Of a stretch of DNA of 64,000 nt, positions 1 through 64,000 are shown piece by piece; within the stretch, counting starts at the first letter, position 1, and each line of letters begins with the position of its first letter. Made by a program: the position numbers and the translations under genes. The stretch is taken from NCBI GenBank assembly GCA_023269825.1, contig JAGDWI010000001.1, positions 56,492 through 120,491 of the forward strand, written 5' to 3'. Source of the stretch: Desulfurococcaceae archaeon. GTDB taxonomy: Archaea; Thermoproteota; Thermoprotei_A; Sulfolobales; Desulfurococcaceae. Below the pieces are notes generated by a model. That model saw nothing but the letters and a program-made list of their open reading frames with translations. It was not told where the DNA came from and did no database searches.

Positions 1-1166
1 ACTTTACACAACTTGAATCAATACTCGAGAATGAGGAAAGAAAAAAAGAATTAGAGAGACGATTTGAGTCATGGAGGAAAAGATTAGAGGAGCAAAGAAA
101 AATAATTGATGGCTTCAAACGAGAACTAAGTGAAATTGAGAGTAAACTAAATATGATATATGAGAATTATCAATCAATACAAGAAATTCTCGAATGCGCG
201 AGGAATACTAGGGAGAAGGAGGGATGGAGTGCAGTTGAGAAATGTAATGTTCAAAATTACGACCCTAAGAAAGGAGTAATTTACATAAAAGTGGGGGATA
301 CCGAGCTGCCTTTATCGATAAGACATACGCTGGAATCGCAAATCCTAGAGCTCGAGAAAGAGAAAGGCGAATTAGAGAAGAAAATAGAAAAAGCAATGGA
401 GGTCCTAAAGGAGCTTGAATCAAAATCCATAGATGCTGAGAAAGAGCTTTCAGTTAAAGTATACTCAAAACCGTCACCTTGGTTTTGGTATGATAGATTT
501 AGGTGGACTATAACTAGAGGGGGATTCCTAGTAATCGCTGGTAGAGATGCCTCACAAAACGAGGTCCTCGTTAGAAAATACCTAGGAGACGAAGATATTT
601 TTCTACATGCAGATATTCACGGTGCACCAGCAACAATATTACTAAAACAAGGCAAAGAACCTAGCATAGAGGACATAGAGGACGCCGCAGTCCTAGCAGC
701 CTGCTACTCTCGTGCATGGAAAGCCAATTATAGTTTCGTAGAGGTTTACTGGGTTAAAGGGAGTCAGGTATCAAAAACGCCTCCACCGGGTGAGTACCTC
801 GGTAAAGGCTCATTTATGATATATGGAGATCGAAACTATTTAAGAACAACTCTCTCGCTTGGTGTAGGTCTCAGGATTTTCTGCGATGACATATATGGTG
901 AATACGTAAGATTATTCGTCGGTAATCCCGAGCTGGTTAAGAAAGAGGCACTATCATACACTATAATAATTCCCGGAGAAAACGAACCCAGTAAACTGGC
1001 AAAACAAATTAGTCAGATACTACTAAGCAAGGCACAGGAGAAAACCGGGATCAAGTACATAGTGAATGAACACTTGGTTCAAGAGCTACTGCCCGGGTCT
1101 TCGAGGATAATAGAGTATGGAGTTGGTGAAGGTAAAGAAAAATGCGATGAAAGTAGATTTGACTAG
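1..1166 (+). CDS. C-terminal part of an archaeal NFACT/RqcH-like (FbpA, DUF814) ribosome-quality-control protein; the 5' end lies outside the window
   Basis: The frame of ORF 153..1166 stays open back to nt 3. A coiled-coil stretch is followed by a DUF814/NFACT-R-like block: WYDRFRWTITRGGFLVIAGRDASQNEVLVRKY...FLHADIHGAPATILL. Confidence 0.75.
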   Translation, partial: FTQLESILENEERKKELERRFESWRKRLEEQRKIIDGFKRELSEIESKLNMIYENYQSIQEILECARNTREKEGWSAVEKCNVQNYDPKKGVIYIKVGDTELPLSIRHTLESQILELEKEKGELEKKIEKAMEVLKELESKSIDAEKELSVKVYSKPSPWFWYDRFRWTITRGGFLVIAGRDASQNEVLVRKYLGDEDIFLHADIHGAPATILLKQGKEPSIEDIEDAAVLAACYSRAWKANYSFVEVYWVKGSQVSKTPPPGEYLGKGSFMIYGDRNYLRTTLSLGVGLRIFCDDIYGEYVRLFVGNPELVKKEALSYTIIIPGENEPSKLAKQISQILLSKAQEKTGIKYIVNEHLVQELLPGSSRIIEYGVGEGKEKCDESRFD

Positions 1167-1192
1167 TTTGAATGTATTTAAAATACAACATG

Positions 1193-1201
1193 TTTTATAA
1201 A
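1193..1201 (+). promoter_or_regulatory. TATA-box-like element (TTTTATAAA) upstream of the SAM synthetase gene
   Basis: The AT-rich TATA-like 9-mer ends 27 nt before the GTG at 1228. This spacing fits an archaeal promoter driving a short-leader or leaderless mRNA. Confidence 0.35.
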
Positions 1202-1227
1202 GGATACTTGAAAACTGATTTTGATAG

Positions 1228-2475
1228 GTGTTAACGGTGGGGGTTCACCGGAACATAGACATAGAGATTTTACACATGCAGAGCGTTAGAAATATGCGAG
1301 TAGAATTAGTTGAAAGAAAGGGTTTAGGTCACCCTGATTACATAGCCGACTCAGCTAGCGAGGCAGCTTCACGAGCACTATGTAGATATTATCTGAAAGA
1401 GTACGGAGCAATACTACATCATAATCTCGATAAAACACTCTTAGTAGGTGGACAAGCTAGTCCAAAATTCGGGGGCGGCGACGTTATTGAACCAATATAT
1501 ATCATTGTTGCCGGTAGAGCTACCACGGAAATTAGAATAAGTGGAGCCGTATATCAAATTCCATACGGTAAACTAGTAGTAGAAGCTGTGAAGGATTGGA
1601 TTCGGAAGAATTTTAGGTATCTTGATGCCGATAAACACGTGATTGTCGATTACAAGATCAGAAAGGGAAGCGCTGATCTCATCACTTTGTTTGAAACAGG
1701 TAAAGAACACACGGTTCTCGCCAACGATACGAGTATAGGAGTAGGTTTCGCTCCACTAACTCCTCTAGAGAAACTCGTGTATGAAACGGAGAGATTATTA
1801 AACAATAAGAGCTTTAAAGCAAAATATCCAGCGGTTGGAGAAGACGTAAAAGTTATGGGGTTACGTAGAGATAGCAAAATAATATTAACCATTGCAACAG
1901 CAATAATCGACAAAGAAGTCAAGGATAAATACGAATACCTGAAAGTCAAAGAAGAAATAGTTGAGGAGGTATTTAACTTAGCTCATAACTTGATACCAGA
2001 GTATAACGTTGAGGTATATGTAAATACAGCGGATATACCTGAACGAGATAGCTTCTACATAACAGTTACGGGTACATCAGCTGAGCACGGTGATGACGGG
2101 GAAACCGGTAGGGGCAACAGGGCCAATGGTTTAATAACGCCATTGAGACCTGTAAGCATGGAAGCTACTGCTGGTAAAAACCCTGTGAACCATGTTGGTA
2201 AAATATACAATGTTTTAGCACGATTAATTGCCGAGAAAATTTACTCTGATCACAGCGACAAGTTAAGCGATGTTTACGTTGAAATTCTTAGCCAAATAGG
2301 TAAGCCCATAGATCAACCATTAATAGCGAGCGTTAAAGTGATACCTCAAGATGCAAGTATTTTAGATCTACCTAGTAACGTTAAGAATGATATCATTGGA
2401 ATAGTTGATGAGTACCTAGCTAATATTAGGAAAATAACCGAGTTAATTATAAATGATCAAGTCACACTTTACTAG
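1228..2475 (+). CDS. mat: Archaeal-type S-adenosylmethionine synthetase (methionine adenosyltransferase)
   Basis: [14 protein letters not shown] near the N-terminus and a length of about 400 aa are typical of the archaeal MAT family. The true start may be the internal ATG at 1273 ([11 protein letters not shown]). Confidence 0.9.
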
Positions 2476-4363
2476 CGTCTCTGCGCGATTCCTGATATTC
2501 TTTGATCATCCTTAATATCCTTTCTTTTCTCTCATTAGCCTCAATTTCCTCTATTTTTCTCCACATATTATCGATTTCCTTAACTAAGCTCTCCTCAACT
2601 AATACGTACTCTCCAAGATCCAATAATGGATCAGCCCTAATTATAGGTACACGTATATCATCCCAATTTAATGTTTCAAACTCCTTTGAGACAATTAAAC
2701 CTGTTCTATACATCTTAGCGTATTTGATACACTCCTCAATGTGTAAAGCATTATCAACGTATACTGGGAGATTTCTACAATCGTTAACGTAACTAGATTT
2801 ACATGCAATTGTCACTTTTCCTAACGCTGTGTCAACTATGATTCTTTGCAGCGACATTATCTTGTCTCGAAGGAACTCTATGATACTGTTTTTCTCCGTG
2901 ATTGCTTTCTTTAATGATTCATTTTCCATTTGGAGCTGATTTATCTTCCTATCGTATTCTTCACTGACGGGTCTTCTTCGAAGGAGTCTAAGTTCGAGTT
3001 CAAGGTTTTCGATTAACTCATCACGTGCTCTTAGCGCTTCTTCGAGTCTTTTAACCGTGTTCTCTAGTTCTATGATCCTCGCTTGGAGTTTTTGCATATC
3101 TTCAGTGTTTACAGTTAGCTTTCTTCTCTCTACTCGAGTACGTTGTTCTTCTGATTCATGGCGCGTTAAAATCTTCATAAAAGCCTCTTCGAGTACTTCA
3201 GATAACGGTCTACCCTTCAATATTTGTAAAACTACTTCATCGCGGTTTAAACCATTGATACCCCTTATCTTAGATTCTACTTCTTCTATGAGAGGTTTAA
3301 CCTGTTTGTAAGCTTTTATCGCAGCTGATAAAGCATCTCGTGCATGAGTATCTGGGACCTCTACATTATATGAAGCCACGTATTCATTAACTAATCTCTG
3401 TTTTTCATCAACGCTCAAGTCCTCGTCTGGGTAATATAGTATCGCGTTTAACGTCGACGCTATTTTCTTAGCGTACTCGGGCGGCTTCGCTACATCTACT
3501 GACACTATAACAGGTTTACCTATAGCTAGGATTGTTTCTATGACTTTTTCTCTATCAGGGTTCTTATAGCTATAAACAAACAACGGGTTTCCATCAAGGT
3601 CTAATGCTGCTATACCTATACTTGTGCCGGGATCTATTCCTACGATCACGTTTCTCTTTAATTCTCTAATAGATTTACTTCTATATGCTGGTTTTATTTT
3701 TATTTTTACGTTTTTATGGTCTAGAGGTGAAACAATTTCTCGGACTTTTTCCAGAGGTGCATAGACTATGAAGAACCCTCTCTCTAGTCCTCCATCGCTT
3801 TCCTTTACGACTAGATCGTAGTCCAACTCGTTCTTATCCAGTACTTCCTTTATCTCCTTTACTAATTGAAGTACTGATGCTCTTATGCTTCGCTTGAATC
3901 TATCAGTACTACTACCTCCCTGGGTGGGTGTTCTCCCCTTCGATACTACAATGTATACTCTATCCGAAGTCAACTTAACTTCTTTACCAATGCCTTTATA
4001 CGCTGCGTAAGCAACTACGAGGGCTGTATCAATTGGCGAGAGATTTGTCTGACCCAACCCGAGTCGTTGAGCTAACTCCTCGGTTTTAATGTATGTATCT
4101 CCAGTGTTTGTAACTTCTACAACTTTACACCATGATGGGATTATTTTGGACAACCTCGCGAGATCTCGCGAGTTTTTCGCTATTTCGCTTAGATTATCTA
4201 CTGCTAAAACATCGACATGGTATTCTATAATTAATCTTATCGCGTTATATAACGTGATGTTGTCTAATTTATCGATGACTTCTCCATCTCTCAATATGAC
4301 TACAGCGTATCTAGGTGGCCGATTTGACCTTGGAGAATGTCCTGGTTTAATATCAATACCCAT
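2462..4363 (-). CDS. Conserved archaeal protein of the COG2433/DUF460 type: RNase H-fold (RuvC/YqgF-like) domain plus a long coiled coil
   Basis: 633 aa. VIVGIDPGTSIGIAALDLDGNPL resembles the first strand and acidic motif of RuvC/YqgF-like nucleases. The central region (ELENTVKRLEEALRARDELIENLELELRLLRRR) is heptad-rich. Confidence 0.6.
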   Translation of the reverse strand: MGIDIKPGHSPRSNRPPRYAVVILRDGEVIDKLDNITLYNAIRLIIEYHVDVLAVDNLSEIAKNSRDLARLSKIIPSWCKVVEVTNTGDTYIKTEELAQRLGLGQTNLSPIDTALVVAYAAYKGIGKEVKLTSDRVYIVVSKGRTPTQGGSSTDRFKRSIRASVLQLVKEIKEVLDKNELDYDLVVKESDGGLERGFFIVYAPLEKVREIVSPLDHKNVKIKIKPAYRSKSIRELKRNVIVGIDPGTSIGIAALDLDGNPLFVYSYKNPDREKVIETILAIGKPVIVSVDVAKPPEYAKKIASTLNAILYYPDEDLSVDEKQRLVNEYVASYNVEVPDTHARDALSAAIKAYKQVKPLIEEVESKIRGINGLNRDEVVLQILKGRPLSEVLEEAFMKILTRHESEEQRTRVERRKLTVNTEDMQKLQARIIELENTVKRLEEALRARDELIENLELELRLLRRRPVSEEYDRKINQLQMENESLKKAITEKNSIIEFLRDKIMSLQRIIVDTALGKVTIACKSSYVNDCRNLPVYVDNALHIEECIKYAKMYRTGLIVSKEFETLNWDDIRVPIIRADPLLDLGEYVLVEESLVKEIDNMWRKIEEIEANERKERILRMIKEYQESRRDASKV

Positions 4364-4431
4364 TACTGTGACGATGCGCCCACCCTGCTTAAACTTATTT
4401 GTTATAATGGTAGTTATATTTTTAATATTAG

Positions 4432-5325
4432 TTAACCTAAATGATTACCCATAATTATCGTGTTGAATACGGATTCAGGCTCCAGGCTTGTTCCATATAC
4501 TTTATTGAAGAACTTTACTATGTAGAATACGTCGCGTTTCAGTAGGTCTCTTGCACTAGGGTCTTCGCGGTAAACGTATTGAGGCCAATCAATGATGAAT
4601 GGTTTTTCATCGGATTTTCGGATAAGTACATTGTACTCACTTAAGTCCCCGTGAATAATGCCTGCTCTATGATAGGCAATTGTCAACGTGAATAGTATTT
4701 CACTTAGTACTTTACCAGGGTTATCGAGGCTGGGTCTCCTATATAGTTCAACACCTTCAATGAACTCCGTAACGACAACATGTCTATTATAACCAGTAGG
4801 GTTTGGAACATGCGCCTTATAAGAAGCCAACTCCTTTATCGCTTTAAATTCTCTTTCAGCAGCGATTTTGGATTGCTCATACCATGATGTTTGAGGTTTA
4901 TCCCGTGCCCACACTCTTACTCTCATGGTTTGCCTAAAACTTGTTTTACCGATTCGAATAAATTTCACGGCTACCTGTAGTCCTCCCGGAGCTAAACCTA
5001 AGTAAATTTCACTCTCTTTTCCTACTCCAATTCTATCTCCTATTGCTTCCAGGATGTTTGCTTTAGCTAATGAACGTATTGCTAACATATCGTAGCCGAG
5101 GTAAGTTAAACGATACATCTTTTCCCCGCTTATAGTCTCTCTTTTAACTAGTTTCAGGTCATGTAGTTTCCTAAGTACTAATTGGAGTTTTTCTTCGTAT
5201 ATTCCACTAATTTTCTCGATTACTTGTAGGGGTGCATATTCCCTATTCGTCAAAGATCTCTCTAGAGCTAGCAGTACTTTGAAATCTTCATCAGTTAAAC
5301 TCTTGTATATTAATCCCATGTTCAA
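4432..5325 (-). CDS. rio2: RIO-type serine/threonine kinase, Rio2 subfamily (N-terminal winged helix plus RIO domain)
   Basis: An N-terminal wHTH-like 90 aa is followed by the kinase motifs VAVKF..R, IIHGDLSEYNVL and IIDWPQ. Confidence 0.85.
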   Translation of the reverse strand: MNMGLIYKSLTDEDFKVLLALERSLTNREYAPLQVIEKISGIYEEKLQLVLRKLHDLKLVKRETISGEKMYRLTYLGYDMLAIRSLAKANILEAIGDRIGVGKESEIYLGLAPGGLQVAVKFIRIGKTSFRQTMRVRVWARDKPQTSWYEQSKIAAEREFKAIKELASYKAHVPNPTGYNRHVVVTEFIEGVELYRRPSLDNPGKVLSEILFTLTIAYHRAGIIHGDLSEYNVLIRKSDEKPFIIDWPQYVYREDPSARDLLKRDVFYIVKFFNKVYGTSLEPESVFNTIIMGNHLG

Positions 5326-5425
5326 TACTATCGCCGATTACCATGAACTGACTCCTTGTCCTTGAAATAATATGTGATATTAACTTATATCATCTTGGTA
5401 CTAGGAGTAGTAGGGTGAACGGTGA

Positions 5426-6418
5426 TTGAGTAAAATACTCGAAGACACTACTGTTTATAAGTGTAGGAAATGCGGTAGAAGAGCTGATGTTAAAGTCACC
5501 TACGCAAAGCTTTTACTATGTGGAGACCATTTCCTAGATTACATCGAGAACAGAGTACTGAATTCAATTAGAAAATACAAGATGTTGAATAATGTGAGAA
5601 AAATCCTCGTAGCATTATCGGGTGGAAAAGACAGTTTAAGCTTACTCTACATATTGAGTAGAATAAGGAATCAGCTGGGATTAGATGAAATAGTGGGTGT
5701 CCACATAGATCTTGGTTTAGGCGCTTACTCTGATGAATCGAGAATCCTTGTTGAAAAAGCATGTAGAGATACTAACATACAATGCACTATATTATCTCTA
5801 AAAGAGCTCACAGGGCACACTCTACCTGAACTAGTTGAAATAACTCGGAGACCACCTTGCAGTCTATGCGGGTCATTCAAAAGATACTTGATTAATTTAC
5901 TTGCAGTGGAACTTGGCGTCGATGCAGTTATCCTTGGACACCACATGGATGATATACTGGTTTTTGCAATTAAGGATTTCCTGTTTCAAGATATGGTTGA
6001 TTTAGCTAAGATGACACCAGTCTCAACCGGGATTCAGGGTTTTTTAGCAAAGAAGATTAAATTACTCTATGAAATATACGAGGATGACTTATACTCTTAC
6101 GCGTACTTCAGTAAAATTAAGACAACGGGGACACAGTGCCCCTTCAAATACATGGATCCATTTAAAATCGCTATTAGAAAAATGCTCGATGAACTAGAAG
6201 AATACGCGCCTGGATTCAAGATATCCATAGCGAGAAAACTCGCGGAAACACTTGGGGAATCACGGGAATCTGAAGCAATTCAACCATGTAAATACTGTGG
6301 AATGCCATCAAAAAACGGGGTATGCGGTATTTGTAATTTAACAATGAAAATATATGGAGAGCCGCTTGGACCAAAAATAAGAACTAAAATAAGAGAAAAG
6401 TACTGTTTTACGAGGTAA
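5426..6418 (+). CDS. PP-loop ATPase of the TtuA/Ncs6 tRNA 2-thiolation family
   Basis: PP-loop ALSGGKDSLSL. CxxC zinc-finger pairs sit at the N-terminus (CRKCGRR) and the C-terminus (CKYCG...CGIC). Confidence 0.8.
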   Translation: MSKILEDTTVYKCRKCGRRADVKVTYAKLLLCGDHFLDYIENRVLNSIRKYKMLNNVRKILVALSGGKDSLSLLYILSRIRNQLGLDEIVGVHIDLGLGAYSDESRILVEKACRDTNIQCTILSLKELTGHTLPELVEITRRPPCSLCGSFKRYLINLLAVELGVDAVILGHHMDDILVFAIKDFLFQDMVDLAKMTPVSTGIQGFLAKKIKLLYEIYEDDLYSYAYFSKIKTTGTQCPFKYMDPFKIAIRKMLDELEEYAPGFKISIARKLAETLGESRESEAIQPCKYCGMPSKNGVCGICNLTMKIYGEPLGPKIRTKIREKYCFTR

Positions 6419-6553
6419 GGTTCCCCATATTTGTTATTTGTTCGAGATTAATCTTACCGCTCTCATCGAAATTTCAGTGACTCTATTTGTGGGATAAAAG
6501 TAGGACAATAGTAAAATTTAAAAGCTCCACCCTACATACGTTGGGCTGGGCTC

Positions 6554-7942
6554 TTGAAAGGAGAGCAATATTTAGAACAAATACCAAAAGAAAAAAGACT
6601 ATATGGTACAGTGACTTTTTCCTGGATGATGTTCAGCATGAATGTATGTATACCACTATTTTTTCTAGGAACCATTGGCTACAACCTCGGACTGAACCCT
6701 TTAGAGGTAGCTGTAGGAGCACTCCTAGGTAACCTAGCGACTGTTATAGTAATGATCTTAAACGGTGTTCCAGGAGTAAAGTATGGTATACCATACCCAG
6801 TGCAATTGAAGCCGAGCTGGGGTACAAAGGGTTCACATATACCCGTCATATTGAGAGGAATTGTTGGTGCTGGCTGGTACGGAATAGAGGCTTATAACGC
6901 TAGTCTAGCAATCACTATGATAGCGTTATTCATGGTTGGTTACGGGGGTGGAAAACCACCTGTAATAGTGCAGAGCTCATTCAAATATATAGTAATAGCT
7001 CTAGCTGTATACGTTATACTCGCTACAGTAACTGTTGCAAAAGGATTAAGAACAATCGCTAAAGTCATAAACATCTCGGGGCCACTGCTACTATTATACT
7101 TTATTTGGCTAACTATCTATCTAGGTAACCAAGGAGCAGTAAACACTGTTGTTCGAAGCGGAGCTGGGTTCTTCTCCAAGGAATTTGCCCTGTATCTTGC
7201 TGTTCAAACAAACTTTTGGGCCACCGTGTGCCTAAACATAAGTGATCTCGCGAGAGGATTATATGCGGATAAGCGTGGATTAAGAGCATTAGTTATTGGG
7301 CCAGTACTAGGAATCATAGTAACTTCAGTGGTTGCATCAATACAGGGATACTACATGACTTTATATACAGGTTACAGTACTCCTCAAGAAATAATATTGT
7401 ACGCGGCTCCAGGGTTCATAGCAGTTATTTTAGGGCAAATATTCGCTTTCCTTGCACCATTTAGTACAGATGTTACTGCGAATATCCCAGCATTAATGAA
7501 TATAATAGAATATAGTTTGAAAATGAACAAGTATAAGCTGATAGCTGTAGCATTAATAGGATTCATTCTTGCACCATGGTGGGCTGTGGAGAAAGGCCCT
7601 GATGTTGTCAACTATGTGACAGCTTTTACAGCGAGTTACGGGATTTTACTTGGCCCAATAGCTGGCATCATGCTCGCAGATTACTACATAGTTAAGCGGA
7701 GAGACTACGATGTTGAAAAATTGTACAACGATGATCCAAACGGCTATTGGTATAGGAACGGCTTCAACTACGCTGCTATAATAGCTTACATTGTATCAGT
7801 GGTTGGCATATACTTATTCAGTTACGCGATAGGCGACGTAACGAGATTAGGGCCACTAGTTTTTCCAACAAACTTAAGCTGGTATTTTGGAGTAGTACTA
7901 GCAACGTTACTATACCCCTTATTCTCGAAATTGTTTAAATAA
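6554..7942 (+). CDS. NCS1-family nucleobase:cation symporter (cytosine/purine/uracil/thiamine/allantoin permease family)
   Basis: 462 aa with about 12 predicted TM helices. The overall pattern (WMMFSMNVCIPLF, GIEAYNASLAI) resembles NCS1 permeases. Confidence 0.7.
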   Translation: MKGEQYLEQIPKEKRLYGTVTFSWMMFSMNVCIPLFFLGTIGYNLGLNPLEVAVGALLGNLATVIVMILNGVPGVKYGIPYPVQLKPSWGTKGSHIPVILRGIVGAGWYGIEAYNASLAITMIALFMVGYGGGKPPVIVQSSFKYIVIALAVYVILATVTVAKGLRTIAKVINISGPLLLLYFIWLTIYLGNQGAVNTVVRSGAGFFSKEFALYLAVQTNFWATVCLNISDLARGLYADKRGLRALVIGPVLGIIVTSVVASIQGYYMTLYTGYSTPQEIILYAAPGFIAVILGQIFAFLAPFSTDVTANIPALMNIIEYSLKMNKYKLIAVALIGFILAPWWAVEKGPDVVNYVTAFTASYGILLGPIAGIMLADYYIVKRRDYDVEKLYNDDPNGYWYRNGFNYAAIIAYIVSVVGIYLFSYAIGDVTRLGPLVFPTNLSWYFGVVLATLLYPLFSKLFK

Positions 7943-7948
7943 AAAAGA

Positions 7949-7956
7949 TTTTTTTT
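7949..7956 (+). terminator. Oligo-T tract (T8) just downstream of the permease stop codon
   Basis: TTTTTTTT lies 7 nt after the TAA at 7940-7942. Archaeal intrinsic termination uses oligo-T runs. Confidence 0.45.
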
Positions 7957-8045
7957 GTTTAACGTAATTTCATTCATTAATCAATTTATGAAGTGGCCTG
8001 TGTTTAAACAGTCAAACAAGCGGAAAATGTTTTTATTGATGTAGA

Positions 8046-9470
8046 TCATTTGAGGAACATTTGCTCGTATTGTCTTAAGTATTCTACACTTGTTGAAACA
8101 TCTATGAATAACTTGGAGGCTTGTTCCACATCCTGTAATTCTATTCTCTGGGATCCTCTATCTTCAGCGATAATTCGCGCCGGCTCTAATAATTGTACTG
8201 CGTAGCGAAGACTCCTTTTCACGCCGAGATCTACTAGTTTATCTAACGCCTCTTTCGAGAGCTCGATCTCCATTTCCTCAGCTCTAATTAAGATTATTTC
8301 TTTTACTTCATCAGCATTATATGGTCTCGTTGGAATGATTAACAACCTGTCCAATAAGTCGAGAGGCATGCCGTGAGGTGACTCAATATCTGTTCCTCTT
8401 ATTTTCGCGAACCCTCTATTCGTGGCTAAAATGATGATGGGCGCAAACTCGCTTTCCATAGCTCTCGTTAGGAAACTAAAAGCCTCTATGTCCAGCATGT
8501 GTGCATCGTCTATGAATAATACGCCGGGAACTAGTTCAGCTTTCTTTTGGTCAAGCCATTTCTTAATTGTTTCATCCACGTCTCTTCTAACCTCGCTGGG
8601 TATCTCGCGTTCAAACGTTAACCCGAAGAAACTTACGAGAGATCTCTGTGTAGCGAAGTAAACATCTAGGTCGTGTAAGGTAAGAACAGTTACTATTTCT
8701 TTTTCTTTCTTGACGGATCCTTTAGGTATTTCAACTACTTTCTTGACTTCTATGTCGTATGTCCTCGCTCCCTCAAGCTCCTTGGTTCTTCCCACGCGGT
8801 GAACTCTGCCTGTTTCAGCGTCAATCCATATTACATCTCCTTTCCTAATGCCTAGTTCGATTACTTGTTGCGTGACTTCCTCCGGTACCGTGAGTGTGAC
8901 TTCTTCATCTTTCGTAGCTAGAGTGATTTTTGCCTCCACGGGTATGGCGTAGTAGGGGACCATTGGGTGTCTTGATCTCCTGATTTTAACCTCCTTAACA
9001 ACTCCTTCGTAAACTTTTCTAACTTCCTTTACTCTAACTCCTAGCGATTTCCTAACTGCCTCCATTAATACCTCTGTTTTCTTTCTCTCTGTACTATATA
9101 TCTCGCTACCAGACATCATGACGAAGGGAGTGTCTTCGCCTAGTTCTCTTGCAATAGCAACCGCTAAAGCGGTTTTACCTGTACCTGGTGGTCCCACAAA
9201 TAGTATACCGCGCCCAGCCATTTTACCTTCTTTAATCATTTTAACCACTATGCCTGCAGCTTCGCGTGCTTCGATTTGGCCTACTAATCCATCTGCTTTG
9301 AAGACGGCTTTACCTTTCTCGTCTAAACCTAAACCCCTAATGTGACTATGTGAACCTATTCTGCGTCTTGCTACAGTTTCCACTCTTATCCCTATTCCAC
9401 TCACATAGAACACCCTGCAAGCTTTACTAGTTTTCATTAATAAGAAATAATGAAATAGAGTTTTTAACAT
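8046..9470 (-). CDS. TIP49 / RuvB-like AAA+ ATPase (TBP-interacting protein homologue)
   Basis: RIGSHSHIRGLGLDE, Walker A GPPGTGKTALAVAIA, Walker B VLFIDDAHMLD, and an inserted OB-like domain II. The true start is probably downstream of 9470, for example M12 at 9437. Confidence 0.85.
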   Translation of the reverse strand: MLKTLFHYFLLMKTSKACRVFYVSGIGIRVETVARRRIGSHSHIRGLGLDEKGKAVFKADGLVGQIEAREAAGIVVKMIKEGKMAGRGILFVGPPGTGKTALAVAIARELGEDTPFVMMSGSEIYSTERKKTEVLMEAVRKSLGVRVKEVRKVYEGVVKEVKIRRSRHPMVPYYAIPVEAKITLATKDEEVTLTVPEEVTQQVIELGIRKGDVIWIDAETGRVHRVGRTKELEGARTYDIEVKKVVEIPKGSVKKEKEIVTVLTLHDLDVYFATQRSLVSFFGLTFEREIPSEVRRDVDETIKKWLDQKKAELVPGVLFIDDAHMLDIEAFSFLTRAMESEFAPIIILATNRGFAKIRGTDIESPHGMPLDLLDRLLIIPTRPYNADEVKEIILIRAEEMEIELSKEALDKLVDLGVKRSLRYAVQLLEPARIIAEDRGSQRIELQDVEQASKLFIDVSTSVEYLRQYEQMFLK

Positions 9471-9471
9471 A

Positions 9472-9828
9472 TTAACAATTGTTCAACTCAATAGGGATTT
9501 CAATGGGTTTTCCATCTCTACACATCCATACTTTACTCTCTCCGGTTAAAGAACTGATGATCAACCATGGTATAAGCCAGGTTTTCATGTTGCGTATGTC
9601 TAATAGACTTGGCTCCGGTGATTCTGGATGAGTATGAACAAGTAGAACTATAGTCTTATTCAGTGATTCAGCTTTTTTATACACTGTGTAAATGCATAGG
9701 GGATCAGCTTTGAACAATGTTTCCGGGTTTTCCGATATATTTGGGCATTCATCAATCTCTTCAACTATAAGTTCTTTCTCGGTTAAGTGCCCGGTACCTA
9801 TGAATACTCTTTCCAATGAGCTCTCCAT
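9472..9828 (-). CDS. Small stand-alone JAB1/MPN (JAMM-like) metalloprotease-domain protein
   Basis: The VLLVHTHPESPEPSLLD motif is HxH...SxxD, with a linker one residue shorter than the canonical JAMM motif. I chose the start at M73 (MESSLERV) of track ORF 9472..10044, because the longer ORF overlaps the divergent gene at 9954. Confidence 0.55.
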   Translation of the reverse strand: MESSLERVFIGTGHLTEKELIVEEIDECPNISENPETLFKADPLCIYTVYKKAESLNKTIVLLVHTHPESPEPSLLDIRNMKTWLIPWLIISSLTGESKVWMCRDGKPIEIPIELNNC

Positions 9829-9953
9829 AGCTTTATTTGTTAACTCTCTCAACTGAGTGCTACAAATTTTTAGTTTCAACCCATATTGCCCTCTTATATA
9901 AGACTTGAATAAATATCGGTATTTAAGATTGTTAATATAAGTCATGTATTTGA

Positions 9954-10805
9954 GTGGTTGAATTGAAAAAGCTTGTTGAAGATGTATGTAAGAGAATTGA
10001 TGACTTACTGAATACTTTGAGAAACAGAGGGTTGAATTCTTCACTTGTTAGTTCAATAGTTGATCTCAAGAACAACATTATAAATGTAAGAGTTCCCACT
10101 ATACCGTCTCGCGCTCTCTGGGATAAGTACACGCATTTAATAATGCAAATCGAAGAAGCGAACAAAGTAGCGAGTACACCTGGTTACGAGCACATTATTC
10201 ACAATGTAATAGTGTCTTTGAGAGAGCAAATAATGGACTTTAAGAACACGCTGAGTAAATCTTATTTAACTGAGAGAGTACAGTTGGCTTTACCCCCTAT
10301 TCTCGGTGCTATTTATGCTTTGATAAGGGTTCTTGGAGAGAATGCGAGCGTATCATTCATTCTTCTACCAATTGCATTGATATCTGTGATTTTATCAGGC
10401 CTTAAAGCTATATATGGGCTTATAGGTTCAGGTGTACTTGGTTTAGTTTTCATCGTGGTTGGAGGAGATCTAGGCAGTGTTTTCACGGGAACATTATTGA
10501 TCGCTATAGCAGCCATATACATATACATATTATCAATAACGAGCACGAGAAAGTTTCAGAGCAGGGTTCAAAACGTTTTAGTCGGAATAAACAAAGTAAT
10601 TGATAACATGATGACTCCAAGCAACATCAATGTCGACGATGTATTAAGTAAAATAGTGGAAAACAGTGGCTATAACGTAGATGACTCGGGCTTATTTAAG
10701 TTTATTGATAGAAACGAGTTACTTCGTTACAAAGCCGTACTCTTAATCGCGCTTGGATTAGTCCCCAGGGCTTCTAGGCCTTTCAACAATATAAGTCAGA
10801 AATAA
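9954..10805 (+). CDS. Hypothetical membrane protein (helical N-terminal domain, about 3 TM helices, soluble C-terminal domain)
   Basis: 283-aa ORF with a GTG start. The hydrophobic block spans approximately residues 110-195 (LALPPILGAIYALI...LLIAIAAIYIYILSI). I recognise no motif. Confidence 0.5.
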   Translation: MVELKKLVEDVCKRIDDLLNTLRNRGLNSSLVSSIVDLKNNIINVRVPTIPSRALWDKYTHLIMQIEEANKVASTPGYEHIIHNVIVSLREQIMDFKNTLSKSYLTERVQLALPPILGAIYALIRVLGENASVSFILLPIALISVILSGLKAIYGLIGSGVLGLVFIVVGGDLGSVFTGTLLIAIAAIYIYILSITSTRKFQSRVQNVLVGINKVIDNMMTPSNINVDDVLSKIVENSGYNVDDSGLFKFIDRNELLRYKAVLLIALGLVPRASRPFNNISQK

Positions 10806-10849
10806 ACTATAAGTAATTAGCACTCTGTAAAAAATAGGAGGGAGCTATC

Positions 10850-11338
10850 ATGGGTGGTTTAAAGAAATCAAAGGAGGCATCAACTCAGACTGGGCAGGAG
10901 AAAGGTAAAGAGATAAGGATAGTCACAAAACCCGTGGTCACCGTAGCAGATATTATGAAGAATCAAAGGGCCATTAAACTACTGTACTTGATATCTCTTG
11001 CATCCAGTGGCATAAGTGAGAAAGCGCTCGCTCACTTAGTATACGGTATCGAGAAAAACACCAATTCTAAACTGGGATACAACTTCGTTGTGTTAGGCGA
11101 TACACCTGTTAGTAAGGAGTTGATCAATGAGCTTACATCACTTAAGTACACGGGGCTCGTCGAAGTTTCCTTAAAGAACAAGAAACTATACATAACTAGT
11201 CAAGGGAAAGAGGTCTTAGATAAATCGTTGAACACTATACAGGGTTCGATTGACGACTTAAAGAAAGCTTTCGAGGAAATTTGGCCGAAAATAGCCCCAA
11301 TAGATGTAGAGGCTAGTTTAAAAGCAGTGAAACGTTAA
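10850..11338 (+). CDS. Hypothetical protein with a Lys-rich N-terminal tail and a winged-helix-like / possibly SocA-Panacea(DUF4065)-like core
   Basis: KLLYLISLA...LGYNFVVLGDTPVSKELINELTSLKYTGLVE loosely resembles the KLLYL...GPV...L pattern of DUF4065. The assignment is weak. Confidence 0.45.
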   Translation: MGGLKKSKEASTQTGQEKGKEIRIVTKPVVTVADIMKNQRAIKLLYLISLASSGISEKALAHLVYGIEKNTNSKLGYNFVVLGDTPVSKELINELTSLKYTGLVEVSLKNKKLYITSQGKEVLDKSLNTIQGSIDDLKKAFEEIWPKIAPIDVEASLKAVKR

Positions 11339-11781
11339 ATGATCGGTGTTGGAGGCTGTCTTCTCGTTTCCTTTTCTTCCCTAGATATTCTCAAAGTGAA
11401 TAATGGGTTCACGGATTCAGAGCTCTCTAATTTCTTCAAGTGCTCAGCGAACTTTGATGTATGCTCTATATCTAACTCTATTAACTTATAGAATATTTCA
11501 CGTAGATTGCCCCATAATTCTACCAGGAGCTCTCTAGGCATATGTGTTGTGATCATGGGATCCTTTAACCAGTTATCAAAAGCCTCTATGGTTTTCTCCA
11601 TGTGCTGAAATGCGAGCCTAGATAAAGTTATCAATGTTAATCTATCTGCCTCCGCGTAGTTTTCTTCGGCTTTCATGAATAATTCTTTTATTTCTTTCTG
11701 CCTCTTCACCCACACTTCTAGATTATCATAAAATGAACTCATATTTCTTAACCCCTTGTCTAAAAAAGAGTTAAACGCCAC
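11335..11781 (-). CDS. Hypothetical all-helical protein
   Basis: 148-aa ORF whose stop overlaps the stop of the convergent gene by 4 nt. I recognise no motif. The start may be M14 (MSSFYDN). Confidence 0.45.
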   Translation of the reverse strand: MAFNSFLDKGLRNMSSFYDNLEVWVKRQKEIKELFMKAEENYAEADRLTLITLSRLAFQHMEKTIEAFDNWLKDPMITTHMPRELLVELWGNLREIFYKLIELDIEHTSKFAEHLKKLESSESVNPLFTLRISREEKETRRQPPTPII

Positions 11782-11977
11782 TTTATACTTTATGGTTTAA
11801 TTAAAATCCAACCAGAATCTTGAACGTAGTTGTTAAACATAGAGTGATATTATCAATAAAAATTCTCACTAGGTCTTACTAGGTAGTTGACAAGCCTCAT
11901 TGAGGGAAATAATGTTAGGAATAATAACAATGAAAACTCATAGAATAAACTGGTGTTAAACAAGGGTGTAATTTGTT

Positions 11978-12985
11978 TTGCATGAGATACGTTGGAACCC
12001 ACTAATAAAACAGTGGGTAATAGTTGCTGCTCATAGAGCGGTGAGACCGTGGAGACCAGATGAAAAACAAGAAAGATTCATGTGTCCTTTTTGCCCTGGA
12101 GCACCGGAATTAAGGGACCTTGATAAATGGGATGTAGTTGTCTTACCGAATAAGTACCCTGCATTAATATCGAATCCTCCCCCAGTAGAATTGGAAAAAA
12201 TGAGTTTACTGCTTAAAAGAGAAGCACGTGGAGGAGCTGAAGTAGTTGTTGAAACCCCTGAACACCAGGGAGATTTATGTACTTTAACACTTGACCACGC
12301 GAAGAAAGTAGTTGAGGCATATAAAAACGAAGTAGAGAAACTATCGAAGGCCGAGTACGTGGAATATGTGGCTGTTTTCAGAAATAAAGGAAAAGAAATT
12401 GGCGTATCGTTAACACATCCTCACTCGCAAATATATGCTTTACCCTTTATACCACCGAGAATTAAAGCGGAGATTGATGCCATGGAAGAGTATAGGAGGA
12501 AGAATGGAACATGCATGATATGCGATGTTTCAAGATATGAAATCGAAGAAGGTAAGAGAATTATATACATTAACGATGAATTCGTATCGTTGATTCCATT
12601 TTACGCTATGTGGCCTTACGAGATTCACATTTATCCAATAAAACACGTTAGGTCTCTTAGAGAACTCAGTGATAAGCAAGTATTGTACTTAGCAGACGCT
12701 CTCCGCGTAGTAACAGCTACTTATAATTCACTATTGGAGCGCGATGCTCCATACATTATGGTTCTTCATGATCACCCAGTGAAAGGTGACTATGAGTATC
12801 ATTTTCACGTCGAGTTCTACCAGCCGTACCGAGATAAAGAGAAACTAAAGTACGCTGCTGGAATAGAGTGGGGTTATTGGGTTTTCACATATGATGGCGT
12901 ACCTGAAGAAAGAGCTCTTGAATTAAGGAAAGCATGTAGGGAGGCCCTTCCATCCCTGGGAGAAGTATTAGGTAGGTGTTTATAG
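11978..12985 (+). CDS. galT: Galactose-1-phosphate uridylyltransferase (HIT superfamily, class I)
   Basis: Zinc motif CPFCPG and active-site HPHSQIY (HxH). Followed 1 nt later by the galactokinase gene. Confidence 0.9.
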   Translation: MHEIRWNPLIKQWVIVAAHRAVRPWRPDEKQERFMCPFCPGAPELRDLDKWDVVVLPNKYPALISNPPPVELEKMSLLLKREARGGAEVVVETPEHQGDLCTLTLDHAKKVVEAYKNEVEKLSKAEYVEYVAVFRNKGKEIGVSLTHPHSQIYALPFIPPRIKAEIDAMEEYRRKNGTCMICDVSRYEIEEGKRIIYINDEFVSLIPFYAMWPYEIHIYPIKHVRSLRELSDKQVLYLADALRVVTATYNSLLERDAPYIMVLHDHPVKGDYEYHFHVEFYQPYRDKEKLKYAAGIEWGYWVFTYDGVPEERALELRKACREALPSLGEVLGRCL

Positions 12986-12986
12986 G

Positions 12987-14264
12987 ATGAAGGTTGTTGA
13001 GTCTTTAATAAAATTATTCAAGGAGAAATTTAACAGTGAGCCAGAAGTAGTGGCTTCTGCTCCTGGTAGATTGGACTTCTTAAATACTCATCAGGACTAC
13101 AAGGGTTTACCCGTTGTCTCAGTCGCTATCAATAAGAGGACATATATAGCTGTTTCAGCAACATCTAATCACACGAGAGTAGTATCCGTTAATTTATGCC
13201 GGGAGAATTTACCATGCGTTGACACATTCGACTCACGTAATCCGGCTTTGCTTGGAGGAGGATGGTTTGGAGACTACGTAAGATCGGTTTTAATAACGTT
13301 TAAAGATCATGGTTTAAACCCTAGGAATTTCAACATGTTAATCTATAGCGATATACCCATAGCTTCTGGACTAGCGAGTAGTGCAGCTCTCCAGGTATCA
13401 GCAATTAAAGCTCTTTCAGAGCTCTTCGGGGTTAAACTCGAACCTCATGAAATAGCTGAGTTAGCTTATAGAAGTGAACACGATGTAATGGGTATACCTT
13501 GCGGGAGGCTTGATCAGTATGGATCCGCTATGGGGGGTGTGAGTTTCATTGAGACAAAACCGCCGTATAAGACGAGAACATTCATGACTACCATGTTTGA
13601 CTTAGTGGCTGTGAACTCAGGAATTAAGCACTCTACCGGTATGATTCATCCTGTTAGAATAAGAGAACTATCTCAAGGTATACGTGAGTTGATGTTAAAC
13701 CCTCACCTACCTAGTAAGTTAAGGTCTCTGCTAAGCGAAGACGTTTACGAAACCAAATGGAGTCAACTAAACTTAGATGAGCTTGATCCATTTCTACGCG
13801 AATTGAACCCGGTGTCGAGAAAAAGAATACTGTTCACATTGAAAATGCATGAGTCCACGATGTTAGCAATAGACCTAATTGAAAACCCTTCTAATAGGGT
13901 AGTGACGCGTGTTGAGGACTTCTTAGTGAAAGAATGCGTATCATGCTTAGAGGAAGCATCTAAAACAGATAATAATATCCTCAGAGCTATTGGAGGTATA
14001 ATTAATTACCAGCACATTCTCCTAAGAGACCTATATGATGTGAGTACAAATGAATTGGAGGAGATAAGGAGAAAAGCATTAACGGCTGGAGGGGTTGGAG
14101 TGAAAATTTCCGGTGCAGGATTAGGAGGAGCAATGCTTGTATTAGTAGAGAATAGAGAGACTGCCATAAAAGTAGTAAAGGAGATCGAAGGCTTATCCGC
14201 AGGAGCATGGCCCGTGGAAGTAGATGAAGGCGTTCGCCTAGAAAAATCTAAGTCAATTGATTAG
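12987..14264 (+). CDS. galK: Galactokinase (GHMP kinase family)
   Basis: SAPGRLDFLNTHQDY (galactokinase signature variant), GHMP motif PIASGLASSAAL, and C-terminal GAGLGGAM. Confidence 0.85.
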   Translation: MKVVESLIKLFKEKFNSEPEVVASAPGRLDFLNTHQDYKGLPVVSVAINKRTYIAVSATSNHTRVVSVNLCRENLPCVDTFDSRNPALLGGGWFGDYVRSVLITFKDHGLNPRNFNMLIYSDIPIASGLASSAALQVSAIKALSELFGVKLEPHEIAELAYRSEHDVMGIPCGRLDQYGSAMGGVSFIETKPPYKTRTFMTTMFDLVAVNSGIKHSTGMIHPVRIRELSQGIRELMLNPHLPSKLRSLLSEDVYETKWSQLNLDELDPFLRELNPVSRKRILFTLKMHESTMLAIDLIENPSNRVVTRVEDFLVKECVSCLEEASKTDNNILRAIGGIINYQHILLRDLYDVSTNELEEIRRKALTAGGVGVKISGAGLGGAMLVLVENRETAIKVVKEIEGLSAGAWPVEVDEGVRLEKSKSID

Positions 14265-14686
14265 CGGTGGTTTTTAGTTCTCTCATACAGTGTTCCATTA
14301 AGTCCCCCAATAGTGATTTAGTGTTCTAGAAGACGGTAACTAGAGCAATACGCATGGAACCTGTATGAGACCAATTAATTAATAAGTTGTAAAGCAGTCT
14401 GAAACCTGGATCCGCATTGACTTAATATTGTCTCGTTTTATTGTGATTCCCGGAGATACTTCCCCTGCTCATGTAGAGAACTCTTGATATAATCGTTTGC
14501 GTGTTTGTGGAGGCAACAACGCGAGTACTGTTCCGAGAGCATTGAATGCGATGACCATTGCGATACTTTCATAGGTTTCTCGTAGAATAACGGGTAACCT
14601 CAATTTACTGTGAGGAGGACTAGTTAATTTTTATTAATGGGAAATAATACTCTAAAAATTAACTGGAAGAACCTGTATTGTAGTAA

Positions 14687-15433
14687 ATGGTTCAAAAAAT
14701 GAAAATCAATAACGGGCACAATAGTACAGTGCTCTACATAGGCGTAGACGAAGCAGGGAGAGGGCCTCTAATAGGAGACATGGTTGTAGCAGGTGTATTA
14801 TCGGCTGGTAGTAAATTAAAAGAGCTGGAAAAAGAGGGATTAGTTGAAAGCAAACAATTAAATGCCGAGGCCCGAGCCTCATTCTATAGAAAAGCAATTA
14901 AATACGGTATCGTAGTGATAGCAGTTTATGTATCTCCCTGGAGAATCGATAACGAGAATTTAAATAAGTTGGAGGAAGAGCAAATAAAGTGGATTTTGAA
15001 AGTGTTCTCCAAGATAGTTCCTGGTGTAAGAGTAGATGAAATCAAAGTATTCATCGACGAAGTCAAAGGTAGTGCTCGAAAAATAGAGTCAGCTGCTAGA
15101 GAATTATTTAGTAAATACAAATTAGTGTTCAAAATGGAGCCAGAAGCTGATGATAAATATTCACCTGTAGCTTTGGCGAGTATCTTCGCGAAAGTGATGA
15201 GGGATCGTAATCTAGATGTTTTAAGGAAACTATACGGTGATTTTGGTTCAGGCTACTCAGCGGATCCAATTACTGTTAACTGGGTTAAAATGAACTATAG
15301 ACCAAGCATTAAACCCCCCTTATTTATTAGAAGGAGTTGGAGGAACTTGAAAGACATAGCGCCAGAATGGTACGTGGAGAAAAAAGTAGAGATCAAGAAG
15401 CATCGTAGTCTGCTTGATTTCACTAAACGGTGA
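14687..15433 (+). CDS. rnhB: Ribonuclease HII
   Basis: GVDEAGRGPLIGDMVVAG and ADDKYSPVALASIFAKV are typical RNase HII motifs. Confidence 0.9.
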   Translation: MVQKMKINNGHNSTVLYIGVDEAGRGPLIGDMVVAGVLSAGSKLKELEKEGLVESKQLNAEARASFYRKAIKYGIVVIAVYVSPWRIDNENLNKLEEEQIKWILKVFSKIVPGVRVDEIKVFIDEVKGSARKIESAARELFSKYKLVFKMEPEADDKYSPVALASIFAKVMRDRNLDVLRKLYGDFGSGYSADPITVNWVKMNYRPSIKPPLFIRRSWRNLKDIAPEWYVEKKVEIKKHRSLLDFTKR

Positions 15434-15437
15434 AAAA

Positions 15438-16598
15438 ATGCCAACTAATTTACCTGCTGAAGCTAAAGCAAAGTGGATCAAGGTGATGGAAGCTAGGAGC
15501 ATTGAGGAAAAAATAAAGGCAATTGAGGAATTCTTGTCAAGTGTTCCCAAACATAAGGGTACCGAGAGGCTGCGGGAATGGGCAACTAAGAGACTCGCTG
15601 AGCTCAGAGAAGAGCTCGAAGAGAGAAGAAAAAAGAAATCAGGGTCTAAAGTCTCCTTTTTCATCGAGAAAGAGGGTGATATACAGATAGTCGTTGTAGG
15701 CCCCCCGAATACAGGCAAAAGCTCAGTAGTTAAGAGATTAACGGGTGCTAGAACAATTATAGCAGAGTATCCTTTCTCGACTTTGACTCCTGTTCCAGGA
15801 ATGATGAAACATAATGATGTTTATTTTCAACTCATCGATACTCCCGCTCTTTCACAGGGGAGTCTACAAAGGAAAGTGATAGGTTTAATCAGGAATGCTG
15901 ATGGAGTACTAATTGTACTAGATGCAACCAGTGACTTTACCAAGGATCTTGAAACTTTAATAAGTATATTGAGGAGGGAGGGAATACTGCTAAGCAAACC
16001 GAAAGGGAGAGTAGTAATAGATGTTCAAAGAACAGGTAAAACAGGAATACGTGTAACATCTATGGGTAAAATCGTCGATGGAACAATAGAGGATGTAAGA
16101 AAACTGCTTGAAAGCTACAGGATCTTCAATGCCCACGTGAAAATATATGGAGAAGTAACATTGGATGATGTTGAACAATCCATCTTTGAAGCCACTGTTT
16201 ATAAACCTTCAGTAATTTTCATTAACAAAAACGATCTTAGAGCCCCGGCACCAAATGATATTGAGAAAATTAAACGAATGCTTCCAAGCACACCCGTGAT
16301 CGTAGGGTCCGCTGTAACTGGTTTAGGACTCGATAAAATCGCGCCAACTTTGTACGAGGTACTTGAAATAATAAGAGTGTATACGAAAGCACCAAATGCT
16401 CCTCCAGCTGAGAAACCCATAGTTCTGAGAAAAAATGCAACTGTTAGAGAAGTCGCTAAAAGCATTCACAGTGAATTTCTAGAGAACTTCCTATATGCAA
16501 GAGTGTGGGGTACATCAGTTAAATACCCAGGAGAAAGAGTCGGATTAGATCACGTGCTACATGATGGAGACATCGTGGAGATACATACTAAAGGTTAA
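15438..16598 (+). CDS. DRG/Obg-family GTPase with a C-terminal TGS domain
   Basis: G1 GPPNTGKSS, G3 DTPAL, G4 NKND, and a TGS-like C-terminus (DGDIVEIHT). I chose the ATG at 15438, which lies 4 nt after the rnhB stop. Confidence 0.85.
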   Translation: MPTNLPAEAKAKWIKVMEARSIEEKIKAIEEFLSSVPKHKGTERLREWATKRLAELREELEERRKKKSGSKVSFFIEKEGDIQIVVVGPPNTGKSSVVKRLTGARTIIAEYPFSTLTPVPGMMKHNDVYFQLIDTPALSQGSLQRKVIGLIRNADGVLIVLDATSDFTKDLETLISILRREGILLSKPKGRVVIDVQRTGKTGIRVTSMGKIVDGTIEDVRKLLESYRIFNAHVKIYGEVTLDDVEQSIFEATVYKPSVIFINKNDLRAPAPNDIEKIKRMLPSTPVIVGSAVTGLGLDKIAPTLYEVLEIIRVYTKAPNAPPAEKPIVLRKNATVREVAKSIHSEFLENFLYARVWGTSVKYPGERVGLDHVLHDGDIVEIHTKG

Positions 16599-16918
16599 CA
16601 ACTAATAATTTTCACTGGAGTAAACTTTATGAAATCCACGATTGCTCTTAAAACTCCATGTTCATCACACACGCATACAACGTCTGGTACAGCAACTTTG
16701 TATACTTTGAGAGCAAATTCCTCGGGATTTTTACCACTATAAACCATTAACCTACTACTTGATATCATGTTCAATAAATTATTGCGTGCAAGTATTTGAG
16801 CTGATTTATTATCCACTACTACCCAGAACTCATTATAATCTCTGAGAATATTCTGCAACCAATCAATATCCTTGCTTTTTCTAATGGAAGCTATTATTAC
16901 AATTCTCTCGTTTACCAT
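16595..16918 (-). CDS. Hypothetical small alpha/beta protein
   Basis: 107-aa ORF convergent with the GTPase gene, with a 4-nt overlap. No recognisable motif. Confidence 0.4.
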   Translation of the reverse strand: MVNERIVIIASIRKSKDIDWLQNILRDYNEFWVVVDNKSAQILARNNLLNMISSSRLMVYSGKNPEEFALKVYKVAVPDVVCVCDEHGVLRAIVDFIKFTPVKIISC

Positions 16919-17077
16919 TTAATTATCGCCTTCAGCTGAGTTATTGCACGTATAAAGAACAAACCTCAGATATAATTAGCTATTTAACATTATTAAATGT
17001 GGGAGTGTATTTAGAGATTAAAAACACTAATCATTAAACACGTTTAAATTTTTCCAAGTATATTAGATAAATGAACT

Positions 17078-17464
17078 GTGGGTGGCTGCTCATTGAGTTA
17101 CATTAATGAACTCGCTGATTACATGCGGACACAGGGTTATACTGTTGAGTTAAGTAATGGAGTGATTATTATTCCTCATGGATCTCTTCCTCTATATTTG
17201 AAAATAGAGCTCAAAAACAACTTTATTTACATGAGCATAAAACACATGGATGAATTCAAGGATGTATTGGAGGATTTGAAGGGAGCAGGCGAGGACGTCG
17301 AGGAAATAGTTGAAGACGCCATCAGCTATCTGAGTATTGCTTCTTTGAAGGCAAGGCAGTGGGCTGAAGACAAAGGTTTAATACCGGTATTCAAACTAAG
17401 AGATGGTAGCGTAGAAGTATATGAGATACTTGAAGAAGTCCTAGAAGAGGAAGAGGAGGAGTAA
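17078..17464 (+). CDS. Hypothetical small protein with a poly-acidic C-terminus
   Basis: 128-aa ORF ending ...EILEEVLEEEEEE. Its stop lies 1 nt before the phosphohexomutase start. Confidence 0.45.
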   Translation: MGGCSLSYINELADYMRTQGYTVELSNGVIIIPHGSLPLYLKIELKNNFIYMSIKHMDEFKDVLEDLKGAGEDVEEIVEDAISYLSIASLKARQWAEDKGLIPVFKLRDGSVEVYEILEEVLEEEEEE

Positions 17465-17465
17465 G

Positions 17466-18830
17466 TTGAGTAAGCTTTTTGGAACAGATGGAGTTAGAGG
17501 AATAGTGGGAAAAGAGCTAATTCCTCAGTTTATCACTAAGTTCGCTTTAGCTGTAGGAGCATTCTTCAATGAAGGAGCAAGGATCCTTGTCGGGATGGAT
17601 AATAGAGGCGGGAACGAAGCAATTAAGAGAATAATTGAGGGAACATTGATATTATCGGGACTCAAAGTATATGACGCAGGTTTAACACCTACTCCTGCAC
17701 TCCAATACGTTGTTAAAACAGAGGGCTTTGATGGAGGTATAATGATTACTGCTAGTCATAACCCACCGGAGTATAGTGGAATAAAAGTCATTGGTCCACA
17801 CGGCATAGAAGTAGACAGAGATGAAGAGAGGATCATAGAGAAGTATTTCTGGGAGGAAAAGTATAGAATAGTGTCGTGGAGAAGCGCAGCTGAAAAAGTA
17901 GTAAAATATCCATTCGTAAACGATTTATACATCGACTCCATCGTAAGTAAGGTAGACGTAGGTAAGATATCTAGAAGAGGATTCAAGGTTCTCGTTGACC
18001 CAGCAAACAATGTGGGTGCATTGACAACTCCGAAAATCCTGAAAAAACTCGGAGTGAAACCCATAGTTGTAAACGGTAACTTGGATGTTGAGCCAGCAAG
18101 ATACCCTGAACCTACTCCTGATAATTTGCTGGAAACAGCTAAACTGGTTCCACAATACGGTTGCACCCTTGGTATCGCTCACGATGGAGACGCGGATAGA
18201 GCTATACTCATAGATGAGAAAGGAAGAATACACTGGGGTGATCGCACGGCGGTTTTGCTGGCGAAACACCTCGTTGTAAACCGTGGGGAAAGAGGTAGAG
18301 TTTATACAGGGGTCTCATCGAGCACGATAATTGAGAATGTACTGAAACAATTAAACATAGAGGTAGTTTGGTTAAAGGTTGGAAGCGTTGACATAGCTCA
18401 CGCTATGAGAAAAGCCGGTGACGCTCTCTGCGGCTTTGAAGAAAACGGAGGATTCATGTATCCACCGCATCAGTATGTGAGAGATGGAGGAATAACTACG
18501 GCGCTGTTCTTAGAGTATCTCGCTACGGAGGCAAAGAACGCGTCTGAGTTATTCGATGAGCTACCATTCTATCATACAATTAAAACAAAGTACAAAATGA
18601 GTAGAGATTTAGCGTTAATTGTAGTTGAAAAAGTGAAGGAGGAATTTAGAAATGAGCGATTAATAACCATTGACGGCGTTAAAGTTATATCCAATGATTA
18701 CTGGCTACTTGTCAGGCCGAGTGGGACGGAGCCATTGTTGAGAGTGATGATCGAGGCTCGAGACGAAGAAGTAGCCAAGCAGTTACTAGAAAGAATAGAT
18801 AGATTAGTTAACGAGGTTGTGAACAAATGA
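17466..18830 (+). CDS. Phosphoglucosamine mutase / phosphomannomutase-phosphoglucomutase family enzyme
   Basis: Active-site loop TASHNPPEYSGIK, metal loop AHDGDADR and sugar loop GFEENGG. Confidence 0.85.
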   Translation: MSKLFGTDGVRGIVGKELIPQFITKFALAVGAFFNEGARILVGMDNRGGNEAIKRIIEGTLILSGLKVYDAGLTPTPALQYVVKTEGFDGGIMITASHNPPEYSGIKVIGPHGIEVDRDEERIIEKYFWEEKYRIVSWRSAAEKVVKYPFVNDLYIDSIVSKVDVGKISRRGFKVLVDPANNVGALTTPKILKKLGVKPIVVNGNLDVEPARYPEPTPDNLLETAKLVPQYGCTLGIAHDGDADRAILIDEKGRIHWGDRTAVLLAKHLVVNRGERGRVYTGVSSSTIIENVLKQLNIEVVWLKVGSVDIAHAMRKAGDALCGFEENGGFMYPPHQYVRDGGITTALFLEYLATEAKNASELFDELPFYHTIKTKYKMSRDLALIVVEKVKEEFRNERLITIDGVKVISNDYWLLVRPSGTEPLLRVMIEARDEEVAKQLLERIDRLVNEVVNK

Positions 18831-19237
18831 TGCGTTACTGGGGTCTAGATGTACTGAAATGCGTTCACTGTAAAAGTTTCCCACTGGAGATATTCGTCAT
18901 AGAGCAAGAGACTCAAAACGTTGATACAAAGGATGTTGAAACCCCGTTCTGCAAAGTTTACTGTGCATATCTACATGAGAATATACAGGAGGGTAAAGAG
19001 TATCCTTGCAGAGAATGTGTTAAAATAGCGATTAAAACGGCTGTATTATACTGTTATAATTGCAAACACTGGTACCCCGTAAGAAACGGCATAGTGGTAA
19101 TGTTAACTGACAATAGGAGGAAAACAGAAAAAGATCTGGATTTCTTAAGAACATATGCTGATAAAATACCTGAATTCATACTGAGAGAAGGTCAACCAGT
19201 AAATCTCACAGGGAGAAACCAGAATATTAAGCAATGA
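18827..19237 (+). CDS. Trm112-like zinc-ribbon protein (DUF343 family) with an insertion
   Basis: N-terminal LKCVHCKSFPLE and C-terminal CYNCKHWYPVRNGIVVML match the Trm112 fold signature. The start overlaps the upstream stop (ATGA). Confidence 0.55.
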   Translation: MMRYWGLDVLKCVHCKSFPLEIFVIEQETQNVDTKDVETPFCKVYCAYLHENIQEGKEYPCRECVKIAIKTAVLYCYNCKHWYPVRNGIVVMLTDNRRKTEKDLDFLRTYADKIPEFILREGQPVNLTGRNQNIKQ

Positions 19238-19350
19238 GTTAATAACTCACTTTCGAATCCTCCTCAACCCGCGATATGTTCGACTATTCTTTAGAAGATA
19301 AATTAAGCGATTCGAATAACTCTTAATGGTGAAATTAGAAGGGATCAATA

Positions 19351-20229
19351 TTGATAAAAATCAACGAGAAAATAAAGGAATACTGCAAGGAAGAGTACGA
19401 AGCATATACCATATATGCTTCTATAGCAAAGAACCCTCTAATACCTCGGAGAACCAGGCTAGTGTTTGAAAAAGCGAGTATAGATGAACGTAGACACTAC
19501 GAATACTGGAGAAAAATTAGCGGTGAATGCGTAACAGGTTTTCTCAAATTAAAAACGTGGATTTACGTAGTTATGTTATGGTTGTTCGGTATTACGGTAG
19601 TGTTAAAGCTCATGGAACTAGGTGAGAGAAAAGCTCAGATCGATTACAAAGAGGTAGAATCACTGGGAGTCCAGTCGCAGGAATTGAAGGACATAATTAG
19701 AGATGAGGAAGAGCACGAGGAAATGTTCGTTGAGAGCATTAATGAAGGAAGAATAAAGTACTTGTCGTCAATCGCGCTTGGAATAACAGATGCTTTAGTT
19801 GAATTGACCGGTATTTATACTGGTTCATTAGGAGCGTTCGCGAGCGCTTTAAGTGCCGGTTTAATTGGCTTAATTGCCGGTGTTTCAGCTTCTGTTTCCA
19901 TGGGTGTAGCCTCATATACTCAGGCGAAGCACGCGGGATCATTGAAACCCGCTTTATCAGCTCTTTACACTATGATTGCTTACTTCATTGTTGCCTCTTT
20001 ATTAGCTCTTCCCTATTTTATATTTATGGATATCATGGTAGGATTCTCTGTAATGATTACGATAGCTATCCTCGTTGTAGCATACATGTCATTTTATGTA
20101 AGTGTTTTACATGCGAAAAACTATGCTAGAGAATTCTTAGAAAACTCTGGTTTAATATTGGGTATAGCGTTTGGACTATACATTATAGGATCAATTTTGA
20201 GACAAGTAATCGGTATTCCAATAGATTAA
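19351..20229 (+). CDS. VIT1/CCC1-family iron/manganese transporter with an N-terminal ferritin-like domain
   Basis: EYEAYTIYASIA...DERRHYEYW (ferritin-like) is followed by ALGITDALVELTG and about 5 TM helices. Confidence 0.75.
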   Translation: MIKINEKIKEYCKEEYEAYTIYASIAKNPLIPRRTRLVFEKASIDERRHYEYWRKISGECVTGFLKLKTWIYVVMLWLFGITVVLKLMELGERKAQIDYKEVESLGVQSQELKDIIRDEEEHEEMFVESINEGRIKYLSSIALGITDALVELTGIYTGSLGAFASALSAGLIGLIAGVSASVSMGVASYTQAKHAGSLKPALSALYTMIAYFIVASLLALPYFIFMDIMVGFSVMITIAILVVAYMSFYVSVLHAKNYAREFLENSGLILGIAFGLYIIGSILRQVIGIPID

Positions 20230-20338
20230 GGAGGAAACGTGAAACTGAGTTAAAGGTTTCTCTCTCGGAATTCAGAGCAAAATGACTCTGTATTTTCGTT
20301 GCTGTGAATTGGTGTTCTTAGTTTTTAATTATGGACCA

Positions 20339-21217
20339 CTAGTTTGCTGCATTACTGTAATTGTTATCTCTCTTCAGTTCAGTTATAGTAGCCAGGTACA
20401 ATGATACTAGTATTAATCCACCGCCAATCAACTTATGTATGGATAGTGTTTCTAAACCCATGATCACTGAGAAAATAGTTGCGAAGATGGGTTCAAGTAA
20501 GAATAAGAGAGCAGCTGTTGATGCAGATACGTAGCGTTGTCCGAGTACTTGGAAAAAAGTTGCCCCTATAGAGCAGAATACTCCAAGATATACGAGGTAG
20601 AGCAAAGTATTAGTGTTTAAATTGATTCCGAAGTGCATAGATAATGGTGCATATAATAAACCCGCTGAAAACGTACCCATCAAGAACTCAACCATGCTTG
20701 ATTTGCCGTATTTCGCTATCAATATTACTTGTATTGCCCATGTGAATGTTGCCGTGAAAACTAAGAGTTCACCTACTCCTAATCCTCCTACTGGTGATGT
20801 TAGAACATATAACCCAATGATCGCTGATATTAACGACAGTAAGTCTAATTGACTATACTTTTTCAATATAATTGCAGAGTAGAAGTGTACATGGATGGTG
20901 CTAAGCCCTGTTATGAACGCGCTTGTTGATGGATCTATATATGCTGTTCCAGCTGCTTGTAAACATAAACCCGTGGAGTATGCTAATCCAACGATTAATC
21001 CACGCATTAAGCTCTCTACGTGGATTCTTCCAAGCAGGGCCTTCGCGATAATAATTGGGAGAACAACAATTGTAGCTATTAGAGTTCTAATGAACGTGTA
21101 TGTGAAGGGGTTTACTTCACTCATTGATAGCTTAATGAAAGCGAATGAAGTACCCCAAAGTACATTAGTCATTACGAGTGATAAAATACCAGCTAATTTA
21201 ATAAATCTACTACGCAA
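20339..21217 (-). CDS. EamA/DMT-superfamily transporter
   Basis: 292 aa with about 10 TM helices in two internally repeated halves. Confidence 0.7.
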   Translation of the reverse strand: MRSRFIKLAGILSLVMTNVLWGTSFAFIKLSMSEVNPFTYTFIRTLIATIVVLPIIIAKALLGRIHVESLMRGLIVGLAYSTGLCLQAAGTAYIDPSTSAFITGLSTIHVHFYSAIILKKYSQLDLLSLISAIIGLYVLTSPVGGLGVGELLVFTATFTWAIQVILIAKYGKSSMVEFLMGTFSAGLLYAPLSMHFGINLNTNTLLYLVYLGVFCSIGATFFQVLGQRYVSASTAALLFLLEPIFATIFSVIMGLETLSIHKLIGGGLILVSLYLATITELKRDNNYSNAAN

Positions 21218-21220
21218 AAT

Positions 21221-22189
21221 TTATCCCGGGCGAATTCTAGTGCCTGCTTCACCGTGAAGTGCTTCAATTGCTTGCTTTAAGTGAGCTATGACTGCGAGTT
21301 TACCTCCACTGAGTACGAACCTTATGCCTGCAAGTATCTTAGGCCCCATACTACCCGGCTTGAAGTGCCCCTCCTCGTAGTATTTTATGGCTTCTTTAAC
21401 ACTTAATTCTCGCAATGGTTTCGCATCTGGTTTACCGTAATTTAAGTATGCGCAATCAACATCTGTCAATATTAGTAGAACATCTGCTCCCAGAGCGGAT
21501 GCTAATCTCTCAGCTCCCAGGTCTTTATCTATTACTCCTTCAATCCCTGTTAATTTATTATTATCCCTGATGACTGGGACACCGCCTCCTCCATCAGCTA
21601 TGACTATGAACCCGTTATCAACAAGGATTTTCACGGCGTTTAACTCGATTTGAGTAATAGGGTCTGGTGATGGAACCACTCTTCTGAATCCCCCTCTCGG
21701 ATCAGGTTTGAAGATCCAACCATACTCTAAAGCCAGTTTTTCTGCTTCGTTCTTATCATACCATGGGCCAATATACTTAGAGGGATTTTGGAAATCGGGG
21801 TCATCCTTTCTAACTAATGTCTGCGTTATCAGTGTAACTACTCCTTTAACTCTACTAGGCAACAAGTTTTTCTCAACGAGCTTATTGTAGATTGCTTGTT
21901 GTAAAATGTAACCAAGCCACCCTTGACTCATGGCACCAGCTATATCTAGACTCATAGGTGGAATACTCTTATACTTAAAACCTAGAGTCATCCACTCAGC
22001 AATTAAACCAACTTGGGGGCCATTGCCATGGGTTACAATGACGCGGTATCCCTCCTCAACTAATTTCAGGATGATCTCCGCTGCTAAATTAGCGTTTCTC
22101 CAATAATCATCAACCGTTCCCTTATCTGTTTTAGATTGAAAGGCGTTTCCTCCGAACGCTACGACGATAAGACCCCTATCCATGGCCAT
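21221..22189 (-). CDS. arcC: Carbamate kinase
   Basis: VVAFGGNAF, THGNGPQVG and GGGGVPV motifs; 322 aa. Confidence 0.9.
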   Translation of the reverse strand: MAMDRGLIVVAFGGNAFQSKTDKGTVDDYWRNANLAAEIILKLVEEGYRVIVTHGNGPQVGLIAEWMTLGFKYKSIPPMSLDIAGAMSQGWLGYILQQAIYNKLVEKNLLPSRVKGVVTLITQTLVRKDDPDFQNPSKYIGPWYDKNEAEKLALEYGWIFKPDPRGGFRRVVPSPDPITQIELNAVKILVDNGFIVIADGGGGVPVIRDNNKLTGIEGVIDKDLGAERLASALGADVLLILTDVDCAYLNYGKPDAKPLRELSVKEAIKYYEEGHFKPGSMGPKILAGIRFVLSGGKLAVIAHLKQAIEALHGEAGTRIRPG

Positions 22190-22215
22190 GACCTTCTACC
22201 GGTTAACGTTTACTA

Positions 22216-22247
22216 TAATTAATTAAATACGTGTATTTAATTAATTA
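22216..22247. promoter_or_regulatory. Perfect 15-bp inverted repeat (TAATTAATTAAATAC gt GTATTTAATTAATTA) 27-58 nt upstream of arcC
   Basis: Read directly from the sequence. The two arms are exact reverse complements separated by 2 nt. The site is in promoter position for the minus-strand arcC gene. Its function is unknown. Confidence 0.4.
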
Positions 22248-22395
22248 AACTGTGATCAAATGAATAATGTTTGATCAACTGAAACCCTCGGTTATGAACC
22301 ACGAGTTTCTAGTCCATAATTAGCAAATAGTAATTAATAGTAGAGTCAAGTGCACCATGTGTGAATATGATAATTGATGGAGGAAATTTATCGAA

Positions 22396-23334
22396 TTAAA
22401 TGGTTCTCTCCTCTTTATAGTAGATTTTACCCAGTCCACGCGGTGGTTCAAATAAGCGCTTTAACTTAGTTGAACCATACAGTGTCATCAATGCTATTGC
22501 TGCTATGAAAGGAATCATTCCAGCAAGATCTACGGGTAATCCGTAGGTTGCTTGTATAGAAATGTTGAACTCTAAGAGTGCTCCAAACACTCCGGCGAAT
22601 GGAATTAGTATAAGAGGATGCCTACCTGCCGCTAGAGCAATAGTGTATGCGAACCAGCCATAACCTAAAACATATGATCGTATATCCCAGTATCTCAGCC
22701 ATAGAAGAGTAAATATTGAACCCCCTACTCCCACCATAAAGTATCCTAGACCACATGCTATAAGCCTTGTTCTATAAACCACGACCCCAAGAGCGGATGC
22801 GGCATGAGGGTCTTCTCCGCAAGCTCTAATCATAGCGCCAATCGCCGTTGAATATAGCATTCTATAAGTAGTTAATCCCAGAGCAAGTGATACTAATAAA
22901 GTCAATGAATAAACCACTATATTCTCAGGATACGCAAACTGAGCTATACTACCATATTTAAGTCTCACGGGGTAACCAGCGTATATTCCAAGCCCATAAC
23001 CTAGGAACATGAGTGATAATCCTACTGCTCCATGACTAATAGGTAGAACTGTAAGAATGAACGCTAAAAATAACCCAATTAAAGCTGTTACTAAACCTGT
23101 TAGAACTGATGCTAACGTAGTGCAGATAAGTGGGTCTACTCCAAGTGTTGTCAAGGATGTATGTAGTTGTGCTGAGAACAGTACAGCTAAGCCTGTCGAG
23201 AGGAAGAAGACCCCATCAATTGATAGATCTAGTACACCGGATAACTCGAATAAACTATGCCCTAATGCTACTAGGTATATTGTCGCGAACGCTGCCGACA
23301 TCCTCATTAAAGCTTCTCCGTAAAAATCAATCAT
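22396..23334 (-). CDS. ABC transporter permease (BMP/nucleoside-sugar uptake type)
   Basis: 312-aa polytopic membrane protein. It is the last gene of a four-gene minus-strand transporter operon, and its start overlaps the upstream stop by 4 nt. Confidence 0.8.
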   Translation of the reverse strand: MIDFYGEALMRMSAAFATIYLVALGHSLFELSGVLDLSIDGVFFLSTGLAVLFSAQLHTSLTTLGVDPLICTTLASVLTGLVTALIGLFLAFILTVLPISHGAVGLSLMFLGYGLGIYAGYPVRLKYGSIAQFAYPENIVVYSLTLLVSLALGLTTYRMLYSTAIGAMIRACGEDPHAASALGVVVYRTRLIACGLGYFMVGVGGSIFTLLWLRYWDIRSYVLGYGWFAYTIALAAGRHPLILIPFAGVFGALLEFNISIQATYGLPVDLAGMIPFIAAIALMTLYGSTKLKRLFEPPRGLGKIYYKEERTI

Positions 23335-24455
23335 CTGATTTTCACCTCGTAGTCGGCTATGAATCTAGTTATCGAGTACCCGAGTAGAACAGAGCCCAGG
23401 ATGATGAGTGTTTGCTCTGTATCACCTAACCCAGCAATTTTTATTGATAAACCAGTGTTTCTGAGCCCTGCTACTAAATATGCTGATACTGGTAATAACC
23501 TGTGATCAAGCATTGAGAGCCAAGAAGCTAAAATAGCTAAATAACCATAGCCGGGAGTATGAGATTGTATACCATACGGTATTCTACCCCACTCTACCAG
23601 CAAGTACAAACTCCCAGATAGCCCTATAATTGACCCGGAGAGAGCCATGATGAGTAAAGTCAGCATCTTCGTGTTAACGCCGGTTGCATATAGGTATTCA
23701 GGATTTGAACCCATGATCTTTATGTACAATCCCAGTTTCGTATACTTAAATAACCACCAGGTGAAAACAGAAATAGCTATAGCTGTAACTAGTAAAGCAA
23801 TGTAGTATGATACTTGAGTCAAGAAGCTATATACTGCTTCCTCGAATTGATTCCCTGTCCGAGTGATGGGGAGAATGATGTTTAATCGATAAATCCCAGG
23901 TATCTCATCGGTTCTAAGGTAACCATAGGTTTTCTTTCCCTTTAGAGGACCTGATACGAGGTGGTTTACGAGGTAGTACGCTATGTAATTTAAAATCAGT
24001 GTAACTGGGACCTCATCTATGTTCATGAAGGCTTTCAGTGTTCCCGCAACAGCGGCCCAAACGGCTCCAACTACGGAGCCAGTAATTATAACTAATAATA
24101 CCACGATAAATGCAGGGACAGTAGTAGATGATGTCTCAGGGTTAAACAATAATAGGGTGATTACGATGCCAGGTATCATAGCGATGTAAAATTGACCTTC
24201 GCCGCCGATGTTCCATAAGGATGCTTTGAAAGATAAGAGGAGTCCACAACCCATTACGTATATGATGAGAAAATCCTTCATTATTGTAGGCGATATAAAG
24301 GATTTTCCGAGAATATTTATTGCTTCAACTAAGTTTACTCCAAATAATCCTATTATTACTAAATATATGGTGATTCCGAACAATATGGATAACAATGATG
24401 CGATTACAGCCCCATATTTCAACTCTTTTTTCCTTTTAAGGATTGTTATTTTCAT
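23331..24455 (-). CDS. ABC transporter permease (BMP/nucleoside-sugar uptake type)
   Basis: 374-aa polytopic membrane protein. Its start abuts the ATPase gene stop. Confidence 0.8.
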   Translation of the reverse strand: MKITILKRKKELKYGAVIASLLSILFGITIYLVIIGLFGVNLVEAINILGKSFISPTIMKDFLIIYVMGCGLLLSFKASLWNIGGEGQFYIAMIPGIVITLLLFNPETSSTTVPAFIVVLLVIITGSVVGAVWAAVAGTLKAFMNIDEVPVTLILNYIAYYLVNHLVSGPLKGKKTYGYLRTDEIPGIYRLNIILPITRTGNQFEEAVYSFLTQVSYYIALLVTAIAISVFTWWLFKYTKLGLYIKIMGSNPEYLYATGVNTKMLTLLIMALSGSIIGLSGSLYLLVEWGRIPYGIQSHTPGYGYLAILASWLSMLDHRLLPVSAYLVAGLRNTGLSIKIAGLGDTEQTLIILGSVLLGYSITRFIADYEVKIR

Positions 24456-25994
24456 TTATGCCACCATTAATTCTTCTATTCGCTCGCGTGGTACCTTGCT
24501 CGGTTGAAACGGTCCTATTAACCTACCCGAATTCAGCACGTAAACAGCATCACTAATAGTTAATACTTCATCTATGTCTTCGGATGCTATGAGAACAGAT
24601 AATTTCTCAGCGTGAGCTTTATACTTTAAAACAGATACTAAATTATTGGCGGATAATTCGTCTAGAGCTCTAGTCGGGTTACAAGCTATTAATGCCTGCT
24701 TAGCGTATGAGAGTTCTTTGCCTATTATAACTTTCATTATGTTTCCTCCCGATAAAGTCTTAACAGGTGAATCGATCGACTTTGATTGTACATTATAGTT
24801 TTTAACTATTTCTACAGCTTTTTCCTTGACAATATCCCAGTTTATTAAAATCGGGTTTGACGAGAACATTATGGCTATGTTCTCAACTATACTGTTATCG
24901 CACGCTATTCCTTGTTTTAAAGGCTGGTCAGGTATGTAACCTACACCTGCTTCACGTACAGCTTTAATACCTTTCCTCACAACATCTACTCCAGCTAAGG
25001 TTATTTTTCCACGGATGGGTTTTCTGAGTCCAACAATAGATTCTACTAATTCCCGTTGCCCACTACCAGCTACACCTATGATACCAGCTATTTCTCCTTT
25101 TCCTACACAAAATGTAATATTGCTGAGTACTTCTCTTCCATGATCATCCCTGACCGCAAGATCTTCGACCTCTATGACGTGTTCTTCCTCTGGATTGCTC
25201 CAGTTATTATTGATAATGTATTTGTTATTGGTTTCACCGAACATTAAACGCCTCACTTCATCCACGGTTGTGTTCTTTGTTTCGAGAACGCCAACAATGC
25301 GGCCTTTTCTCAAAATCACTATTCTATCGGATAAATCAAAAGCTTCTTGGATTTTGTGAGTTATTAAGAGCACTGTTTTACCAGAGTTCTTTAATGAGTA
25401 GAGAATATCATAGAATCTTTTTTTCTCCGCGATGGGTAGATAAGATAATGCTTCATCTAGTAAGAATATTTTAGCGTTCACTATTATTGCACGTAGTAGT
25501 TCTATGAATTGTTTCTGTGAATACGTTAAATTATATGCTTTCTCATTCGGATCTACTCTTATCCCCGTGGATTCAGATACTTCTTTCAGTAATTTAGAGG
25601 TCTCACTTATACTCGTGAAACCACTGTGATCTCTGCTCCTTAAAGTGCTTAACGTTATAGCTATGTTTTCAGCTACACTTAATTTATCGATTAACTGTGG
25701 GGTTTGATTAACTAGTATTATCCCGTGTTTCATTGCATCTACGGGATTACCGAAATTCACTCTTGATAACTTGTCACCGGTAAGTATTTTTATTTCACCT
25801 GAATCTGGAGTGTAAACTCCGTATAGTATTTTAACCAGGGTTGATTTTCCTGAACCGTTTTCACCCAGTAGAGCTACGATTTCTCCTTCATATAAGTCAA
25901 GGTTAATTTCTTCTATTGCGGTTATTCCTCCGGGGAAAGTCTTTGATATATTATTGATTGATAGTACCACACGTCTAAGTGTTCCCGTGTTCAC
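24456..25994 (-). CDS. ABC transporter ATP-binding protein with duplicated ATPase domains
   Basis: Two nucleotide-binding domains: Walker A GENGSGKST and GVAGSGQRE, LSGG signature, and Walker B FLLDEA. Confidence 0.9.
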   Translation of the reverse strand: MNTGTLRRVVLSINNISKTFPGGITAIEEINLDLYEGEIVALLGENGSGKSTLVKILYGVYTPDSGEIKILTGDKLSRVNFGNPVDAMKHGIILVNQTPQLIDKLSVAENIAITLSTLRSRDHSGFTSISETSKLLKEVSESTGIRVDPNEKAYNLTYSQKQFIELLRAIIVNAKIFLLDEALSYLPIAEKKRFYDILYSLKNSGKTVLLITHKIQEAFDLSDRIVILRKGRIVGVLETKNTTVDEVRRLMFGETNNKYIINNNWSNPEEEHVIEVEDLAVRDDHGREVLSNITFCVGKGEIAGIIGVAGSGQRELVESIVGLRKPIRGKITLAGVDVVRKGIKAVREAGVGYIPDQPLKQGIACDNSIVENIAIMFSSNPILINWDIVKEKAVEIVKNYNVQSKSIDSPVKTLSGGNIMKVIIGKELSYAKQALIACNPTRALDELSANNLVSVLKYKAHAEKLSVLIASEDIDEVLTISDAVYVLNSGRLIGPFQPSKVPRERIEELMVA

Positions 25995-26073
25995 TATAAT
26001 ACACCTATAAGCAGATTGATCTTAAAGATGGAGAGAAGGAAAAAATTATTTGATTCAGAGTACACATAGCAGT

Positions 26074-27498
26074 CTACCCTGCTACTAGTTTAACATATGT
26101 TAGGAACCAGTCCATGTTCCATAGATCATCATGGCTTAATCTAACACCACTGGGTATTACAACGGGAGCGTTTTTATTAGCGTTTCTACAGTAAATTGAG
26201 GTTGATTCCTGTGGGTCGAACAAGCAGTATCCTTCTAAAGGTCCCGTGAATGGGTCAAATACCGATGCTATGGGATATGAATGTTTTCCTAAGGATGCTC
26301 CCCAATCCACGAGTATGCTTGTAATGTTCTCATATTTGTGCGTTTCACTGCTGAATTGGAGGGGTACTTCTATGTAGGAGGATTTCATTTGCCAATATCT
26401 TTTCATAACGAGGTCATAAACGCTTAATTTCTGTCCATCGGTTTTGTCAATTACCTGTATGTTCTTAAGTAAATCAATGTATTTTGGATTAATCGATACA
26501 ACGTCACCTTTATCGTCGATATCAACGCCTAGATCGACTGCTCCGCTTGACAGTAGATACCAGTAGTCGACTTTATCGAGATTATATGGTGTGAGTACTC
26601 CAGCTTTGATCTTTACCAATATATCTGCGTATATTCTCTCCCACCTGACGAGTTGTCCGCTAACAACATAGTTGGGTCCAAACTTGAGCATTGGGGAATA
26701 ATGTCCAAACACGTATACGCCGCGTTGCTCAGCGAATTCCACGACTGCTGTTGTATCTTCAGTGAATGCAAGTACATCGACACCGTATCTTTCAATGAGT
26801 TCTTTAGCAGCTAATTGAGCTTTCTGAGGGGCAACCCAGTCACCTAGTTTTATCACGTAGACTTCGATGTTTTTCCCTAATTGTTCGCCTACTTCTTTAG
26901 CACCAATCGCGAATGCGTTGATGTGTCTTATGACTTCAGGTATCGTCTGTGCTGCAATATAGCCTATTTTACCGGTTTTAGTTAATGCTCCAGCCATTAA
27001 TCCATTGAGATAATATATTTCGTATATATCTGCAAAGTATGTACCTACATTTGGCGCCCTCTTGTAACCAGAGCAATGGAAGAACATGACGTTGGGGTAT
27101 TTTCTAGCCGCTTCTATTGTCTTATCCATGAAGTCGAAGGATGTTGTGAATATAACATTATATCCTTCTTGAACTAATCTATCGATTGTTTCCATTAGTT
27201 GTCCTTCTTTAACTTCTGGAACATATGTTGTTTCAAGCCAGTCTTTAAATAATTCTTGAACTACTCTTCTACCTATATCATGCATGTAGCTCCATCCGAA
27301 GTCTCCGACGGGGCCTATGTAAATCCATGCTGCTTTTACTTTCTCGGGAGGAGTCCATGACTGCGTTAATTGGTTTGCCTGTGTTGGTGAAGCTGTGTTT
27401 CCTTGCTTTGGTTGCGTTTGTGAACCCACTAGGTATCCAATTACACTAAATAATATCGCTGTTACTACGATAACGGCTACAAGCGAGGGGGTTTTCAT
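26074..27498 (-). CDS. BMP-family (Med/PnrA-like) substrate-binding protein with an N-terminal membrane anchor
   Basis: I chose the start at M53 (MKTPSLVAVIVVTAILFSVIGYLVG, a signal anchor). GPVGDFGWS and GYIAA motifs are typical of basic-membrane-protein-type binding proteins. Confidence 0.8.
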   Translation of the reverse strand: MKTPSLVAVIVVTAILFSVIGYLVGSQTQPKQGNTASPTQANQLTQSWTPPEKVKAAWIYIGPVGDFGWSYMHDIGRRVVQELFKDWLETTYVPEVKEGQLMETIDRLVQEGYNVIFTTSFDFMDKTIEAARKYPNVMFFHCSGYKRAPNVGTYFADIYEIYYLNGLMAGALTKTGKIGYIAAQTIPEVIRHINAFAIGAKEVGEQLGKNIEVYVIKLGDWVAPQKAQLAAKELIERYGVDVLAFTEDTTAVVEFAEQRGVYVFGHYSPMLKFGPNYVVSGQLVRWERIYADILVKIKAGVLTPYNLDKVDYWYLLSSGAVDLGVDIDDKGDVVSINPKYIDLLKNIQVIDKTDGQKLSVYDLVMKRYWQMKSSYIEVPLQFSSETHKYENITSILVDWGASLGKHSYPIASVFDPFTGPLEGYCLFDPQESTSIYCRNANKNAPVVIPSGVRLSHDDLWNMDWFLTYVKLVAG

Positions 27499-27633
27499 AT
27501 TCCCACGTAAATGGTTACAATGTGCTGAGTTTAAAACTATTATATTTAAGCTCGAATTTCTATACATTAATATTTTGGGGGATTTAGTGGCAATATATAT
27601 TTCTTCCTGAACAAATAATACGGGTATATAGGG

Positions 27634-28521
27634 TTGGAAATAAAGTATATACATTATGGATTGACTTTAATGTACTCTTACTACCTTCCTTTATTCGATA
27701 TATATGAAACTAATAAAGGTTTCGTGTTCGAGAAAACGAATGGATTTGGAAAAGGCCTTAAGTGCTCTTTCAGTGAAATAAATTTAACTACTGAGTGTGT
27801 AGTTCCGAGTGGTTTAAGTGAGGGAGCGTTATTTAAGCTCCTCGGCTTAAATAAGATCAATGTATTTGGAGATTTATGCTTAGTTGCAAATATGGATGAG
27901 TGTGTATCCAAAACTATTACATTGATTAATGGAGAGGAAGATTCAAGGTATGTTTTTTACTCAATCTACTTATCTAGAAACACAGATTACTACGCTAATA
28001 CATTGAAATGGGCTAAGCAAGCAGTAATAAATGGATACGTGGATTCATCCTCTTATATTTCGAGGGAATTCAATAAGTTAAAGAAATCCATAGACATTGT
28101 TTTCAATGAAACCAATAATCCAATTGATTTAGCTTGTAAATTATTGTTTGTTAAGAATGTAGGAGTGAAAAGTGTGGCTTCTTTACTACTACATGCTTAT
28201 GGTTTAACGCGTTATGCGCCTATTGATAGACACTACGCGAACTACTTAGGCGTAAAGGGCAAGCCAGGGTATAAAGACATTTGTATAAGGAGCAAAATGG
28301 AGTGTAGTGGATGTAGCTTACATTCTTGTATTTATAGACAAGCTGTAAGTAAATACGGCATATATAATGGAGTTGTGCAGTCTCTTGTTTACATAAATGC
28401 GAGGTTGAAGCAAACTAGGCGAAGCGAAATAGAGGAAATACTTGTCAGGGATCCCTCAGTGTACATGGATAACTTAGAGAAACTCCTAATAAAACTAAGT
28501 CATATAAGCTCTATAAATTAG
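27634..28521 (+). CDS. Divergent HhH-GPD / endonuclease III-like protein with a C-terminal Cys cluster
   Basis: Helix-hairpin-helix LLFVKNVGVKSVASLLLHAYG followed by Asp (APIDRH). The cysteine pattern C-x6-C-x2-C-x4-C (CIRSKMECSGCSLHSC) is close to the EndoIII/MutY 4Fe-4S loop C-x6-C-x2-C-x5-C. Confidence 0.55.
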   Translation: MEIKYIHYGLTLMYSYYLPLFDIYETNKGFVFEKTNGFGKGLKCSFSEINLTTECVVPSGLSEGALFKLLGLNKINVFGDLCLVANMDECVSKTITLINGEEDSRYVFYSIYLSRNTDYYANTLKWAKQAVINGYVDSSSYISREFNKLKKSIDIVFNETNNPIDLACKLLFVKNVGVKSVASLLLHAYGLTRYAPIDRHYANYLGVKGKPGYKDICIRSKMECSGCSLHSCIYRQAVSKYGIYNGVVQSLVYINARLKQTRRSEIEEILVRDPSVYMDNLEKLLIKLSHISSIN

Positions 28522-28549
28522 GGTAAAACTGAGAGAATTATATTAGAGT

Positions 28550-29338
28550 TTGAAGATCATGCCTGGCTTAGATCCATTTAAGATCACATCAATTATTGAG
28601 AAACAAGTAACGAGAATGAGAAATAGTGAACCAGAGAGGCGATATTACAGGTTTCGTGGTGGTAGATGGTATGGTGGAATTGCGACAGGGGATGTAGTTG
28701 GATGTAATCTGAGATGCAAGTTCTGTTGGAGCTGGAGGTACAGTTATTACGGAGAGAAAGGATGGTTCGAGAACCCAACATCGGCTTTCAACAAACTCGT
28801 ATCCATAGCGAATAAGAATAAGTACAAGTACTTAAGGTTAAGTGGCGGAGAACCAACCATTGGAATAGAGCATCTATATAAATTACTTGACCTCGTAGAG
28901 GACACCAAGTACGTGTTTATACTGGAAACAAATGGCTTACTGATCGGTAAAAACCAGGATTACGCTAAGAAGCTAGTTGGTTACTCTAAGTTAACAGTAA
29001 GAGTCAGTTTCAAGGGTTGTACAGCGAGTGAGTTTGAATATTTAACTGGTGCAGATGCTGTTTTCTACGAGTATCAGTTCAAAGCACTAGAAAACTTGTA
29101 TGCTCAAGGAGCTAGACCATGTAATGATTTTTATCCAGCTGTAATGCTTAGTTTTACTAGTGATGAATCATATAGAGTTTTCAAGAAAAAACTCGCGGAG
29201 ATACATCCATCTATACTTAACTGTATCGATGAAGAATACGTTATACTGTATCCTCACGTAAAAGATCTACTTAGAAAAAACAAATTAATTCCGAGAGTAG
29301 CGTTTGATCCTAGTGGAGTCCCGGATTTCATGATTTAA
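28550..29338 (+). CDS. Radical SAM enzyme (activase-like, PflA/NrdG-related)
   Basis: CX3CX2C motif GCNLRCKFCWSW, followed by LSGGEPT (SAM-binding GGE motif). Confidence 0.8.
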   Translation: MKIMPGLDPFKITSIIEKQVTRMRNSEPERRYYRFRGGRWYGGIATGDVVGCNLRCKFCWSWRYSYYGEKGWFENPTSAFNKLVSIANKNKYKYLRLSGGEPTIGIEHLYKLLDLVEDTKYVFILETNGLLIGKNQDYAKKLVGYSKLTVRVSFKGCTASEFEYLTGADAVFYEYQFKALENLYAQGARPCNDFYPAVMLSFTSDESYRVFKKKLAEIHPSILNCIDEEYVILYPHVKDLLRKNKLIPRVAFDPSGVPDFMI

Positions 29339-29420
29339 CCTCAATGAAATGATCACGCGAAAAATAGTGTTTGAAACTAAAGATTATATTAATACTCAGG
29401 AACAGTTTGATGATGTTTAC

Positions 29421-30203
29421 TCAGGGATATGATTTCAAGTAAGTATCACCGACTATAACGTATACCTCAACATAATCCCGTAGTGGAGTAGTCTTAAGTT
29501 TAGGCATTAAAACGTTGTCAACTTGGAATAATCCGGCTTTCTCATTCATGTATACATTTATTCTAATCGGTCTTTTATCAGATGGCTGTATTTCAACTCT
29601 ATCTATGCTCAAGGCAGATATACTGTGTATAGTGATGCCTCCAAGTTTGTATGGGACGCGTGCACGGCCTTCAGCCATGTCTAATCCATCACCCACTTTG
29701 ACGCAGCCTGCTTCTATGGTTAAACACTCAACGTCACTACTTGTACAATGTACCGCGTGCATGACTTCCTGCCTGATCTTCACTTTTGTTCGTTCATCGT
29801 CTATAATTACATCAAGTAATCTATCCAGTATCGGTTTTGCTAGGAGAGCGCCCAGCTTCTCGTGCATATCTCTATGGATACTATTACCTATATCATGTAG
29901 TAAACCACCGAGTAATGGAATCAACCACGCGTATTCTTCATTCTCTATTACACCATCTTTTACTAGTGTTGACTCTAACCCGTTCAAACGAAGCAGATTA
30001 TATAAGTATAAGGCTGCTCCTGCTGCTATTTTCGCGTGTATGGGGCCGTGATCATTGTATTTTAACCTATTTACAGCCATAACGTTGGACATGAACCATA
30101 GCGTCTGTAGTTCTGTGTCTGATTCTGCGGCCTGGTAAACCCGAATGAGAAGCTCTTTACCAGCTAGAACTTGATCTAGTAACTTGGCATTAACAACAAC
30201 CAA
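29421..30203 (-). CDS. HD-domain metal-dependent phosphohydrolase
   Basis: H...HD signature: HGPIHAKI ... GGLLHDIGNSIHR. Confidence 0.75.
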   Translation of the reverse strand: MVVVNAKLLDQVLAGKELLIRVYQAAESDTELQTLWFMSNVMAVNRLKYNDHGPIHAKIAAGAALYLYNLLRLNGLESTLVKDGVIENEEYAWLIPLLGGLLHDIGNSIHRDMHEKLGALLAKPILDRLLDVIIDDERTKVKIRQEVMHAVHCTSSDVECLTIEAGCVKVGDGLDMAEGRARVPYKLGGITIHSISALSIDRVEIQPSDKRPIRINVYMNEKAGLFQVDNVLMPKLKTTPLRDYVEVYVIVGDTYLKSYP

Positions 30204-30372
30204 GATTAAATCACCTCAGTCTTTAATTATAATTTATAGCATATAGAACTATTATGTCGTATTTTTCTCTCGCGTTATTAACCAAGTTTTAACTTTTAAT
30301 ACTAAGGAGCTTAGATAGTATTGGAACGGTTAAACCAGTGTTTCCAATAGAAGAGTATCTTGATTATTTAAG

Positions 30373-31569
30373 GTGAAAAACATGAGAGTGAATAAGAAAT
30401 ATGCCTTAATCACAGTATTGCTTATTGCTTACTCACTCGCTTATTTCCATAGGACGATGACAGGTGTATTAAAAGAGCAACTAGATGTCTTTGCATCCTA
30501 CTATAATGTGGATAAGAATGCGTTGATTTCAGTGTTTTTTGCAGCGTATTTCTATGCGTATGCTTTCACTCAACCATTCACTGGTTTACTACTTGACACA
30601 TATGGTACAAGGAGAATTTGTTCATATTTTCTATTTGCTTTATCACTATGCACATTGATTATGGCTCTACCATCATACATAGCGCTAATAGTAGGGAGAA
30701 CTCTTATTGGTTTATTTGCATCAGTCATATTTCTAGCTGCTCAAAGAAGCGCATCACTGTTATTCGGGAAAGAGGGTCAAGCCACAATAACTGGTTTATT
30801 ATTAATGATAGGTAATGTGAGCGCAGCGATTGGCGCATATCCTTTACTACTATTCATTGATAAGTATGGATTCAATGAATTAATATACTTGTTAACAATG
30901 GTCACAGTAATCGTAAGCATCCTCGTGTACTTTTTATCGGAGGATCCCGGTGGTAAAAGTAAAGGGTTGGGTATTAAAGGAGTGTATCATGGACTAGGAG
31001 AGATCGTTAGAGATAAACATGCATGGGCTGTAGCTTTAGCGGCTGCATCAATTTATAGTACAATACTCGCCTTCCAGAGTGGTTGGGGACAGGTTTACCT
31101 TGAATCACTGGGACTTAGTAAGTATTCTGTGGGTTTATACATAACGTACCTAGCTATATTATTCGCTGTTCTTTCACCGATAACTGGGTATTTAAGTGAT
31201 AGAGTTGTAAAGCGAAGGAAACCATTCGTTGTTACCGGCACCATTCTCGTATCTTTATCGTGGCTGATCGCATATTACGCTGGAGTAACAAACAATGTGA
31301 AGATAATGCCCGTATTTCTCGGTGTATTGAGTTTAGCTTACTCGATGCATATACCTGCTCCATCAATGGCCAAGGAATTATACTCTGTTGATTATGCCGC
31401 GGTCTCAATTAGCTTTTATAATATTATATTATTCTCAACTCTTGCAGTACTCTTAACTATATCGCCATCTTACATTTCCCCGTTAGTAACTTGCACTATA
31501 AGTAGTATACTGGGTGTAATTGGGTTCTTAATGTCATTGATCTACTCAAAAGAAACATATGAGAGGTGA
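30373..31569 (+). CDS. MFS transporter
   Basis: 398 aa with about 12 TM helices and an MFS-like loop motif (LLDTYGTRR). Confidence 0.8.
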   Translation: MKNMRVNKKYALITVLLIAYSLAYFHRTMTGVLKEQLDVFASYYNVDKNALISVFFAAYFYAYAFTQPFTGLLLDTYGTRRICSYFLFALSLCTLIMALPSYIALIVGRTLIGLFASVIFLAAQRSASLLFGKEGQATITGLLLMIGNVSAAIGAYPLLLFIDKYGFNELIYLLTMVTVIVSILVYFLSEDPGGKSKGLGIKGVYHGLGEIVRDKHAWAVALAAASIYSTILAFQSGWGQVYLESLGLSKYSVGLYITYLAILFAVLSPITGYLSDRVVKRRKPFVVTGTILVSLSWLIAYYAGVTNNVKIMPVFLGVLSLAYSMHIPAPSMAKELYSVDYAAVSISFYNIILFSTLAVLLTISPSYISPLVTCTISSILGVIGFLMSLIYSKETYER

Positions 31570-31750
31570 AGCGAACATATTACGGTTCAACGTTGAGCAT
31601 GAAGCATTAAAGGTTAAGTGAAACATTCGTTGCTCTTGGTCTGATCAATTGCTTCATGATGGTTAAGAGTTAATACTTGTTTTTGAACACGCTATCCTTA
31701 GCTTTATTAATTATTGCTTCAATTATAAGAGTTAACATGAGTGATAATTA

Positions 31751-33163
31751 ATGGAGTCGCTAGGCGGTTTCTTGGTTGACTTAGATTACATTATGAAGCT
31801 TGGTGACGAGTTAAAAGTTGATTTCATTGACGCAAGGATACAAAGATACTACAGTGAATTAATTATATTGGATAATGGTGTTCTCAGAGAATCAACTACC
31901 AACTATATGCATGGAGTTGGAGTAAGAGTAATCAATAAAGGATCTGTAGGTTACTCCTCCGTAAACTCATTCAACAAGGAATCTATTAGAGAAGCAGTCT
32001 ATAGGGCTTGTAAATTAGCAAAGGCTACTTCAAATTACTCTGCACGCGTTGACCTCTATGCGAGGCCTACTATAAAAGACAATGTTCGCTCGAAGTACGC
32101 AGTTGACCCTGAGGATGTAGATGTATCCGAGAAAATAGAGGTACTGCGAGGAATGTTCAATGTAGCGAGAAGCGTTAAAGGTTTATCTAGTTCTACTCTG
32201 AGATTCGGATATGAACGTGATCAAAGGATTTACATGTCTAGCAATGGTGACTACGTTGAATTTACTCGGAGACTAGTAGGTGTTTCCGCTCGATTAGTAG
32301 CTCACTTGGAAGGACTGTATGAAACACTCAACGACTACGAATCCAGTGTAGCGGGGTGGGAGTTCATTAAAAGCATTGACTGGGTTGAGTGGATTAGTGA
32401 GAGATCAAATATTGTAGTTGAAGCAGTTAAAGCCCAGCATGTTAAGCCAGGAAAATATGATATAGTACTAGATAACGACATGGTTGGATTAATGCTTCAC
32501 GAAGCATTTGGTCACGCGTCGGAAGGAGACATAGTGTTAGCTGGTGGAAGCGTATTGGGCGGTAGAACTAATGAGAAGGTTGCAAGCGAATTGGTTTCAA
32601 TAATCGACGACGGTTTGATCGAGGGAGGAGCTTTTGTACCCTATGATGATGAAGGAACACCTAAAAAGAAGACTTACACGGTGAGAAACGGTGTACTCGT
32701 GGGTTTTCTACATAGTCTCACTACAGCTAAAATGCTAGGTGGAGAACCAACAGGTAATGCAAGAGTTATGAGCTATAGGCATCCATTATTAGTGAGGCAG
32801 ACGAATACTTATATGGAGCCGAGAGATTGGAGAGTAGATGAAATTATGAAAGATCTAGGGAAAGGCCTCTACATTAAAGGAAGAGGAGCATTAGGAGGGC
32901 AAGTTAACCCGTTAACGGGGGCTTTCACTTTTACGAGTGGTCCGAGCTACGTGATTGAGAACGGAGAACCCACAAGATTAATCAAAGGCGTCATGTTATC
33001 TGGTTTGATTCTTGAAACTCTGAAAAACGTTGATGCAGTAGGAAACGATCTAGTGGTTAGAACAAGTGTTTTCGGTGGATGCGGAAAAGACGGCCAGATG
33101 GTTAGAGTGGGGGATGGAGGACCACATGTCAGAGTGAGAGGTTTCACCATTGGGGGTGGTTGA
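31751..33163 (+). CDS. tldD: TldD-family zinc metalloprotease
   Basis: HEAFGHASEGD (HExxxH) and the conserved C-terminal GGCGKDGQ block. Overlaps the downstream pmbA-like gene by 14 nt. Confidence 0.9.
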   Translation: MESLGGFLVDLDYIMKLGDELKVDFIDARIQRYYSELIILDNGVLRESTTNYMHGVGVRVINKGSVGYSSVNSFNKESIREAVYRACKLAKATSNYSARVDLYARPTIKDNVRSKYAVDPEDVDVSEKIEVLRGMFNVARSVKGLSSSTLRFGYERDQRIYMSSNGDYVEFTRRLVGVSARLVAHLEGLYETLNDYESSVAGWEFIKSIDWVEWISERSNIVVEAVKAQHVKPGKYDIVLDNDMVGLMLHEAFGHASEGDIVLAGGSVLGGRTNEKVASELVSIIDDGLIEGGAFVPYDDEGTPKKKTYTVRNGVLVGFLHSLTTAKMLGGEPTGNARVMSYRHPLLVRQTNTYMEPRDWRVDEIMKDLGKGLYIKGRGALGGQVNPLTGAFTFTSGPSYVIENGEPTRLIKGVMLSGLILETLKNVDAVGNDLVVRTSVFGGCGKDGQMVRVGDGGPHVRVRGFTIGGG

Positions 33164-34517
33164 ATTGATCGACGTATATGAGAAAATAATCAAGAAAGCG
33201 TTAGAGAACGGGTTAAACGAAGTCGAAGTATACTCTATCAAGAGTACTGTGAAGCAGTTTAAGGTTTCTAATGATAAAGTTATTGAAGCAGTCTACAGGG
33301 AGGATGAAGACATTGGTATAAGAGGCGCTTATGGAAAAAGAACAGGAAGCGTGCGCGTAAACACTCTCCAACTCGACGTGGATTTAATCACTAAAAAACT
33401 ATTATCCGCAGTGAAATCGTCTCCAGAGGATCCATATTGGCCGGGTTTCCCACCTACCATTGAACCAGTTGAAGAGGCACCATCTTACGATGATAGAAGC
33501 GTTAATATGAGTGAAGAAGAATACATGGATACACTTAGACATCTAATGGAAAAATTTAAAGAACCCGCTTTAGCTAGAGGAGCGGATAAAGCAAGCGTCG
33601 TTGAAGGATCCTTCACTATTTCTAAAGCTGAATTAACGTTATTGAATTCCAATGGGGTTATGAGGAGAGGGTTACGTAGCATTATCCAAGTATGGCTTGG
33701 GCTATATGTTGAGAAAACAGGGTCTCAGGCAGATAAGTTCTTCATATATGAAAGAAGTAAACTAGACGAAAGAGTCCTAGAGAAGAAAGTAGTTGAAGAA
33801 GGTGAAAAAGCACTACTATTCCTTAACTCCGTGCCAGTGGAGTCAGGGATTTACGAAGTTGTATTTGACCCTATAACGACAGGAGAAATTCTAGAGAGTA
33901 GTTTGACTCCAGCTTTCTCGGCTTTAAACGTGCTGGAGAACAGGAGTCTTCTTAAAGGTAAACAAGGTCAAATAGTTTTCAACGAGAAAGTATCGATATT
34001 AGATAACCCGTTCGTTGAATCAGCCACTGGTACTCGGTCATTTGATGATGAAGGAATCCCCACTAGGGTTAAACATGTTGTGAATAAAGGAACATTAGAG
34101 GCATATCTACATAGCTACTATACCGCTAAGAGAATGAGTCAGCAACCAATGGGTAACGGTATAAGACAAAACCCGGCCTCGCAACCTATTCCAGCTTTCA
34201 CTAATGTCGTATTGGAACCTGTTAATGGGTGCGTGGATGAATACATAAGAGACATGAAGAAAGGACTCATAGTCTTCGAAGTAATAGGTCAGTGGATGAG
34301 CGACCCTGTTACTGGAGGAGTAAAAGCAACTGTTACGCATGGTTTACTCATTGAGAATGGTGAGGTACTGAAACCAGTTAAAGGCCTAGTCGTGAGTGGG
34401 AATATATATGATTGGTTATCAGTAAACCTCGTTGAGATCGGAGAAGATGTAGAAATTATTGGGAATAATGTTGTTCCATCACTATGGGTAAAGAACGTCA
34501 GAGTGGCTGGTAAATAA
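33150..34517 (+). CDS. pmbA: PmbA/TldE-family protein (non-catalytic partner of TldD)
   Basis: Same fold family (SFDDEGIPT, GNG) but lacking HExxxH. Translationally coupled to tldD. Confidence 0.85.
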   Translation: MGVVELIDVYEKIIKKALENGLNEVEVYSIKSTVKQFKVSNDKVIEAVYREDEDIGIRGAYGKRTGSVRVNTLQLDVDLITKKLLSAVKSSPEDPYWPGFPPTIEPVEEAPSYDDRSVNMSEEEYMDTLRHLMEKFKEPALARGADKASVVEGSFTISKAELTLLNSNGVMRRGLRSIIQVWLGLYVEKTGSQADKFFIYERSKLDERVLEKKVVEEGEKALLFLNSVPVESGIYEVVFDPITTGEILESSLTPAFSALNVLENRSLLKGKQGQIVFNEKVSILDNPFVESATGTRSFDDEGIPTRVKHVVNKGTLEAYLHSYYTAKRMSQQPMGNGIRQNPASQPIPAFTNVVLEPVNGCVDEYIRDMKKGLIVFEVIGQWMSDPVTGGVKATVTHGLLIENGEVLKPVKGLVVSGNIYDWLSVNLVEIGEDVEIIGNNVVPSLWVKNVRVAGK

Positions 34518-34951
34518 GTTTACAGATTTTCTCGATAGCGAAATTACTGCTTCTCATACATGGATTAAATGACAAAATTTGATACGTAATAATATTCATA
34601 AAAATCAACCAAGTGTTCTCGGAGAATAATGGGAATAATAATATCCAAGGATAATAGGTGCTACGTAGAAAATATTTAATATAGCGTTTTAATAAATGAT
34701 CTCCGTAGAACAAAACTGGATCGTAATTCGCAGTTGATCTTTTACTTAATTGGACAGAATTAACCCTTGACTTTTGGGGTTTTATTATTATAAAAATCAT
34801 TTTCAGACGAATTTCCAGGATCTCTGGCTTCATTAATGTTATTAAAGCCCCCACTTCTCATTAAGTGTTAGTGCAGATATTTATTTATGGTTACCTAATT
34901 GAACGAAGAATGAGTAATGGAATAATAGGAATTGTAATCTTCTTCGTAACA

Positions 34952-35917
34952 TTAACCTGTTATCTCCATGATGAATGTCGCTATCTCCTCTACACTTCCA
35001 GCGGCATCCAAGCTGTAATTACCTGTTGTAACATTTATTTGGTATAATTCTATGTGTTTTATTCCGCCTTTATTTAACCACTTATTAGAGTAGTTTTTGA
35101 GCTCATCTAGGGCATTATTCGCTGTTATATCACCATATTCGTTACTTGTTAAGTATCTTCCAGCAGGATCCATTATGGTTAATCTACCACTACTAGCAGG
35201 TATGAATATAGCGGTATGAGTAGTGTTATCATTTAATTCAATATAAGCGATCCAAGTTAAGTACTCTGTTTTCAATATTTTTAATTGATAATACTTGATC
35301 ATAGCGTATAAGAGAATGGTCAAATCTTCGCAATCACCCTGTTTCTTTTCCAGCGTAAAACTAGGTGTTTGTACATAGTTTTCAACGTATATGTATTTAA
35401 GGTTACAGGAGCCATTTATGAATTCACAAGTTGGTACAGGTATTACGACGTCATCTACATACCGTATATTAGCTGAAACCCATGAATATAGGTTTCTATA
35501 ACTATCCCATGGACTGGATTCGTATACTATCGCGACTTGAACGTATTCTCCTATAGCGTTTATTTCATTGTAGTTCAATACACGGTGAAAAGATTTTGTG
35601 AGCGATGTATACTCGAGGTAAGTTTGAGTTATGTTTTTTAGTGTATTAGTCAAGTTCACGTATTCCTCTAGTAAAGTGTAATATCTCCTCGATAAGTCAA
35701 ATACTTGGTTACTTAGCTGAGTGTAAGATTCGTTGAGTTGAATAATTTTATTGATGCAATTTTCGTAGTCTAATTTAAATTTGGATAATTCCTCTATTGA
35801 TCTCTGTTTACTAGTTAGCTCCATGTTGAGTAATGTGATATATGCTGTGATGGAAACTAGTAGAAAGAAGATGATTAGTATCGAGGTTTTCGAGCGCAAG
35901 TTTACACCTTCCTTCAC
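34952..35917 (-). CDS. Membrane-anchored transglutaminase-like cysteine protease-fold protein
   Basis: N-terminal TM helix, a coiled-coil region, then QGDCEDLTILLYAMI (Cys), HTAIFIP (His) and MDPAG (Asp), which match the transglutaminase-core triad order. Confidence 0.6.
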   Translation of the reverse strand: MKEGVNLRSKTSILIIFFLLVSITAYITLLNMELTSKQRSIEELSKFKLDYENCINKIIQLNESYTQLSNQVFDLSRRYYTLLEEYVNLTNTLKNITQTYLEYTSLTKSFHRVLNYNEINAIGEYVQVAIVYESSPWDSYRNLYSWVSANIRYVDDVVIPVPTCEFINGSCNLKYIYVENYVQTPSFTLEKKQGDCEDLTILLYAMIKYYQLKILKTEYLTWIAYIELNDNTTHTAIFIPASSGRLTIMDPAGRYLTSNEYGDITANNALDELKNYSNKWLNKGGIKHIELYQINVTTGNYSLDAAGSVEEIATFIMEITG

Positions 35918-36108
35918 TTCATAATTTTCTCAGCCCAGTTTATAGTTTAATTGATTCAAAACTGTGAATACTTTAAGACATGGATTTCATTAGCTAGCTG
36001 GCAGATGTTCTATCAATATATGCGTACACTAGTTTGCCTCATTAATTTCTGTCTCTTTATTTTCACTATTTCGGCATTCACAAGTAATTCACTTGAATAA
36101 ATTTCCTT

Positions 36109-36335
36109 TCAATTGGTTTTGAGTAAACCAATTGCTTTTCGCACTGCTTCAGGATCCGCGAACTCTAGGGTAAACTCAGTTAGAAGAACCAGGGCATTGG
36201 CTCCTTTTCCTATGCTTTCACGTAGAATATTATATATGATCCAACTAAATTACCTTATTCAAGCACATTAGCTTTAGTTTTTCAACTAGTTCTTTGATTT
36301 TCCCGCTTGAAGAAATCAATGATAATTCAGGATGC
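36109..36335 (-). pseudogene. Decayed ORF remnants (two frames, no start codon) in a 631-bp non-coding gap
   Basis: My own minus-strand translation gives ...IIYNILRESIGKGANALVLLTEFTLEFADPEAVRKAIGLLKTN* (36240->36109). Upstream, in another frame, it gives ...ELSLISSSGKIKELVEKLKLMCLNKVI*. The composition is protein-like, but the frames are broken by stops. Confidence 0.3.
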
Positions 36336-36548
36336 TAATACAAGAGTAGTGTTAATAACACTGAGTCCACTAACAGTGAGTATAATATGTATAATGTATC
36401 TTTCTCAATAACTCAAGTGTTTCTAAGAACCCGTTTCTCTGAAGTAATTCACAACATTGAACTAGACTCAGCTTTCAGCAAATAAGAGTATTAACTCTTA
36501 TATTGGTTAATTTTTTATATCAGTAAACTATGGTTTCGCTGATTACCC

Positions 36549-37076
36549 ATGAGATCCGTGTATACCATAGGATACGGAAGCAGAAGCATCATAGAATTTA
36601 TCGGTATTTTGAAATTATATGGAGTTGAAGCCGTTATTGACGTAAGGAGATGGAATAAGGCCTTGAAGCAACCAGAGTTTTCAGGCATGAATCTTCAGGC
36701 TGAACTAAGTAAGAACAATATCCAGTACTACTGGTTCCCCGCTCTAGGTGGTTTTAGAAAATTCGGCGTGGATGTTGAAGATATTGGTATTGCTACGTGT
36801 TTTAAATCCAATGGATTTAGAGCATATGCGACATATATAACTAGATGTACCGAAGTAAAACATTATCTTGAAAAACTAGTTGAACTAGCTACATATCACT
36901 TGATTGCAATCATGTGCTGTGAGAAGTATCCTTGGTTCTGTCACAGGAAAATACTTTCAGATTACTTAGTTGCTAAGGGATTCAAAGTATTACATATTAT
37001 AGATCGAGAACAAGTAATAGAGCACGTGTTAAGTGAGTGCGCTATAATTGAAAATAATGAGTTGAAATATAGATGA
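36549..37076 (+). CDS. DUF488-family protein
   Basis: The N-terminus VYTIGYGSRSIIEFIGILKLYGVEAVIDVRR and the CCEKYPWFCHR motif are typical of DUF488. Confidence 0.75.
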   Translation: MRSVYTIGYGSRSIIEFIGILKLYGVEAVIDVRRWNKALKQPEFSGMNLQAELSKNNIQYYWFPALGGFRKFGVDVEDIGIATCFKSNGFRAYATYITRCTEVKHYLEKLVELATYHLIAIMCCEKYPWFCHRKILSDYLVAKGFKVLHIIDREQVIEHVLSECAIIENNELKYR

Positions 37077-37114
37077 TTTGAATTAAAAACAGGAGGTATT
37101 TATGTTGACTTCCA

Positions 37115-38215
37115 CTATTTCAACACTAGCCCTTTCAGTTCCTTGAGCCAGGTAGGCGTCAATTCTTCAGTAAACCTAGCTACAAGTAATGCTGCGTTAT
37201 ATACATCTTTTAAGTCTACTACTTCGACTGGGCTATGAATATACCTTGATGGTATAGAAACAGTTCCAGCCGGTACTCCTTCCTTGTTTAACGCTATAAT
37301 ACTGGCATCGGTTGTCCCACCTGATATTATTTCTAACTGATAAGGTATTTTGTGCTTCTCAGCAACATTGATCAGTAGGTCTACGACCTTAGGGTGAGCT
37401 ATTAACCCTGAGGCGTTTCTACCATCAGCTATCTTTATTGCGGGGCCCTTCCCTATTTTAGTGTACCATTCTGCTTTAGACACGCCTGGGACATCGCTAG
37501 CTATAGTCACATCTAAAGCTAACGCTACATCAGGGGAAATAGCGAATGCAGATGTCCTAGCACCTTTTAACCCTACTTCTTCTTGAACAGTTGCTACGAA
37601 GTATGTGTCAAAACTAGGTTTCTCAATCAATTGTGCTGCTTTTATGAGAGAGACAACGCCTACGCGGTCATCGAATGCTTTACTTGCAACTCTATCATTA
37701 GCTAATTCGACTAAATCTCTGTCAAACACCATTATATCTCCTACACGGACTCCTAGTTTCTCTACTTCTTCTTTCGAGGAAGCCCCTATATCAACGAATA
37801 GTTCTCTGAATTCGGGGACTTTCTGTAACTCCTCTGGTTTAGCTACATGAGGGGGTTTTAATCCTACAACGCCGCGTAGTAATCTACCATCACGAGTTCT
37901 TAAAACTACTCTTTGGTAGAGTAGAGTTCTCTCTATAATTCCTCCTATAGGTACAACTCTCAGGAAACCATCTTCCTCTATATGAGATACAAATAAACCG
38001 ATTTCATCCATGTGAGCAGCGATCATGACTCTACCATCGCTACTTGCCCCCTTCTTTAAACCAATCAAGTTTCCCCAGGTATCAACCCATAATTTATCAA
38101 TGTATGGTTTCAAGTATTCTGCCACAATGTTTCGTACATCATCCTCTCTTCCACTAGGCCCGGGTACTTCGGTTAGTTTTTTCAACATTTCAACGAGTTC
38201 TCTTTTCCAAGACAA
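37115..38215 (-). CDS. M42-family (TET/FrvX-like) aminopeptidase
   Basis: AAHMDEIGLFV, VQEEVGLKGA and GGTTDAS motifs; 366 aa. Confidence 0.9.
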   Translation of the reverse strand: MSWKRELVEMLKKLTEVPGPSGREDDVRNIVAEYLKPYIDKLWVDTWGNLIGLKKGASSDGRVMIAAHMDEIGLFVSHIEEDGFLRVVPIGGIIERTLLYQRVVLRTRDGRLLRGVVGLKPPHVAKPEELQKVPEFRELFVDIGASSKEEVEKLGVRVGDIMVFDRDLVELANDRVASKAFDDRVGVVSLIKAAQLIEKPSFDTYFVATVQEEVGLKGARTSAFAISPDVALALDVTIASDVPGVSKAEWYTKIGKGPAIKIADGRNASGLIAHPKVVDLLINVAEKHKIPYQLEIISGGTTDASIIALNKEGVPAGTVSIPSRYIHSPVEVVDLKDVYNAALLVARFTEELTPTWLKELKGLVLK

Positions 38216-38629
38216 ATTGGTTACACCCTGGCTAAATAATAAAACAGTGAAATTATAAAAAATATATCACAACTGAAAACCCCTCTCAGAGCAAATATAT
38301 AAGAGCAATGCCTGTAAGTTCTATCCGCTCATTGTGATGAGGCACATGATTTTGAATACCCCTAAGTACATGAGGAATACGGGTTCGTAACCATGAATAA
38401 GTAGGGTTAATTAGGTATCTCAAATTACCTAAGCATTCTTGCAGAGGATGAATGTGTATTTAAGTAGCTGTGAATAGTCAACAAACCTTTGACTAGCAGT
38501 GAGCATTCTTTCCTAGTGGGAAAGATCAGTTTGTTAGTAATTTAAGTATTATGAATTGAGTTCTCAAAGAGACATAGTGCTTTCAGTTTTCAGAGTGCCT
38601 TTAAGAATTTATTGTTGAATGTTTTTGAA

Positions 38630-39562
38630 CTAAGCTTCTTCCACTATTATCTCTACGTCTACCTCGAACGTTTTTCTTCCCCTTTGAACTTGGAGCGTGA
38701 CGGAACCTTTATCTATGCTCTCTTCAATTGCTTCCCTTAACTCACTTGTTCTTCGAACGCTTCTACCATTTGCTGACACGATTATATCACCTTCCACTAT
38801 TCCTCTCCTATCTGCCGGCGAACCTGGGACTACTCTTATAACTAATAGTCCCTCGTTAACAGGTATTTTGTATAAAGCTGCCATAGTGGGGTTTAATGGT
38901 GCTACATAGACTCCTATCCAGGCTCTCAACGGCCTACCATACTTTGAAACCATTTCTATGAATCTTTTCACTGCATTTATCGGTATAGCGAACCCTATTC
39001 CCTGAGCAAATGGAATTATAGCTGTGGTAACTCCAATAGCTTCACCGTTGAGGTTGACGAGGGGTCCACCACTATTACCTGGATTTATTGCAGCATCTGT
39101 TTGTATTACGTCTTCTAATATAATCTCCTGTGTTGTCAGCGTTCTGCCCACTGCGCTCACAACGCCCATTGTCACAGAGTTCTCGAGAAGACCGAGAGGT
39201 GAACCAATCGCTAAAACTATTTCACCTACTTCTATTCTATTGGAGTCACCTAGTTTCATTGGTGTTCCATGTTCCTCTGTTCTAAGCAATGCTAGATCTC
39301 TCCGTGGATCCATCGCGACTATTTTTGCATTACTTATGAATCCATCTGAGAAAATTATTGATACTCTTGTTGCTCCTCTAACCACGTGTGCATTTGTCAC
39401 AACGTAGCCTGGTGCAATGATAAATCCTGACCCATAGCCTTTAACTGGTTCATAACCGAAGAAAATCATTGGGTGAGGTATTTCGGTTGAAATCGTGACA
39501 ACTGATGGTTTAACGTTCCTAATTATTGAAGCTATCTCCTTGCTGAGATCCTTTATGCTCAA
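38630..39562 (-). CDS. HtrA/DegP-like trypsin-fold serine protease with a C-terminal PDZ domain
   Basis: Catalytic triad context TNAHVV, DLALL and GNSGGPLVN, followed by a PDZ-like C-terminus (PGSPADRRGIVEGDIIV). Confidence 0.9.
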   Translation of the reverse strand: MSIKDLSKEIASIIRNVKPSVVTISTEIPHPMIFFGYEPVKGYGSGFIIAPGYVVTNAHVVRGATRVSIIFSDGFISNAKIVAMDPRRDLALLRTEEHGTPMKLGDSNRIEVGEIVLAIGSPLGLLENSVTMGVVSAVGRTLTTQEIILEDVIQTDAAINPGNSGGPLVNLNGEAIGVTTAIIPFAQGIGFAIPINAVKRFIEMVSKYGRPLRAWIGVYVAPLNPTMAALYKIPVNEGLLVIRVVPGSPADRRGIVEGDIIVSANGRSVRRTSELREAIEESIDKGSVTLQVQRGRKTFEVDVEIIVEEA

Positions 39563-39651
39563 TTAAAACACCCTGGTTAGCAATATCTCAACTATGAATT
39601 AAAAATGTTATGGTGTAATGAATAATGTTGTTGAGGGATCCCTAAAAGAGT

Positions 39652-40308
39652 TTACTTCCAACCAAGAGTTCTTAAAAGTGAAGGTATATCTATTAATTTT
39701 CTATAGGCATTTAATTTCACTTGTTTACCCATTATTAAGCCTTGGAATTCAAGCCTTGAAGTATCCAGGCTTATTAGTACATGGGCAGGCTTAACGTTTG
39801 CACTGAGAACACCGTTTCTATATCCCATGATATTAATCATTTCTCTAATAATACTCTCTTTGGTGAGTAAACCGTAATATTCTCCTCTCACCTGTTCTGA
39901 TTCATCTTTAACCGGTATCAGGAATCTTAGGAATAGTCTTCTCTTAGGCATTTTGGATAATTTCTCATGTGTTTTAGCAATCCCTGTTTCAACGCTGTTT
40001 ATTAGTGAACTAACATATTTCTCTATGTCTAATTTGGAGCAATTGGTGTTTGTACTTAGTACTTTGTAGCTTAGTTTACTGCCGTAGTACAATTTATCGA
40101 GGTCGAATGGACTTTTAAACGATAACAGCAGTCTAGATTCAACTTTATCTAAGTATTCTTTCTTAACGAAAGCGTACATTGAGCAATCGAAGAAATATAT
40201 GTCTTTTGATTCATATGGGTTTATTAAAGCCATTGTTGCCCAGAAACACGTGCTACTGCCTTCGCAGTGCTTGGCTAGTAATTCATCACTCACATTAATG
40301 AAGCTCAA
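39652..40308 (-). CDS. Hypothetical protein
   Basis: 218-aa ORF with protein-like composition. No motif recognised. Confidence 0.45.
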   Translation of the reverse strand: MSFINVSDELLAKHCEGSSTCFWATMALINPYESKDIYFFDCSMYAFVKKEYLDKVESRLLLSFKSPFDLDKLYYGSKLSYKVLSTNTNCSKLDIEKYVSSLINSVETGIAKTHEKLSKMPKRRLFLRFLIPVKDESEQVRGEYYGLLTKESIIREMINIMGYRNGVLSANVKPAHVLISLDTSRLEFQGLIMGKQVKLNAYRKLIDIPSLLRTLGWK

Positions 40309-40356
40309 TACTTACACCGGTAAAACAATACTAATTATATTTAGGTTTAGAGTTAA

Positions 40357-41727
40357 TTATTTTTTAATTAAATGAACGGGTGAACCAATAATGTACTCGG
40401 CGAAGTCCCTCAGAGACTCTGATACTGTTAAATGTGGATAAGGAATTCTAGAGGCTTCACTTAATTCGAGTTTACTGAGGTATAGTGGTAGATATGAGGA
40501 TATAACCTCCGATGCGTTTGGAGCAACTATATGTATACCAAGGATTTTCTCGCTGTTTTCACTTAAGAGTATTTTCGCGAAGGCGTTTTTACCACCCTTA
40601 ATTTTCACTGCTGACAGGAAGTATAGTGGTATTCTATATTTAACGTATTTAACACCCATAGATGTAAGCTCTTTCTCCGTGTAACCAATTGATGCAACCT
40701 CTAATCCAGTGAATATCGTTAATGGAACTGCTTTATAGTCTACTTGGAAAGATTTTTCTCCAGCAATGTTTCTAGCTGCTGCCAAGCTTTCAACTAATGC
40801 TTTATGTGCTAAAAGAGGACCGCCTACAACGTCTCCCGCAGCGTACACACCTGGCGCGCTTGTTTCTAGTTTGCTGTTTACTTTTATGTATCCTTTTTGG
40901 TCTAGTTCAATGGATAAGTTTTCAAGCCCCATATCTCTGGTTTTTGGTTTACGACCAACAGCTACAATGATTTTATCTACTTCTAGTTTCTCATCGTTAG
41001 ATAATTCAGCGATGTACTTACCATTGTTTTTCACTGTTTTCTTAACGGTTGTTTTCTCATATACTTTGACGCCTCTCTGGTTTAGATGAGTTTTCACAGC
41101 TAGAGCGATGTCTTTATCCGTGAATGGTAGTATGTGATCGAGAAGCTCAACGATTATTGATTCAATGCCCAGCGAGGAGAAGGCATTAGCTAATTCAACT
41201 CCAATTACTCCTCCCCCAATAATTAATACTCTATTTGGTTTCTCGTCAAGGTATAGTGCTTCCCTGTTGCTAATTATTCCAGTTTTATCAAACTTGGCAA
41301 CTGGGATATCAACGGGGTCTGTTCCATTAGCTAATAGTATTTTACTTGCTTCAATCTCTACTTCCTCATTCCCGCTCCTGACCTTCAACTTACCTGGAGC
41401 TAACAGTAATCCACGGCCTCTATAAATAGTGACACCTCTCGACTCCAATAAGTATTCGATTCCCTCTCGCGACTCCTTTACAATACCCTTAACCCATTCA
41501 ACGAGTTTATCCCATTTGTATGATGTTAATCCACCTATCTTCTCGAGTGCTCGAAGAGCCTCTGCTACTTGGTAAAACGCTTTACTGGGAACACAACCAT
41601 AGTTAGTGCATTCTCCGCCAACAAGGTGTTCTTCGACTACAGCTACTTTTAACTCCTTCTGAGCAAGATAAGATGCTGCTGGATACCCACCTATCCCGGA
41701 ACCAATAACTACTACATCATATTTCAC
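40357..41727 (-). CDS. lpdA: Dihydrolipoamide dehydrogenase (class I pyridine nucleotide-disulfide oxidoreductase)
   Basis: FAD site VIGSGIGGY, redox disulfide GGECTNYGCVPSK, NAD site IIGGGVIGVE, and C-terminal PHLTVSE (HPTxxE-like). Confidence 0.9.
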   Translation of the reverse strand: MKYDVVVIGSGIGGYPAASYLAQKELKVAVVEEHLVGGECTNYGCVPSKAFYQVAEALRALEKIGGLTSYKWDKLVEWVKGIVKESREGIEYLLESRGVTIYRGRGLLLAPGKLKVRSGNEEVEIEASKILLANGTDPVDIPVAKFDKTGIISNREALYLDEKPNRVLIIGGGVIGVELANAFSSLGIESIIVELLDHILPFTDKDIALAVKTHLNQRGVKVYEKTTVKKTVKNNGKYIAELSNDEKLEVDKIIVAVGRKPKTRDMGLENLSIELDQKGYIKVNSKLETSAPGVYAAGDVVGGPLLAHKALVESLAAARNIAGEKSFQVDYKAVPLTIFTGLEVASIGYTEKELTSMGVKYVKYRIPLYFLSAVKIKGGKNAFAKILLSENSEKILGIHIVAPNASEVISSYLPLYLSKLELSEASRIPYPHLTVSESLRDFAEYIIGSPVHLIKK

Positions 41728-41844
41728 TGTTCACACCTCTATATTAGAATACATAATTCAATAAGTAAACTTTTTACCGTTTAAATTAACAGGGAGGTAT
41801 ATTAAAAACATTTTATAATTAATATTAATCTAATCAGTTATTCG

Positions 41845-42279
41845 GTGATAGAATTGGAGGACATCGTTGTAAGCGTGAAAGGTAAAGAATATATTGTTAG
41901 GAGGGATCGTAGATACACTGAAACAGATGAATGGGCTAAACTAGAGGATAGTAGAGTTGTCTGCGGGGTTTCGGATTATGCTCAAAAAGAACTAAAAGAC
42001 ATTGTGGCAGTTGAGTTACCTCGAGTAGGTAGGATCGTTAATAAAGGTGAAGAACTAGGAATAATTGATTCAATTAAAGCAACATCACCATACTATGCTC
42101 CATTATCAGGTAGAATAGTTGAAGTCAATAAGAAATTAGAGTCTTCTCCTGAATTAATTAATAAAGACCCTTATGGCGAAGGCTGGATCTTCATATTGGA
42201 ACCAACTAAGTTAAGTGAGTTTGACTCACTGCTAACACCTGAAAAATACGCTGAAAAAATAAGGGAGAGCAAGAAGTAA
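41845..42279 (+). CDS. gcvH: Glycine cleavage system H protein (lipoyl carrier)
   Basis: Lipoyl-lysine motif DSIKATSPYYAPLSG and YGEGWIF. Confidence 0.9.
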   Translation: MIELEDIVVSVKGKEYIVRRDRRYTETDEWAKLEDSRVVCGVSDYAQKELKDIVAVELPRVGRIVNKGEELGIIDSIKATSPYYAPLSGRIVEVNKKLESSPELINKDPYGEGWIFILEPTKLSEFDSLLTPEKYAEKIRESKK

Positions 42280-42555
42280 ACTTTAAGTGACAAGTTCATT
42301 TTTAAACAGGAGGAAATAATCAAAATAATGCAGAGAAGTACATTCATTCCCCTACATATCGCAACGAGTATAGTCGCTATTGTTCACATTGATTTAATGG
42401 TTTAAATTCAAAAACATGTAATTGTTTGTCTCATTTATCTTGACTCGTTAATTTATAATCAATGTACTTAAACCTTTTCTTATAATCGAGTTTACTAAAT
42501 ACGTGTAATTATCGGAGTTAATAGTTGATGTTTACGTATTAAATATGTAAGTAAG

Positions 42556-43410
42556 GTGAATGCTATGGAGGATGGTTTGATAATTATTGAACCAGCTAGT
42601 AGATACCTTAAACTATTATTTAAAGTAAACACTGTCTTAGCGACATCTAAATCACCATATCAGGAAATCGTTTTCGCTGAAATAGATGGTTTTGGTAGGT
42701 CTCTTCTACTGGATAAATACATACAGAGCACGGAGAGAGATGAGTATTTTTACCATGAACTACTTGTTCAACCCGCAATGCTCCTGCACCCAAACCCGGA
42801 GAAAGTGCTGATACTTGGTGGAGGAGAAGGCGCAACACTCAGAGAAGTGTTGAAACACAACACTGTAAAAGAAGCAGTCATGGTTGACATTGACTCTATA
42901 GTAGTTGAATTCTCGAAGAAGTACTTGGAGCACATGCATCAGGGTAGTTTTCATGATCCAAGAGCTAGAGTTATAATAATGGATGGTAAAGAATACGTGA
43001 AGAATGCTCCTTCAAGCTACTTCGACGTCGTAATAATGGACTTAACTGACCCCTATGGTAGCGATATAGCTAAACCCCTGTATTCGCCGGAATTCTTCGC
43101 GGAGATCAAGCGAGTTATGAAGTCTAACGGAGTCGTTGCAACGCAAGCCGGCAGTAGCTACTTCTTCCCAGAGGAGTATAAGTACGTGTTAAACAGTGTT
43201 TCCAAGAACTTCAAGCATGTGGCTGAGTATTGGTTTTGGGTACCGAGTTTCGGGTTGAACGTTAACTTCATTGTAGGTTCAGATGCATACTGCTTGGATA
43301 AGGAAATAGTTGTAATTGATAAGAGACTAAGCGAAAGAGGCATTAAAACAAAATTCATCAACGCTAGGATTCTGGAAGGATTGTTAAAAATTGGAGTTAT
43401 TTATCCTTGA
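42556..43410 (+). CDS. speE: Spermidine synthase / polyamine aminopropyltransferase
   Basis: YQEIVFAE, GGGEGATLREVLKH and DLTDP motifs. Confidence 0.9.
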   Translation: MNAMEDGLIIIEPASRYLKLLFKVNTVLATSKSPYQEIVFAEIDGFGRSLLLDKYIQSTERDEYFYHELLVQPAMLLHPNPEKVLILGGGEGATLREVLKHNTVKEAVMVDIDSIVVEFSKKYLEHMHQGSFHDPRARVIIMDGKEYVKNAPSSYFDVVIMDLTDPYGSDIAKPLYSPEFFAEIKRVMKSNGVVATQAGSSYFFPEEYKYVLNSVSKNFKHVAEYWFWVPSFGLNVNFIVGSDAYCLDKEIVVIDKRLSERGIKTKFINARILEGLLKIGVIYP

Positions 43411-44783
43411 GAAACTGTTTTTTTATCTACTACTAATACCCCGTCTTCCCTCATCTTCAACACTATGATTCTTTCTCCTGCTTTAATTTCATTGTTCGAG
43501 GTAGCTTTCCAATACTCTCCCTCCACTTTCACAAACCCTGTTTCCCCCGGTTTAATGTCTTCAATGGCAACTCCTTCTTTTCCTTCAGGCGTAAAGCTAA
43601 CGGGTTTCTTTCTCCTCACTTGTATCACCTTGAAAACAACTAAGCCGAAAAATGAGCCTAATGTAATAGCTGTTCCGAAAATAAATGCTCTCAAAGCAGC
43701 TATATAGTCTTGTCTTGGCGAGACACCAGCAGGTATATATGCGGGTAGAAGAGCGAAACCCAGAGTAATCAATACTATTCCGCTAACGCCTACGAAACCG
43801 AAACCTGGCAATATGAATAATTCAATTGCAAGCATGATTGCCCCTAATATAATAAAGAACACTGATAACATGTTAGGGTTTATTCCCGTGCTTATTAACC
43901 CTAGAAGTATTAGGGCAAACGCTAATGGTAAAACAACGATTTTCCCAGATGCTAATGCGAATATAGCTGCCAGGACACCTATACTTAGTAAAGCGTTTGC
44001 TAAGTAAGCATTAGATAAAATAGAGATCATTCTTGACCTGATGCTACACGCGAATACTTCGACATTTCCTTGATTCAAGTTCAGTGAGTACTGTACTCCA
44101 TTCTTCTCGATGACTCTGCCTTTCAGTAGGTCAAAGATTTCATAATAATTATTAACCTCGAAGTCCGCTACGCCGCTTGAAACAGCGGTATTGGAGTCTA
44201 CGACTTTTGCATTCGTAATAAACTCCGCTATGAGAGATAGGTTCCTGCTTCTTCTCTCACTATAAACCTTAGCTTTACCAATGATTGGTTCAAGTATTTT
44301 TGACTCATTAACGAACGTCACTTCCCCAGTAACAGGGTTAACTATCACGGGCTTCATGGCTCCAATTATTGATCCCTTCTGTAGAATTACTATGTCGGCT
44401 GGAATAATGATGAGCGTGCCAGCGCTAAGTGCCTTGTTTTCAACATACGCTATTGTCGGCACCTTGGAGTAATATATTGCGTCTCCGATCGTGAAACCGG
44501 AATCCAAGTATCCTCCATAACTGTTAACTTTATATATTAATACCGCGTTTGAATCCTCGGCAAATTTAACAGCATCAGCGACGCATTCAGCGACGCCGTT
44601 ATCGATGGTATCCCATGGAGGCGTTACTTCGACAAGTACTCCTTTAACTAAGGTTTTACTTTCACCATGAATATCTACGGATACTATGAAAGCAGAGGAC
44701 ACTAATAGTATGAGAAGAACGTTTATTAAAAAAATTGTTTTATCAATGAAAACTCTCATTCTAACCCTCCGCTCTTTTCTCAT
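43401..44783 (-). CDS. NfeD-family membrane-bound ClpP-class serine protease (long form)
   Basis: N-terminal ClpP/S49-like domain, central TM block and a C-terminal OB-fold NfeD domain (GETGFVKVEGEYWKA). Overlaps the upstream stomatin gene in the classic NfeD-stomatin operon. Confidence 0.85.
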   Translation of the reverse strand: MRKERRVRMRVFIDKTIFLINVLLILLVSSAFIVSVDIHGESKTLVKGVLVEVTPPWDTIDNGVAECVADAVKFAEDSNAVLIYKVNSYGGYLDSGFTIGDAIYYSKVPTIAYVENKALSAGTLIIIPADIVILQKGSIIGAMKPVIVNPVTGEVTFVNESKILEPIIGKAKVYSERRSRNLSLIAEFITNAKVVDSNTAVSSGVADFEVNNYYEIFDLLKGRVIEKNGVQYSLNLNQGNVEVFACSIRSRMISILSNAYLANALLSIGVLAAIFALASGKIVVLPLAFALILLGLISTGINPNMLSVFFIILGAIMLAIELFILPGFGFVGVSGIVLITLGFALLPAYIPAGVSPRQDYIAALRAFIFGTAITLGSFFGLVVFKVIQVRRKKPVSFTPEGKEGVAIEDIKPGETGFVKVEGEYWKATSNNEIKAGERIIVLKMREDGVLVVDKKTVSQG

Positions 44784-45552
44784 ACTCTTTGATGGCTTTC
44801 TGAGTGGCTACGATTTCTCCAAGATATTTCCCGCCAGTTTCCGTTACGACAACAAGGGCCTTCTCTCTAGCTATTTCGATCAAAGTTTGAAGCTCTCTCA
44901 ATTTAAGAGCAACTGGGTGTTCTTCATAGAACTTAGCTGCTTCGGCTAATATTGTTGAAGCCTGTTTTTCACCTTCAGCTTCAATTATTCGCGCTCTTCT
45001 CCACCTCTCTGCTTCAGCTTGTTTAGCCATAGCTCTCTTCATTTCTTCAGGTAATTCAACGGCTTTAATTGTTACAGCTACTGTTTTAATGCCCCAAGGT
45101 ATTGTTACTTCATCCAGTATACTTGAAAGTTTTTTGTTTAATTCATCTCTACGTTGCAGTAAATCATCAAGATCCGATTGACCTAGGACATCTCTGAGAA
45201 CTGTTTGACCTAGGAGACTAACTGCGTAGTGATAATTTGAAACTTTCGTTACAGCTGCAATGGGATCTAATACTCTATAATAAATGACGGCATCAACTGT
45301 AACACTCACGTTGTCCCTTGTCAGTATTTCTTGCTTAGGAACATCAACTGTTACTACTCTTAAATCAACTTTGCTGACTGTGTCAACGAAGGGTATTATG
45401 AGCACTAATCCTGGCCCTATAGCTCCCCTTAATCTGCCAAGCCTAAAAACCACTACTCTCTCATATTCTTTAACGATTCTTATTGCAGATGCAAGTATGG
45501 GTAAACCTATGAATAGTGCAACTGCGATAAGAACGATTTGCCATAGCTCCAT
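44761..45552 (-). CDS. Stomatin/prohibitin (SPFH/band-7) family protein
   Basis: N-terminal TM followed by an SPFH domain (IVKEYERVVVFRLGR...QEILTRDNV). Confidence 0.9.
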   Translation of the reverse strand: MELWQIVLIAVALFIGLPILASAIRIVKEYERVVVFRLGRLRGAIGPGLVLIIPFVDTVSKVDLRVVTVDVPKQEILTRDNVSVTVDAVIYYRVLDPIAAVTKVSNYHYAVSLLGQTVLRDVLGQSDLDDLLQRRDELNKKLSSILDEVTIPWGIKTVAVTIKAVELPEEMKRAMAKQAEAERWRRARIIEAEGEKQASTILAEAAKFYEEHPVALKLRELQTLIEIAREKALVVVTETGGKYLGEIVATQKAIKEYEKRAEG

Positions 45553-45675
45553 TTATTACACCATGATTTAAATAACACGTCGAGTATTTTATATAAGTAG
45601 CAGTGTCACTTGGAGTAATTCTGAATAGTTTAAATTAACATGAATGGATATTAGTTTTCCTCGTCATGTTTCACA

Positions 45676-47013
45676 GTGTGCTTTAAAATGAAGCTGAGAG
45701 TGGATAATGAATTAATGCAAGTATTGAAGATGAGTATTCCCCTCGTTATAATTGAGCTTGTTTCAAGCCTCTACTCTCTAACAGATACCTACTTTGTATC
45801 ATGGCTGGGTAAAGAGGCACTTGCTGGACTAGGTGTAGCATCATATATTCTCATGTTCGCGCAAACATTCAACGTACTTTTCACTACTCCCTCGATTGTT
45901 TTCACATCGCAAGGATTGGGTAGTGGTAGAAAAGAGCAAGCAAAGCTAGCTGTAGGAGAAGTTTTCCTCAACGGCTTAATAGTAATCTCCATATTGTCGA
46001 TTACGTGGTATCAACTAGCCGGAGTAATAGTTGAAATGCAGTCGGGTGTTAAAGGTCTAACTTTCCAGTACTCGGTTGATTATTTACAAATAAGATTTAT
46101 TGGCTTCATTGTTTCTTACTCCACAATGTTCCTAGACTCAATTATTGTTGCATCTGGTTACACATGGTACTCTTTGATAGCGAACTCGTCTGGGCTAATA
46201 CTTAACATAGTCTTAGACCCAATAATGATCTATGGTTGCTTTGGTTTTCCTCCGTTGGGAGTCGCGGGTGCAGCTATTGCAACAATTGTATCTAACACTG
46301 TTACTTTACCTATACAATTGTTTTACTTAGCAAAACTAGGGCTTATACCGTGCCTGCATTTCGAGTTTAGCTACGTGAAGAAAGCTTTAAGCCTTGGTTT
46401 ACCCGCCTTCGCGGAGAGATTTCTCTTCTCGTTGGGGAACAATATATACGCAGGTATTATATCTAGGCTTGGAGATACTGTAATGGCTTCTCATAATGTG
46501 GGCCTGAGAATTGAGAGCTTAATTTATATGCCTGGGTTTGCTTTCTCTATGACTGCTTCAGCTCTTGTTGGTAAATATATTGGAAAAGGAGAATTAGCTA
46601 ACGCTAAGAGAATAGGGCGTAGAACGGCCTTACTGGGATCGCTTGTTATAGGGCTTCTCGGCGTAATCGTTGGAGTTTCTGGTTATTACTTAACTCAACC
46701 GTTTTCCCCAAACGATGAAATAAGGAGATTAGCGTCTACTTATTTATTCTTTGCGGGATTCAGCGAGTTCGGATTAGGGTTCGCGATGATTATAAGTGGG
46801 GCTTTCAGAGGTGCAGGGAACACATGGCTTCCCATGTTAATAAATATAGTGTCTCTAACTTGTGTCAGAGTCTTATTATCAATTGTACTCGTAGAATATA
46901 TGGGAGTTATTGGCCCATGGTTAGCAATGTTTATAGACGTTTATGTTAGAGGTATAGTTTTCATAGTGCTATATGAAACATCCTTCAATAAACTGGCTCG
47001 GAAAATGATTTAA
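45676..47013 (+). CDS. MATE-family efflux transporter
   Basis: 445 aa with 12 TM helices in two repeats, and a MATE-like N-terminus (LKMSIPLVIIELVSSLYSLTDTYFVSWLG). Confidence 0.85.
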   Translation: MCFKMKLRVDNELMQVLKMSIPLVIIELVSSLYSLTDTYFVSWLGKEALAGLGVASYILMFAQTFNVLFTTPSIVFTSQGLGSGRKEQAKLAVGEVFLNGLIVISILSITWYQLAGVIVEMQSGVKGLTFQYSVDYLQIRFIGFIVSYSTMFLDSIIVASGYTWYSLIANSSGLILNIVLDPIMIYGCFGFPPLGVAGAAIATIVSNTVTLPIQLFYLAKLGLIPCLHFEFSYVKKALSLGLPAFAERFLFSLGNNIYAGIISRLGDTVMASHNVGLRIESLIYMPGFAFSMTASALVGKYIGKGELANAKRIGRRTALLGSLVIGLLGVIVGVSGYYLTQPFSPNDEIRRLASTYLFFAGFSEFGLGFAMIISGAFRGAGNTWLPMLINIVSLTCVRVLLSIVLVEYMGVIGPWLAMFIDVYVRGIVFIVLYETSFNKLARKMI

Positions 47014-47079
47014 GATATTATTGCTAGTATTGTAATCGTATAGTCTAGGTGATTCAGAGTAATTATGAGGTGCATTTAA

Positions 47080-47721
47080 GTGAGGTACATTGGTGTTATG
47101 CTTATATTGATTATTAGTGTGGTTTTTCTCACAGCACTAACTACTGTGGTTCGAGGTGAAGATAATTCATGTTTAAACGGGGTATTATTCTACATATTTG
47201 GCGAATCAACATGCCCATACTGTAAACTACAACATGACTTCTTTCAGCAGAATTACCCAGCAAGTGTACACTATTTCTGCATTATAGATAAGTACGGTGA
47301 CTGCTATAATAAATTCATTCAATTTGTTAGAGACGAATTAATATCAAAAGCTAATGTGGATACAAGTAAAATCGGTGTTCCATTAACTATCGTGGTGAAA
47401 AATTATGGAGGAAATAAATCAATAGTGGCCGTGGTGATTGGTGCCATAACGGATAAGAACTTCTGGCTTCAACTAGCTTGCTCTCAACCAGGTGAAAATA
47501 TACCTGTTTATTTAATGACTCAGCAAGCCTACTTTATACCAGTTAATCAAACGACTAATGGTGAATTAGTGAACGAATACATTGTGTTCCCATATCCTCC
47601 CTCAACTAATAATAGTGGCGGCAGCTCTACTGATGCAGTTTTCTTAACAACTTTAGTTATCGTGGGGATCTTAGTATTATCTATTACTGGGTACATGTTG
47701 TACAGCTACTTGAGAAAGTGA
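47080..47721 (+). CDS. Secreted, C-terminally membrane-anchored thioredoxin/glutaredoxin-fold protein (CPYC)
   Basis: Signal-peptide-like N-terminus, CxxC motif FGESTCPYCKLQ, a Ser/Gly/Thr-rich linker, and a C-terminal TM helix ending in basic residues. Confidence 0.55.
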   Translation: MRYIGVMLILIISVVFLTALTTVVRGEDNSCLNGVLFYIFGESTCPYCKLQHDFFQQNYPASVHYFCIIDKYGDCYNKFIQFVRDELISKANVDTSKIGVPLTIVVKNYGGNKSIVAVVIGAITDKNFWLQLACSQPGENIPVYLMTQQAYFIPVNQTTNGELVNEYIVFPYPPSTNNSGGSSTDAVFLTTLVIVGILVLSITGYMLYSYLRK

Positions 47722-47884
47722 GTAGTATTTAGTTTTACATTAAAACGATTCAGTGAACTGAACACTATTGATGATTAGAGTTCATTAACCGGCCTATGGT
47801 TTTCCACGCTATGAGTTACTATAAAGTCTTTAAACCCCCCTTACAAGAAGATCGGGATGAAAGTAAACAAGTGCTCCACTAGGG

Positions 47885-48520
47885 GTGAAATCAATGAGCA
47901 GCGAAGACAGTGTCGGTAAAGCATTAGGTAGAGTAATAGTATATGCAATAATAGTAGCAGTAATAATGGGTATTCTTCAATGGTTCTTCACTCAAGGAGT
48001 AGACATGCTAGTGAAAGCTACAAAACTAGACGCACTATTAGTACTGAAAGACTACGCAGTATACGTATACATCATAATATTACTAGCACTAGGTTGGATG
48101 ATAGTGAATGCTGTTGCAACAATGTTCTACGTGATGATTAAACCAAGATATGGTGCTTCCACCGCTGCAGCTATTAGAAGCATGGTTAGAATACTAGGTT
48201 TAGGCGCTCTCTTAGCTGGTATCGCCGGCGGAGTTGCCGGTGGAGCAGCAGGAGTTGCTTTAGGAGGCTTCATAGGATTAGTCATAGGCTTCGCAACACA
48301 GCAAGTTCTAGGACAAGCTGTTGCAGGTTTATTCATATTACTTGCTAGACCATTCAAAATAGGGGACCTTGTGGACGTTGCCGGTGAAAGTGAAGTAAGA
48401 GTTAGAGATATATCTACATTATTCACAATAGTTCAAAGAAAAGATGGATTTGAGGTTCTTGTACCAAGCTCAATGATTATTGGTCAAAAAATAGTGATCA
48501 GGGAAAGAGCGAAAGAGTGA
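47885..48520 (+). CDS. Small MscS-like mechanosensitive channel protein
   Basis: TM helices with a Gly/Ala-rich pore helix (GLVIGFATQQVLGQAVAGLFILLARPFKIGDLVDVAG). Confidence 0.7.
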   Translation: MKSMSSEDSVGKALGRVIVYAIIVAVIMGILQWFFTQGVDMLVKATKLDALLVLKDYAVYVYIIILLALGWMIVNAVATMFYVMIKPRYGASTAAAIRSMVRILGLGALLAGIAGGVAGGAAGVALGGFIGLVIGFATQQVLGQAVAGLFILLARPFKIGDLVDVAGESEVRVRDISTLFTIVQRKDGFEVLVPSSMIIGQKIVIRERAKE

Positions 48521-48534
48521 TTTAAATTACGCTA

Positions 48535-48546
48535 TTTTTCTTTTTT
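48535..48546 (+). terminator. Oligo-T tract (TTTTTCTTTTTT) downstream of the MscS-like gene
   Basis: The T-run begins 15 nt after the stop codon at 48518-48520. Confidence 0.4.
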
Positions 48547-48650
48547 AACTCTTATTTCTCTCACATTGGAATCCGGGGAACTTGTTCATGAATGATTAAG
48601 CTAACTTTAATTGTGATTAGTCACGTTAACTAGTTTTCATCATGTTTCGC

Positions 48651-48657
48651 TTTATAA
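48651..48657 (+). promoter_or_regulatory. TATA-box-like element (TTTATAA) upstream of the mre11 operon
   Basis: It ends 22 nt upstream of the first possible start (GTG 48679). This is consistent with a short-leader archaeal promoter. Confidence 0.4.
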
Positions 48658-48678
48658 CTGGTATATGAATTAAATGGA

Positions 48679-49977
48679 GTGGAGAATGGGTGTTACGTAT
48701 TGATTCTAATTCACACTAGTGACTTACACCTTGTTCCCAGCAATCTTCAGGGCACAATCCTCGAGAACGCGTATTATGAGGTTTTAGAGGAGATAAGTGA
48801 GGTAGTGTTGAATGAGCAATCCCGTTACTTGCTCATATCAGGAGATTTTTTCGATGATGACCGTGTCCACTACGATATATTAATCAGAGTAAGCAAGCAA
48901 CTCAAGAAGCTACGAGACAATGGAGTTAGACTAGTAGTTTCACCGGGAAACCATGATTTAGCGAGAAATAGAGACGGAGTTTTAGACTTGCTCAGTAGTT
49001 TAGGATTAATGTATTTAACAATGTTTGAAGAAGCAAAGGGCTGGCTTATCTTAGATCCATTGGTTTTCGAGGACGATGAAATAGTGTTCTATGGGGTTCC
49101 AGGGTTCAGGGGAAGTAGTAATAAAGAAGTGGAATACCTAAAACAGGGGACAACATTATTCAAGGATTCATCCATGTACAAGGACTACTACGTGGTTGTA
49201 TTAGCGCACATTCAAACAAGGTTCCACGGCTACGATCCTTCCAAGTACTCATGGAGATATGGTTCACTATACTTGGAGTACGAGGACTTCCTCAGGAGAA
49301 TGCCCGCTAATACGAGGTATATAGCTCTAGGTCATCTCCACCTCCCAATACCTTATGATGAATCATTTAGGTCTAAGGCGGCTTATCCCGGTGCACCGAT
49401 AGGCATAGATCTTAACGACTTCCATGATACTTGCGAATTAGTGAGTAAAGGAGTTCATAGAGGGGTACTAAGAGTTGACTTAGCGAGTGATCCACCGTTA
49501 TTGAAGACCATTAGGTTAGAGCATGCTCCTAAAGCATACTGCACAACAATACAAACGGACTCACTCGAGGATGCCAGGACCCAGGTCAAGAAAATAGTTA
49601 AAGATATGGAGCTAGGGGAATACATTATTCTAGTTGTCGACGTAGAGAGTAAGAGGCTTACAGCTTCAGATATTGCGAGATTGAACTATGAGTTAAACAA
49701 GGAGTTCAGGGATAAAAGAGTCTACGTAAGGCTTAGCCTCCACGGCGTAATTGAGGAGCCCGAGTACCCGTTGATAAGAGTTGATATAGAAGCAGTAAGC
49801 AATTTCTCTATTGATGAACTAGAGCTCAAGGTAATACAAGAATATGTGTCCAAGAAGAGACCTGGTCTCTCAGCTGAGAAAATACAGTGGGTTATAAACT
49901 ACTTGGGCCGGGATCTTGGGCAATTATCTGAGAAGCATATCCGAGACTTACTCCGCGAGATGGGTGGTGGAGACTGA
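48679..49977 (+). CDS. mre11: Mre11-type calcineurin-like phosphoesterase (DSB-repair nuclease)
   Basis: Phosphoesterase motifs in order: IHTSDLHL, SGDFFD, PGNHD, LAHIQ and LGHLHL. First gene of a four-gene operon that also encodes rad50. Confidence 0.8.
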   Translation: MENGCYVLILIHTSDLHLVPSNLQGTILENAYYEVLEEISEVVLNEQSRYLLISGDFFDDDRVHYDILIRVSKQLKKLRDNGVRLVVSPGNHDLARNRDGVLDLLSSLGLMYLTMFEEAKGWLILDPLVFEDDEIVFYGVPGFRGSSNKEVEYLKQGTTLFKDSSMYKDYYVVVLAHIQTRFHGYDPSKYSWRYGSLYLEYEDFLRRMPANTRYIALGHLHLPIPYDESFRSKAAYPGAPIGIDLNDFHDTCELVSKGVHRGVLRVDLASDPPLLKTIRLEHAPKAYCTTIQTDSLEDARTQVKKIVKDMELGEYIILVVDVESKRLTASDIARLNYELNKEFRDKRVYVRLSLHGVIEEPEYPLIRVDIEAVSNFSIDELELKVIQEYVSKKRPGLSAEKIQWVINYLGRDLGQLSEKHIRDLLREMGGGD

Positions 49978-49982
49978 GCCGT

Positions 49983-51317
49983 GTGGGATTCGAGGAAGCA
50001 TCTAGAAGACTAAGAGAGAGAATAATGAGATTAGTGAGAGCAATGCGTGAGGACTATCAGAGAGCACATGAATCAGACCTCGTAATACTGAGAGAGAAAG
50101 CATTTAAGGAGTTCTACAGGGTTTCACCAATAAAACCAGTTAGTCAATCAAAGAACATTGTATTCGTTGATGCTGGTTTTCACAGTTTGAAAACAAACGT
50201 GATGTATTTATTCATCGTCTACGTCGGGAGCGCTGTTAGAACACCCTATGGTGAATTAAGGTATACTAGCCAACTAGGTGAATACGAGTTTCCGGAAGTA
50301 ATCTTCATATATGGGAGATGGGGTGAAAAAAATGGGAAACCATGGTTTACAACTAGGATAATGCCGTTATCTGAATCTAATTTACTGTTTACTGATGAAA
50401 GAGCGCAGCAGGTATCAACTAAGTTGACTGAGCACGTGAATAAACGCTTGGAGAGTATTGGAGGCGGAGTCGATACTGTGAGGCTTTACAAGCTCTTCTC
50501 GGCTGCAATGGAGTACTTGGAGGGGTTAGTGGAGATAGCATATGGTCTCTCAACAGCGAAAATTACTGGTGACTCCCTACTAGTCGTTGATGGAGGACTT
50601 GCAAGGTGGTTCACGATAAAAAGCAATATTAGGCTACTGGGTTTCGATATACTCGATGCATTATCCATATTATTGGAGGGCATGTACAGAAAGGAAGTCA
50701 TTCACGAGGAGTTAACGAGGAAAGTATATGGGTTAGTGAAAAGACCTAGGTTTACAGCGGTTGCTCGTGCACATAGTTTATTCTCAGGCCATGGGAGCAG
50801 TCAATCAGGCTTCTTCACTTATGTCTGTGAGGAATCCGTTAATAAAGCCGTTGATGTGATAAATAGTGATATGAAATCCAAGTACAGTGAATCCATATTG
50901 AAGGAAACAATACTCTTGTTTAATAGGCCTGCGACTCCAAGTAAGAATCTGTGGATTACTAGGTTTCCCATCACAACCGATGGGAACACTGTACTATTCC
51001 TAGAGGCATATAGTGGTAAACCTATCGTAGACTACGATCCAGTTGAGAGAAATGTTTTTGCTGTGAGCGAGTCAGTAAGAGAAGTTGGTGAAAGAGTGAA
51101 GAACACTGTTGGAGAAGTAATGGCCATTAGGAGTAGAACAACTGGTCTTCCACCATACGGGTTCATGGAGATAGATGAGAAAGTCAGAGTTGAATCATGG
51201 ATTGCAAACATGATTGAAGACATGATAGCTGACGCTATACGCGAGGAAGTTGGTGGAGCAGGTCATCCACTAGAACAATTATTCGGTGTCACTAGGAGGA
51301 TGCGTCTTGGATACTAG
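49983..51317 (+). CDS. nurA: NurA-like 5'-3' nuclease (assignment mainly by operon context)
   Basis: 444-aa ORF between mre11 and herA with a 5-nt gap from mre11. Acidic motif VFVDAGFHSL near the N-terminus. I cannot verify the NurA catalytic residues by eye. Confidence 0.6.
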   Translation: MGFEEASRRLRERIMRLVRAMREDYQRAHESDLVILREKAFKEFYRVSPIKPVSQSKNIVFVDAGFHSLKTNVMYLFIVYVGSAVRTPYGELRYTSQLGEYEFPEVIFIYGRWGEKNGKPWFTTRIMPLSESNLLFTDERAQQVSTKLTEHVNKRLESIGGGVDTVRLYKLFSAAMEYLEGLVEIAYGLSTAKITGDSLLVVDGGLARWFTIKSNIRLLGFDILDALSILLEGMYRKEVIHEELTRKVYGLVKRPRFTAVARAHSLFSGHGSSQSGFFTYVCEESVNKAVDVINSDMKSKYSESILKETILLFNRPATPSKNLWITRFPITTDGNTVLFLEAYSGKPIVDYDPVERNVFAVSESVREVGERVKNTVGEVMAIRSRTTGLPPYGFMEIDEKVRVESWIANMIEDMIADAIREEVGGAGHPLEQLFGVTRRMRLGY

Positions 51318-51358
51318 TTATAACCATGAATACATAAATAGCGTGTAGGGGAGGTATT

Positions 51359-53389
51359 TTGATTGAAGTAGGCTTAGTTGCTGGATGGGAAAACGAGCTG
51401 GTGGATGTAGCAATTAGCAGGGATTACTATCCCTCCTTCGGAGACCTACTATACGTCATTGACGCTGTGGGAGTTAAGAGGATCATAGTGATGGAAGTTG
51501 TGGGGATGAGTAGTCAGGGCCCTAGGCATTTCGCTAAGTTATCTACGTCATCAATGACTACTCTCATAGAATCAAGTTCCTTCGCTAAAGCCAAGTTATT
51601 CCTTGAGATAAAGTTCTCGGAGAATGGTAATGTAGAGATTTCAAAAGCTGCTCGCCCACCGAGAATGGGTTTACCAGTATACCTCGTTAGAAGAGGTGAC
51701 TACGACTCAGAGGATATAGTGGGTTACATCAGCAAGTATAGTGTAAGACCCGGTGGCGGTAACTGGGTTGGATTATTTGTCTTGAGGTCTGGTGTAGCAC
51801 ACGATAAATCAGCTGAGCTCGAGAGACATTTCATGAACGCTGTTTTCCGTGTGGACTTGAGGAGAACACTGGCTAAACACGTGCTGATAACTGGGCAAAC
51901 GGGCTCTGGTAAAACAACGGGATTGAAGGGTTGGCTGATAAGGTATGCAATGGAGTCAACTGAGAAAACTGGGTGGCTGATAATAGATAGGCATGGTGAG
52001 TATATTCCACCGGAGGGATACGTTAGAAACGATTTCTCCGGTCTACTAGTCGATGCTATCAGGGTAAACCCGTCACTAAGCGGCTCCATGGTTCGCTCAT
52101 ATAGATTCACGGTTTCAATGAGCAATAGTGTTGAAGTTGCGAGTATTCCAGGTGTGCTTGACACTTATCAAGGAGCAATAACTGCTAAGAGCATATCATT
52201 TACTGATTTCGCTGGTCTCGAGGAGGTTGGAAAGAAAGCGTGGCAAGTAGAGGAGTTCATAAATGTTGTTCTTGAAGCTATTAAGACATTAGAGCAACCA
52301 GTATCCCTGGCGCCTGCTCAACTCGTGAAGAAGCAGCTAGTTAAGTTAATTAATACTGATGAGCTAGCTATAAGTGATAGTGCTGATGGAGCTACTGGAA
52401 ACATGCTTGCATTAATACCGCTACTAGCAGATAACCTTGTCATCTACGAGGGCGTAGGGTTACCTAGGGAGGAAAAGACAGGTCTCCACAAACTCCTACT
52501 AGATAGAGGTATAGATGCCCGGACAACTAGGATGCTTAGGAGACTAGTGTTAAGTATTATGAACTGGTCCACTAAAATCGTCTCACTTGGTGGAAAACAA
52601 ATAGTGGTACTCGATGATTCCAAGAGCGTGATAAAAGTTTCTCCTACGCTCAAAAACCCAGCTCTACTAGCATGTATACTTGGAGCACTTTCATCTGCTT
52701 TCCAACAAATACTTCGCGGAGGTAAAAGCGGGCAAGCCATGTATCCATGGGAGGGGTTGTGTAGTGAGAGAGAAGCTGTGTTAGAACCAGAAACCGGGGT
52801 TGATTTATCCGAGATCGTTGAATCAGTTGACAAGGGAGACATCGTTGTACTAGATGTTTCTCAGTTAACTCCTGCACAAGCAGACTTGGTTTCTCTCACT
52901 CTTACACGCAGATTATTTGAGAAGAGGCTTAGCGAGGGCGTGGAGGTTTCCCGCGGTAAATCTGTGATAGCCATTGTTTCCGAGGAGGCTCCACTATATC
53001 TCAGCCCAGAAAGAGTTAGCTCACCGTTCAACCCATTTGCCAGAGTAGCCAGAGAGGGTAGGAAATTCAATGTCGGCTTGGTTGCAATAACTCAATTGGC
53101 TACGATGATTGAGAAACAACTATTGGCTAACTTCAACACCTTAGTCGTCTTGAGGACGAGGAGTAGTGCAGACTTGTCTTTCTACAATGATATAGGGTTA
53201 CCTGTAGAGACTCTTCCATATCTCGGAGATAGGGAGTGCTTCATTTACTCACCCGACTTACCGATTAAGGAACCAATACCAGCATATATACCAGCATGGT
53301 TCGATCTCAAGGAACAAGTCGAGGAGGCAATAGTGAACAAGAGGATTGAGGCAAAAGCCCCCAGGGAGCTCGTTGAGGATGTCGAGTAA
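51359..53389 (+). CDS. herA: HerA-type (FtsK/HerA superfamily) hexameric DNA helicase/translocase
   Basis: N-terminal HAS-barrel-like region, Walker A ITGQTGSGKTT, Walker B-like IAIVSEEAP, and AREGRKFNVGLVAITQ, which is typical of HerA. Confidence 0.8.
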   Translation: MIEVGLVAGWENELVDVAISRDYYPSFGDLLYVIDAVGVKRIIVMEVVGMSSQGPRHFAKLSTSSMTTLIESSSFAKAKLFLEIKFSENGNVEISKAARPPRMGLPVYLVRRGDYDSEDIVGYISKYSVRPGGGNWVGLFVLRSGVAHDKSAELERHFMNAVFRVDLRRTLAKHVLITGQTGSGKTTGLKGWLIRYAMESTEKTGWLIIDRHGEYIPPEGYVRNDFSGLLVDAIRVNPSLSGSMVRSYRFTVSMSNSVEVASIPGVLDTYQGAITAKSISFTDFAGLEEVGKKAWQVEEFINVVLEAIKTLEQPVSLAPAQLVKKQLVKLINTDELAISDSADGATGNMLALIPLLADNLVIYEGVGLPREEKTGLHKLLLDRGIDARTTRMLRRLVLSIMNWSTKIVSLGGKQIVVLDDSKSVIKVSPTLKNPALLACILGALSSAFQQILRGGKSGQAMYPWEGLCSEREAVLEPETGVDLSEIVESVDKGDIVVLDVSQLTPAQADLVSLTLTRRLFEKRLSEGVEVSRGKSVIAIVSEEAPLYLSPERVSSPFNPFARVAREGRKFNVGLVAITQLATMIEKQLLANFNTLVVLRTRSSADLSFYNDIGLPVETLPYLGDRECFIYSPDLPIKEPIPAYIPAWFDLKEQVEEAIVNKRIEAKAPRELVEDVE

Positions 53390-53400
53390 AGGGGTTTTAA

Positions 53401-55752
53401 TTGAGAATACTTGGTATTTACCTAGAGAATATTAGGAGCTACAAGAAAACAGTAATAATACTTCCCCCTAAAGGCATCACTGTAATACACGGTGAAGTAG
53501 GTAGCGGCAAAACAAGTCTATTAATGGCAATGGAGTTCGCTCTTCTAGGCTTGGGGAGTGGTGGAGGCGATGTATTCGACGCGTATAAGCAACCTAGAGG
53601 AGCAGACCTCTTGAGGGTTGATAGTCAGAGGGGACGTGTTAGACTCTTAGTACAAATTGGAAGCAAACTATACGTTATCGAGAGGAGAATAGAGAAGAGA
53701 GGAGACAAGTACGAGTCAACGGTTGGTATAGTAGAAGAAGCGGTTATCGAGGACGGCGAGATAAAACCGGTAAATAGGCATCTCTTTACTTCCCGCGGAG
53801 AGATCGATGACTACATTGTAAAAATACTTGGAATAAGGGAGAAGAAGAAAGAGAGAGCAACACCACTCGTATACACTACTGCGATATATGTACCGCAATT
53901 CAATGTACAGGAGGTACTCAGCCTAGATAGAGATAAGAGAATAGAGGTCATCGAGAGATCGCTGGGACTAGACAAATATAAGTTATTTAAAGCAAACGCT
54001 GAGGCTTTGCTTGATAAAATAAGAAAGGAGAAGATACGTAGTTTAACTGATCAAATTGAGAGCATGCGTAGATTACTACGAGGCAAAGACAAGGAGAAAC
54101 TATTAAAGGATAAAGAGGAAAAACAGAGAAGACTCGACGAGTTAAAGAAGGAGAGAGACAGGATAGAACAAGAGGTAAAAGCAATAGAGAAGAAGCGAGA
54201 TGAAGCACTCAATATGATCAGAGAAGTGGAGAAGAAGAAGGCAGAATTGTTAAACACAAAGAAGACTTATGAAGAGAAAACCAAGCAGTTAGCAAGGATC
54301 CGGGAGGAACTACAGATGCTGCTCAAAGAGTATGGGGGCCAGGCCAGCGTAGAAGACCTACTCAACCAGTTCAATATAAAGCTTCGGAGCCTCGGAGAGA
54401 AGAGGAAGGAATTGAATGATAAACTACTTGAACTAGAGGAGAAAGAAGAAGAAATCGCGAGGAAAATAAAAGAGAAAAACAATGAATTATTAGACCTTAA
54501 AGTCAAAGCGGGAAAAATAGAGGAGGGAATTAACGCAAAGAAGAGAGAGAAAGAGAAGCTTGTAAACGAGAAAACTAAAATACTAGACTTACTGGAGAAA
54601 GGCATATGTCCAGTCTGCGGACAAAGAATTCCGCATGATCATGGGAAAAAACTACTCGAAGAAGTAGAGCAGAGCATTACTAGTGTATGTAGTGAAATTG
54701 AACAGTTAAATAAGCGACTGCAAGAATTAAGAAGCGTCTTATTAAATATCAGTGAGGATTTGAACAAGCTAGATTCGGAGAAACAACAAGTTACGAGCGA
54801 GAGGCAGAGTATAAGGAGAGAAATAGATAACATAGATGAGGAAGCCAGAAGACTGACTAGTATACAATCGCGTATAGAACTGTTATCTAAGCAGATAAAT
54901 CAACTGGTTGAAGAACTCTCAAGGATAAATATTCATGAACACGAAGAAGAAATGCGTAGACTAGAAAACTTAGTCAAACAATACGAGAATGAACTCAGCA
55001 TCCTAGATGCAAAGATAAAGCAATCATACTTGAATCTAAGAGATATAGAGAGAGAAATGGGCAGTATAGAACAAGCTATTAAAAACATCGAGAAAGAAAT
55101 AAATGAAATTGAGGAGATCACACGTGAAATTGAGGAATATGAGAAAGAGAGAAAGAAATACGAGGAATTAAAGAGCAAGATCGAAGAAGTCGAGAGCATC
55201 GTAGACGAAGTAGAAAAAACGGTTATGAAGATACTAGTTGACGAGTTCCGAACATACTTCTATGAATTTCTGTCAAGGCTAGTTGGAGATCAACCAGTAG
55301 AAGTCATAGTGACAGATGATTTCGGGATATCACCGAGAATAAGAATAGGTGGAGCAATCTACAGTGTTTCATCGCTCAGCGGCGGGCAAAGTATAGCTGT
55401 TAGCTTAGCGTATAGATTAGCGTTAAATATGATTGTTAGAAATCACTCGCCATCACTAAAAAGAGCTGTTGTAATACTAGACGAGCCGACAACAGGGTTC
55501 AGCCGGGAAATAGTTAGAAGGCTGAGGAGTGTCCTAAGAGAGACTGGCGGTAGAGATGGACAAGTAATTGTGGTTACGCATGATAGAGAATTAATAGAGA
55601 CCGGTGACTGTAGACTTAGACTAATATTAGATCCAAGCGAGCACAAATCAATAGTAGAAACGGAAGAATGCGTATACGCAAGCCCGGATTACAGAAACCT
55701 CGTCGAGAAAATATTACTACAAGGCTTCAGTAAGCTGGAAGCAATGAACTAG
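53401..55752 (+). CDS. rad50: Rad50 SMC-like ATPase
   Basis: Walker A HGEVGSGKTS, a long Glu/Lys-rich coiled coil with a central zinc hook CPVCGQ, signature SLSGGQS, and Walker B VILDEPT. Confidence 0.9.
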   Translation: MRILGIYLENIRSYKKTVIILPPKGITVIHGEVGSGKTSLLMAMEFALLGLGSGGGDVFDAYKQPRGADLLRVDSQRGRVRLLVQIGSKLYVIERRIEKRGDKYESTVGIVEEAVIEDGEIKPVNRHLFTSRGEIDDYIVKILGIREKKKERATPLVYTTAIYVPQFNVQEVLSLDRDKRIEVIERSLGLDKYKLFKANAEALLDKIRKEKIRSLTDQIESMRRLLRGKDKEKLLKDKEEKQRRLDELKKERDRIEQEVKAIEKKRDEALNMIREVEKKKAELLNTKKTYEEKTKQLARIREELQMLLKEYGGQASVEDLLNQFNIKLRSLGEKRKELNDKLLELEEKEEEIARKIKEKNNELLDLKVKAGKIEEGINAKKREKEKLVNEKTKILDLLEKGICPVCGQRIPHDHGKKLLEEVEQSITSVCSEIEQLNKRLQELRSVLLNISEDLNKLDSEKQQVTSERQSIRREIDNIDEEARRLTSIQSRIELLSKQINQLVEELSRINIHEHEEEMRRLENLVKQYENELSILDAKIKQSYLNLRDIEREMGSIEQAIKNIEKEINEIEEITREIEEYEKERKKYEELKSKIEEVESIVDEVEKTVMKILVDEFRTYFYEFLSRLVGDQPVEVIVTDDFGISPRIRIGGAIYSVSSLSGGQSIAVSLAYRLALNMIVRNHSPSLKRAVVILDEPTTGFSREIVRRLRSVLRETGGRDGQVIVVTHDRELIETGDCRLRLILDPSEHKSIVETEECVYASPDYRNLVEKILLQGFSKLEAMN

Positions 55753-55791
55753 TGTTCTATATTCGCAGATACATCCTTAATTATTCAGAGA

Positions 55792-55956
55792 GGTTCTAAT
55801 GGTATAATTTTCTAATTGCTTTCTGATATCGTTGAAAAATATTCACATCTGTCACATGTACTTCACTGTGTATGTAGGAATGTCTATGCTGCTGCACTTT
55901 ATATGGTGGTTCTAATATCGGCTATACTGCCAACAATGTAGACGCGGTTGAAAAAT
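55792..55956. repeat. Two short motifs (GGTTCTAAT and GTTGAAAAAT), each duplicated at exactly the same 116-bp offset
   Basis: GGTTCTAAT lies at 55792-55800 and 55908-55916. GTTGAAAAAT lies at 55831-55840 and 55947-55956. The intervening 30 nt are unrelated. Confidence 0.6.
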
Positions 55957-56312
55957 CTATGGCTACTCTAGCTATGTGCTCTGAGTTGTGTTCCACGAGG
56001 CAGTCGATAGTCCTCTTAATTCTATCCTCATCAGCGTTTACTAAGTGGAGTCCACTTATCACCGCCTTTAATTTCTTGATACGGGTTAATTCTATTGAGT
56101 GCTTTATATTAATGTTACATATGCGATTGATCTTGATTTTAAGGAGCGTAAAAAGAGTTATTGGACTTTGCTTATGTGTAGTTTTCCTTTAAGAGAAGAA
56201 TCAAAGTTCACGTAAACATAAAACCAATATTTTCCATCAAGCTCGATGACGATGTTTACTCTGTATTTTCTGGAATCTTGGCGATTAGTAAAAATATAGT
56301 TGAAAATGGAAA
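55922..56312 (-). pseudogene. Decayed ORF remnants on the minus strand (two overlapping frames, no start codon)
   Basis: My own translation gives ...YRVNIVIELDGKYWFYVYVNFDSSLKGKLHISKVQ* (stop at 56158-56160). In another frame it gives ...IELTRIKKLKAVISGLHLVNADEDRIKRTIDCLVEHNSEHIARVAIDFSTASTLLAV* (stop at 55922-55924). Confidence 0.3.
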
Positions 56313-59300
56313 ATGCGGGTCTTAGAAGATCAGGGAAGGATATATTTAGAGCTCTTAATAGTTAAAAACATGAGATTAAAACCCTTTAGGTGGTATTTTC
56401 ACTTGTTTGCTACTATTACCGGAAAAGTCAAGGTAACCCCGATAAGAACGTGTTCACTACTTTTAATCTCTATGATTCTCTTCCCTTTTTTACTTGAAAA
56501 TTTAGGTATTTTTCCCGTCACAGTGGACTCAGCCAGTAAAAGTAGTGAAACTTTACCTTACCACTCCTATGTGGAGATTAGAGGCGATTTCATAGTTCTT
56601 GGAAACAACTATATTGAACTCACTATTACACTAGGCAATAATACTGGAGGAGGAATATACTCTATAAAGGATAAGCTTAGAGGAGTAGATTTTATAAGAA
56701 ATAAACAATATGTTAATATAGGATTATTTGCTCTAGAGTACTGGTATGATCCAATTAAATGGTACGCAGCTCTACTAGGTAGAAATGCAAACTTAGAGTA
56801 CACTTATTCCATTAATGAAACTGGCGCAACACTCAACTTATATTGGAGTAATTTAAGCTCAACACATGAAGAGAGAAAATTCACTGTAAATGTTCACGTT
56901 GAAATATATATCCCCTCTAACTCTAGCTTTACCTATTGGCAGATCGAATTTGAGAATAAAGATAATGTAACAATCGAGAACATACATTTCCCCACAATCG
57001 TCGGAATGGATCAGATATCCAACGAGGAAGACGGTGATTACCTAGTACTTCCGAGTTGGTCTGGAATACTGTTTAAAAACCCAATTAGGAACATGAAGAA
57101 GGGTGGAAGTATAGGTGCTGATTATCCATCGGGATTTCTCAATATGCAATTCATTGCCTACTATTCATCTAATCCTCGAAGTGGTTTATACTTAGCTAAC
57201 TACGATGAAACCGGGGCCTACCTAAAGAGATTTTCATTTAGTAGTTCTCCTATTGATAATAATATTTGGCTAGTTAATACTCACATAATCTCTCTAAGTG
57301 GGAATCAAAGTAGAGTTAGTCTCCCCTACAGAGTCGTATTAGGAATTTTTAGTGGAGACTGGTATGATGTAGCACAAATCTACAAAGAGTGGGCTAGTAA
57401 GCAGTGGTGGGCTAGGGGTAATCTAACTATAGGTAAAGATACCCCAATGTGGCTTAAGAAGAGCGGAGTAGTAATAGACTTCTTCACTAGGTACTGGGCG
57501 AGGAATTCAAGTGTATGGAATGGTCCCTACTCAAATATGCCTCCAACCGCAGAGGCCTTTAGAGCGTTCTACAATGCAACTCCAATTCTATGGTGGAGAG
57601 GGTGGGAGAAAAACGGCTTCGGTATGACGCCACCGGATTATTTACCACCATCTGAGGGGTGGAGCTCGTTTGACTCAGCAGTGCAGGGGGCTCACTATAA
57701 TGGAGGGAGAGTAATGGTCCCAGTACCCTCTATACTCACATATAGCTTTAATGCTTCAGGTTGGCAAGAAGCTGTAAACTATGCACCGAGAGATAGGTGG
57801 GGCAATTTGTACACTCAGACTTGGTATATTCATAATAATTCAGGCATAGTTGTCGAACAAGTGGGCTTTATAATGGCCCCTACAGATTTCTGGCTTAATA
57901 AAATCCTCAATATTTCACTAGAGCTAGTAAATCACGGCATAGACGTAGTTCAACTAGATGGGGGTCCTCCACCACCTTTCATAAATTACCATGGAGACCT
58001 CCCTAGAGGTGGGGGTGATTGGTGGGCCAGAGAGTACATGAGGATATATCATACTGTTCGAGAAGAAGTCAAGAGAGCTAACTCGGAGGCCACTATAGGG
58101 TCTGAGTGGCTAGTAGAGAGCTTTATACCCTACATTGACTTAGGCTGTGACGAGGCTATAGGTGGACTTGATCCTACTGGTATAGCATCTGGCGTCTTCT
58201 ATAATAGCACACTAAACTCCTATATACCCCTATGGCAGGCGGTTTATCACGAGCACATGTTACTGTACTCCTTTATCTCAATCATAGATGGCCGAGATAG
58301 TCTATACTACTTGAGAAACCTTGCTCTTTCACTCGTCTGGGGGGATTTACCCATGATCGACGCTGATCCCCAGGGCACAGGTAGTCCTTACAATCTACGC
58401 CTTTACGATCAAAAAATCCTTGAATACTCGAGGAGAATAGTAGAGGCGAGGAGTAAATACGCATATCACTACCTTGTTGAGGGAGTTATGCTGAGACCAC
58501 CGCTTGTCACGCCAAATCCTCAAATTCTAATACCTGGTGCATCGAGAATTCCGTATTCTGGGGTGGATGTAAATCCATTTTACTCGGACTCTGTATTTGC
58601 TAGTGCTTGGCTCGCTCCAGATAAAAGTGTAGGGGTAGTGGTTACAAGTATAGCACCATATAAATTGAACATCACAATACCACTAGCTGATTACAATGTG
58701 TTTCAAGAGGAAGACCTAGATGTATATATTGTTGTTAACGGCGAAGTCTACTCGAGTTTTCAGAGTAGGGGAATTCCAAGAGAAGTAGAGTTAAGCTTAG
58801 CACCCTATGATGTAGCTCTAATAGTTATTTCTCCTCATAGCTCACTACGTGCTAGGGCCGTAGAGGAGCTTCAAGAAGTCGAATATAAGTTAAGAACACT
58901 AAATTTGCCTAGAGATAGCACCGTATATAACTGGCTGAATTTAGCTATATTTAAATTTAAAAACAACGACTTTGAAGAATCACTAAATATCTTAGTAAAA
59001 TTAATGGAGAACATGACAACACTTTCCCTTATTGTAGAGCAAATTCACGCGTTAAACACTACGATAATAGAGAGTTACGCTAATGCATCTACTCCAGCAT
59101 TAAGAGGGCTGTTAGACATTGCAAGCAACCTCCTTGAGGAGGCTCTACTAGAAGCATTAAATCTCAATTTCACAGCCTCCGAGATATTGATAAACGCCTC
59201 AAAAGAGAAACTAAGCGGCTTTTACGCTCTTCAATACCTAACGCTTGAGGCACAGAATACTCTGAATGTGCTACTACAAACACTCTACACGCTCAATGAA

Positions 59301-59672
59301 ACCATAACTTCTACTGAAGGCAGAGAGACTCTAGAGCATGCGGGAAAACTGCTTGGAGAAGCCGAAGAGTTCATTAATAATGGAGAAGTAGAAAGAGCTA
59401 TGCAACTACTCTCTGAGGCGAAATTACTAATGAAGGAGGCTGTAGAGAAATCAACAGTAAAAACGGTTACAGTTACTACGGTGGAAACAGTTACAGTTAC
59501 CATAGAGAGAACAATTGTGTCTACGGAAACTTCTCCGACAACAATAACTTCTCTAATAACAACAATAACAATACAAGGAGGGGTTGTAGAGTGGAGTAGA
59601 ACAATTGCTCTCTCACTAATACTACTCATCGTAGGTATTATAGCGGGGAGACTCTTAGGAAAGAAGAAATAA
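56313..59672 (+). CDS. Very large surface protein: N-terminal signal anchor, glycoside-hydrolase-like ectodomain, helical stalk, Thr/Val-rich linker and C-terminal TM anchor
   Basis: 1119 aa, with a likely start at M20 (56370, MRLKPFRW...). There are many N-x-S/T sequons. The helical region (approximately residues 850-1050) is followed by TVKTVTVTTVETVTVTIERTIVSTETSPTTITSLITTITIQ, a TM helix and GRLLGKKK. The catalytic family is not identifiable by eye. Confidence 0.7.
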   Translation: MRVLEDQGRIYLELLIVKNMRLKPFRWYFHLFATITGKVKVTPIRTCSLLLISMILFPFLLENLGIFPVTVDSASKSSETLPYHSYVEIRGDFIVLGNNYIELTITLGNNTGGGIYSIKDKLRGVDFIRNKQYVNIGLFALEYWYDPIKWYAALLGRNANLEYTYSINETGATLNLYWSNLSSTHEERKFTVNVHVEIYIPSNSSFTYWQIEFENKDNVTIENIHFPTIVGMDQISNEEDGDYLVLPSWSGILFKNPIRNMKKGGSIGADYPSGFLNMQFIAYYSSNPRSGLYLANYDETGAYLKRFSFSSSPIDNNIWLVNTHIISLSGNQSRVSLPYRVVLGIFSGDWYDVAQIYKEWASKQWWARGNLTIGKDTPMWLKKSGVVIDFFTRYWARNSSVWNGPYSNMPPTAEAFRAFYNATPILWWRGWEKNGFGMTPPDYLPPSEGWSSFDSAVQGAHYNGGRVMVPVPSILTYSFNASGWQEAVNYAPRDRWGNLYTQTWYIHNNSGIVVEQVGFIMAPTDFWLNKILNISLELVNHGIDVVQLDGGPPPPFINYHGDLPRGGGDWWAREYMRIYHTVREEVKRANSEATIGSEWLVESFIPYIDLGCDEAIGGLDPTGIASGVFYNSTLNSYIPLWQAVYHEHMLLYSFISIIDGRDSLYYLRNLALSLVWGDLPMIDADPQGTGSPYNLRLYDQKILEYSRRIVEARSKYAYHYLVEGVMLRPPLVTPNPQILIPGASRIPYSGVDVNPFYSDSVFASAWLAPDKSVGVVVTSIAPYKLNITIPLADYNVFQEEDLDVYIVVNGEVYSSFQSRGIPREVELSLAPYDVALIVISPHSSLRARAVEELQEVEYKLRTLNLPRDSTVYNWLNLAIFKFKNNDFEESLNILVKLMENMTTLSLIVEQIHALNTTIIESYANASTPALRGLLDIASNLLEEALLEALNLNFTASEILINASKEKLSGFYALQYLTLEAQNTLNVLLQTLYTLNETITSTEGRETLEHAGKLLGEAEEFINNGEVERAMQLLSEAKLLMKEAVEKSTVKTVTVTTVETVTVTIERTIVSTETSPTTITSLITTITIQGGVVEWSRTIALSLILLIVGIIAGRLLGKKK

Positions 59673-59875
59673 AAGATCCCACACCTGGCTTCATTTTCAT
59701 GTTAAGCGATTTCCTCGCGGACACGTTATCATATGCCTCCTAGAACAAAGTACTGAAAGAGAGAAACCTGAGGGTTTATGAGAGTTTTCATTTTCTTAAA
59801 AGGAGAAATCAACAAGTAGTGAAAAAGAGAAGACTGATCATTAACCCATTGAGGCACGTGGGTATTTAAACCCCG

Positions 59876-60145
59876 CTACTCCAGCTTCCTCAGTATTTCC
59901 TCTGCTGTCTTCTCCTGTGTGTAGGTTAATATGTAGTCTAGGCGTGAGTGCTTGGTTATCTTGGCTGTTATCGAGGGGCTTACTCCCTGGCGGAGCAGGT
60001 AGGTTATGAGTGCATATCTTAGCGAGTGCGTGTTGAAGCCGTAGGTGTACCTAGAGTAGACTTTAAGCCTAGACCCCCAATCTAGCGTCTTCGATGCCAA
60101 AGAGCCTCCCGTAGGCACCCTTCGAGAATGTATAAGAGTGCACAC
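59876..60145 (-). pseudogene. C-terminal fragment of a tyrosine recombinase/integrase (box II region only)
   Basis: NTHSLRYALITYLLRQG (HxxR) and ITKHSRLDYILTYTQ (H...Y) are present. The N-terminal about 100+ aa, including the box I Arg, are missing, and the upstream frames contain stops. Confidence 0.7.
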
Positions 60146-60234
60146 TATTTGTTTATTGTGGCGTGATTTTTAAGTTAATTGAGTAATGTAGATCTTCTGG
60201 GTTGAAAACGAGGCGCTAAAATGGGTTTAGGGGT

Positions 60235-60522
60235 ATGGTTTCGAGAAAATTACTTGCTGGGCTCTTTGTTAGAGAGTATTGGCTTCAACTAATGATCCTT
60301 CCTCTCCTAGTTGCTCTCTCATACTACGCTATCCTCTACGGGAAACTGTTTGAGTTCCTGGTACTTGTTGTTATGTGGATTCAGCTAGAAATAGCATATA
60401 GGCAGTGGTGGCTTGAAGCTGAGGTTAAACGTCCCCCTTTAATAGTAAAGCTTGAACTTGTGGGAGACGATAATATAGCTTTGCTTGTTAGAACACTAGT
60501 GCTCTGCCAATCTACGAAATAA
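60235..60522 (+). CDS. Hypothetical small membrane protein (possibly the 5' part of a frame-shifted larger gene)
   Basis: 95-aa ORF with two TM helices. The frame of the next ORF is open from 60492, so the two overlap by 31 nt. Confidence 0.4.
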   Translation: MVSRKLLAGLFVREYWLQLMILPLLVALSYYAILYGKLFEFLVLVVMWIQLEIAYRQWWLEAEVKRPPLIVKLELVGDDNIALLVRTLVLCQSTK

Positions 60523-60569
60523 ACACCCTTGTTCTACCATATGAGGTTTATAGGAGATACTCCACTCTA

Positions 60570-60974
60570 TTGGTTTATAACGTCCGTGTGATTAAATACT
60601 TATACTCGATCGGGGAGTTAACTCCCTGTGTAATGCCCGCACAAATCGATTTACTCTCCGATGATGAGAAAATAGTGAGTTTTACCTTTAAAGAGCTGGA
60701 AGAAGGTTGCCATGATATCGGGGATATAGGGGATGCTGCAGCCCTTATAATATGCCACAATGATCCAACGACTTACCCAGAATCGTGCGGGGCCATTGTA
60801 CGTTGGAGCCCTCGTTCTAAGACCGCGTATATTAGTGGCTTGCTCAGAGGAATTCCAGGAGTATTAACACGAGTCCCCAATATGATCAGAGATGCTCATA
60901 TTTATCACATGTACTATAAGTTATTGAAGACACACTCTCGGCTTACACAACACACTAAAAAGCTTAAACACTAG
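60570..60974 (+). CDS. Hypothetical protein (possibly the 3' part of a frame-shifted larger gene)
   Basis: 134-aa ORF with a TTG start. It has no recognisable motif. Its frame is open upstream to 60492. Confidence 0.4.
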   Translation: MVYNVRVIKYLYSIGELTPCVMPAQIDLLSDDEKIVSFTFKELEEGCHDIGDIGDAAALIICHNDPTTYPESCGAIVRWSPRSKTAYISGLLRGIPGVLTRVPNMIRDAHIYHMYYKLLKTHSRLTQHTKKLKH

Positions 60975-61027
60975 TAACGTCAACAAAGATTTACATATTC
61001 TTGCCTAAGATCCTAAACTTGCGGCTC

Positions 61028-61327
61028 CTATGAAACTACGTCTTCCAAGACAATGCCTTTTTCTTCAAGCTTTTCTCGCACGTAGCCGTAGAAGAGCGTT
61101 AAGCTCTCTACAACGTCATACCACAGATCCACCTCTATGCCTGCTCTACGCTTTAACTTAACGACAAGCTTTGCAAGGGCTTCAAGTAGTAAGCCACCGT
61201 GTGCCTCTAAGAAAAGCACTCTCAAGGGGCAAGCTGTCGGTGTCGAGGTCCAAATGATGTTGTTATCTAACTTGAAGGCCATAGATCTTATCTTGAGCTT
61301 TATGGGGGTCTTTAAGCGTGTGTTCAC
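61028..61327 (-). CDS. Hypothetical small protein
   Basis: 99-aa ORF (84 aa from MAFKL at 61282). It overlaps the 3' end of the upstream ORF. Confidence 0.35.
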   Translation of the reverse strand: MNTRLKTPIKLKIRSMAFKLDNNIIWTSTPTACPLRVLFLEAHGGLLLEALAKLVVKLKRRAGIEVDLWYDVVESLTLFYGYVREKLEEKGIVLEDVVS

Positions 61328-61733
61328 ATATTATGTATCCGTTACCACGTTCGTATACATCTTCACATTTTTGCACATATATATGCCACTCCTTGTACTT
61401 TTCATACAGTTCAGACGCCTGTAGCGGTGCCAGGATCTCCCTGAGCTCTTTCTTCCAGTTTTTACAGTCTGCATTAGCGGGTGTAATGACCCTGTAAATA
61501 AACGTGAACATGCTTGAGTACACTCCCCTGAACAACATGTACGGGAAGGTCACTATGAGAATTCCCATAATAAACAATATTAGTGGTAGTACGATGAGGT
61601 ACCACAGAGCGGTTAATAGAGCTGAAACTGGTGATACATGTGGTGGGCTTGACGGCAGGGTGGTACTCGCGACTTTGTTGATAAGTAAACTAAGTGAGGT
61701 GCCTATTGATACCGACAGCAGAGTCGAGAACAC
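61263..61733 (-). CDS. Hypothetical membrane protein (2-3 TM helices plus a soluble C-terminal domain)
   Basis: 156-aa ORF. Hydrophobic N-terminal half (ALLTALWYLIVLPLILFIMGILIVTF). Confidence 0.4.
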   Translation of the reverse strand: MFSTLLSVSIGTSLSLLINKVASTTLPSSPPHVSPVSALLTALWYLIVLPLILFIMGILIVTFPYMLFRGVYSSMFTFIYRVITPANADCKNWKKELREILAPLQASELYEKYKEWHIYVQKCEDVYERGNGYIICEHTLKDPHKAQDKIYGLQVR

Positions 61734-62007
61734 TATGATGTGCTGATTTTCAATCCTATTAATGACCGCCTAACAGCACTGTTAATAACTCCCATGTCTT
61801 TTGGTTGCGGAGCGTTAATTTCCCGCATCCCCGTTCTCACCGCTGATCATTTATACTCGCTTACTCAGTATTATCATTTGTTACTAATGCGGTTTAGAAC
61901 GCCTTTACTTTGAAGTAGAGGCACAGGATCTCGTTTCCTAAATATAGAAAAGAGGAAATCAAGCAGTCTGCTTTAAAAGCATCATTTCCTATTTTCAAGG
62001 GGATACC

Positions 62008-62574
62008 ATGAAAAAGGGAAGCCTGAAGCTAGGGGATGTACCACCTTACCCCGCTCTCTTAGAAGCCGTTAAGAAGGCTTGGAGCGATGTCTCCCGGGCT
62101 AGATATGGTGCTCGAGACTTAGCCCTCGCGGCCGCGATGGTCTTTACCGGTTGCAGGATCGGAGAAGTTGTACAACTTAGAAGGCAGGACGTGGATATAA
62201 AGAGAAAGACAGTAGTAATCAGGCAACTCAAGAAGAGAGGAGAGTTCCAGCGAGTGGTGCCAGTGCCGAGCAACCTCTACTGGGAGATAATGACTTACTA
62301 CCTGGAGCGGACAGTCGAGGACAGAGTATTCAATGTATCAGTGAGGCAAGCTAGGAACATAGTTTACTCCTTCACGGAGAAGTACTTGAAGAAGAAGATT
62401 AGACCGCACGCCATTAGACACTCCTACGCTGTAGCCGTGTTAAAGGCCACTAAGAACCTCGAAGCCGTTAGAAGGCTACTAGGCCACAGAGACTACACAA
62501 CAATCAAGATATACCTAGACCTAACACAAGAAGACCTAGAACAAGAGCTTGATAGGCTTTTTAAGGAAATTTAG
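62008..62574 (+). CDS. Short (188 aa) tyrosine recombinase/integrase consisting of the catalytic domain only
   Basis: Box I FTGCRIGEVVQL (Arg), HAIRHSYAVA (HxxR) and LLGHRDYTTIKIYLD (H...Y). There is no N-terminal core-binding domain. Confidence 0.85.
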   Translation: MKKGSLKLGDVPPYPALLEAVKKAWSDVSRARYGARDLALAAAMVFTGCRIGEVVQLRRQDVDIKRKTVVIRQLKKRGEFQRVVPVPSNLYWEIMTYYLERTVEDRVFNVSVRQARNIVYSFTEKYLKKKIRPHAIRHSYAVAVLKATKNLEAVRRLLGHRDYTTIKIYLDLTQEDLEQELDRLFKEI

Positions 62575-62710
62575 TGTAAGTAAACGTAGAATCTAGGTAT
62601 ACCTTGAATTCCATCGTTTTGCTTAGTTTCAAGGTATACTAGTCTAGATAACCCCGGTCTCAAGCCCCCAACTATCTACGCAATGTACAACGTAATATAC
62701 AAAACAAGTT

Positions 62711-63007
62711 CTACGAGGTTGTTTTCTCGATAAGAGAGTATAGTTCCGGGTCTTTCTCTCTAAGTTTCTCCAGGGTTGTTGGTTTAAGCCCCTTGGATTT
62801 AACCCTTTGTAGGTCTCCACGTATAAAGGAGTCATATATTTTCTCGCAGTTATTGTGGTTTCTACAGGAGTTCTCCAGGAACTCTTGTACTACTTGTAGG
62901 GCTTCCTCCTCGCTGAGCCTCTTCACATTCATTAGGTACGCTGAGAGCACGTAGAGTATGAAGCGCTTCCTGCCATCGAGGAGCCTCTTCTCGATAATCT
63001 TCTCCAC
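62711..63007 (-). CDS. Hypothetical small helical protein (weak resemblance to PriL-CTD/PriX-type helical bundles)
   Basis: 98-aa ORF. GRKRFILYVLSAYLMNVKRLSEEEALQVVQEF recalls the R..L.L..FL...G.S.EE. helix pair of primase large-subunit C-terminal domains. This is a recollection, not verified. Confidence 0.45.
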   Translation of the reverse strand: MEKIIEKRLLDGRKRFILYVLSAYLMNVKRLSEEEALQVVQEFLENSCRNHNNCEKIYDSFIRGDLQRVKSKGLKPTTLEKLREKDPELYSLIEKTTS

Positions 63008-63076
63008 TCACTCATATCTCATCGGTCTCCTAACGGCGGCTTGGTCCTCTAAGGCTACTGGTGTAGTGGTTTCAGC

Positions 63077-63203
63077 CTTTCAATTCTTTATATTGAATTC
63101 ATAGGCTTTATTATCATCGACTCCATTACCCAGCCGATTCTTTCAATTCTTTATATTGAATTCTATGCTTGATCCTTTATGTGGGTTTCTTAATATTGGA
63201 TTC
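63077..63203 (-). CRISPR. Cas-less mini-CRISPR array: two perfect 24-bp repeats, one 39-bp spacer, one 16-bp pseudo-spacer and one degenerate repeat
   Basis: CTTTCAATTCTTTATATTGAATTC occurs at 63077-63100 and 63140-63163 and is identical. Its reverse complement GAATTCAATATAAAGAATTGAAAG ends with ATTGAAAG, the conserved archaeal crRNA 5'-handle. Repeat length and the 39-bp spacer fit crenarchaeal arrays. A third copy at 63180-63203 matches 16/24. Confidence 0.6.
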
Positions 63204-63246
63204 GTGTTTCTATAAGTGTGGAGGGGTTTATAAGCTTTATTCATGG

Positions 63247-63291
63247 TGATCATGGGGGTCTGATCAAAAGAGATCATGAGGGGTGATCATG
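63247..63291. repeat. Cluster of GATCATG(R)GGGT / TGATCA motifs
   Basis: tGATCATGGGGGTcTGATCAaaagaGATCATGAGGGGTGATCATG, read directly. GATCATG lies at 63248, 63272 and 63285. The palindromic TGATCA cores lie within a 620-bp ORF-free block. Confidence 0.6.
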
Positions 63292-63630
63292 TTGATTCCC
63301 CGGTTTCTAGGGATTTTTCATGTTGGATCAATTAATGTTTAGTCTTGTATATTGATGTGTATTTAAACCCGTACACTTCTCTCCACTTGATCCTTTCCAC
63401 ACAAGGCTCGATCTTCCCCGTTTTTCAGGGAATTTGTATAATGTAGCGTTTCTCTAGAGTATAAACTAAAAGAATTCTATAAACGCGTCCACATATCATT
63501 GAAGCAATGGACAGGAAGGGGTAAAGAAAAGTGAATAGCTACTTCATCTACACTCTTTGATAGCTTTTTCTGTTCTTCTTCCTTTTTCACCTATATCCTA
63601 GGTTCTTTACTCACAGTCTCACAGAGACTA

Positions 63631-63846
63631 CTATTTATGTTGTGAAACGCCTAAGTATTGCTTTAGCTCGTCTATGTCCATGCTCTGCGAGTATGGCTCA
63701 AAGATCCTCCACAGCTCTTCTTCCTTCCCCTGCCTCCTAGCCTCCCAGAGCAGGACATCAGTCACGCAGCTTATACGGCTGATAACGGGGTGATCACGCC
63801 CAATAATACACGCAACATTATTGCCTAGTCTCCTACACATGAACAA
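63631..63846 (-). CDS. Hypothetical small protein
   Basis: 71-aa ORF directly upstream of the mini-CRISPR block and in the same orientation. No motif recognised. Confidence 0.3.
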   Translation of the reverse strand: MFMCRRLGNNVACIIGRDHPVISRISCVTDVLLWEARRQGKEEELWRIFEPYSQSMDIDELKQYLGVSQHK

Positions 63847-64000
63847 TCTCTATTTAAAGCTTATATATTAGACATGAAGATTAGCTAACAATGTTTGTTT
63901 TTGGCTGAGTTTTATGGATAAATCGTTTAATTGCCCGATTAAGCTTCCCGTGATGCTCGCCTTAATAATAACTGCTAATGTCGCCTTAGAGGCTAATGTG

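Follow-up and report, generated by a model that had tools for sequence, protein, structure and literature searches.

A block of mobile-element DNA lies near the right end of the window (a 64,000-nt stretch of the genome of a Desulfurococcaceae archaeon), inside a 12.8-kb insert (55753-68566) that only this genome carries between the convergent genes rad50 and cdd (Table 1). The comparison with related genomes showed that the segment is an indel: rad50 is followed by cdd and/or the IleRS gene within ~40-350 bp in 9/9 of the genus relatives whose region downstream of rad50 could be read, with nothing of the 12.8 kb at the site. The preliminary description had proposed an integration hot-spot beginning right after a 1119-aa gene; none of the nine relatives (0/9) has any insertion there, and the insert starts at 55753, directly after rad50, includes the 1119-aa gene and ends at about 68566. 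The ORF that opens at 63914 and leaves the window does exist and encodes a 704-aa membrane protein, found within the genus solely in this genome, but the supposed continuation of the element to the right is not supported: this genome-specific gene is followed by a transporter gene and then by housekeeping genes (cdd, IleRS). Family searches gave no match for the 704-aa protein, nor for the 71-aa ORF to its left.

Table 1. Features of the insert and its mobile-element remnants (window coordinates)
Feature	Position	Strand	Remarks
Left 8.2 kb of the 12.8-kb insert	55753-64000	.	right end at window-equivalent 68566, outside the window
Segment common to distant congener G010	56270-60070	+	1119-aa DUF6259 surface-protein gene (56313-59672) and integrase relic
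3' relic of ATV/SMV1-type short tyrosine integrase	59876-60145	-	true homology 59876-60073, last ~65 codons
Pseudogene of 257-aa protein	60202-60974	+	one frameshift near 60492-60495
Pseudogene of 267-aa membrane protein	61028-61830 (end approximate)	-	at least 2 frameshifts
Upstream region of 188-aa recombinase gene	61931-62007	+	TTTAAAA box; TTTCCT/AGGAAA(T)/ATTTCCT inverted repeats
188-aa tyrosine recombinase, catalytic domain only	62008-62574	+	PF00589 (Phage_integrase), E 1.8e-20
Prim-pol gene 3' stub, PriX-like helix-bundle domain	62711-63070	-	~120 codons; AEP catalytic domain missing
CRISPR mini-array	63077-63163	-	two identical 24-bp repeats, one 39-bp spacer (63101-63139)
CRISPR leader	63164-63458	-	homology to relatives' leaders
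71-aa ORF	63631-63846	-	DNA match 80% in G002:C7, sole relative found
704-aa membrane protein gene, start	63914-64000	+	stop at window-equivalent 66028

The shift in base composition that had been described as visible is weak and could not be confirmed as significant. The GC content of 59876-64000 is 0.431, compared with 0.406 ± 0.024 (sd) for 4-kb windows across the whole genome, which places it at the 89.5th percentile, and the tetranucleotide deviation falls within the 89th-93rd percentile. A mildly GC-richer block extends from ~57 kb to 63 kb and therefore begins within the 1119-aa gene, not after it, and 48-54 kb of the window is equally GC-rich.

Comparison with other genomes resolved the insert into segments with different relatives. 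The leftmost, 56270-60070, shares 97.6% identity over 3.8 kb with contig C25 of G010, a congener whose core proteins share only 45-78% identity with those of this genome; within the genus the 1119-aa gene occurs in these two genomes only, and the G010 contig stops at the equivalent of window position 60070. Positions 59871-62547 are 90.2% identical to, and contiguous in, the metagenome contig L040, from another hot-spring archaeon. This 2.7-kb module (short-integrase 3' relic, 257-aa gene, 267-aa gene and 188-aa recombinase gene) is found on L040 (~90% identity) next to an att remnant, a partial tRNA-Ser of which the 3' half is left, and has host genes on its flanks as well; another such 3' half lies at C3:401419-401479. 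Moreover, 61931-62549 and 62736-63066 match the 12-kb elements L004-L006 with 90% and 86% identity, although 3.8 kb separates these two segments in those elements. Contig C1 of this genome carries an intact 168-aa integrase gene, a prim-pol/PriX gene, a gene for a 661-aa protein (a putative helicase without a family match) and a PF16795 integrase gene beside tRNA-Ser(TGA).

The minus-strand ORF at 59876-60145, earlier read as an integrase C-terminal fragment, indeed encodes no more of a tyrosine recombinase than its C-terminal end, covering positions 125-170 of 172 in the Pfam profile PF00589 (E 1e-3) and 175-239 of 241 in phrog_9208 'integrase' (E 2e-21). It is 95% identical in protein sequence to the C-terminus of the intact 168-aa paralogue (C1:7889-8395), which in turn shares 42-43% identity over 98% of its length with the integrases of Acidianus two-tailed virus (ATV), SMV1 and ATSV. 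L040 carries the same truncated relic (80 aa, 95% identical). The relic's truncated 5' end points toward the element interior and its stop codon toward the element border. It resembles the integrases of ATV, SMV1, ATSV and Sulfolobales virus YNP1 (phrog_9208) in the C-terminal 65 positions of the family; unlike the integrases of large tailed spindle viruses, it consists of the last ~65 homologous codons only, and its surroundings are plasmid-like, including a prim-pol gene, rather than those of a virus genome that carries structural genes. The relic protein is 95% identical between its two copies and the DNA only 90%, which might point to a function still retained and not to decay alone.

The small ORFs that had appeared frame-disrupted proved to be the remains of two genes. 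Those at 60235-60522 and 60570-60974 together make up one 257-aa gene with a single frameshift, as seen when the intact L040 protein was aligned by tblastn (residues 1-98 fall in one frame, residues 98-257 in a second one; 86-89% identity); this protein had no match in Pfam, PHROG, NCBIfam or PADLOC. The ORFs at 61263-61733 and 61028-61327 are both spanned by the intact homologues P0121-P0123 (266-270 aa, 82-90% identical), and the N-terminal 'MGVINSAVRR...' of this 267-aa gene is likewise out of frame. Intact versions of both genes sit on the metagenome contig.

The 188-aa recombinase gene, correctly recognised before as an intact short integrase, is the only mobile-element gene here that has escaped damage. 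Aligned with P. abyssi XerA (4A8E), its product matches residues 116-272 and retains R, HxxR, H and Y; it has the same catalytic domain and residues as archaeal XerA and bacterial XerC/D (4A8E, 5HXY, 1A0P), but not their ~110-residue N-terminal core-binding domain. The best NCBIfam match is archaeal XerA, at 102 bits against an equivalog cut-off of 220, and the protein also differs from XerA in its sporadic, mobile-element-linked distribution. It is close in size to FimB/FimE-type invertases, with weak NCBIfam matches (E 5e-8). More than 200 metagenome homologues were found, mostly of 186-209 aa with some shorter fragments, and the gene recurs in prim-pol/PriX elements, with no close homologue in 30 relatives; such a sporadic distribution is as would be expected for a mobile-element gene. 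Homology breaks at 62549, so the last eight codons are unlike those of the homologues. The upstream region is conserved in four gene contexts (the window, L004, L040 and L007), with homology between the contexts starting here, and is unrecognisable in more distant homologues; it serves as a promoter and, possibly, as a binding site. In intact elements this protein would most likely act as an accessory resolvase or an invertase-type recombinase rather than as a tRNA integrase.

Downstream, the 98-aa 'helical' ORF exists as noted, but it is more precisely a PriX-like domain (PF18689, E 9e-33; NCBIfam primase_PriX, 125.8 bits against a cut-off of 50) in the 3' stub of a primase-polymerase (prim-pol) gene. 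At the DNA level the stub shares 86-88% identity with the 3' ends of the 369-aa gene on C1 and the 371-aa genes of L004-L006. It has an in-frame TGA at 63008-63010, where the window reads ...RYE*VEKII... and the homologues ...KYEWVEKII.... The PriX domain is present in only 4 of the 17 genus genomes, always within frames of 245-373 aa. In the parental gene a C-terminal PriX-like domain comes after an AEP domain, as in the pRN1 ORF904-type mobile-element prim-pols with their fused PriCT/PriX-like helix bundle, and the gene sits in an integrative element, a setting of which Kazlauskas et al. (2018, PMC5862659) give a general description; unlike ORF904-type enzymes, the window retains the helix-bundle stub only. 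A search of the PLSDB plasmid collection gave no detectable homologue of the parental protein. The stub's parent belongs to an integrative plasmid-like family with the 661-aa protein and an SSV-type integrase, a family of which C1 holds the fuller copy. That copy, like SSV-type and pNOB8-type tRNA-targeting elements of Crenarchaeota, has its PF16795 integrase by a complete tRNA-Ser(TGA), but the window copy has neither the integrase nor a tRNA gene or att remnant.

The mini-array starts 6-10 bp past the stub. The ORF-free 'repeat block' of the preliminary description does contain repeats, but they form a two-repeat, one-spacer CRISPR array with its leader (63077-63458). The repeat (GAATTCAATATAAAGAATTGAAAG on the transcribed strand) belongs to a family seen in many genus relatives, in arrays of 5 to >20 repeats, and the leader shares 90% identity over 319 bp with that of a 10-repeat array in G010 (C7) and 88% with a leader in G014. 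There is no second CRISPR array of any kind elsewhere in this genome, and no protospacer of the single spacer was found among the fetched elements, viral contigs and metagenome contigs. Searching the genome (assembly 96.6% complete) with three Pfam models revealed no Cas1, RAMP or DevR; considering this completeness, the use of three models and the failure of the DevR model to match in its Sulfolobus acidocaldarius control, there is still room for a divergent or unassembled cas module. Because none of the three genes was found, the mini-array is probably non-functional here. Virus-borne mini-arrays with leaders and one or two spacers are documented in SPV1 and SPV2 (Medvedeva et al., 2019, PMC6858448); like these and like orphan or vestigial arrays, the window array combines a leader, one or two spacers, no adjacent cas genes, and host-like repeats and leader, but unlike those of SPV1/SPV2 it has no intact virus or plasmid that can be recognised as its carrier. 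With no such carrier, and with no target, Cas1, RAMP or DevR found, it therefore looks like a remnant and not a weapon.

Could the mobile element itself have borne the mini-array and leader, as in SPV1/SPV2 and one bicaudavirus, for inter-element conflict through host Cas proteins? The documented virus mini-arrays, the array's position against the stub, the identity of its two repeats and the empty state in this genome of the site syntenic to G010's array all fit such an origin, as does the 88-90% leader identity between species with no more than 45-80% identity in their core proteins, indicating that leader-array units move horizontally. On the other hand, the related elements examined (C1, L004-L007, L040) contain no repeat array or leader, the sole match being an isolated loose one in L004 with up to 6 mismatches, and the leader's best matches sit beside normal chromosomal arrays that have housekeeping genes as neighbours. 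Together with a spacer for which no target was found and the Cas1, RAMP and DevR genes not found in the host, this makes an element-borne array unlikely, if the least improbable of the alternatives.

An integrated SSV-type element, with the 89-aa ORF as its int(C) half and the rest continuing past 64000, would account for an integrase C-terminal fragment at the left edge, and the PF16795 family does exist in the C1 element of this genome. The fragment, however, is of the phrog_9208/ATV type rather than PF16795, its 3' end rather than its 5' end faces the border, which is opposite to the orientation of an SSV-type split, the truncation is identical on L040, and the genes to the right are those for the membrane protein, transporter, cdd and IleRS; an int(N) fragment, att repeats and a tRNA gene were looked for and none was found. 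The model is already contradicted by these data and is highly improbable. Equally improbable is functional host DNA comprising a stand-alone PriX primase subunit, an Xer-like recombinase and a small, functioning CRISPR array: the primase_PriX score and the top match to XerA favour it, but the entire region is missing at this site in 9/9 relatives, PriX is sporadic in the genus and elsewhere AEP-fused, with homology running upstream through the TGA, the recombinase falls short of the XerA cut-off in a genome with a separate full-length 333-aa XerA-like gene, and Cas1, RAMP and DevR were not found; the distribution data already contradict it. An assembly chimera, of the junctions or of the whole mosaic, would fit with the related G010 contig breaking exactly at the integrase truncation point and with repeated mobile-element sequences elsewhere in this metagenome-derived genome. 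No other assembly independently confirms the junctions at 62549-62736 and 63066-63077, but 56270-60070 and 59871-62547 are each contiguous in independent assemblies and overlap, and the assembly consists of three contigs only with 0.13% estimated contamination, making a chimera very improbable as well.

We therefore favour, with a probability of about 0.8, the reading of 59.8-63.5 kb as a graveyard of mobile-element DNA inside the insert unique to this genome, its pieces being the 2.7-kb module, the prim-pol 3' stub and a vestigial CRISPR locus. The mobile-element origin proposed earlier is borne out, and the interpretation as a whole is partly supported. The features listed exist, but several were mis-described and the limits of the segment were misplaced. 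Homologies, truncations and absence from relatives are all evident, with decay visible as frameshifts in the 257-aa and 267-aa genes, the TGA in the prim-pol stub and the truncated integrase. Counting against this reading are the weak compositional signal, the two junctions that no other assembly backs, the protein-level conservation of the integrase relic, the limited scope of the cas search and the arrival route of the insert, for which neither att repeats nor a tRNA gene nor clear insertion scars were found. Foreign DNA would have arrived in one event or a few, either illegitimate or recombinational, part of it common to the distant congener and almost unchanged, and deletions and frameshifts would have eroded it afterwards, in what was probably the order of events. 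The region represents the decayed, mosaic leftovers of plasmid- or virus-like mobile DNA of a known kind, a common genomic scar rather than an intact integrated element, and of its genes only that for the 188-aa recombinase could still be active.

On the most economical reading, the region holds what is left of mobile DNA, mosaic in make-up and decaying, together with a CRISPR vestige, and both lie in an insert specific to this genome. We added 20 kb of right flank beyond the window (L001) and also compared paralogous and related loci. In the source genome (G000; 1.50 Mb in 3 contigs, C1-C3, 40.6% GC), where the window spans C2:56492-120491, rad50 belongs to an mre11-nurA-herA-rad50 cluster, and 12.8 kb of DNA found there in G000 alone separates it from cdd. 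G000 is of crenarchaeal descent, judging by this gene cluster, by 24-bp CRISPR repeats of the CTTTCAATTC type among its relatives and by kinship tables. At this site rad50 adjoins cdd and/or IleRS in 9/9 relatives: in G008 and the distant congener G010 rad50 and cdd are convergent with about 40 bp between them, and in 7 further relatives cdd and/or IleRS lie within a few hundred bp after rad50. By this pattern the insert is a genomic island, as the preliminary description had anticipated in proposing foreign, integrase-bearing DNA that would be an indel with respect to relatives. The same description had started the element after the 1119-aa surface-protein gene and had let it run on to the right; the insert in fact includes that gene, and towards its right end we found a 704-aa membrane protein, a 111-aa ORF and a transporter. 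An integration hot-spot, also suggested, is unsupported because none of the 9 relatives holds any insertion at the site. Elsewhere on C2 lie two stop-riddled paralogous fragments of the transporter gene (38-41% protein identity, several in-frame stops). The 257-aa, 267-aa, 333/345-aa, 71-aa, 111-aa and 704-aa proteins had no match in Pfam, PHROGs, NCBIfam or PADLOC.

Features of the insert and of related loci (positions are those of the window unless a contig or locus is named)
Feature	Coordinates	Remarks
Whole insert	55753-68566	between rad50 and cdd
DUF6259 surface-protein gene	56270-59672	1119 aa
Integrase fragment	59876-60145	minus strand
257-aa gene, pseudogene	60235-60522 and 60570-60974	basis: intact L040 gene
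267-aa gene, pseudogene	61263-61733 and 61028-61327	further shift near N-terminus; basis: intact L040 gene
Frameshift sites	about 60493, about 61300, about 61760	
Inverted repeats 5' of recombinase gene	61931-62007	homology between contexts starts exactly here
Tyrosine recombinase gene	62008-62574	188 aa
16-nt motif, copies 1-3	62504-62519, 62592-62607, 62629-62648	
PriX-type ORF	62711-63007	98 aa; TGA at 63008-63010
CRISPR mini-array	63077-63163	
CRISPR leader	63164-63458	
Insert gene	63631-63846	71-aa ORF, minus strand
Insert gene	63914-66028	704-aa membrane protein, unique in genus
Insert gene, right of studied region		111-aa ORF
Insert gene		544-aa transporter; orthologues sit elsewhere in relatives
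Transporter fragments outside the window	C2:24548-26018, C2:481051-481576	
Fuller element	C1:7800-16510 (L002)	G000; primase-polymerase of 369 aa with PriX-like C-terminus; 168-aa ATV-type integrase intact
Intact integrase paralogue	C1:7889-8395	168 aa
tnpB copies	C1:1-1011, C1:6458-7753	IS200/605 type
Partial tRNA-Ser(TGA)	C3:401419-401479 (L041 4420-4480); L040 1678-1738	3' halves, from anticodon loop on
XerA-like gene	C2:601019-602020	333 aa
Solo CRISPR repeat with leader	G010:C5:53242-53341 (L029 ~15243-15342)	about 100 bp of leader
Counterpart of the G010 array site	C2:580937-581258	G000; empty

A shifted base composition had been proposed for 59876-64000, and a windowed check supports a slight rise and not a strong shift. 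GC is 0.431, at the 89.5th percentile of 4-kb genome windows (mean 0.406, sd 0.024), and in tetranucleotide deviation the region ranks at the 89th-93rd percentile; since, moreover, the mildly GC-richer block of about 57 to about 63 kb has its onset inside the 1119-aa gene, and 48-54 kb is equally GC-rich, the compositional claim is weak. The ends of the insert gave no further mark of integration. Candidate borders were compared for shared words of at least 11-12 bp, and the whole insert was scanned for the tRNA-Ser att core, allowing 6 mismatches; the sole return was a TATA-like 11-mer, with no tRNA-Ser fragment, and no words of at least 12 bp are common to the insert borders. ARAGORN found no tRNA in the window and the 20-kb rightward extension, nor did Rfam at permissive thresholds find any RNA family in 58001-67000. 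A 15-bp repeat (59859/63356) does not qualify as an att site, since its right copy belongs to the conserved sequence of the CRISPR leader, in a TATA-like box. The att sites and tRNA gene that the preliminary description had looked forward to are accordingly absent from the searched DNA, as is an int(N) partner, the sole other copy of the integrase in the genome being the intact C1 gene; flanking att repeats with a functional cognate integrase do not mark this island.

The integrase fragment, an 89-aa ORF, matches tyrosine recombinases at their C-terminal end only. Against phrog_9208 (ATV/SMV1 type; whole length about 165-240 aa) it covers profile positions 175-239 of 241, and the C1 paralogue, whose last 65 residues are 95% identical to the fragment, is full length, which makes the window copy a truncated member of this family. 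The paralogue has 42-43% full-length identity to integrases of Acidianus two-tailed virus, SMV1, ATSV and Sulfolobales virus YNP1. Metagenomes commonly contain truncated copies of varying length. On the metagenome contig L040 the integrase is truncated in the same way (80 aa, 95% identity), and the truncation is therefore older than the divergence of the two copies. The fragment had been thought a possible int(C) half of an SSV-type integrase. This does not hold: the fragment is of the phrog_9208/ATV type, neither window integrase ORF matches PF16795 (SSV-type integrase), the orientation is reversed, with the stop codon and not the 5' end facing the border, and int(N), att and tRNA are lacking. 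L040 (7.5 kb) makes a contiguous match of 90.2% with window 59871-62547 and holds intact 257-aa and 267-aa genes, which show the small "orphan ORFs" of the window to be two pseudogenes.

The 188-aa ORF encodes a complete catalytic domain of the tyrosine recombinase superfamily (PF00589, E 1.8e-20, profile positions 18-170 of 172). We defined this superfamily by the catalytic-domain fold with Arg...His-x-x-Arg...His/Trp...Tyr, and alignment to residues 116-272 of Pyrococcus XerA (4A8E) shows that the catalytic residues are all there, in R (TGCRIGE), HAIRH, LGH and IKIY. Unlike full-length XerA, the protein has no N-terminal core-binding domain, and it scores 102 bits, over profile positions 110-262 only, against a cut-off of 220 for the archaeal XerA equivalog NF040815; a separate XerA-like gene is present in G000. 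No close homologues were found among 30 relatives, and a search of genome contigs returned solely an irrelevant bacterial match. Metagenomes yielded more than 200 homologues, mostly of 186-209 aa with some shorter fragments, and the recombinase recurs in elements that also encode a primase-polymerase (prim-pol)/PriX protein.

Upstream of the recombinase gene, the inverted repeats TTTCCT-N13-AGGAAA and AGGAAAT-N24-ATTTCCT surround a TTTAAAA box; at this position the distant copy L007 has TTTCCCAAAA...TTTTGGGAA. These palindromes are kept only among close homologues, whose number is too small to argue from covariation. Three copies are present of a 16-nt motif around AGGTATACCT. Copy 1 is in the recombinase codons for IKIYLD, which include the catalytic Tyr, copy 2 is a near-perfect palindrome, TCTAGGTATACCTTGA, 18 bp past the stop, and copy 3, 37 bp further, is partial; the homology breakpoint at 62549 falls between copies 1 and 2. 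A recombinase might bind at this motif, or its recurrence might be due to chance.

The 98-aa ORF is a helix bundle of the PriX type (PF18689, E 9e-33; NF033412, 125.8 bits against a cut-off of 50). Helix-bundle domains of this type are found fused to mobile-element primases (PMC5862659). It is not the stand-alone, vertically conserved gene that a cellular subunit would be, the region being absent at this site in relatives, and the domain occurs in just 4/17 genus genomes, always inside frames of 245-373 aa; it is therefore no host primase subunit. It is instead the 3' end of a prim-pol gene. DNA identity is 86-88% with the ends of the C1 gene (369 aa) and of the 371-aa genes in the 12-kb elements L004-L006; the homology extends about 20 codons upstream of the GTG start, through the TGA, where the homologues have TGG, and ends at about 63066-63070, so that the AEP catalytic domain is gone. 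The prim-pol protein had no match in PLSDB plasmids. On the metagenome contig that carries P0017, another close recombinase homologue (82%) lies near a 110-aa PriX-only ORF and a 104-aa ORF on the opposite strand; the resemblance to the recombinase and primase stub of the window suggests that similar decay, or a split primase, may be recurrent.

The fuller element on C1 shows what has been lost. Its order is a complete tRNA-Ser(TGA), a 427-aa PF16795 (SSV-type) integrase, small genes, a 661-aa protein, prim-pol/PriX, a 212-aa gene and the 168-aa integrase, interrupted by tnpB copies, within one of which a contig end falls. L004-L006 have the same backbone with the 188-aa recombinase gene in addition. 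The distance from this gene to the primase 3' end is 187 bp in the window vs 3.8 kb in L004, and everything beyond the primase C-terminus is missing; the junctions (62549-62736 and 63066-63077) are known from the G000 assembly alone. The partial tRNA-Ser(TGA) copies look like att remnants of tRNA-Ser-targeted integration; they adjoin the RuBisCO large-subunit gene, whereas the full-length tRNA lies on a different contig, C1.

Window 56270-60070 has 97.6% DNA identity to G010:C25, compared with protein identities between the two genomes of 45% for Rad50, 73% for IleRS and 62% for the transporter, which indicates recent horizontal transfer. The 1119-aa gene, itself 97.6% identical to the G010 copy in DNA where G010 core proteins are only 45-78% identical, was not found in the other 29 relatives searched, and the data suggest that this large envelope glycosidase-like gene was recently transferred horizontally. 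In both G010 and L040 the shared DNA adjoins one and the same host gene, homologous to C3:405.5-406.3 kb, which places it at the tRNA-Ser-linked site there; the window copy is therefore a secondary, rearranged location.

Two identical 24-bp repeats flanking a 39-bp spacer follow the primase stub. The known repeat family, the unique spacer and the leader identify a CRISPR array: many relatives have long arrays of the same repeat family, and the leader shares 90% identity with the leader of a G010 array of 10 repeats and 88% with a G014 leader. The repeat terminus on the minus strand is ATTGAAAG, the usual crenarchaeal crRNA 5' handle, and the handle of a processed crRNA would presumably read AUUGAAAG; the leader is upstream of the array on this strand, which fits the 5'-handle orientation. 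No other CRISPR arrays were found in G000, and a search with three models only, on an assembly that is 96.6% complete, found no Cas1, RAMP or DevR/Cas7. Allowing 8 mismatches, no target of the spacer was found in G000 or in any of the loci retrieved for comparison, and there was no exact match in the viral and metagenome contigs scanned. Array sites are non-conserved, the G010 array lying between GDT1 and an AsnRS-like gene at a position that is empty in G000. A solo repeat with leader, also in G010, shows that vestigial leader-repeat units resembling that of the window recur in the genus.

Spacer-protospacer recombination was rejected as the origin of the junction between array and primase stub, since the primase homology gives out 6-10 bp short of the repeat and does not reach exactly to it. 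As the main alternative to the reading given above, leader and array might have belonged to the mobile element and not be a host leftover, in which case prim-pol integrative plasmids of this hot-spring lineage would carry mini-arrays between distant species, using resident Cas against competitors, and a unit of this sort, joined to the primase gene, would be preserved in the window. The array directly contacts the stub, its leader moves horizontally, and SPV1/SPV2 provide a precedent for a mini-array carried by an element (PMC6858448); however, no related element examined carries a repeat array or leader, and the three Cas genes sought are missing from G000, and we consider this origin unlikely. 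Weaker still is a companion idea, that the 188-aa recombinase and its upstream palindromes might be a self-contained cassette shuffling modules between elements.

Automated annotation would probably call the 98-aa ORF "DNA primase subunit PriX", the 188-aa ORF "XerD" and the two-repeat array a CRISPR locus, and each of these names would mislead. They are instead a dead primase-polymerase stub, an orphan mobile-element recombinase and a vestigial array, in a genome where Cas1, RAMP and DevR were not found. The locus also hints at a family of integrative elements of about 12 kb that has not been described before, equipped with prim-pol/PriX, an SSV-type integrase, short recombinases and a 661-aa protein. 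With a surface-protein gene 97.6% and a CRISPR leader 90% identical, it is a record of genes having passed recently between distant species within a single crenarchaeal genus of hot springs. These leads are useful for mobilome surveys and leave the understanding of such systems unchanged.

Follow-up and report, generated by a model that had tools for sequence, protein, structure and literature searches.

The window analysed here is a stretch of 64,000 nucleotides from a contig assigned to a Desulfurococcaceae archaeon of hot-spring origin. Within this 64-kb window, CTTTCAATTCTTTATATTGAATTC is present in exactly two copies, at 63077-63100 and 63140-63163, with 39 nt between them. No further copy is found in the window at up to three mismatches, and dinucleotide shuffles of the window gave no repeat match in any of 100 trials. 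The two identical 24-bp repeats and 39-bp gap described in an earlier note on this DNA are confirmed as exact and non-random. Two 24-nt repeats around a 39-nt spacer agree with arrays built of 24-25-nt repeats and spacers of about 35-50 nt. No Rfam family reaches its gathering score in the window, and the repeat remains below threshold against CRISPR-DR25 (19.3 bits, gathering score 36), which is counted against the reading preferred below. The position of the leader and the ATTGAAAG end of the repeat assign transcription of the array to the minus strand. The minus-strand CRISPR unit proposed in the earlier note is backed by this 3' repeat end and by its crenarchaeal geometry, as well as by the leader homology, the repeat family and the replacement of the spacer among strains. 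With one spacer between two repeats the array can encode one crRNA, the capacity that had been attributed to it. The architecture is thus a leader of about 300 nt with a TATA-like element, a repeat, one 39-nt spacer and a second repeat, and it is accompanied by the following features:

59876-60145, minus strand: truncated small tyrosine recombinase (C-terminal 89 aa), 95% identical to residues 110-174 of an intact 174-aa gene in the related contig L007
60074-62725, no strand: strain-variable insert of 2.65 kb, where synteny with L005, L006 and L007 breaks, to resume at 60073; the cargo is different in every relative
62008-62574, plus strand: tyrosine recombinase of 188 aa within the variable insert (Pfam Phage_integrase, 1.8e-20), 92% identical to the integrase that ends the cargo of L036
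62711-63007, minus strand: priX, noncatalytic primase subunit of 98 aa (Pfam PriX, 9.4e-33; NCBIfam primase_PriX, 7.5e-37), context lying outside the array
63077-63100, minus strand: distal (terminal) CRISPR repeat, same sequence as the leader-proximal repeat
63101-63139, minus strand: single 39-nt spacer AATCGGCTGGGTAATGGAGTCGATGATAATAAAGCCTAT, unique within the window
63140-63163, minus strand: leader-proximal CRISPR repeat GAATTCAATATAAAGAATTGAAAG, an exact copy, 2 nt from the canonical GAATCCAATACAAAGAATTGAAAG
63164-63460, minus strand: CRISPR leader of about 300 nt, identified by similarity to the leaders of multi-spacer arrays
63180-63203, minus strand: repeat-like leader motif GAATCCAATATTAAGAAACCCACA, matching the repeat at 16/24 positions and found at the same position in 14/14 aligned leaders reaching that point
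63227-63238, minus strand: AAAGCTTATAAA, candidate BRE/TATA promoter element, invariant across the aligned leaders
63241-63291, minus strand: block of CATGATC/TGATCA motifs in the leader, kept across leaders of several genomes

Chromosomal setting of the array

The same locus was recovered in three assemblies by an exact look-up of the PriX protein (L001, GCA_038727255.1; L002, an 894-kb contig of ENA ERZ1669248; L003, GCA_049702145.1), and orthologous contigs that are 91-98% identical come from four JGI metagenomes (L005, L006, L007 and L036). A 704-aa gene, the leader, the array and priX are syntenic in eight assemblies, as far as the contigs reach (L036 begins inside the leader). The 704-aa protein, encoded at window positions 63892-64000 and continuing in L002:6980-9094, is divergent from the leader and adjoins the array in L001-L003 and L005-L007, all of the relatives whose contigs extend that far. 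It has no Pfam or NCBIfam family, and neither a cas match nor a strong defence-family match among the PADLOC matches listed. Besides this gene, the 10 kb beyond the window edge encode a CitMHS transporter, a dCMP deaminase, IleRS and a glycosyltransferase. The window has the appearance of ordinary chromosome, with genes for Mre11-Rad50-HerA-NurA among others, and contains no tRNA.

On the other side of the array, priX is co-oriented with it and starts 69 nt downstream of the distal repeat. The ancestral priX start is an ATG at 63022, 54 nt downstream of the array, from which the protein reads MRYEW... in L005-L007 and L036. In the window lineage a TGG>TGA change at codon 5 disables this start, and PriX must therefore restart at the GTG at 63007. 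Neither a T-run nor an AT-rich box lies between the array and priX, which makes read-through from the array into the gene plausible. Past the distal repeat, a trailer about 13-16 nt long resembles the trailer of the array in two contigs of related organisms, L004 and L018.

Beyond priX the chromosome is variable. Similarity to the relatives ends 15-25 nt short of the priX stop codon and returns at window position 60073. In place of the variable insert, L007 carries about 160 nt, L005 and L006 carry one extra gene each, not the same gene, and L036 carries different cargo of 3.7 kb with an integrase at its end. This hot spot of strain-specific cargo, which extends from the 3' end of priX to a small tyrosine recombinase, corresponds to L005:4269-5634, L006:3884-5319, L007:5315-5822 and L036:752-4447. 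In the relatives the variable block closes with an intact tyrosine recombinase of 168-174 aa, the gene that is truncated in the window; the 188-aa recombinase of the window is unrelated to this small one (21% identity). Just past the integrase stop codon, at 62592-62639, lies a near-perfect palindrome cluster (TCTAGGTATACCTTGAA ... TTCAAGGTATAC), which may represent recombination sites or a terminator, and a related 13-mer is present within both recombinase genes (60043-60055 and 62507-62519). No CRISPR-like remnant of the array was found beyond the variable insert, at 59640-59900.

A more distant organism shows a different arrangement of the same genes. In L035:2284-4053, priX and a frameshifted small recombinase lie directly downstream of tRNA-Ser(TGA), and this priX locus has a different upstream region with no CRISPR leader and no array. 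It follows that priX does not generally depend on a leader of this kind. No convincing att-type direct repeats were found around either the variable insert or the L035 cassette. Together, priX, the cargo and the small recombinase may form a small integrative cassette, which the array borders and by which it is not carried. The primase subunit PriX is considered essential in Sulfolobus, and its presence in an integrative cassette would be odd given that status.

The earlier note had described the array as embedded in a putative integrated mobile element. This description does not survive the comparison of strains, since the variable segment does not include the array, which keeps its place beside the 704-aa gene in all close relatives. 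Moreover, a search of 2.9 million viral contigs with the repeat and the spacer gave no match, so that no viral contig is found to carry the repeat.

Leader, repeat family and linkage to cas genes

Comparison of window positions 63140-63458 with the leaders of long arrays gives 88-92% identity over 176-326 nt. Across all eight leaders found in Thermosphaera sp. Bin P8 and Desulfurococcaceae archaeon RSNS19, identity amounts to 86-92% in alignments of 100-326 nt. The leader of the cas-adjacent arrays in the metagenomic contig L008 and the ENA contig L018 shows 85% identity, and the window array is thus preceded by a leader homologous to other leaders of its repeat family. An alignment of 14 leaders from several genomes resolves the nature of the sequence at 63180-63203, which the earlier note had taken for a third, imperfect repeat copy. 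The 16/24 match and the 16-nt gap that separates it from the array were described correctly, but the sequence is a conserved leader motif and not a degenerate repeat: the motif GAATCCAATATTAAGAAACCCAC stands exactly 16 nt ahead of the first repeat in every homologous leader examined. Further upstream, AAAGCTTATAAA is a plausible BRE/TATA element and a candidate for the array promoter, judged by the archaeal promoter consensus.

The exact repeat is absent from the species-representative genomes and the viral contigs, and related arrays were recovered only by means of a degenerate pattern. The canonical variant GAATCCAATACAAAGAATTGAAAG, 2 nt off the window repeat, is found in Thermosphaera sp. 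Bin P8 as two arrays, with 23 and 15 repeats, and in Desulfurococcaceae archaeon RSNS19 as one array with 10 repeats, all with unique spacers of 37-52 nt. A further variant forms an array of 36 repeats that adjoins csa3-csa1-cas1-cas2-cas4 in GCA_038894495.1. In L008 and L018 the order is cas2-cas4-ORF-leader-array-ORF-cas7(DevR)-cas5-ORF-cas3, to which a further contig, L027, adds csa3-csa1-cas1 upstream. The window repeat itself occurs as the third repeat of the L018 array, which sits between cas2-cas4 and cas7-cas5-cas8-cas3. The repeat family therefore builds multi-spacer arrays that are linked to cas genes elsewhere, and it serves type I-A-like systems (csa3-csa1-cas1-cas2-cas4 plus cas7-cas5-cas8-cas3) in the Desulfurococcaceae.

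Linkage of this kind is not the rule, and members of the window's repeat family that possess full leaders regularly lie far away from any cas gene. Since arrays of the family are commonly without adjacent cas genes, the Cas-less surroundings of the window array are not special. For isolated CRISPRs in general, Cas proteins are supplied in trans from a cognate cas locus (Bernheim et al. 2019, PMC7145637). The window locus resembles such isolated satellite arrays (PMC7145637), including those of Thermosphaera sp. Bin P8 and RSNS19, in combining a leader and repeats that fit a known cas system with the absence of cas neighbours, and in holding fewer spacers than cas-adjacent arrays. It differs from them in having one spacer only, a repeat 2 nt off canonical, and no cognate cas locus in the host DNA read. 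At the level of sequence, it passes the tests for an isolated satellite CRISPR array.

Other single occurrences of the repeat were also encountered. In one contig from each of two genomes recovered by the degenerate-pattern scan (L012:5242-5340 and L013:231-329), about 100 nt of leader and one canonical repeat, but no spacer, overlap a 113-aa nucleotidyltransferase ORF at its end, and this unit represents either a solitary leader-repeat unit or a truncated array. In addition, a single exact 25-nt repeat copy lies within a deacetylase/glycosyltransferase ORF of 633 aa, from what appears to be an unrelated organism (L009:4157-4184, Ga0209541_10005150). It has no leader and no second copy, and may have arisen by chance in a very large AT-rich database.

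Spacer alleles and their targets

Comparison among strains shows that the spacer content of this array site turns over. Over the aligned array region, L002 shows no difference from the window. In L001 the flanks are likewise unchanged, but the 39-nt spacer is unrelated and the distal repeat carries one SNP. Between L001 and L002 there are 70 differing positions over 20.3 kb, of which 24 fall in the spacer and none in the 4 kb on either side. The spacer swap thus lies inside 9 kb of otherwise identical DNA, which means that at least one change is very recent. The window spacer is replaced by an unrelated spacer of 39-40 nt, in identical or near-identical flanks, in L001, L005, L006, L007 and L036, and this alternative allele differs by a 1-nt indel and one SNP among its five assemblies. 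There are accordingly two unrelated spacer alleles between conserved repeats and flanks. These can be explained by uptake of a new spacer next to the leader and subsequent loss of the older unit, or by different deletions in an ancestor that had two spacers. At the distal repeat the sister strains read GAATCC... and the window GAATTC, and these variants are compatible with either origin of the alleles.

The window spacer, AATCGGCTGGGTAATGGAGTCGATGATAATAAAGCCTAT, has no protospacer beyond chance in phage records, plasmid records, viral contigs or the 36 compared loci. The viral contigs were searched with both exact halves of the spacer and with codon-degenerate patterns for its two most plausible reading frames, and the 36 loci were compared at DNA and peptide level. 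No match was found to csa3, csa1, cas1, cas2, cas4, cas7, cas5, cas8 or cas3 of the compared loci, or to the variable cargo of the relatives. The search of viruses, plasmids and related loci that the earlier note had called for has therefore produced no target for this spacer. A resemblance of IGFIIIDSITQPI to the Cas1 motif GFIHIDRSGKP was dropped, as only 15-18/39 nucleotides agree at the DNA level and the match would not retain the catalytic His.

The alternative spacer, by contrast with that of the window, matches a cas gene of its own subtype. It is identical at 35/40 positions to cas2 of L018 and L027, in frame and directly after CCT, with two synonymous differences and two that change QV to HF. 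In Sulfolobus, CCN is the PAM used by subtype I-A for acquisition (10.1101/486738), and on this match the alternative spacer is a true acquired spacer. A crRNA made from this allele would be of the same polarity as the cas2 mRNA, implying that DNA and not RNA is targeted. The exact peptide encoded by the spacer occurs in no Cas2 of the protein collection, and hence the spacer either has drifted or was taken from a somewhat divergent cas2 allele.

A second case was found in a related array. The leader-proximal spacer of L018 (L018:1854-1893; L008 has the same array) matches csa1 of its own type I-A-like system, at L027:1633-1672, with 37/40 identity, again after CCT. The repeat that follows it in L018 is degenerate (GAACCCAATACAAAGAGAATTGAAAT), and L004 carries the same array as L018 without cas7-cas5-cas8-cas3; this looks like self-targeting followed by decay. 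The anti-cas2 spacer and the independent anti-csa1 spacer indicate that spacers against cas genes recur in this repeat family.

Host cas genes and interpretation of the array

The earlier observation that there is no cas gene nearby agrees with the present results. None was detected in the window among the PADLOC matches listed for 59 ORFs and the next gene (only generic ATPase matches among the 25 families listed of 89 matched), and none occurs in the 10 kb past the window edge. The host counterpart of the L018 cas locus, located through a DUF438 neighbour, contains neither cas genes nor an array; the DUF438 neighbour in L018 is only 69% identical to that of the host, and the L018 lineage therefore represents a different species. 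Six Cas7/Cas2 homologues were traced to their contigs, all of which belong to assemblies other than the host's, and four more NCBI-sourced homologues have accessions outside the host blocks (MEM0004xxx, MGB98163xx-98167xx). Among the remaining NCBI-sourced Cas7/Cas2 matches, none is labelled like the host MAGs ('MAG: Desulfurococcaceae archaeon'). Altogether, about 95 kb of host DNA were read and no cas gene was found. However, MAGs often miss cas loci, and the absence of host cas genes is therefore weak, only suggestive evidence.

The region at 63077-63460 on the minus strand is a bona fide minimal chromosomal CRISPR array of the family that serves type I-A-like systems, probably used in trans. 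Transcription would start at the TATA-like box of the leader and run toward priX. Cleavage of each repeat by a trans-acting Cas6, 8 nt short of the 3' end, would then yield one crRNA, composed of AUUGAAAG, the spacer and a 3' repeat remnant, for use by a type I-A-like effector. The adaptation and interference proteins would likewise have to be provided by other parts of the genome or by incoming elements, since no gene for them lies within at least 74 kb. In origin, the array would be either what is left of a normal satellite array after shrinkage or a young array, and it borders the recombinase-driven variable region without being part of it. Besides the low Rfam score, several points are counted against this reading: no host cas gene was found, the processing and use of the crRNA are deduced from sequence, the repeat is 2 nt off canonical, and the window spacer has no target.

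Some of the same points would suit an inert orphan remnant, an alternative already raised in the earlier note, which is still viable although it appears considerably less probable. The type I-A cas genes would have been lost, possibly after acquisition of a self-directed anti-cas2 spacer, and the array would have shrunk to one unit by repeat-repeat recombination, persisting either as neutral sequence or because its leader promoter aids transcription of priX. The lack of a host cas gene anywhere accessible, the 2-nt drift of the repeat from canonical and the ancestral spacer aimed at cas2 agree with such a history, as do the L018 lineage, in which an anti-csa1 spacer is paired with degenerate repeats, and its variant L004 without interference genes. 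Likewise, no terminator-like T-run separates the array from priX, and both alleles could be deletion products of an ancestor that had two spacers, with no need for recent adaptation. However, the spacer swap in 9 kb of otherwise identical DNA requires at least one very recent change, and the leader is conserved as well as the leaders of long arrays. Moreover, cas loci are so often missing from MAGs that their absence weighs little, and the priX of L035 has another upstream region with no leader. A more specific function is suggested by the residual Cas-less arrays with anti-cas spacers known as CRISPR3/4 (Ypest/I-F type) in E. coli (Touchon and Rocha 2010, PMC2886076), also treated by Almendros et al. 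2016 (Nat Microbiol 1:16081; cited in PMC7145637). Under this proposal, a short Cas-less array is kept since its spacer makes an incoming cognate CRISPR-Cas module destroy itself. The locus shares with those arrays its very small size and the lack of detected cas genes. In five independent assemblies (L001, L005, L006, L007 and L036) the sole spacer matches the cas2 of its own subtype with a correct PAM. The present locus differs in being archaeal and type I-A-like, and the match in the sister strains is imperfect (35/40), with the exact peptide in no database Cas2. Furthermore, the alternative spacer has itself gained an indel and a SNP, the window allele matches none of the csa3, csa1, cas1, cas2, cas4, cas7, cas5, cas8 and cas3 genes compared, and the absence of host cas genes rests on a partial genome. 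An archaeal anti-cas array is for these reasons a doubtful explanation of the window locus. It is no easier to credit the fuller version, in which a Cas-less sentinel directed against cas2 in most strains would be the archaeal counterpart of the E. coli anti-cas arrays and the window strain a recent variant with its spacer exchanged. As a still weaker addition, the leader promoter might have been co-opted for priX transcription, which would explain why the locus is retained.

The reading originally preferred in the earlier note, in which an integrated virus or plasmid carries the mini-array and hijacks host Cas proteins against its competitors, is now very improbable. Its model is provided by the Sulfolobales portogloboviruses SPV1 and SPV2, whose mini-CRISPR arrays have 1-2 spacers and a host-like leader but no cas genes (Medvedeva et al. 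2019, PMC6858448). The window array has the same architecture of 1-2 spacers plus a leader without cas genes, and likewise a host-like leader with a candidate promoter, and close relatives differ in the spacer found at this position. In addition, recombinase genes and strain-variable cargo lie within 350 nt, and the priX-recombinase pair adjoins tRNA-Ser in another organism. Against this, the array and leader occupy conserved chromosomal surroundings outside the variable segment, with the 704-aa gene beside them in all relatives; the upstream 10 kb hold housekeeping genes (IleRS, dCMP deaminase); and L035 has priX and the recombinase with neither leader nor array. Unlike SPV1 and SPV2, the locus shows no reciprocal targeting, its spacer matching neither the cargo of relatives nor the compared loci, and repeat and spacer are absent from the 2.9 million viral contigs and from phage and plasmid records. 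The suggestion of a new example of virus-style mini-arrays is likewise set aside, since arrays of the family with full leaders routinely lie far from cas genes. Finally, the two copies could in principle be direct repeats of another kind, such as operator sites or iterons upstream of priX, given that there are only two of them, 69 nt upstream of that gene. This can be dismissed almost entirely, as it is already contradicted by the comparative data: the same repeat family builds long arrays with variable spacers, the leader is homologous to array leaders, the spacer is replaced between identical flanks, and the L035 orthologue of priX has no such repeats.

As a minimal chromosomal array probably used in trans, the locus is an ordinary small satellite CRISPR locus, and less weight should be given to the claim that a mobile element carries a Cas-less mini-array here. 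The finding that retains its value is a one-spacer array with two alleles in otherwise identical DNA, the commoner of which is aimed at cas2. Both this anti-cas2 spacer and the anti-csa1 spacer of the related cas-adjacent array show the correct CCN PAM. The position of the array immediately upstream of a primase subunit gene also raises the question of read-through from a CRISPR leader. If the host is truly without cas genes, the idea of CRISPR directed against CRISPR-Cas would extend from enterobacteria to hyperthermophilic archaea, and the locus would offer a simple natural system in which this idea could be tested.
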